Notes under the pieces: model-generated
Seen by the model: the letters and a program-made list of their open reading frames with translations, nothing else
Databases searched by the model: none
What the model was told of the DNA's origin: nothing
Assembly: GCA_038214755.1 (NCBI GenBank)
Contig: JBBQRQ010000054.1
Coordinates: forward strand, 1 to 32,930
Length of the DNA: 32,930 bases
Reading direction: 5' to 3'
DNA from: Verrucomicrobiota bacterium
Lineage (GTDB): Bacteria > Verrucomicrobiota > Verrucomicrobiia > Limisphaerales > CANJXF01
Part shown: piece by piece, positions 1 to 32,930 of the stretch
Position numbering within the stretch: position 1 is the stretch's first letter
How the letters are laid out: every line of letters starts with the position of its first letter
Program-made: the position numbers and the translations under genes

Positions 1-14
1 GTGGAGAAAAAGCC

Positions 15-500
15 ATGAGCCGCCTTGCCTCGGTGCGTCGCGTCGCCGCGATACTGCTGCTCGCGCTCTGGTGGGGCGGGTTCACTTTCTACGCGCTGGT
101 CGTTGTCCCGACGGGACATCAAGTGCTGAAAAGCAAAATACGGCAGGGCTTCATCACGCAACAAGTCACGAACAAGCTGAACTGGCTTGGCGGCGTGACG
201 CTGGCGTTGCTGGCCTGGCAGATTACCGCCGCGCGGCGTGACGGACAATCCCCCGGCCCGTTCCGCACGGGCGCGATTTCATTCGGCGTATTAGTCGCCA
301 CGCTGGCGGTTCTGTTCTGGCTGCATCCACGTCTGGATGCGCTCCTCGACCCGCTCAGTCGCAGCGTCCTGGACGACAACAAATTCTACGCCCTGCACCG
401 TTGGTATCTCATCCTAGCCACAGTGCAATGGGCGGCGGGCGCGGTTCATCTCGGCTGGCTCGCTGGAATGGTTTCTCGGCGGCAAGAAATGAACGGTTGA
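15..500 (+). CDS. DUF4149/TMEM205-like four-TM membrane protein
   Basis: 161 aa with about four hydrophobic segments; WWGG..F...VVVP near the N-terminus and FYALH..Y near the C-terminus resemble DUF4149. Confidence 0.6.
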   Translation: MSRLASVRRVAAILLLALWWGGFTFYALVVVPTGHQVLKSKIRQGFITQQVTNKLNWLGGVTLALLAWQITAARRDGQSPGPFRTGAISFGVLVATLAVLFWLHPRLDALLDPLSRSVLDDNKFYALHRWYLILATVQWAAGAVHLGWLAGMVSRRQEMNG

Positions 501-533
501 CACCATGAGAGCATGGTTTTTTTATAGCTTTCC

Positions 534-677
534 ATGACCACCACTCAAAATTGGTTTATCTGGGCATTGCTCTCCGCCGTGTTTGCCGCGCTCACCGCCA
601 TCTTTGCCAAAGCAGTTTTGGCTGCGGGCAAGCTTCCGCAAATTATCGTAGAAAATCTTCCGCTCTCGGCAGCGTGA
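534..677 (+). pseudogene. 5' fragment of an EamA-family transporter (truncated paralogue of 6439..6873)
   Basis: ATG at 534 gives MTTTQNWFIWALLSAVFAALTAIFAK, identical to the first 26 aa of the 6439 gene (6 synonymous differences in 78 nt), then unrelated sequence and TGA at 675-677. Confidence 0.85.
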
Positions 678-916
678 GGAATCCGAAGCTTTGGCCTACA
701 ACACGAGCTACGAACAAGGCCGCGCGGATTTGAAAAATCTTTCGGCGTCGGCGTAACGCAAAATTCCGATGGAAAAAGCTGCGGCTGATCAACCCGCTCT
801 GTTGTCCAACTTAAAATTTTTGGAAAAATCCACCTCATTCCTTGGAGCATCCAAATGGGTTGTTTCTTTTGGTTTTCAAATATGTCTCACGAAAATTGAG
901 GTTGGCGCCGCAAAAT

Positions 917-944
917 TTGACATGATTCAACGATCCGGTATAAA
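917..944 (+). promoter_or_regulatory. Putative sigma70 promoter for the leader ORF/efflux operon
   Basis: TTGACA (917-922), 16 nt, TATAAA (939-944), ending 8 nt before the GTG at 953. Confidence 0.5.
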
Positions 945-952
945 TCTCAGCC

Positions 953-1330
953 GTGGGTTGTGTTTATAGAATCATTGCCTTGTTGATGCTGGCGCTTTGG
1001 TTACCTGTCACCGGACATTGCTCGCTCGAAGCGATTGAGGGTTTGGAGTTTTTAAGTTGCCCTTCGGAGACGCCCTCAAGCTCTCACTGTGACGATGATG
1101 GTTGCCAAACTATTGAATCGGCTACTTACAGGGTTCAGGACAATCACGCGGACTTTGCGGTCACGCTTTTATTTCTTGGTTGTCTCCATTTTCAAACCGT
1201 ATTGACAGAACCACGCGGCGAAATTTTTTCCAGCTCCTCGTTAACTCTTAATTCGCCCGAGCTTCCCCAGACCTGGCAATTTATTCTTCGCACGGCCCTC
1301 TCGCCGCGCGCTCCTTCGTTGGTTTCGTAA
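953..1330 (+). CDS. Cys/His-rich exported-type protein upstream of metal efflux genes; putative CzcI/DUF2946-like leader with C-terminal RAPS motif
   Basis: N-terminal hydrophobic segment, GHC/LSC/HCDDDGC cluster, C-terminus ALSPRAPSLVS*; lies directly upstream of tolC-czcA. Confidence 0.65.
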   Translation: MGCVYRIIALLMLALWLPVTGHCSLEAIEGLEFLSCPSETPSSSHCDDDGCQTIESATYRVQDNHADFAVTLLFLGCLHFQTVLTEPRGEIFSSSSLTLNSPELPQTWQFILRTALSPRAPSLVS

Positions 1331-1428
1331 GCACGTCCTCTTTCTGAGGATTTCTTCCGTTGTTGAGGTGTAATTTCACGCCTTTGTTTTCCCAATTGTC
1401 CCAAGTCGTCGGTGAACCGTTTGTATTT

Positions 1429-2721
1429 ATGAATCAAAAAATTTTGAATCTTTCGTGGTGTGTTGTCAGTTTTAGTTTTTTTAGTTTAAACCCCCTCAGT
1501 TTGGCCGCAGAAAATAGCGGCACAAATCAAATCGCTCTTGATTCACTCGTCCAAGAGGCGCTCGAAAAAAATCCTGAACTTAATTTTTACAAAGCGGAAA
1601 TCGCCGCCGCCAAAGGCGAACGTCGAACTGCCGGAGCTATTTCTAATCCTGAAGTGTCCGCGCAAGTTGGCGAGAAGCGCGTTCAGGCTGGAGGCGATGG
1701 TTTGGCGTGGTCGGTTTCAGTGCAGCAAAATTTCGAGTGGCCGGGACGCATTCCGCTGCGCAAAGCCATCGCCAACCGGCAAATCAAATTGGCCGAGCTT
1801 GGCTTGGAACAATTTCGCGCGGCCATTTCGGGGCGCGTGCGGACGCTGGGCTTCAATCTTTTTGCCGCGCAGGAAAAAGCGGCGGCAGCGCGCGAAGTCG
1901 CTGATCGTTATCAATCGTTGCGCGAAGTTTTGGTGCAACGCGACCCGGCTGGCCTGACGCCGTTGCTCGAAACTCGCATCATCGAAGCGACGGAACTCAC
2001 TTTGCAACGCATCGCGAGCGAATCGGAAGTTGAAGCGCAAGCCGCGTTGCTTGAATTAAATCAACTTCGCGGACAACCCTGGCAGGAGACGATAAAAATT
2101 GAGAAGCCTGATTTCGCCTTCGCTCCAGCGCCCGATTTGGAAACGTTGCTTGCGGCGGCGCGAACGAACAATTTCGAGATGCAAATGCGCCGTGTTGAAT
2201 TGGAGCAGCAAGGTTTCAAAATTTCGCTCGCGAAAAATGAGCGGTATCCCGCGTTTAAAGTTGGCCCTTATTTTTCGCAGGAAAATGCCGGGCCGCGCGA
2301 GGAAATTGTTGGCGTCGGTGTTTCCGTGCCGCTGCCGATTTTCAATCGCCAGAAAGGTTCCGTCGCCACGCAGGAAGCGCGGAAGTTGCAGGCGGAAACT
2401 TCATTGTTCGTCACGCAGCGCGACATCGAGAGGCAAGTCATCGGGAAGGCGCAACTTTACCAATCGAAACTTTCGCAAATGTCGAAATGGCGTTCGGATT
2501 CCGTGAAGCAATTTCAGGAAGCGGCGGCGCTGGCGGATCGTCATTATCGGTTGGGAGCGGTTCCCATCAGCACTTACGTCGAGTTGCAAAAACAATATTT
2601 AGAGGCAGTCCAGGCTGTCCTCGACACGAAGAAAGAAGCGATTGAAGCGAACCAGGAACTTCAACGGCTGACGGGATTGGAATTCGCGCCGACGCCAAAC
2701 GAGTCGAAACAAAACCCGTAA
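1429..2721 (+). CDS. TolC/CzcC-family outer membrane efflux protein
   Basis: Signal peptide from ATG 1429; ALEKNPEL, SVQQNFEWPG, GVSVPLPIFNRQKG and Y..G repeats of outer-membrane factors; adjacent to the RND pump. Confidence 0.9.
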   Translation: MNQKILNLSWCVVSFSFFSLNPLSLAAENSGTNQIALDSLVQEALEKNPELNFYKAEIAAAKGERRTAGAISNPEVSAQVGEKRVQAGGDGLAWSVSVQQNFEWPGRIPLRKAIANRQIKLAELGLEQFRAAISGRVRTLGFNLFAAQEKAAAAREVADRYQSLREVLVQRDPAGLTPLLETRIIEATELTLQRIASESEVEAQAALLELNQLRGQPWQETIKIEKPDFAFAPAPDLETLLAAARTNNFEMQMRRVELEQQGFKISLAKNERYPAFKVGPYFSQENAGPREEIVGVGVSVPLPIFNRQKGSVATQEARKLQAETSLFVTQRDIERQVIGKAQLYQSKLSQMSKWRSDSVKQFQEAAALADRHYRLGAVPISTYVELQKQYLEAVQAVLDTKKEAIEANQELQRLTGLEFAPTPNESKQNP

Positions 2722-2731
2722 TCGCCTCGTT

Positions 2732-5700
2732 ATGATTGATAAAATTTTGGAATTCGCGTTGCGCCAGCGCGCCTTGGTTTTGCTGGTCGCGTTTGGACTT
2801 CTCGTCGCGGGTCTGTGGTCGGCGTTTCATTTGCCGATTGACGCGGTGCCAGACATCACCGGTGTGCAGGTGCAAATCAACACCGAAGTCTCCGCGCTCG
2901 CGGCGGAGGAATCCGAAAAGCTCGTCACGCAACCGATTGAAATTGAGTTGGCCGGTTTGTCGGGCGTGGAAGAAATGCGTTCGCTGACGAAGTTCGGTCT
3001 TTCGCAGGTCACACTTCAATTCAAAGACGGCACGGATATTTATCGCGCGCGTCAACTCGTCACCGAACGTTTGCAAGGCGCGTTGGAACATTTGCCGCCG
3101 GGTGCCTCGCCGAAACTCGCGCCCATCAGCACCGGCCTCGGCGAAATTTTTTATTACAATGTCCAGTATCGCGCCGATGCGACGAACAAACCTGCGACGG
3201 AATTGGACCAACTGATTGCGCTCAGCGAAATTCAGGAATACGTCATCAAGCCGCTTCTTCGCACCGTGCCGGGCATTGCCGAAATCAACGAAAACGGCGG
3301 TTACGAAAGGCAATTTGTCATCCAGCCCAAACCGGAGGCGCTCGAAAATGTGAACATGACTTTCAGCGAACTCGCCGACGTGATTGAGCAAAATGTGCAA
3401 AATGCAGGCGGCGGAATCATCAGTCGCGGCGGACAACAACTTACGATTCGCGCGGTCAGCCGGGTCAGCAACGTGGAGGAAATTGAAAATCTTCCTCTGA
3501 AATTTGGCGCAGCGGTGAAGCCGTTGCTCGTCAAAGATGTGGCTGAAGTAAAAAACGGAACGAAGTTTCGCACGGGCGCGGCGACTTTGAATGGCAAGGA
3601 AACGGTCATGGGCACCACGATGATGTTGACGGGCGAAAACAGTCGCGCGGTCGCGGAACGAGTCAAAGCACGCATCCAGGAAATTCAAACCAAACTTCCG
3701 GCGGGCGTGGAAATGCAAATCCAATACGACCGCTCGGAGTTGATTGACCGCACCATCGGAACCGTCAAAAGGAATCTGTTCGAGGGCGCGATTCTGGTCG
3801 TGGTCGTCCTTCTAATTTTGCTCGGCAACTGGCGTGCCGCGCTCATTGTCGCGGCGGCGATTCCTCTTTCATTTTTATTTGCGCTGACCGGCATGGCGCG
3901 GTTTGGAATTTCTGGAAACCTGATGAGCCTCGGCGCGATTGATTTCGGCCTCATCATCGACGGCGCGGTGGTCATTGTGGAAAATATCGTGCGCCAACTC
4001 GGCCAGCGTCAGCACAAACTCGGTCGCGCGCTGACGGCGGAAGAACGAATGCACACCGTTCTGGCGGCGAGCAAACAAGTCGGTTCGCCGATGTTTTTCG
4101 GCGTGGTGATTATCACGGTCGTTTACATTCCACTGCTCGCTCTCACCGGAATCGAAGGGAAAATGTTTCATCCGATGGCTCTCACTGTGATGCTTGCGCT
4201 CGGTGGCGCACTGCTCCTCGCGTTGACGCTCATGCCGGTGCTTTGTTCGTTTCTTCTGCGCGGAAATATTCGAGAAGGCGACAACTTTATTCTGCGCTGG
4301 GTGAAGCGCGGTTATGAACCGTTGCTCAATTCCGCGTTAAAACTGCGCTGGCTCGTCGTTGTTACGAGCGTCGTGCTTTTTACCGGTTCAATCTGGTTGT
4401 TCAACCGTCTGGGCGCGGAATTCGTTCCCACGCTCGACGAAGGTTCCATCACCGCGATGCTCTACAAACCGGTCGGCATGAGCATGGAAGAATCGTTGCG
4501 CACGGACATCGAAGTCTCAAACGCGTTGCTCAAAGAATTTCCCGAGTTGCAACGCATCTTCACGCGAATTGGCACCAGTGAAATCGCCACCGACCCGATG
4601 CCAGTGAATGAAAGTGATGTTTATGTTTTTTACAAACCGATGAAAGACTGGCCGAAAACAAAAGGCCGCGCGACGAACAAAGCGGAATTGCGCGAACAGA
4701 TCGAAGCCGCGTTGAAAAAAATCAATCCTGATTACGACATGCTTTTCGCGCAACCGATTGAAATGCGTTTCAACGAAATGCTGGAAGGGACCAAAGCAGA
4801 ATTGGCCGTGAAGATTTTCGGGAACGATTACGACATTCTCGAAAAACTCGCCGAACAAATCAAAGGCATTTTGGAAAAGACACCGGGCGTGGCGCAGGTG
4901 GAATTCGAGACGGAAGGCCGCACGCCGCAATTGCAAATCAACGTGAAGCGTGACGTGCTCCAAAAATACAGCGTTCAGGCCGGTGAAGTGAATAAAGCGA
5001 TCAACGCCGCCCTTGCGGGCCAGGAGGTTGGCCAAATCATCGAGGGAAATCGGCGTTACGATATTGTCGTGCGAATGCCGGAAGGAATGCGCGTCGATGA
5101 TGAAGAAATTAAGAAACTACCTTTACGCGTCGGCGATAGCGGACTCCTTCCACTCGGCAAAGTTGTGGAATTTGAAACTTTGAAAACAGTGGAACCGATT
5201 CAGCGCGACGATGGCCAACGTCGTTCTGCGCTGATGGTGAATTTGAAAACACGCGACATCGAAGGGTTCGTCAGAGCAGCCGAACGCAGCATCCAGCAGG
5301 AAGTGAAATTGCCGGAAAACTACATCGTCGAATTCGGCGGACAATTTAAAAACCTGGAACAAGCTCGCGCACGTCTCGCCATCGTGGTGCCTTCGGCGCT
5401 GGTGCTGATTTTCATCCTCATCTTCCTGGCGTTCGGAAGTATTCGGCAAGCGTTGCTGGTTTACTCCGGTATTCCGCTCGCAGTCACAGGCGGAGTTGCT
5501 GCGCTGTGGATTCGTGGAATGCCATTCAGCATCACGGCGGCGGTTGGCTTCATTGCGTTGAGCGGCGTCGCCGTGCTGAACGGTTTGGTGATGATCGCCT
5601 ATTTCAACCAGCTTCGCGAAGAAGGCAAATCCATCCGCGATTCTGTTATCGAAGGTTCACTCACGCGATTGCGCCCCGTTTTGATGACCGCGTTGGTGGC

Positions 5701-5893
5701 AAGTTTAGGATTTGTTCCAATGGCAATTGCGACCGGCGCAGGCGCAGAAGTGCAACGTCCGCTGGCGACCGTCGTCATCGGCGGAATTTTGAGTTCCACA
5801 TTTCTAACTCTGGTTTTGTTGCCGGTGCTTTACGCATGGACCGAACGCCGCCGGGACGCAAATAATCAGGCGAAAGGAAAAACACAAATATGA
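2732..5893 (+). CDS. czcA: CusA/CzcA-family heavy-metal efflux RND transporter (CzcA-type)
   Basis: 1053 aa; LPIDAVPDIT start, GAIDFGLIIDGAVVIVEN TM4 motif of divalent-cation HME pumps, RLRPVLMTALVASLGFVPMA, GAEVQRPLATVVIGG. Confidence 0.93.
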   Translation: MIDKILEFALRQRALVLLVAFGLLVAGLWSAFHLPIDAVPDITGVQVQINTEVSALAAEESEKLVTQPIEIELAGLSGVEEMRSLTKFGLSQVTLQFKDGTDIYRARQLVTERLQGALEHLPPGASPKLAPISTGLGEIFYYNVQYRADATNKPATELDQLIALSEIQEYVIKPLLRTVPGIAEINENGGYERQFVIQPKPEALENVNMTFSELADVIEQNVQNAGGGIISRGGQQLTIRAVSRVSNVEEIENLPLKFGAAVKPLLVKDVAEVKNGTKFRTGAATLNGKETVMGTTMMLTGENSRAVAERVKARIQEIQTKLPAGVEMQIQYDRSELIDRTIGTVKRNLFEGAILVVVVLLILLGNWRAALIVAAAIPLSFLFALTGMARFGISGNLMSLGAIDFGLIIDGAVVIVENIVRQLGQRQHKLGRALTAEERMHTVLAASKQVGSPMFFGVVIITVVYIPLLALTGIEGKMFHPMALTVMLALGGALLLALTLMPVLCSFLLRGNIREGDNFILRWVKRGYEPLLNSALKLRWLVVVTSVVLFTGSIWLFNRLGAEFVPTLDEGSITAMLYKPVGMSMEESLRTDIEVSNALLKEFPELQRIFTRIGTSEIATDPMPVNESDVYVFYKPMKDWPKTKGRATNKAELREQIEAALKKINPDYDMLFAQPIEMRFNEMLEGTKAELAVKIFGNDYDILEKLAEQIKGILEKTPGVAQVEFETEGRTPQLQINVKRDVLQKYSVQAGEVNKAINAALAGQEVGQIIEGNRRYDIVVRMPEGMRVDDEEIKKLPLRVGDSGLLPLGKVVEFETLKTVEPIQRDDGQRRSALMVNLKTRDIEGFVRAAERSIQQEVKLPENYIVEFGGQFKNLEQARARLAIVVPSALVLIFILIFLAFGSIRQALLVYSGIPLAVTGGVAALWIRGMPFSITAAVGFIALSGVAVLNGLVMIAYFNQLREEGKSIRDSVIEGSLTRLRPVLMTALVASLGFVPMAIATGAGAEVQRPLATVVIGGILSSTFLTLVLLPVLYAWTERRRDANNQAKGKTQI

Positions 5894-6314
5894 CGACATG
5901 GTTCTGGTATGCAATCGGCGCGGCCATCCTTTACGGCTTGCATCAAATTTTCACCAAGCTCGCTTCGAGCGGCATTAGCGATGGCTTGGGCGGTTCGCCG
6001 AGGAAGCAACCGCAACTCTAACGATTCTGGTTTATCTCGTCGCGCTTTACGCCAGCGGAAATTGGAATCAAAAAGCCAGCGCGACAGGCATTTGGTATTC
6101 AGTTGCAACGGGTGTTTGCGTTGGCGTCGGAACGATCTTCTTTTTTCTGCTTTTCCAGAAAGGAGGACCGCTTTCGGCGGTTCCCATCATTCTTGCTGGC
6201 GCCGCGGCGATCATGGCGATAGCTGGAATTTTCTTTTTCAAAGAAACTGCGTCGTGGCAAAGAATTTTAGGAATCGCCTTGTCGCTGGCTGGTTTGTTTT
6301 TACAAAAAAAGTAA
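5890..6314 (+). pseudogene. Frameshifted EamA/DMT-like small transporter
   Basis: ATG 5890 overlaps the czcA stop (ATGA). MTTWFWYAIGAAILYGLHQIFTKLAS... stops at 6019-6021; another frame continues ...GVCVGVGTIFFFLLFQKGGPLSAVPIILAG...FFKETASWQRILGIALSLAGLFLQKK* to 6314. Total 425 nt; shift near 5993-6000. Could be an assembly error. Confidence 0.8.
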
Positions 6315-6438
6315 ACAAATCCTTTCTTTTAGATTGGCGAACTCCACGCACAGGTTCAACCAACGCTTCGCGAACGTCTCCAGTATGCGCAATTTAAATT
6401 TTGTCGGCGAAAACGGGATTTTTTGAAATAGTTTTCTC

Positions 6439-6873
6439 ATGACCACCACTCAAAACTGGTTTATCTGGGCATTGCTCTCCGCAGTTTTCGCCGCGCTCAC
6501 CGCGATTTTTGCCAAAGTTGGATTGGAAGGCGTGAATTCCGATTTCGCCACGCTCATTCGCACGTTCGTCATTCTCGGAGTGTTGGTGGTATTTGTTTTT
6601 CTCACCGACAAATGGATCAATCCGCTGACGCTGAACGCGAAGACCTGGACGTTTCTGATTCTTTCCGCCATCGCGACCGGCGCCTCGTGGATTTGTTATT
6701 TCCGCGCGTTGAAATTAGGCGATGCGTCAAAAGTCGCGCCCGTCGATAAATTGAGCGTCATCCTCGTCGCCATTTTCGCCGTGATCTTTTTGCACGAACG
6801 ACAGACCTCGCGGGATTGGTTGGGAATTCTCCTGGTCGGCCTCGGGGTGGTTGTCTTGGGATTAAAAAGATGA
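6439..6873 (+). CDS. EamA-family (single-domain DMT) transporter
   Basis: 144 aa; AIFAKVG, SDFATLIRT, SWICYFRALKLGDASKVAPVDKLS motifs. Confidence 0.92.
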   Translation: MTTTQNWFIWALLSAVFAALTAIFAKVGLEGVNSDFATLIRTFVILGVLVVFVFLTDKWINPLTLNAKTWTFLILSAIATGASWICYFRALKLGDASKVAPVDKLSVILVAIFAVIFLHERQTSRDWLGILLVGLGVVVLGLKR

Positions 6874-6911
6874 CGCAAGTTCTTCACGGCTGCTCATCAT
6901 CGGAACTTAGG

Positions 6912-7066
6912 TCTCATTAACACCGTGGCTTTAGCCCGGTGTCCAGGGAGCGACGAGAATTTAGCCGTTTCAACGGCTTTGCCGAGCCACGCTCAGAAGC
7001 CGTTAAAACGGCTGAATTTATTTTCGACGCAATTTTCACCGGGCTAAAGCCACGGTGTTAATGAGA
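6912..7066. repeat. MITE/REPIN-like element with perfect 30-bp terminal inverted repeats and inner palindromes
   Basis: TCTCATTAACACCGTGGCTTTAGCCCGGTG (6912-6941) is the exact reverse complement of 7037-7066; inner hairpins AGCCGTTTCAACGGCT and AGCCGTTAAAACGGCT. Confidence 0.9.
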
Positions 7067-7161
7067 GAATCGCATCGAACGGAGTTTGGTTGCGTCAGCC
7101 TCAGGCCACGTAGAACCCGAAACTTCGCAAACCAAAATCTTTGAGCTAGATTTTTCACCGA

Positions 7162-7393
7162 ATGAACCCGATCAACATCCGCGACGCGATGGAGCACACG
7201 CCCTCTCAACCTTTCAATCTTGATTTGGACCATGGCAAATCGTTGCACGTTCCACATCGCGATTTTATTTTTCTCACTCCCAATGGGACGACTGTAGTGG
7301 TGGTGGAAGCAGTGGTGGAAAGGTGAGCACACGCATCTAGTGGACGTCGATCATGTCAGCACGATCAAATTTGAAAAAAAGGAAGCAGCCTGA
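7162..7393 (+). pseudogene. Small hypothetical protein of a PVC-type family (QPF..L..G....VPH.DFI), frameshifted
   Basis: MNPINIRDAMEHTPSQPFNLDLDHGKSLHVPHRDFIFLTPNGTTVVVV... stops at 7324-7326; the +1 frame continues GEHTHLVDVDHVSTIKFEKKEAA* to 7393; a duplicated GTGGTGGAA lies at the break. Confidence 0.55.
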
Positions 7394-7412
7394 CTGACCG
7401 CGAGTGACGGCT

Positions 7413-8804
7413 TCACGAATGAATCGAACGGCCATCCACCGCCAGCGCCGCTTGTTTCAAAACTTCTCCGAGCGTCGGATGGGCATGACACGTTCGCGCT
7501 AAATCTTCACTGCTTGCGCCAAAATTAATCGCGATGGCGGCTTCGTTAATTAAATCGCCGGCGTGCGGGCCAATCGCGTGAACGCCCAGGATTCGGTCGG
7601 TGGTGGCGTCGGCCAGAATTTTTATTTTTCCATCGGTGTCGCCCATCGCCAACGCGCGGCCATTGGCGCGAAAATGGAAAACCCCTTTGCGAAAATTTAT
7701 TTTGGCTTCGGTCAGTTGCTCTTCTGTTTTTCCGACTGACGCGATTTCCGGATGCGTGTAGGCGACGCCGGGAACGGCGTCATAATTGACGTGGCCAAAA
7801 CCAGTCACGATTTTTTCCACGCAGGCCACGCCTTCCTCCTCGGCTTTGTGCGCCAGCATCGGACCGGGAATCACATCGCCAATCGCAAAAATTCCTTTCG
7901 CACTTGTCTCGAAATTCTCGTTCACCGGCACACGGCCTTTTTTATCGGGCGCAATTCCAACTGAATCCAAACCCAACCCGTCCGTGTTCGGCACGCGACC
8001 GACGGCCAGCAGAACTTTGTCGCATCGCAGTGGCGAACTGTTTTCAATTTCGATGACGCATTCATTTTGCTCGTGGCTAGCGGACAAAACTTTAGCGTTG
8101 AGACGAAATTCAATTCCTTGTTTTTCAAAAATCTTTTTGGCGTCACTGGCAATTTCTGTGTCCATGCCGGGAAGAATCCGATCGAGAAATTCGAGCACCG
8201 TTACCTTTGCGCCGAGCCGTTTCCAGACGGAGCCGAGTTCCAAACCGATGTATCCGGCGCCAATCACCACCAGATGTTTTGGAACAGCCGAATACGAAAG
8301 CGCCTCCGTGCTCGTGCCGATAAATTCCCCATCCAACTCGACTCCGGGCAATGGCGCGGACTTGCTGCCCGTCGCGATGAGAATATTTTTGGCGGTCAAC
8401 TCAACTTTTTCAGCAGCGCTTTCGACGAGCACCCGACCAGCAGCCAAAATTCTTCCGTTGCCCGAGTAGCGCGTGATCTTGTTCTTCTTGAAAAGAAAAT
8501 CGATTCCTTTGGTGAGCGTCGTGACGATTTGATCTTTGCGTCGTAGCATGGTGGCGAGATCGAGTTGGACCGACCCGAGGCGAATTCCGTGTTGAGAAAA
8601 CTTCTCACGCGCCTCGGAAAATTTGTGACTCGATTCCAGCAACGCTTTGCTGGGAATACAGCCGATGCGAAGACACGTTCCGCCCAGCGCCGGTTCTTTT
8701 TCGATGCAGCCAACGTTCAGTCCAAGTTGCGCCGCGCGAATCGCGGCAACATAGCCGCCGGGGCCTGCGCCGATGATGATGAGATCGTGTTTTTTATTTT
8801 CCAT
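7413..8804 (-). CDS. lpdA: Dihydrolipoyl dehydrogenase (E3)
   Basis: GAGPGGYVAAIRAAQLG, GGTCLRIGCIPSK redox disulfide, HAHPTLGE; start MENKKHD at 8804. Confidence 0.97.
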   Translation of the reverse strand: MENKKHDLIIIGAGPGGYVAAIRAAQLGLNVGCIEKEPALGGTCLRIGCIPSKALLESSHKFSEAREKFSQHGIRLGSVQLDLATMLRRKDQIVTTLTKGIDFLFKKNKITRYSGNGRILAAGRVLVESAAEKVELTAKNILIATGSKSAPLPGVELDGEFIGTSTEALSYSAVPKHLVVIGAGYIGLELGSVWKRLGAKVTVLEFLDRILPGMDTEIASDAKKIFEKQGIEFRLNAKVLSASHEQNECVIEIENSSPLRCDKVLLAVGRVPNTDGLGLDSVGIAPDKKGRVPVNENFETSAKGIFAIGDVIPGPMLAHKAEEEGVACVEKIVTGFGHVNYDAVPGVAYTHPEIASVGKTEEQLTEAKINFRKGVFHFRANGRALAMGDTDGKIKILADATTDRILGVHAIGPHAGDLINEAAIAINFGASSEDLARTCHAHPTLGEVLKQAALAVDGRSIHS

Positions 8805-8856
8805 GAAAGTGCTGCCGCCATTCTGTCGGCAGTCTATCAACATCGCAAACGGCGAC

Positions 8857-8882
8857 GCACCCGCCGGAGGCAGGTGCTACCC
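8857..8882 (-). repeat. GTAG-tagged REP hairpin just after the sucB stop
   Basis: Minus strand GGGTAGCACCTGCCTCCGGCGGGTGC; one mismatch to the copy at 25096-25121. Confidence 0.8.
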
Positions 8883-8884
8883 GC

Positions 8885-10120
8885 TCACACTTCCAGAAGC
8901 ATTCGGTCGGGTTTTTCGACGACCTCTTTGATTCGCTTCAGAAACGTGACGGCCTCGCGGCCATCGACAATCCGGTGATCGTAACTCAGCGCGACGTACA
9001 TCATCGGACGAATGACCACATTTCCCTCAAGCGCGATAGGCCGTTCCTGAATCGTGTGCATGCCGAGAATCCCGCTTTGCGGCGGATTGACAATCGGCGT
9101 GGAAAGAAGCGAACCGTAAACTCCGCCGTTGCTGATCGTGAAGGTGCCACCCTGCAAGTCGTCCGGCTTCAATTTATTTTCCTTGGCGCGTTTGGCCAGC
9201 TCACCGATGGCGATTTCAATTTCGGCAAAACTCATTCGCTCGGCATTGCGCAAAACGGGGACGACCAAACCTTTGCCGCCGCCAATGGCGATGCCGATGT
9301 CGAAATAGTTGTGATAGACAATATTGTTGCCGCGAATTTCCGCGTTCACTTGAGGAACCAGTTTCAATCCCTCGATAACGGCCTTGACGAAGAACGACAT
9401 GAAGCCCGGTTTCACTCCAAATTTTTCCACGAACTTTTCCTGGAATTCTTTTCGCAACGAAATCACCCCGGACATGTCGATCTCGTTGAACGTGGTCAAC
9501 ATCGCCATCGATTGCTGGGCCTCGACCAAATGTTTGGCGACGGTGCGGCGCAGCAAACTCATCGGCACAATCTCTTCTTCGCGTCCGGTGTCTGATTTTG
9601 TTTTCGGCTCGGCAACTTTTTCATCCGTTGCCTCCACGGTTGGGTGGCGCAGCACATCTGCTTTCAATAATCGTCCGCCGGGACCTGTAGCTTTCACTTC
9701 GTTCGCGTCCAACTTTTTTTCCGCCAACGCTCGTTCGGCGGCGGGCATGACAAATTGTTTTTCAGCGGGTTTCTCTTTATCACTCGATTTCGTGACCTCG
9801 CGGACGAGAACGTCCGCGCTCCTTTCCTTGGCCGAAACCGCCTCGGTTTTTTTCTTTTCAACCGGACTCGATTTCACCGGCGCGCCGTTTTCGAGATAGG
9901 CAATCACCTCGCCGACCTTTGCGGTGTCGCCTTTCTTTTTCAAAATTTTGGAAAGCGTTCCCGCTTCTGGCGCGGGCAACTCCACCGTCGCTTTTTCCGA
10001 TTCGATCATCACCACATTTTCATCCCGCGCCACCGAGTCGCCTTCGCCTTTGAGCCAATCGCCGATTTCCACCTCGGTGATCGATTCGCCGATCTGCGGA
10101 ATTTTGAGTTCGGTTGCCAT
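8885..10120 (-). CDS. sucB: 2-oxoglutarate dehydrogenase E2, dihydrolipoyllysine succinyltransferase
   Basis: Lipoyl domain (IESEKAT), E3-binding [10 protein letters not shown], catalytic MLTTFNE and [14 protein letters not shown]. Confidence 0.97.
9799..9822 (-). repeat. GGAG-tagged REP-like hairpin inside the sucB linker
   Basis: Minus strand GGAG-CGCGGACG-TTCT-CGTCCGCG (8-bp perfect stem), read as RSADVLVR. Confidence 0.6.
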
Positions 10121-10122
10121 AA

Positions 10123-13080
10123 TTATTTAAATGCTTCGGCCAAAATTTTTTGTTGCTCGCGTTTGTGCTGGTTCGTCGAGCCGGTCGCCGGGCTGGCCGA
10201 GGCGGGTCGGGAAATAATTGAAAATGGAAAACGTCCAAACAATTTTTCGCCGAAGGTCGCTCGCAAATAACGCCAAGCGCCCATGTTCTCCGGCTCTTCC
10301 TGCACCCAAAAAACCGGAGTGCCCTCCGCGAAGTTTTCCAGCGCGGATTGGAGAACTTCTTTTTTGAGAGGGTAAAGTTGTTCGAGTCGAAGAAGGGCAA
10401 CGTCGTCGCGCTTGGATTTTTCCCGCTGCTCCTGAAGTTCATAATAAAGTTTTCCAGCGCAAAGCAAAACGCGCTGAACTTTTTCGTTCGGATTCGCGTC
10501 GGCCATCACGTATTGAAAACTTCCCTCGGACAATTCAGCCAAACTCGAAACGGCTTGAGGGTGGCGCAGCAAACTTTTTGGCGTCATCACGACGAGCGGC
10601 TTGCGCCATGGAGAAATCATTTGTCGTCGCAGGCAGTGAAAATATTGCGCGGGCGTGCTTGGGTAAACCACTTGGATATTATCCTCGGCGGCGAGGGCGA
10701 GAAACCGTTCGAGGCGCGCGCTGGAATGTTCCGGCCCCATTCCTTCAAAACCGTGCGGCAGGAGCAAAACGATTCCAGAAAGGCGATGCCATTTTTCCTC
10801 GGCGCTGACGATGAATTGGTCGATGATGACTTGGGCGGCGTTGACGAAATCCCCGAATTGCGCTTCCCACAAAATCAGGCCATCGGGTCGGTCCAGACTG
10901 TAACCGTAATCGAAACCAAGCACGCCGGATTCGGAAAGCGGGCTGTTGAGAATTTCCACGCGGGCGACGGGCGACTGGGAGCCGACGGCACTCGCAGGCT
11001 GGAAGCCTGCGCTACGTAGCGCAGGCTTCCAGCCTGCGGGTTCGGGACTCTTCCAGAGCCCAGGGAGCGTCGTCGCGATATTTTCCAGCGGAATATAAGT
11101 GCGGCCATCCTCGTAATCGTAAAGCACGGCGTGGCGTTGCGTGAAAGTCCCGCGCGCGCTGTCTTGTCCGCTGAGTCGAATGGGAAAACCTTCGCAGGCG
11201 AGAGTAGCGAAGGCGAGGGCTTCGGCGGCGGACCAGTCCAGCGGCTGTTTTCCAGCAGCCATGTCGCGGCGGGATTCCAAAAACTTTTCAATTTTTGGAT
11301 GCGGATGAAAATCTTTGGGCAACTCAGTTTGCGCGCGCAGCAGCGTGGAAAGTTTTTCAACGCTCACGCCGGTTTGAATCTCTGGAATTTTTTCAAAAGG
11401 GCCGCCCAAATATTTTTTCCGATCCCACGTTCCGCGCGGCGATTCGCTGAACGCATTATAATTTTCATTGCGCGATTCGGATAATTCCCGTTCCAGATTT
11501 TCGCGGCGACGCGACGCAATTTCATCGGCCTCCGGTCGGGAAATTTCGTTCAGCTTCAAGAGATGTTCGAGATAACCTTCGCGGACGGGCTTTCGTTTTT
11601 CGATGGCGCGATAAAGTGTCGGTTGCGTGAAGGACGGTTCGTCGGATTCGTTGTGGCCGAGTCGGCGGTAGCCCCACATATCGATCACGACGTCGCGCTT
11701 GAATTCGAGGCGGAAATCCATCGCCAGTTTTACGACCTGCGCGACTGCTTCCGGGTCTTCGCCGTTCACATGGAAAATTGGAATCTGCAACATCTTCGCC
11801 ACGTCCGTTGCGTAAAGGCTGGAGCGCGCTTCGTTGGGCGAAGTGGTAAACCCAATCTGGTTGTTCAAAACAATGTGGAGCGCGCCGCCGACGGAATATC
11901 CAGGAAGCTGGCTCAAATTAAATGTCTCTTGCACCACGCCTTCTCCGGCGAACGCGGCGTCGCCGTGGATCAACAAACCGAGGCAGCGCGTTTTCTCAGT
12001 GTCTCCAAAATAATCCTGCTTGGCGCGGACGCGGCCGAGCGCGACGGGGTTGACGAATTCGAGATGGCTGGGATTGAAGCAGAGCGAAAGATGGATCGAT
12101 TTGCCGGAAGTCGTTTTCCAATCGCCGCTGTATCCGAGATGATATTTCACGTCGCCCGCTCCGCGTCGTTTTGATTCGGTGTCGGCGAACTCGCGAAAAA
12201 TCTGGCGCGGATTTTTTCCGATAATGTTGGCGAGCACATTCAACCGGCCGCGATGCGCCATGCCGAAAACAATTTCCTGCACGCCTTGTTCGCCCGCTTT
12301 TTCGATGGCCAGATCCAGGAGAGGAATCAAACTCTCGCAGCCTTCGAGAGAAAAACTTTTTGCGCCGATAAATTTTTTGTGAATGAACTCCTCGAAGGTG
12401 ACAGCATCGGTCAGCCGCGTGAAAATTCTGAGTTGCTCGTCGCGCGTGAGTTGCAGGCGATTCTCCGTCGGCTCCATCCGCTTCTGCAACCACCGACGCA
12501 GCGCGAGGTCGTCGATGTGCATGTACTCAACGCCGATCGAGCGGCAATAGGTGTTGCGGAGTCGCTGCAATAATTCGCGAACGGTGAGCGGGCCATCGAA
12601 TTGAAAGGTCTCCGTTGCAACAGTTCGATCCATGTCTTCCTCGTTGATGCCAAAAAATGACGGCTCAAGTTCGGGAACGGAGGCGCGCTGAATTCCGAGG
12701 GGATCGAGTTGCGCGAGCATGTGTCCGCGACCGCGATGATTGCGGACGAGCTGGTTGACCTTGTCCTGCAATTGGGCGACGCGCGCCGGTTCGTAGCCGG
12801 CGACGGGAGGAGGCGGACTTGAACCAGAGAGGTGAGTTTCCGCCTCATTACGTCGGCGGCTACCAGCGGGTTCATGGCTGCCGGACGACGGATTGAAAAT
12901 GGATCGAGGGCGGAAGGTGGGGCCGCGACAGAAGGGTCGAGTGGCTTCTCCATTGCGCAATTCAGAAAAATATTTTTTCCACTCAGTGGAAACGGAATCG
13001 GGGTTGTCCTGGTAATCGGCGAAAAGTTCCTCGACAAACGCGAGGTTCAAACTGCTTGGAATTTTTTCTTCAGAATTCAT
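10123..13080 (-). CDS. sucA: 2-oxoglutarate dehydrogenase E1 with two repeat-derived in-frame insertions
   Basis: [29 protein letters not shown]hDP motif, [31 protein letters not shown]. Confidence 0.97.
10968..11064. repeat. Back-to-back GTAG REP pair (46-bp perfect palindrome core) inside sucA
   Basis: CGCAGGCTGGAAGCCTGCGCTAC|GTAGCGCAGGCTTCCAGCCTGCG at 10993-11038; related intergenic copy at 32821-32870. Confidence 0.9.
12793..12863. repeat. GTAG REP doublet inside the sucA 5' region
   Basis: 25-nt arms at 12793-12817 and 12839-12863 (4 mismatches); same family as the intergenic element at 18535-18614. Confidence 0.88.
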
Positions 13081-13095
13081 CCCTTTGACCGAAAG

Positions 13096-13123
13096 AAATT
13101 AGCCACTCCAGAATCAAAGTCAA
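13096..13123 (-). promoter_or_regulatory. Putative sigma70 promoter of sucA-sucB-lpdA
   Basis: Minus strand TTGACT (13123-13118), 16 nt, TAATTT (13101-13096). Confidence 0.5.
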
Positions 13124-13206
13124 AGCGTCACCGCGATAGCGGAAAAATCAATTTTGATTGCCCCGAGGTTTCGACGCGCCTTAGCTTCCAGCTTGACCTG
13201 ACTTTT

Positions 13207-13938
13207 ATGCCGCACCGCCCCAAGTCCTTCGCATCTCGGAGAGAAGTTGCGTTTACATTGATTGAGCTGCTGGTTGTGATCGCGATCATTGCGATTCTCG
13301 CTGGGTTGTTGTTGCCGGCGCTGGCCTCCGCCAAAGAAAAATCCAAACGCGCCGCCTGCAAGAGCAACATGCACCAGGCAATTCTGGCGGTGCACATGTA
13401 TGGAAATGATAACCGGGAACGCGTTCCTTTGGGGCAAGACAGCCAATCGCCGCCCCAATGGCATTCCGTCCGCATCTCTCATTCGGGCTACACCAATCTG
13501 GTCCAATATTCCGGCAACGAAAAAATTTTGGATTGCCCCAACATTCAATTCGGAACGCAGACTCGAGCCAGCGCGCTCTACGGCTATTTGATCGGTTATC
13601 AATATCTCGGCGCGGCCGTTGATAACAGTTGGCCGGCGGTGGGACCCGATGTCTGGCACTCGCCGAGAAAGCTTACGGAATCAGGGACGAATTATATTTT
13701 AGCGGATGCCAATCATTGGGGCATGGATGGTTTCATTCTGGTGCCTCATGGCAAAACCGGCGGGCTTCTTCAAAACGGATCCTCTTTCATGCGCCTTGCT
13801 GCCGGCAGTACGCCTAAACAACTTGGAGCGAGCGGAGGCAATGTAGGCTATCTCGATGGATCGGTGGCGTGGAAAAATATTCAGCAAATGAGAACCAATC
13901 GAGCATCGAGCTACGTTTATTACTACGGCAATTGGTGA
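13207..13938 (+). CDS. Prepilin-type N-terminal cleavage/methylation protein (DUF1559/H-X9-DG-like)
   Basis: [37 protein letters not shown]-terminal [14 protein letters not shown] at 13207. Confidence 0.9.
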
Positions 13939-13942
13939 TTCG

Positions 13943-14251
13943 ATGAACCAAGACATCGCCCGATACAAAAATCTTTTGGAACAACATCCGGACTCTGAGC
14001 TGGCGCGGTTCAGTTTGGGCAAGGCGTATTTTGACGAAGGGCGAATTCGGGAAGCGAAAGAACAGTTTGAGTTCGCGACTGCAACGAAGCCCGACTGGAT
14101 GGTGGCGCAGATTCTACTCGGGAAATGTGAGCTGGCTTTGGACCGCAGGACGGAAGCCAAGGCCGCGTTTCTACGCGCAAAAGAATTAGCCATCGCGCAA
14201 AACCATCAAGTCCCTCTCTCGGAAATGGAACAACTCTTAGCGGATCTATAA
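13943..14251 (+). CDS. Small tetratricopeptide-repeat protein
   Basis: 102 aa; HPDSELARFSLGKAY and KPDWMVAQILLGKC TPR-like helices. Confidence 0.8.
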   Translation: MNQDIARYKNLLEQHPDSELARFSLGKAYFDEGRIREAKEQFEFATATKPDWMVAQILLGKCELALDRRTEAKAAFLRAKELAIAQNHQVPLSEMEQLLADL

Positions 14252-14374
14252 TTACATCCTGGGGTCGCCACGCGGGTAACATGCTCTGAGTTTGCGGATG
14301 AATAATTTGCATCGGATCAAATTCAACTGGGAACACTACCCGCGGCAATGGATAACCGCCTTGAAAAAGGAAGG

Positions 14375-15301
14375 CTACTTTTTTGCCGAGGCGTGCTCTT
14401 GCAGCCAGATCACGTCTGGATTGGGGGGGCTAAAGGTGACTGCACTAAAAGAAATACCAGTAATTATCGTTCGCTTATCCTTCCAGCGGTGAATTTCCGA
14501 ATGGCCGTCAGCAAAAGCAAAACCACAAGCCCCGTTGTGATAGGTTGCGGGCGCATCGAGCAATTTGTTTTCCACCATGGTGACGGCAAATCCCGCGTCA
14601 TTCAGACTGCGAGCGTCTTCATCCAGAAAGACGAAAATTTGAGCAGGTCCCGGTTTCACAAAAGAAGTCAATTTGCCATAAACCTGAAAGCAGTTGCCGC
14701 CGGTGCAATTTCTACTGTGAGCATGAGTGCCATCGAGCCACGGACCGTTGACGGGAACTTTTCCGCCCGAGTAAGGATCGGTGCCGACAGCCTGATTCAT
14801 CGAAAAGGTTCTCGCGGCTGGAACAATTTGCCGGGCGGTGGAGGGAGCGGTTGACCGGCCCATTCGCAAGTCGGCGGGACATTTGAAAATGCTGACGCTC
14901 TTGCCGATGTAAGGAACGAGCAAAGATAGGGTCGCATCTTTTAGGATGTCACTGTTGAATTCCTCCCCCTGGCCTATGCCAGCCTTGCCGGGACACCAAT
15001 TGTAGCCCGGTGTCGTGTTACCGTTGTCGGGATTGGGAGGCAATAACTCCGTGGAATCTCCGGCGTAAAAGTGGATCGCCAGCATCATTTGCTTGCCGTT
15101 ATTCATGCACTGAATGCCTTGCGCTTTTATCTTGGCTTTGGCCAACGCCGGCAACAGCAGACCGGCTAGAATGGCAATGATGGCGATGACGACCAAAAGC
15201 TCAATCAACGTAAAACCGTCCTGGGAAAATGTTGCTGGGCACGAAGTGTGATTTGCTGCGTCGGTCGTAAAGAGGTTAGTCCTTACTTTTCTCATTTTCA
15301 T
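14375..15301 (-). CDS. Prepilin-type N-terminal cleavage/methylation protein with H-X9-DG C-terminus
   Basis: [49 protein letters not shown]; start at 15301 or 15295. Confidence 0.9.
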
Positions 15302-15458
15302 AAATGGGGTTCTTGAAAACAGTCTGCCATTTCCTGGTAACCGCACAAGCCATTTCTGTGGGGTGTTTGCTTCGGCCTTAGCGGTAGAAAGCGCTGGCCT
15401 GTCAATCCGCGGGAAGAATTTTGCGTCAATCAATTGAAGCAATGGCCGCTTTAAAAAT

Positions 15459-16880
15459 TCATCGGACATAAATGGGGTTGGCATAAACCCAAGCCCTCTC
15501 CTCGCCATCGAGCGTCAGCCATCCTTCCACGCGATAAACGCCCGGACCCTCAATAGCCTCGTCCATGAACGATTGGGTTTCTTCGTGAATCACTTTGCCA
15601 TTCTTTAGCAGCCGGATTTTTGTGGACAGAGGAAACCGCGCGATCAACCGCATCCCTTTGGCAAACGGAATTTCATCGCCCATGATGGCTGCGGGGAATT
15701 CAGAGGATGGATTGTTTTTCGAAGGAGCTTTCTGCTTAGGGACATTTTGAGTGAGTGCCTCAAACTGAAATCCGGTCGGGTCGCACATCCAATCATGACT
15801 AACGTAGGCGTGCCCGGCTTTCAAAGCCGCGCGCACGGCTTTCTCGCTTAACTCCGATGCCAGAATGTGAGTGCTGACATTCCAGAAAGAACGGTAATAG
15901 GGGTCAAGATCGAGCCGGACCAGGATGTCGCCGGGCTTGTGGTCCGTCGTCAGCGCCCGGATGCCGGGCCGAAGGGATGCGTCAATTAACCGCATCCCTT
16001 CGTCCTTGTCCACATTGGTGCCGATGCGGACGCTGTTTTCGTCCACCATTTTGACAATCAATATCTGGTTATGATGGCAATCGTTTGCGGCCACACCGGT
16101 CAGGCGTCGCGTCTGTGTTTCGCCGTCCCATTTATCCAGGTAATTCTTCGGGTAATCCACTTGGAAGGCGAGCAGTTCATCGGGATAGAGGCGCAATGCT
16201 TCTTCCAGTTCCTTCACCTGTTTCGGATCGGTGAGACGCAACGCCAGCGCGATCAGGGACGCCGGATCTTTCTTGGCGTCGGCATGGCGATTGTAAATCT
16301 CCTGCCCGGTGAGTCCGTCCATCAAGTGATTGGGTCGCTCTTCGATGTGCGAGAGAAAAATCAAGCCATCTCCGGCAGTCACCAATGGAATGAACTCCGC
16401 GTTCGGCGATTCCATTTTTTCCATGATGGTCTCAGTGGGATAAATCAAAAAACCTCGGACCTCGGAACCAGGAATAAACAAAACTCCGTCCCGAATTCCA
16501 CGCCAACTATCAGTGATGAAATCGCGAGGTGGCCGGAAATGATCGGTCAACATGATGACCTTCACGTCGGCCCTTTTGGCGTCGGCGAGCATCTCCGGTC
16601 GTGTGCCTCCCGTGTGCGCCGAATCCTCCGCGTGGGCGTGAAGGATGGACCGATAATCGTGCAGGCCGGGCAGCGGCGGAACGGGCTTGCGCAACGCTTT
16701 CAGCTTTTGCACGTCCTCGTGAGTAGCTTGGAGGCGGGCAAGAGCCATCCGTTCGATGGGCATACGCTTTCGCGGTGGCTCGGTTTTGATGTCATCGCCG
16801 ATTGCGGGCGACGCTGTCAACAGAAGCCCGAGAAATAATCCGCACGCGCGCGATGCAAAGTGATGAGAGTGGCAATTCAT
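15459..16880 (-). CDS. Secreted PHP-like metallohydrolase
   Basis: Signal peptide after ATG 16880; LHAH, MLTDH, GSE, SH.EE and ANDCHH metal-ligand pattern; the upstream ORF extension is repeat-derived. Confidence 0.7.
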
Positions 16881-16886
16881 TGAAAG

Positions 16887-17066
16887 ACTCCACAGCCTTA
16901 CGACTGCGTATCGGGACCTTGAACCCAAGCCAGCAGCTCTATCGCGGCAGCGTCTTGGACTGCGCCAGCCCTCTGGCGCTTTATGGACGATGACATCCGC
17001 ACCCAAAGCGCCAGAGGGCTGGCGCAGTCCAAAACCTGGCGGCACTTCGAACGGTTCATTAGAAAG
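16887..17066. mobile_element. Cassette-like non-autonomous element carrying a CGTC-tagged REP doublet
   Basis: Left end GCGTATCGGGACCTTGAACC (16906-16925); perfect 28-bp inverted repeat 16955-16982/17005-17032; right end GGTTCATTAGAAAG; flanked by a TTCATT(A)GAAAGA direct repeat. Confidence 0.7.
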
Positions 17067-17105
17067 ATTTTCATTGAAGTTCTTTGACCGGTAAATTCGT
17101 CCCGG

Positions 17106-18428
17106 TCATTTGATCTTTCCCAGCATCTGGTAAATCCAGGTCAACGCGGTGTTCATCATTTTTTCACCGGCCCCGACCTCAACCGGCGAAACCTGGGCGT
17201 CTGCGCCATAACCTCCTTCCGCCACCGCTTCAATGGTGGGAAAATATTGGTGATAGCCATTGCAGTAACCGAAAAAGAAAAGTTGTTTCACCCGCGCCCG
17301 TTCTTTCAGCCGGATGGAATGGTTGCAAAAAAATTCTCCCGACGCCCCGACCAGGGCGATGTCGCCGTTGAGCAAAGCCACAGTAAGGCGTGGCCGAATG
17401 CCATCGGCATATTCATCTGTGTAGTTGGGTATCAATTCCGGAAAGAAAGCAAAACCATACGCGACTCGGATAGCGGGATTGCTCCAATCGGTTCGCGAAG
17501 TGAACTTGAACCGCTCCTCTCTCACAACGAGGGAAGGCTTGGTGATTTCCTCCGGTTTCAGGCTGGAGGCAAGCTTGACCACTTCGCGTCCCAACGCCTT
17601 GCCGAAACCTTCATGGCCTTTATTCTCGCCTGCATTTGCCGACATGTCTCCGGCAGCGCCTTGCATGAAAACGACCGGGCCGCCGAACTCCTTTTCCACT
17701 GTCTCCCTCATCGCGCCAACATAGTCCGCCGAGAATTTGAGAATGGCGGCGGAGATCATGGTGGGGTGCGCGGTGAAATTGACAATGACGGCTATCGGCT
17801 TGCCATTCGTGTCGTCCAAACGGATAACACCCAGGTCTCTATCAGCGGACTTAGGCTCAATCTTGGTTTGGCGATTTCGGTTGAAGCTTTCCAGCTTGAT
17901 GACACCAGTTGCCAGCTTCGCAGGAATCAATTTGGAATCCGCTTCGAGGACGGCGGCGACAATCCCTTCTTCCAGTTCCTTGTAGTAGCGCAATGCGGCG
18001 TCGAATTTGCCTTTGCCCTTGCCTTCTTCATCCGACAACTCCAGCACCGGGCCATGATGCGTGTGGGACCCTGCGATGAACGAATAGTCAATGTCTGCCT
18101 TTTCTTTGATAAGCGCGCGGATGTTCTGAAGTGACTTTTCCGAAGGAGACCGCCCGAGATCCAAGCCGACAATGGCGAGCTTTTTTTCGCCCGCCTGAAT
18201 GACGACGGCGCTGGCATACAACGGGTCCAACGTGCCCGCTGACAACGCGGCGTGACGTGCTCCATAACCCCACATGGGAACGGGTTCTTTGGGAGTGATA
18301 TTCCGTCTGCCCGCACCCGCTTTGAAGGCCGTCGGGGATGTGTCGGCGCGTGTGAGCAGGGAGGCAGCGAGCACAAAGCTGATAACCAGCACGCAAAATT
18401 TCCGGATGCGGAGTGGTTGTAATTTCAT
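17106..18428 (-). CDS. Neutral/alkaline ceramidase N-terminal-domain-like secreted hydrolase
   Basis: Signal peptide; AGAGRRNITP, DPLYASAVV, SHTHHGP, NFTAHPT, SADYVG, QGAAGD motifs. Confidence 0.8.
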   Translation of the reverse strand: MKLQPLRIRKFCVLVISFVLAASLLTRADTSPTAFKAGAGRRNITPKEPVPMWGYGARHAALSAGTLDPLYASAVVIQAGEKKLAIVGLDLGRSPSEKSLQNIRALIKEKADIDYSFIAGSHTHHGPVLELSDEEGKGKGKFDAALRYYKELEEGIVAAVLEADSKLIPAKLATGVIKLESFNRNRQTKIEPKSADRDLGVIRLDDTNGKPIAVIVNFTAHPTMISAAILKFSADYVGAMRETVEKEFGGPVVFMQGAAGDMSANAGENKGHEGFGKALGREVVKLASSLKPEEITKPSLVVREERFKFTSRTDWSNPAIRVAYGFAFFPELIPNYTDEYADGIRPRLTVALLNGDIALVGASGEFFCNHSIRLKERARVKQLFFFGYCNGYHQYFPTIEAVAEGGYGADAQVSPVEVGAGEKMMNTALTWIYQMLGKIK

Positions 18429-18534
18429 TAGACAAAATCTACGCGGTCGTTAATCGCGATGGATTCAGGCGAGAGATTGGCGGACAATTATTTTAGCGTC
18501 AATCTTAACCCAGGACGGAGTCAAGAAATCCTGA

Positions 18535-18614
18535 AATCGTAGCAGCCGACGTAAGGAGGCTCATTTTTCAAAAACTGGATTGATTAGAGCCTCCTTACGT
18601 CGGCTGCTACGATT
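18535..18614. repeat. GTAG REP doublet (REPIN-like), intergenic
   Basis: Perfect 28-bp inverted repeat AATCGTAGCAGCCGACGTAAGGAGGCTC at 18535-18562/18587-18614. Confidence 0.92.
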
Positions 18615-18744
18615 CTTGAATCCACCGTTATCCTAACCGTAGAAGATTAAAAAATTATTGCGCTTTCATTTCGACTGGCTAGGGTCTGTGACACTTCCAA
18701 CTAATAGCTGCGGCCAACAGCAATGCGATGACCCAACGAATAAA

Positions 18745-19512
18745 ATGAAGAGCGCGCGATTAAAAAGAAAGTCCGGCTTTACCTTGATCGAATTGCTGGT
18801 GGCCATCGCCATCATTGCTATTCTCGCGGGCCTGTTGCTGCCCGCTTTAGCCAAGGCCAAGTCCAAGGCGCTGCGAATCAAATGCCTCAGCAATATCAAA
18901 CAACTCCAGCTTTGTTGGAACATGTACCCTGACGACAACAACGGCTTTTGCCCGCCGAATAATCCGAACGGAACACCGACTCCCCCAGGGAACGAAGCGT
19001 GGATTTACGGGGACGTGAGAGCTGACCTGGACACCCGCAACATCGTAGCTGGAGTTCTCTACAAGTATAACTCTTCGGCTGCTATTTACGTCTGTCCCGA
19101 GGATCGATTTACCGTCAACGCTCGCGGGGTGAGTTACCCGACGACGCGGAGTTATTCGATGGTCAGTGCCATGCCTCAACAGGCGCCTTATGGGTCCCGC
19201 AAGTATTCAACCATCACCGACCCCACACCGGTCAAGGCTCTCGTGTTCATGGATGAAGATGATCGGCTGAACAACCCGCAAAATGGAATCAATGATGGCA
19301 ACATTGGATTGCGCCTGTATCCCGCGCTGGAATGGGGCGATTCACCGGGCCGACGCCACGACAACGGAGTCACAGTGTCCATGGCTGACGGTCACGCCGA
19401 GTATTGGAAATGGAGATCCAATAGAAAATATTTTGAGCGGGGTGGCGTGAAACCGGACGAGATTCCGGATCTTTTAAAAATTCAACAGGGCCTTCCGGGC
19501 TACATTTATTAA
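18745..19512 (+). CDS. Prepilin-type N-terminal cleavage/methylation protein with H-X9-DG C-terminus
   Basis: [53 protein letters not shown] at 18745. Confidence 0.9.
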   Translation: MKSARLKRKSGFTLIELLVAIAIIAILAGLLLPALAKAKSKALRIKCLSNIKQLQLCWNMYPDDNNGFCPPNNPNGTPTPPGNEAWIYGDVRADLDTRNIVAGVLYKYNSSAAIYVCPEDRFTVNARGVSYPTTRSYSMVSAMPQQAPYGSRKYSTITDPTPVKALVFMDEDDRLNNPQNGINDGNIGLRLYPALEWGDSPGRRHDNGVTVSMADGHAEYWKWRSNRKYFERGGVKPDEIPDLLKIQQGLPGYIY

Positions 19513-19555
19513 TTGGTGGGCATTCCTCGCGCGATGTCGTAACATTTCCATCTTG

Positions 19556-21388
19556 ATGCGTATCAAAAATCTTTCGTGGCGGAGACCTCTCCTCCGTCTC
19601 ATGCTTCCCGCATTTCTGATGGTTTTGATTTCTATGGAAGCGGAGCCTTCTAAGAAGGACAACGCCTCTGCCATCATCGATAATTTCCGACTGTTGGATT
19701 CCCAAGGCAAATCCCACGAACTTTACCGCCAGACGCAGACACCGGCTGTTGTGTTGATTGTCGGAGGTAACGGATGCCCAATCGTACGACAGAGCATTTC
19801 GACGATCCAAGCTTTGCGCGAGAGGTTCGCAGAAAAAAAAGTGGTGTTCTGGATGATCAATGCCAACCCGCAGGATGACCAGGCGAGCATCGCGGAGGAA
19901 GCCAAAGAATTTGGCATTGACCTGCCGGTGCTAATGGACGGCTCCCAACTTGTCGCCCGTTCCTTGAACGCGGCGCGGACGGCGGAGGCCATCGCCATTA
20001 ACACCTCGGACTGGAAGGTTTTTTATCGGGGTGCGATTGATGACCGGCTTGGTTATGGAACACAAAAAGCGAAACCACCTAAAACGTTTCTGGCGGACGC
20101 CTTGGAAAACTTTCTGGCGGGAAAAAAAGTTTCTCCCGATAACACGCCAGTCAAAGGCTGCGCTATCAGCTTCGTGTCGATCACTCCCAATGAAGCAAAG
20201 ACCATTTCGTACGCAAAAGAAATTGTCCCCCTCCTGCGGCAGCACTGTGTGGTGTGCCACAGCCCCGGAAACATCGGCCCTTTCGCCATGTCGAGCTATG
20301 AAAAGGTAAAAGGCTGGTCTTCGATGATCCGGGAAGTATTGCTCGAGCAACGAATGCCGCCGTGGCATGCCGACCCACACTACGGCGCGTTTGCCAATGA
20401 CCGCTCGCTTGGTTCTCAAGCAGCCCAGACCTTGATTGCGTGGATCAACCAGGGAGCACCGCGCGGGAAAGGGGAAGACACATTAGCTCAAGCGCCAACG
20501 CCGGTTGAAGATTGGCCGTTGGGAAAACCGGATTACGTCGTCTCGATGCCGCGGGAAATTCACATCCCAGCGACGGGAGTTTTTCCATACGTCTATTTAG
20601 AGGTGGATTCGCCCGTTCCCGAAGATACATGGTTGCGCGCGGCGGTAGTGAAAGCAGGCAATCGTAAAGTGCTTCATCATTGCCTGGTCTTTCTCAAATA
20701 CCCCCAGGACGCTGCACGTCCCCAGCCGGACTACAAAGGGGGCGTCGGCGGATTCTTCACTGCGTTTTTGCCGGGCACCGCATCCGTCTCGTTCCCGGCA
20801 GGAACAGGCAAGTTTTTGCCGAAGGGCGCGAAATTCTTTTTTCAACTGCATTACAGCGCGACGGGCAAAGCGGAAAAAGACCGCTCGGAGATTGGTCTTT
20901 ACCTTTGCAAAACGAAACCGCCGATGGAATTGCAGACGCGCGCCGCGGCGAGAAAGCCGTTAAACATTCCGCCCGGTGATCCTGACTACGAAGTGCAGGG
21001 TCAATTCACGTTCCAACGTGACTCGTGGCTTTATGAGATGAGCCCGCACATGCATCTCCGAGGTTCGCGAGTCAGATATGAGGCGCTCTACCCCGACGGC
21101 AAACGCGAAGTGTTGCTCTCAGTGCCGAACTACGATTTCAACTGGCAAACTTTGTATCGGCTGGCGGAACCAAAACGGGTGCCCGCCGGCACTAAAGTAA
21201 TTTGCACTGGAGCATTTGATAACTCACCTCAGAACCCTGCCAATCCGGACTCGACAAAATTCGTACACTTCGGCGAGCAAACCTTCGACGAAATGTTCAT
21301 CTGCTATTTGAACTACGCCGAGCTTCCATCAGGCGACCCTCCGGCTTCATCCGTCAGCGGCACTGCGACCAGGCAAGCCGCGAAGTAG
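19556..21388 (+). CDS. Redoxin + c-type heme + copper type II (PHM-like) monooxygenase fusion protein
   Basis: Signal peptide; redoxin fold (GNGCP, YRGAIDD, GC); CVVCH heme motif with MPPW; LHH, PHMH and EM copper ligands. Confidence 0.8.
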   Translation: MRIKNLSWRRPLLRLMLPAFLMVLISMEAEPSKKDNASAIIDNFRLLDSQGKSHELYRQTQTPAVVLIVGGNGCPIVRQSISTIQALRERFAEKKVVFWMINANPQDDQASIAEEAKEFGIDLPVLMDGSQLVARSLNAARTAEAIAINTSDWKVFYRGAIDDRLGYGTQKAKPPKTFLADALENFLAGKKVSPDNTPVKGCAISFVSITPNEAKTISYAKEIVPLLRQHCVVCHSPGNIGPFAMSSYEKVKGWSSMIREVLLEQRMPPWHADPHYGAFANDRSLGSQAAQTLIAWINQGAPRGKGEDTLAQAPTPVEDWPLGKPDYVVSMPREIHIPATGVFPYVYLEVDSPVPEDTWLRAAVVKAGNRKVLHHCLVFLKYPQDAARPQPDYKGGVGGFFTAFLPGTASVSFPAGTGKFLPKGAKFFFQLHYSATGKAEKDRSEIGLYLCKTKPPMELQTRAAARKPLNIPPGDPDYEVQGQFTFQRDSWLYEMSPHMHLRGSRVRYEALYPDGKREVLLSVPNYDFNWQTLYRLAEPKRVPAGTKVICTGAFDNSPQNPANPDSTKFVHFGEQTFDEMFICYLNYAELPSGDPPASSVSGTATRQAAK

Positions 21389-21398
21389 CAGCCACAAC

Positions 21399-21429
21399 GT
21401 AGGGCGGGCGAGACGCGCGCCCTACTTTT
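21399..21429 (+). terminator. GTAG-type hairpin, probable terminator
   Basis: GTAGGGCG...CGCCCTAC followed by TTTT, 10 nt after the stop at 21388. Confidence 0.55.
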
Positions 21430-21480
21430 ATCCGCAAATTATTTTTTGCGAACCACTTTAGAGCCGCAGAATTAGCGCAG

Positions 21481-21507
21481 AAAAAATGGCGGCCAGAAAG
21501 GCCGCCA
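21481..21507 (-). terminator. Intrinsic terminator of 21536..23563
   Basis: Minus strand TGGCGGCC-TTTCT-GGCCGCCA followed by TTTTTT. Confidence 0.7.
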
Positions 21508-21535
21508 GTGTGAAGGAAATCAAATAACGTCGTGA

Positions 21536-23563
21536 CTAGTATTTTATGGTCACCGTTCCTCCAGAGACAGAAATACTCTTGATCGTCAGCGCGTCGTTCG
21601 CAGCGAGCCGATAGAACCGTGCGGCGCCTGACGTCGGTATCGTAATGGTCTGGGTGCTGGTGTTTACCGTCGCTGTGCCGTCCACAGTGTAGGGTCCGGT
21701 GACAGTGGAAGATGATAGCAATTGCACCGCTCCCACAGGAACTAAGAGGATGTAGTTTATCGCCATCAAACGATTGTCCTTAACGGGGGTTCCGCTCATC
21801 GTAAGACGGAGTGTGTTGGTGCCGGACAGATCGAGAACCGACCTGGCGCCTAATCCATCCTTCGCAGGAATGTAGGTATAGTTGTATCGAGTCATATTGT
21901 TAGGAATGGAGAAAGTACTCAGCAAAACAGTGGTCTGATTAGTCGTGGTCGGATTGCTCGTTACTTTTTCAAAGTTAACCGTAGTTGAACCGAGAGAAGC
22001 CACACGCAGATAGGCAAAATATTTGTTACTGATGAAGGAACGCGTGTAGTTAAGCCACTCACCCGGCTCAGTTCGGTGAACCACGAATTCGAGCAGATTG
22101 GAAGCGGCGTACTTGCTTCGAACGTTGTCTGAGTAGCGGATGTCGCCCAACGGGTCGTTCGAGTCTTCGATTTCACGATACATTCCCTGCGAAAGTCCCA
22201 CAGTATCATCTTTACGAAATTCAAGGGTCCACGGGGACTCTCCGCTCGTCCTGTTGTCATAGTAATCCACGGACTCGAGTGGATTGGTGCTCCCACCAAT
22301 CCGCGTGGTACCCAGAAGATCAAGGTAGCCAACGCCGTTTCCGTTCACCATGACGTTATTAGTGGTGAAGCCAGAAACGGCAATCGGATCCAATTGATAA
22401 ACGCCGTTGCTATAATTGTATTCTTCGGCCTCGATTGTTTTAACCGTGCCGGATGACAGGTAGGAATCGGAGAACGTGTCGAACCAAAATGTATTCGTGG
22501 ATTTTTGGGTGCCCGAAACGTCCTGCACTTCGATGCGCGCACTGTAAATGATATTAGACTTGAGCGTGCCAGCAGTGGTGCTGAAACTCGCATTGGTGCC
22601 ATTCGCCGGCAGCGGCGCCAGTGAGGCCGAAACATCTGCTTCGTTAAGATACAACTTGGTGGCCGATGTGTTAATGATATTTGTCGTAAACGTTGCGACA
22701 CTGAAGTTGATACCAGAAGCAGGGGGATGAAAATTTGTGAACCGGTTCGTTGGCGTACGCGTAATGACTTGAGGGGTGCCAACAATAGAATGTTTAATGG
22801 CAGGAGCAATGGCCGTATTAGGGTCAGTAGGTCCGGCATAGTAATTGTCGTAGGTAACATCGGTTCCCGTTGCGGCCCCGGCCGTATCGCGGTCGAAGAC
22901 GCCAATGCCGCTAACGCCATCGGCATAAGTCGAGTCACTGCCGTGGACGGTAATCATCGGACGGGTAAGATCGTTCAGATCGTAAACTTGGCCCGTAAGC
23001 TCCGTGCCCACACCCTTGAATATAAATCGATATCCGTTCCCGGGGACCAATGAAACTTCACTAACCGCTATCCCGCCGAGTACCAGCGGCGAAACGCTGT
23101 CAACGCGGATAATCTGAAGTTGGCCACCTTTCCTGTCCCCCGGTCCGTCACCGTCCTGGACGACGTCAAAGTTCATGGTGTAATCCTTCGTAGCGGCAAC
23201 TCCGGCTTGGTTCGTTGCACGCGCCTCCAAAATTATCGCTTGGTCAGTGATATTGTTCCAATTGACAACGTCTGCAGCGATGTAGAAATCGGTATAAATA
23301 TTGGTTCGGAAGATACTCACAAGGGAACCGTTAGGTGTCTGAAAGCGGGTAGCTTTCCCGCTGCCTTGCGCCGGGAACGAAACGGTAATTCCGCCGGAGG
23401 CTGGTACGTATTGCCAACCTGCTGCAATGAGTGCGCTAAGATTAGCATAGCTGTCAAAGTTATCTGTATAAACTTGGCCTTTGACAGTCCATGGATGCAC
23501 AAGGCTTGCGGAAAATGCGGCCAACATAAAAAATGCTCGGTGCAGAAATAGTTTTTGTCTCAT
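21536..23563 (-). CDS. Large secreted Thr/Asn-rich beta protein with CBM6-like module and verrucomicrobial FYRL-type C-terminus
   Basis: Signal peptide; IEAEEYN...GEWLNYT pattern; terminal LLSSSTVTGPY...ARFYRL. Confidence 0.65.
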   Translation of the reverse strand: MRQKLFLHRAFFMLAAFSASLVHPWTVKGQVYTDNFDSYANLSALIAAGWQYVPASGGITVSFPAQGSGKATRFQTPNGSLVSIFRTNIYTDFYIAADVVNWNNITDQAIILEARATNQAGVAATKDYTMNFDVVQDGDGPGDRKGGQLQIIRVDSVSPLVLGGIAVSEVSLVPGNGYRFIFKGVGTELTGQVYDLNDLTRPMITVHGSDSTYADGVSGIGVFDRDTAGAATGTDVTYDNYYAGPTDPNTAIAPAIKHSIVGTPQVITRTPTNRFTNFHPPASGINFSVATFTTNIINTSATKLYLNEADVSASLAPLPANGTNASFSTTAGTLKSNIIYSARIEVQDVSGTQKSTNTFWFDTFSDSYLSSGTVKTIEAEEYNYSNGVYQLDPIAVSGFTTNNVMVNGNGVGYLDLLGTTRIGGSTNPLESVDYYDNRTSGESPWTLEFRKDDTVGLSQGMYREIEDSNDPLGDIRYSDNVRSKYAASNLLEFVVHRTEPGEWLNYTRSFISNKYFAYLRVASLGSTTVNFEKVTSNPTTTNQTTVLLSTFSIPNNMTRYNYTYIPAKDGLGARSVLDLSGTNTLRLTMSGTPVKDNRLMAINYILLVPVGAVQLLSSSTVTGPYTVDGTATVNTSTQTITIPTSGAARFYRLAANDALTIKSISVSGGTVTIKY

Positions 23564-23601
23564 AAGTGTTGAATTAAATGTGGATTCGAGGAATGAAAAA
23601 A

Positions 23602-23629
23602 ATCCTACCTAAAACTTCTGTCGTGTCAA
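23602..23629 (-). promoter_or_regulatory. Putative sigma70 promoter of the secreted-protein gene
   Basis: Minus strand TTGACA (23629-23624), 16 nt, TAGGAT (23607-23602). Confidence 0.55.
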
Positions 23630-23678
23630 TTATTTCCTGCGCGCCGCAAGCAACTCTTAATTGTTACACTGAATTGCC

Positions 23679-25082
23679 GTGAAAATTCGACTCTATCTCA
23701 TTTGTTTTTTCCTCGCAGGAATTCCGGTGCAAGCCAAAGAGTCCCGCCCCAACATTTTAATCATCATCGCGGATCAATGGCGCGCCGAAGCTCTGGGTTA
23801 CGCCGGAAATCCGGATGTCAAAACGCCCAACCTCGATTTGCTCCAACATCACAGCATCGATTTCAAAAATGCGATTGCCAGCAATCCAGTTTGTTGCCCC
23901 ACGCGCGCGACGATGTTGACGGGACAACGCGCGCTCACTCACGGCGTTTTCATGAATGACGTTCCGCTCGCGCCCGACTCAGTCACATTGGCGAAGGTTT
24001 TAAAAAGCGCGGGCTACGACACGGCTTACGTCGGCAAATGGCATTTGAATGGGAATGGACGGTCGAACTTTATTCCGCGCGAACGTCGTCAAGGATTTGA
24101 TTATTGGAAAGTCCTCGAATGCACGCACGACTATAACAATTCGTTTTACTACGGCGATGGCCCGGAGAAATTAAAATGGGAAGGTTACGATGCCATCGCG
24201 CAGACGCGTGACGCGCAGGAATATTTTCGAGGCCGCGCGAAAAACAAAAAATCATTTCTTTTCGTGCTCGCCTGGGGGCCGCCGCACGATCCGTATTTTT
24301 CTGCGCCGGAAAAATATCGCGCGCTCTACGACCCGAAACAATTGACGTTGCGGACCAATGTCCCGGAAGAACTCGTGGAAGAAACGCGCCGCAATCTGGC
24401 CAGTTATTACGCGCATTGCACCGCGCTCGACGATTGCGTGGGCGAGTTGATGCAGACACTTCGCGAAACCGGTTTGGAAGAAAACACAATTGTTGTTTTC
24501 CGCTCCGACCACGGCGACATGCTCGGTGCGCACGGCCTTTCCAAAAAACAAAAGCCGTGGGATGAATCGATTCGCATTCCGATGTTGTTTCATTGGTTAA
24601 AAGGTTTTGGGAAAAATTCCCGCCAGCTCGACGCCGTTTTTAATTCCGAAGATTTCATGCCGACTTTACTTGGCTTGTGCAACGTGAGAATTCCCAGGTC
24701 TGTCGAAGGCCTCGATTTCAGCGGCTACATTCGTGGCGGAAAAAATCCATCGGACGGCGCTGCGTTAATCGAGTGCATCACGCCATTTGCTGATTGGAGC
24801 AGGAGTCGCGGCGGCAAGGAGTATCGAGGGATTCGCACGACGCGCTACACCTACGTGCGAGATCTCAACGGCCCGTGGTTGCTCTTTGATAATGAAACCG
24901 ATCCGTTGCAAATGACCAATCTGGTGAACCACTCTGCACCAACGAAACTAGAGAACGACCTGGATAAAATCTTGAAACGCAAGTTGCGTCAAGCTCACGA
25001 CGAATTTCTGCCCGGCGATTCTTACATTAAAAGGTGGGGCTACGAAACCAATGCGAGCGGCGCTGTCCCATACACAAATTAA
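23679..25082 (+). CDS. Formylglycine-dependent (S1) sulfatase
   Basis: RPNILIIIADQ, CCPTRATMLTG (CxPxR), GYDTAYVGKWHL, PPHDP, SDHG. Confidence 0.95.
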   Translation: MKIRLYLICFFLAGIPVQAKESRPNILIIIADQWRAEALGYAGNPDVKTPNLDLLQHHSIDFKNAIASNPVCCPTRATMLTGQRALTHGVFMNDVPLAPDSVTLAKVLKSAGYDTAYVGKWHLNGNGRSNFIPRERRQGFDYWKVLECTHDYNNSFYYGDGPEKLKWEGYDAIAQTRDAQEYFRGRAKNKKSFLFVLAWGPPHDPYFSAPEKYRALYDPKQLTLRTNVPEELVEETRRNLASYYAHCTALDDCVGELMQTLRETGLEENTIVVFRSDHGDMLGAHGLSKKQKPWDESIRIPMLFHWLKGFGKNSRQLDAVFNSEDFMPTLLGLCNVRIPRSVEGLDFSGYIRGGKNPSDGAALIECITPFADWSRSRGGKEYRGIRTTRYTYVRDLNGPWLLFDNETDPLQMTNLVNHSAPTKLENDLDKILKRKLRQAHDEFLPGDSYIKRWGYETNASGAVPYTN

Positions 25083-25095
25083 TTTCGCGAGTCGT

Positions 25096-25121
25096 GGGTA
25101 GCATCTGCCTCCGGCGGGTGC
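25096..25121 (+). repeat. GTAG REP hairpin after the sulfatase stop
   Basis: GGGTAGCATCTGCCTCCGGCGGGTGC; 25/26 identical to the copy at 8857-8882 (minus). Confidence 0.8.
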
Positions 25122-25127
25122 GGCGAG

Positions 25128-25167
25128 TTGGATTGCTGGATTATTGGATGGTTGAATTGTTGGACGG
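25128..25167. repeat. Degenerate 8-mer tandem repeat
   Basis: TTGGATTG CTGGATTA TTGGATGG TTGAATTG TTGGACGG. Confidence 0.65.
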
Positions 25168-25253
25168 TTGATGTTCTCAAAATTGCAGCCCCTCCGACAA
25201 GCGAAGGTAGATCCTTCGCCTTCCGGAACTATTCAGAAAAAAGAAACGCTCGA

Positions 25254-25484
25254 CCTCACCCCGGCCCTCTCCTCCGAGGAGAGATTCCCGATTTTGTTTT
25301 CGCGCATTGAATCCCTGAACCGGCAAGGACAACCTTTTGTTGCATATGCAACAAAAGGTTGTCTGAATTTCTGCCGGTCGGTTCATGGGGAGGGAAAGTT
25401 ATTCAGCGTCGGAAAATATTCATCGTTGAATGACTGATCGAGCGGGCTGCTGGCAGGTTCCCTCTCCTCGGGGGAGAGGGTGAG
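25254..25484. repeat. CCCTCTCC-type REP doublet interrupted by a nested cassette
   Basis: CCTCACCCCGGCCCTCTCCTCCGAGGAGAG (25254-25283) and TCCCTCTCCTCGGGGGAGAGGGTGAG (25459-25484). Confidence 0.75.
25284..25392. mobile_element. Cassette-like element carrying a 36-bp perfect palindrome
   Basis: GCGCATTGAATCCCTGAACC (25302-25321); palindrome GACAACCTTTTGTTGCAT|ATGCAACAAAAGGTTGTC (25328-25363); right end GGTTCATGGGGAG. Confidence 0.7.
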
Positions 25485-25524
25485 CAACTTCTCCACCGAA
25501 TAGTTACCCAAACGGTTTCAGCGA

Positions 25525-25552
25525 TTGACACGCATTTTCTCATTGCTATGTT
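25525..25552 (+). promoter_or_regulatory. Putative sigma70 promoter of the rpmH operon
   Basis: TTGACA (25525-25530), 16 nt including an extended -10 TG, TATGTT (25547-25552). Confidence 0.6.
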
Positions 25553-25609
25553 CTCGGCTCGCTTTGCGGAAAGGCCGCGCGCTGTAGCGCAAAACCCAAT
25601 TGAAAAAAG

Positions 25610-25747
25610 ATGAAACGCCAATATCAACCCTCGAAAATTCGCCGCAAACGGCAGCACGGTTTTCTCAATCGCAATTCGTCCAAGAGCGGCAAAGCCACTT
25701 TGGCCAATCGTCGCCGCGTCGGCCGCAAGCGTTTGACCCCGGTCTGA
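25610..25747 (+). CDS. rpmH: 50S ribosomal protein L34 (absent from the ORF track)
   Basis: [45 protein letters not shown], 45 aa, upstream of rnpA. Confidence 0.97.
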
Positions 25748-25755
25748 TTTTCCCC

Positions 25756-26127
25756 ATGGGCTTCGAGCCTTCTCGCCCGTTGAGATTTCCTCGTTCCAGC
25801 CGGATGAAGAGGGAAAGTGATTTTCTCCGCGCGAAAACAAAAGGCGAACGTCTCGCGTGCGGTTGTTTGATTGCGAATTGGTTTTTGCTCCCGGAAAATT
25901 TTACGACGCGCCTTGGAGTGGTCACGAGCAGAAAGATCGGCAACGCGGTCAAGCGCAGCCGCGCACGCCGTTTGTTGCGCGAATGTTTTCGTTTGCATCA
26001 ACACGAAATTGCGCGGGCGGTCGATTTGGTTTTGGTGGCGAGGAATTCAATTGTCGGAAAAAAATTGCGTGAAGTGGAGGAGGACTTTTTGCGGGCGCTG
26101 GGAAAAGCCAAGTTGTTGAAATTGTAG
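25756..26127 (+). CDS. rnpA: Ribonuclease P protein component
   Basis: RLGVVTSRKIGNAVKRSRARRLLRECFR (RNR-like motif), DLVLVAR; synteny. Confidence 0.95.
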   Translation: MGFEPSRPLRFPRSSRMKRESDFLRAKTKGERLACGCLIANWFLLPENFTTRLGVVTSRKIGNAVKRSRARRLLRECFRLHQHEIARAVDLVLVARNSIVGKKLREVEEDFLRALGKAKLLKL

Positions 26128-26137
26128 ATTCAAAAAA

Positions 26138-26303
26138 AAACCACAGATGGACACAGATGGACACAGATTTGAACGGGGAACGATGGGAGCGATGGACTTT
26201 ACTTTTTACCAAAGCTCTTCACGCGAAATTAACGTTTTAAGAATCGGCGCTTTGCCCCGATCTGTTTTGTTGTATCCGTGTCCATCAGTGTCCATCTGTG
26301 GTT
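26138..26303. repeat. Inverted element built from 10-mer tandem repeats (ACACAGATGG)
   Basis: AAACCACAGATGGACACAGATGGACACAGAT (26138-26168) and inverted ATCCGTGTCCATCAGTGTCCATCTGTGGTT (26274-26303), between rnpA and yidD. Confidence 0.85.
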
Positions 26304-26325
26304 TCCATCTTTGCCGTGAATTCTC

Positions 26326-26772
26326 ATGAACGCGGCCCAACACATTTTGATTTTTCTGGTGCGGGTTTATCAGTGGACGCTTTCTCCTGCGAAAATTCTT
26401 TTGTTCGGCCCGCTGGGACGTTGCCGCTACACGCCGAGTTGTTCGCAATACGCGTTGGAAGCGATCCGAATTCATAAAGCGATGATGGGAAGCTGGCTGA
26501 GCCTGAAAAGGATTTGCCGTTGTCAGCCTTGGGGCGGTTGCGGACACGACCCGGTTTTGAGGGGGAGCGCATGCGGCTCGCGTGCTGAATCCGGCGTCGC
26601 GCCGGATTCCCGTTCCACAACGGATTCGCGTTCCTCTAATATTTTTTCGGAACAGTCAGAGGAACGAGGTTCGAGGCGCGACGCCTCGAACTGCACGCCA
26701 GAGGCGTGCGCTCCCCATCTCAAATTCAAAACTCACGACTCAAAATTCAAAACTGTTTTCCATGGATCGTAA
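26326..26772 (+). CDS. yidD: Membrane protein insertion efficiency factor YidD with repeat-derived C-terminal extension
   Basis: [38 protein letters not shown], then about 70 extra aa. Confidence 0.93.
26562..26716. repeat. GGAG-tagged REP doublet within the yidD 3' end
   Basis: GGGGAGCGCA...TGCGCTCCCC termini; inner hairpins AATCCGGCGTCGCGCCGGATT and GTTCGAGGCGCGACGCCTCGAAC. Confidence 0.8.
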
Positions 26773-28516
26773 ATCCATCCTCATCCTGGTTCTCTCTTTC
26801 GCCCTGATTTTGCTCTGGCCGAAGTTGATGGACCAAATTTACCCGCCTCCGCCCAAAAGCACCAACGTCACCGCTCTGGCCACGAATCAGTCGATCACAA
26901 ATATTTCAACAACCGCCGTCGCGACTGCGACGAATATCTTTTCCGCAATTCCACAAATCAAAGACGATGCGCCGGAGCAATTGCTCGTCGTCACCAATGA
27001 AAACGCTTTTTACACATTCACTTCGCGCGGCGGCGGTTTGAAACTCGTCGAACTGCGAAAATATCGCGAGTCGATTGATTGCGGAAAAACGAATGTCGGC
27101 CAGCAACGGATGGCGACGTTGAACACGCGAGCGCCGTTGCCTGCGTTGGCTTTGCTCGGTGTCGAAACCCAAAACGGTTCGTTCAATTTGTCGCGCGCGG
27201 GCGACACGATTCGCGCGGAAAAAACTTTGAGCAACGATCTGGTTGTCATCAAAGAATTTCAACTCAGTTCCAATTATTTGCTCCACGCGAAAGTGAGATT
27301 GGAAAATCGTTCCGCGCAATCGGCCACGATTCCGCCGCATGAAGTGATCGTCGGCACGGCCACGCCGATGAGCAGCGCGCAGGACGAATCGCAGACGCTG
27401 GGAATGTTTTGGTTTAACGGCGCGAAAGCCGAGCACATCGAAGCTGGATGGTTTGCCAATCGCTCGATGTTGAGTTGCCTCGGCATGGGCGGCGCGCCCC
27501 GCGCCGAACATCAAGATGGATTGAGCAACGTGGTTTGGGCGGCGGTGCACAACCAATTTTTTGCGCTGGCCGTCATTCCGCGAGAGGCTGCGCCAAAAAT
27601 TATTTCGCGACCGATTTTATTATCTTCGTTGACCACTGAAAGTGCGGGAGCAGTGGTGAACACAAATGGAATTCAAACCTCGCTGGGCTATCCGAGTTTG
27701 ACGCTGACGGCCAATCAGGGAATGGAACGGCAATACACGATTTACGCGGGGCCGAAGGAATACAACACGCTGGCGCGAATCGGCGACGAGATGAAAAACG
27801 ACCTCGATCTGGTGATGGATTTCGGGCGCTACTTCGGGTTCTTCGCGAAGATGCTTTTGCTCTCGATGAACGGGCTGCACGCGCTCGGTCTCGGCTATGG
27901 TTTGGCGATCATTGCGATCACCGTCATTATCAAAATTCTCTTCTGGCCTCTGACGGCCGCGAGCACCAAATCGATGAAGCGGATGCAAGCGTTGCAACCC
28001 CAAATCAAAGCGATCTCTGAAAAATATAAAGACGATCCGATGAAGAAAAATCAGAAGACGATGGAGTTCATGAAGGAGAACAAGGTCAGCCCGCTCGGCG
28101 GCTGTCTGCCGATGCTGCTCCAAATTCCCGTATTCATCGGGTTCTATCAAATGATCCGAAGCGCGATTGAATTGCGCGGGGCCAGTTTTCTGTGGGCGTG
28201 CGACTTATCGCAAGCCGACACGGTTTTTTCGGTCGCGGGTTTTCCGATCAATCCGTTGCCCCTGATTTATGGAGTGACGTTGCTGTGGTCGGCGCAATTG
28301 ACTCCGCCCTCTCCCGGAATCGATCCCGCCCAACAAAAAATGATGAAATATATGCCGGTGATGTTTCTGTTATTTCTCTACAAAATGGCGGCGGGATTGA
28401 CGCTTTACTGGACGGTGCAAAATTTGTTAACCATTGCTCAGATGAAATTGACCAAAGCGAAAGACGCGCCGGTTGGGACGGTGACCGTCGTCCCGCCGAA
28501 GAAAAAGAAGCACTAG
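26762..28516 (+). CDS. yidC: Membrane protein insertase YidC
   Basis: Start [53 protein letters not shown]. Confidence 0.97.
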
Positions 28517-28550
28517 GAATTCACGTTCGGTATTTGTCATTCAAAATTTT

Positions 28551-29000
28551 ATGGCCGCACAATCGAAAACGACTTTGGAAAAACTACTCAAGCTCCTCGG
28601 CTTCGACGCGACCGTGGAAGAGCAGTCGCTGGATGACGGAATTTTTCTCGACGTGACGACCGATGATTCGGGCCGCTTGATTGGCCGCCAGGGACAAACC
28701 CTTTCCGAATTGCAATACATCACCAACCGCATTCTGTTTCAGCAGGATCAGACCACGCCCAAAGTCGTGGTCGATGTGGGCCGCTATCGTGCGCAATCGC
28801 GGGAGGCGCTGGTGAAAAAAGCGCAGGACGCCGCGGAAAAAGTCCGGCGCTGGGGAGACGTGGTGGAGTTGGAACCCTTGGGCGCGTTTGACCGGCGCAT
28901 CATTCACAACGCGCTGAAAGATGATCCGGGCGTCGAGACGCAAAGTGTCGAGGTGGACGGGACGAATAAGAAAGCGATTTTGCTGAGACCAAAGCACTGA
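28551..29000 (+). CDS. jag: Jag/KhpB-like RNA-binding protein (KH + R3H, no Jag_N domain)
   Basis: GRLIGRQGQTL KH motif and DRRIIH R3H motif; follows yidC. Confidence 0.85.
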   Translation: MAAQSKTTLEKLLKLLGFDATVEEQSLDDGIFLDVTTDDSGRLIGRQGQTLSELQYITNRILFQQDQTTPKVVVDVGRYRAQSREALVKKAQDAAEKVRRWGDVVELEPLGAFDRRIIHNALKDDPGVETQSVEVDGTNKKAILLRPKH

Positions 29001-29064
29001 GCGTTTATCACAACCTGATTCAGCAACTTGTCGTTATCATTGTGAGAACCGACCCACTACCAGA

Positions 29065-29220
29065 TCAGTCGTTCTTCAAGAGCGGTGTTTTTCCTTCGTT
29101 AAATTCCGCCACTGCTTCATCGGCGAGTGTGACGAGTGTTTCTTGCGAACCGGCAAATTGAATATCCCAACGTTTCTCGGAATCGATTTCGTCGAGTATA
29201 ATTGAGGCGAGCGTCGATAA
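29065..29220 (-). pseudogene. 3' remnant of a small putative antitoxin-like protein
   Basis: LASIILDEIDSEKRWDIQFAGSQETLVTLADEAVAEFNEGKT resembles, from memory, small acidic TA-associated proteins; no credible start of its own. Confidence 0.45.
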
Positions 29221-29221
29221 A

Positions 29222-30570
<1,349 letters not shown>

Positions 30571-30574
<4 letters not shown>

Positions 30575-32715
30575 TTCGATAATTTTTGCAGAGGCAGAAA
30601 TATCCTGAAGGTCGTGCCTTTGCCCAGTTCGCTTTCCGCTTCGATCCTGCCCCCATGCGCTTCGACAATCATTTTGCTCTGAAACATACCAATGCCAAGT
30701 CCGCTTTTTTTCGTCGTTTGGAAAGGACGGAAAAGAGATCGAGTAAGAAATTCCGCGCTCATCCCGCAACCATTATCGGCGACAGTGAGAATCCCCCAGC
30801 CATCGTTGTGTTGAGTGTCAATTTGGATGCGGCCATCTTTCGATAAAGCCTCTCTCGCGTTAAGCACAAGATTGGTGATCACTTTAAGAATTTGCTCTCG
30901 ATCCAATAACATCCGGGGAAGCGAACGAAGCTCTTTGGCTATAGCGACATCAGTTACTTTTTCCCAATCAGCCAAAGCGTTGGAAATCACTTCATTGAGG
31001 TCAGTCTCCGTGAGATTGATTTTTACTTCATGCCGCAAGTGGCCTAGTCGTCCGATCAGATGATTGATATGATCTACTGATTTAGCGATACCCCGCAACG
31101 CATCCTCCCGAAAGGCAGGGTCATCAAAATGCACCGGCAGATTGCGCAGCATGAGGTTGAGGGTGGAGGCCGTATTCTTCAAGTCGTGCACAAAAAAGGC
31201 AGACATGGTTTGGAACGCTTCAAGTTCTTTGGCCTGCAAAAGTTTTTGAGATAGTTGGACGTTACTCAAGCCGGCCGCCACTTCGTCCCCAATGCATTTG
31301 AGCAAGTCGAAATCCTGTTGCAAAAAAGGCGCCCCACTCACCCGATCCCCCAAAGTCATCAGCCCCAGAACCTCCCCGGCCAGTATCAGCGGAACGCAAA
31401 CGCGGCTGCCTCCTTTTCGAAACTCATCAGGATGACAACGCCGTAACGCGGCCGCCCACTTCTCGGTGGAGGAATCAATATCGATCGGCTCTGGATGATT
31501 TCGCAAAGCACGAATAACTTCGGCGGCGTCGGCGCTTTGCGGAGTCAAACTGTTCCCTTTGTTGTCCGAGAATGAAGTCGAAGCGGTGAAGGCCAGCTTC
31601 TCTTTTTTATCGTCCACCAACCAAATGGATACGGAGAGGACCTGGAAGATATTGGCCACCAGCTTCGCCGCAGCCCGGCAAAGTTCCGTCGGTTCGATGC
31701 AGGAGGCCGTGCTTTCAGAGAAGCTTTTCCAAATAGCGCGATAATCGTAGATCGGCCTTTGAAAATGCCGGCTGATAAAACGCCTTGTCCGCAGTCGCAC
31801 CCGATCGGAGAGCAACAGCATGGTAAAAAATACCAGCGCAACCAAAACGAGAAATGCTTTCAAAGTAAAAGCTTTTTCGCCGCCCAAAGCCGAAACTACT
31901 TTGGCGAATAATCCAACGATCACCAGATAGACTCCCGCCAGCACCACGGTGAAAGAATTATGCAGGACGGAATGAGACGGATAAACATTCACTTCGAAAT
32001 GACCTTCGCGAAAGAGGGAACGCAGGACTAACAAACATCCAACGAGGAGCGCGGTGAAGTTGACGGATTGAAGCGAAAGGTCTATGGCGTGAAACAAAAG
32101 AATTTGGGTGCTGGTGTAAGCCCGCGCCGCGAACAAGATACCCACGCCGAGTAACATGAATTTGATTCGCCACCGCATCGTCCCGACGGACGCGCGAAAG
32201 GTGCGTTCCAAATTCATCAGCACCAACAGGGCCCCAAGAAAAAACAGGAAGTTTAGAATGAAGCCCGGTGTTCCGAGGATAAAGACCAGATGGTTTCCTT
32301 CGAGGGACCTACCAACGGAGGAGATCAATTTCGCTCGATATAAAAAAGCCACACTGACCGGCAACAGGAACGCGCCTGCTAAGAGAAACCGCCATTTGCG
32401 CACGGAACTTTGATAATCTCCCCGGGAGTAGCTCAATGCGAAAAAAAGCCAAGGTCCGGGCATGCAAGACATGGCGAGAAGCCGAAGGTTTTGCCAACGA
32501 ATCATTTCTTCAGGCAGAGTCGCCATGGCGGATAATGCCGAAAAAATACTTTCTATGGTCAGCGCTAACATTCCGAGCACGAAAGCCCAATGCGTGACGG
32601 AACGGCGTTCCTGCCAGGCTACTCCGAACGCCAACGCACCGCTGAAAAAAATGCTCAGAACGGCCAAGGCCACAGCAGAATTCATAAAGTAATTTGAAAG
32701 CAAATTTAGAAGCAT
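30571..32715 (-). CDS. prsK: PEP-CTERM system histidine kinase PrsK
   Basis: Multi-TM N-terminus, YDYR..W, GAF domain, AFFVHDLKN H-box, DNGCGMS, LFRPFQTTKKSGLGIG; start may be 32685. Confidence 0.88.
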
Positions 32716-32820
32716 GAAAGATTCTCCAACGTTGGTGGGAAAGACAACAAAATCCTCAGCGTAGTTCCTAGCGGGGGGCGCAGCTTGACGATGTGTTGCC
32801 CAAATGTTTTTCCATCGCGT

Positions 32821-32870
32821 GTAGGGCAGGCTTTCCAGCCTGCCGGTTCCGGGGACTTTCTAGTCCCCGG
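32821..32870 (+). repeat. GTAG REP unit of the family inserted in sucA
   Basis: GTAGGGCAGGCTTTCCAGCCTGCCGGTTCCGGGGACTTTCTAGTCCCCGG parallels 11016-11064. Confidence 0.8.
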
Positions 32871-32930
32871 AAATCTGCGAGAAAAACGTCATATCATTTT
32901 TTACGAAACTGGAAAGTTTCGTAACCGGCA

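Follow-up and report, generated by a model that had tools for sequence, protein, structure and literature searches.

The window, a stretch of 32,930 nucleotides from a Verrucomicrobiota contig (JBBQRQ010000054.1), carries two non-coding modules built to one plan, locus 1 (16885-17066) beside a hydrolase gene and locus 2 (25282-25392) within a repeat of REP type (Table 1). In both, an AG dinucleotide is followed by a linker of 18-19 nt, a conserved 20-mer ending in a 9-nt arm, a cargo, the reverse complement of that arm in the right end (consensus GGTTCATGG), two bases, and again AG. With its AG, the left end or A box of the window modules measures 40-41 bp and the right end or B box 13-14 bp; the terminal AGs are common to the gene-less module and the insertion sequence (IS) described below. 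The original prediction had placed this shared architecture at 16876-17074 and 25278-25394, and all its coordinates check, as do the 14/20 identity between the two 20-mers and the positions of the 12- and 13-mers bounding locus 1 and of an ATG at 17074. Its palindromic cargoes fared less evenly: the 36-bp palindrome of locus 2 is there, and the arms at locus 1 are 31 nt long (97% complementary), not 28 bp.

Table 1. Features of the two modules and of the genes next to module 1, in window positions.
Feature	Position	Strand	Remarks
CehA/McbA-like metallohydrolase gene	15459..16880	-	NF038032, E 4.9e-12, below cut-off; not interrupted by the module
Left flank (target half), module 1	16876..16886	+	B-box-like; last 7 nt TTGAAAG; ends in AG core (16885-16886); contains the hydrolase ATG (minus strand)
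A box, module 1	16887..16925	+	19-nt variable linker, 11-nt conserved stretch, 9-nt left arm (subterminal inverted repeat); 20-mer at 16906-16925
Cargo, module 1	16926..17052	+	127 nt; REP-type doublet, arms 16952-16982 and 17005-17035
B box, module 1	17053..17066	+	14 nt, degenerate, one nt over consensus, AG at end
Upstream gene, 440 aa	17106..18428	-	Syntenic with hydrolase in 3/4 congeners that have the hydrolase
Left REP half interrupted by module 2	25255..25283	+	Last 7 nt AGGAGAG; AG core at end (25282-25283)
A box, module 2	25284..25321	+	Clade-A type; 18-nt linker, 20-mer at 25302-25321
Cargo, module 2	25322..25379	+	58 nt; perfect 36-bp palindrome 25328-25363; cargo family recurs in other genomes
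B box, module 2	25380..25392	+	Last 7 nt TGGGGAG, equal to the clade-A donor guide

No promoter-like site was found in 16700-17250, and the element RNA had no Rfam match. The host genome is very rich in REP families. At 12786-12876 the window holds a GTAG REP doublet followed by a right arm, with no recognisable left end, probably a decayed module. Five further, unrelated intergenic palindromic doublets lie at 6912-7066, 10975-11056, 18535-18614, 26138-26304 and 26559-26719. Two other repeats concern genes: an 89-nt direct repeat (533-621 and 6438-6526, 89%) at a membrane-protein gene start, one copy of which looks truncated, and a 130-nt inverted similarity (15089-15218 and 18774-18903, 71%) between the N-terminal coding regions of two pilin-like genes.

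The paired ends co-occur beyond chance, as had been predicted: a strict pattern matched 30 times in the organism's own 5.1-Mb genome and twice in the reversed genome. By eye, 18 of the 30 matches look genuine and 12 chance-like, and some 20 additional diverged or nested copies lie beyond the pattern. The exact left motif was present in 44 of 151 genomes of the order, our own included, in up to 39 copies (reversed control: 2 in all); it was absent from both congeners within that draw. Since 46 of the 80 named records listed for the junction pattern belong to Verrucomicrobiota, we place the lineage there. Relatives often have a right end joined to the following left end by a single AG; the resulting head-to-tail arrays lie between ordinary host genes and reach five consecutive junctions. 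This is the joined form, right end-core-left end, that had been foreseen, and it was seen only in chromosomal arrays; the contigs of one sequencing run, possibly from the source sample, contained no circle and no precise empty site.

The cargo is exchangeable. Among 341 (overlapping) loci we distinguished 139 strict cassettes, whose cargoes, with a median length of 77 nt, fall into 41 single-linkage families. Most are doublets of unrelated REP-type repeats, some are barely structured or only 5-8 nt long, and neighbouring cassettes of an array mostly carry unrelated cargoes. Over its whole length, module 1 can be aligned with modules at three further sites in one relative genome (G034), and therefore ends and cargo travel together. 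The original description of a non-autonomous element is also supported.

Where the elements cross over can be read from empty and filled copies of their REP targets. Of the REP half that precedes module 2 there are 143 copies. Four of them pass into a left end at the same AG, and 29 run into sequence resembling the right flank in the window and are thus empty sites. Likewise, of 292 copies of the GTAG REP half, 220 continue normally and 17 enter left-end-like sequence at one AG; one GTAG-REP module is nested in the cargo of another module. The crossover takes place at a 2-nt AG core without any longer target duplication, so that the short purine core first proposed is narrowed to a dinucleotide. 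The predicted empty sites exist at the REP target of module 2; at locus 1, none of the orthologues, which are 64-83% identical and diverged at the start, is an exact empty allele. These comparisons bear on the possibility that the modules are conventional MITEs, with inverted repeats at their termini and the 12/13-mer of locus 1 as target-site duplication. Near-direct repeats do bound that locus, yet a B-box-like target accounts for them, the subterminal arms lie at unequal distances from the two ends (4 nt and about 30 nt), and the two element ends, like the REP targets and the element, have no more than AG or a few purines in common. The comparison of empty and filled sites refutes this account, which we regard as hardly credible, unless locus 1 had another origin than its homologues.

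Head-to-tail arrays invite comparison with integrons, whose cassettes are circularisable and form one-way arrays with a common recombination site. An integron-like system, in which a tyrosine or serine recombinase would use the junction as its att site, would fit the runs of consecutive junctions and the GTT/AAC pair in the arms. However, the crossover at AG lies outside the arms, no adjacent IntI with a GTT crossover was found, and no passenger genes occur among 67 long inserts, of which 62 hold a transposase, one a guide RNA, and four are apparently spans between separate arrays. Neither a Pfam search of 127 array-flanking ORFs, which returned host genes and no recombinase, nor all-against-all clustering of 155 loci, which returned host genes and no recurrent recombinase, produced an enzyme of this kind, and we give the idea next to no weight. 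Almost as improbable is a single-strand HUH/Y1 enzyme (RAYT, IS200/IS605 or IS91 type) that reads the long hairpin made up of arms and cargo. That most cargoes are REP doublets, that the arms close the hairpin and that the genome has 17 Y1 matches would suit such an enzyme. Against it, the paired ends are absent around all 17 of these loci, around 30 Y1 loci of five relatives and around 8 Y2 loci, so that no HUH transposase of the REPIN/RAYT, IS200/IS605 or IS91 type flanked by them was found; some cargoes, as noted, are barely structured or minute, and the ends are those of IS110 elements. The REP doublets may nevertheless have been brought into the modules by RAYTs, or have got there through internal deletion of larger units.

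After the HUH and recombinase searches near arrays had come up blank, the transposase was spotted by reading the array flanks. At one locus (L211) an IS110 gene ends 8 nt before a right end; at another (L134) a whole element with both ends sits in a GTAG REP. The protein scores 214 bits against NF033542 (cut-off 140) and has the domains PF01548 (DEDD) and PF02371 (Transposase_20). Of 80 metagenome loci fetched, 74 were scorable, with at least 25 nt after the stop, and in counts whose related elements are not independent of each other the B box lay within 130 nt after the transposase stop in all 74, 8 nt after it in 54, and another module directly followed the element in 40 of 66 scorable loci. 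The A box lies about 230 nt upstream of the start codon. Such transposases are abundant (4479 matches among 7999 scored), and on plasmids of Caballeronia a gene of 58% identity lies between the same ends. The soil isolate Caballeronia sp. SBC2 has a related element (L407). The enzyme is thus encoded elsewhere, as the original prediction, which had named IS110 among its candidates, supposed.

The fold of the non-coding left end, which lies upstream of the gene, has two internal loops and inner hairpins, with compensatory change at 27 of 44 pairs (23 sequences). The first loop contains a 7-nt stretch ending in AG, the target guide, and the second a matching stretch, the donor guide. We aligned 63 elements, 5 of them without a flank and 15 with a flank that is not a right end. 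In the 43 located behind a right end, the target guide equalled the left flank in 35, differing by one base in 6 and by two in 2; 10,000 shuffles gave a mean of 8.5 and a maximum of 20. The donor guide equalled the element's own B box in 54 of 57 (shuffle mean 17.9, maximum 30). The crossed guide-site controls matched in 5/43 and 5/41, and dereplication at 90% left 23/29 target-guide and 39/41 donor-guide matches. Among the 15 elements whose flank is no right end, the guide equalled a candidate flank in 12. One point against reading these stretches as guides is that a short 5' target guide fits the right flank only at the first base past the core (23/53, shuffle mean 13.0), not at the next base. 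Past the core, the opposite strand of either loop matches little, in agreement with the free variation of the linker after AG; RNA thus seems to read the donor on its B-box side alone. Judged by these alignments, the non-coding end of the cognate elements of relatives contains a putative bridge RNA, both loops of which match DNA sites. A second point against the guide reading is that in two elements the B box equals the target guide instead of the donor guide; self-avoidance, a target guide unlike the element's own donor guide, was not significant (5/35 equal, 6.9 expected).

A quick tree distinguishes three clades. Clade B (SH-aLRT 99) comprises 52 rows, mostly with TGG-type target guides, and is over-sampled because the query for transposase loci was first found beside a B box. 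Clade A has five rows with three guide types, REP targets among them, and clade C three rows that target the GTAG REP. In clade-C-type modules of our own genome (G000 C5, C8, C9, C11, C12, C15, C49 and C83) both arms have changed together and run into the cargo hairpin, which suggests that arm complementarity is kept.

Some modules carry RNA and no gene. Four complete ones (L290, L291, L292 and L303, with a cut copy in L289), of about 310-350 nt, hold a bridge-RNA-like RNA, whose donor guide equals the module's own right end in the three that are fully printed. One RNA-only module is tandemly duplicated where its target guide equals its donor guide. These modules are likely analogues of Ssr9, the RNA of the ISPpu9 system discussed below.

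The window modules can be set against these guides. Module 2 matches clade-A guides at 6/7 positions in its flank and 7/7 in its right end; module 1 matches clade-B guides at 6/7 in both, the flank TTGAAAG having one mismatch to the target guide TGGAAAG, and its A box scores 21.3 against a profile built from the ends of autonomous IS. That the B box of module 1 is degenerate and one base too long is a point against assigning it to this lineage. In the organism's own assembly (97% complete, 175 contigs) searches brought up no homologue for either the clade transposase (best tblastn E 0.10) or the element left end (best nhmmer E 5.6), and since gene and RNA were not found there, the modules in it are either relics or dependent on unassembled or incoming copies. 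The genome's sole IS110 match (L132, G000 C98) was rejected as the cognate enzyme, being of a distant lineage with other ends. By eye, it appears to sit at a CT core in the REP family targeted by clade A, two bases from the clade-A site.

We conclude, with a probability of about 0.9, that both loci are MITE-type modules of an ISPpu9-like IS110 lineage that were moved in trans, and that the targeting of B boxes by clade B gives rise to arrays. Insertion at AG is observed, as are the sharing of ends with the full IS110 elements of relatives and the covariation of guide with site in those elements. By analogy with the biochemistry of IS621 and ISPpu9, a DEDD/Ser recombinase and a bridge RNA would be supplied in trans; the recombinase would join B box to A box at AG into a small circle, and the circle junction would recombine into a site read by the target guide. 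With the donor read on its B-box side only, any DNA between an A and a B box could presumably move. Clade A would go to one REP family (module 2), clade C to the GTAG REP, and clade B behind B boxes or their look-alikes (module 1), and arrays would grow because every insertion by clade B adds a B box and so regenerates a target-like site. The window modules would be orphans in their own assembly.

A different course of array growth is suggested by a model of Hu et al. 2026, in which IS110 ends take part in one-sided reactions and in-place duplication at donor half-matches, and not in the insertion of target-guided circles. In the available part of that preprint (10.64898/2026.08.14.744561), tandem non-coding units beside IS110 genes are common (expanded loci, n = 468) with donor-half matches at their boundaries, and insertion is said not to regenerate the target; according to the text available of another study (PMC13626964), a donor loop alone can drive recombination in vitro. 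Extra AG runs at the junction in 7 of 470 right ends (L307, L310, L311, L316, L323 and L346) would also fit duplication; they are perhaps footprints of repeated or slipped recombination. In contrast to the loci described there, our units have both ends, unrelated cargo and a target guide that matches the B box. Neighbouring cassettes are mostly not duplicates of each other, and the flank of clade-B elements follows the target guide in 35/43 and the donor guide in only 5/43. Duplication in place is therefore unlikely to be the main source of these arrays, although it is the strongest of the rivals, and we retain target-guided insertion in trans.

The architecture itself is already known, although the original prediction recognised no named family in it. 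As described in the accessible text on ISPpu9, an IS110-family element of Pseudomonas putida KT2440, the A box (43 bp) starts and the B box (16 bp) ends with AG (PMC12288879), crossover is at AG and REPs are the targets (PMC12288879, PMC8450116), and gene-less A'-B' modules (MITEPpu9, the ssr9 module) occur alone, behind the IS and in tandem (PMC12288879, PMC8450116); such a module circularises in a transposase-dependent manner (PMC12288879). Table S2 of that paper gives AG, 21 nt, GCGC, 7 nt and a 9-nt arm, 8/9 complementary to an arm 4 nt from the B-box end (PMC12288879). Box plan, arm geometry, AG crossover, REP targets and gene-less modules are thus alike, and it is by plan and geometry, not by comparison of transposase proteins, that we call the lineage ISPpu9-like. 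Because the box sequences differ, close transposase identity to ISPpu9, whose transposase set in the available text is over 87% related (PMC12288879), is unlikely. Unlike ISPpu9 with its one cargo (ssr9), the present lineage has 41 cargo families and three sister clades with different targets, and the target guide of one clade reads the B box; guide mapping and end-seeking are not described in the portion of the ISPpu9 work consulted (PMC12288879).

With the bridge recombinase IS621, as portrayed in the accessible text of two reports (PMC11208160, PMC13626964), our elements share a DEDD recombinase, a bridge RNA in the long end upstream of the gene, target and donor loops, a 2-nt core and a REP target. 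They differ in that the core is AG on the gene strand (CT on the other) and that only one long guide per loop covaries; their 9-nt subterminal arms also exceed the 2-3 bp given there for the IS110 group (PMC11208160, PMC13626964). The IS1111 group has subterminal repeats of 7-17 bp and its bridge RNA downstream of the gene; here 9-nt arms are present, the RNA is upstream and the right end is short. GTAG REPs have been listed in Verrucomicrobia, in the part of that survey available without these ends (PMC3733652). Compared with integron cassettes, the one-way arrays and the shared recombination site are similar, whereas here the RNA-guided DEDD enzyme is itself a cassette, no fixed attI platform exists and the cargo is non-coding.

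In the openly searchable literature we found neither this IS110 lineage nor a target guide described as pointing at the end of its own element. We lean towards a broader proposal: a branch of IS110 re-aimed its target guide at the right end of its own lineage, so that each insertion rebuilds the landing site. The outcome would resemble an RNA-guided, platform-free integron with stacked recombinase genes, guide-RNA-only cassettes, each with a donor and a target guide of its own, and captured repeats by the dozen. Sister clades would seed arrays, or nest them, in REPs, and about 40 + 13 bp would suffice for a donor, just one side of which would be read by RNA. This would offer a concrete mechanism for the growth of IS110 arrays, which a recent survey left open, and it names an enzyme for an intergenic repeat that is very common in Verrucomicrobiota of soil and sediment and has gone unannotated. 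Tests of reprogramming could draw directly on the natural pairs of guide and target. DNA parts could be stacked serially with a recombinase that rebuilds its own landing site and accepts whatever cargo lies between very short ends. A further prediction is that P. putida has a second bridge RNA in Ssr9, directed at the B box of ISPpu9.

Removal of module 1 had been predicted to restore the start of the hydrolase gene, and this part is not supported. Excision from AG to AG removes 16887-17066 (180 nt), leaving the ATG at 16880 intact and bringing the 17074 ATG to 14 nt from it, out of frame; the 17074 ATG then opens a frame of five codons whose stop overlaps the 16880 ATG, and with the module present its frame runs into a stop within the linker. 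Arithmetically, the in-frame join works out only for a deletion of 179 nt that keeps the right-hand repeat. Starting at 16880, outside the element, the leader has 28 aa and resembles the 26 aa of a repeat-free orthologue (G001), which starts 5 nt after the upstream stop, whereas the joined start would give 33 aa. Since the two leaders are similar and AG excision is out of frame, we read the gene as intact, with 16880 as its probable start. A non-canonical crossover that keeps the right-hand repeat is possible because the right end of module 1 is one base longer than in homologous modules; given this end and the two elements whose right end equals the target guide, occasional conversion of the right end toward the target is also possible.

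Gene starts can mimic the clade-B target: in G034 C171 (L010/L052) an ATG in a module's right end seems to be the start codon of a downstream PHP-domain gene. That gene was considered as an orthologue of the window hydrolase and rejected. In two relatives (L404 in G005, L403 in G006) different REP-type doublets lie in frame within the signal-peptide region of the hydrolase orthologue. Counting the window, independent repeat insertions are found at the start of the hydrolase gene in 3 of 4 syntenic congeners.
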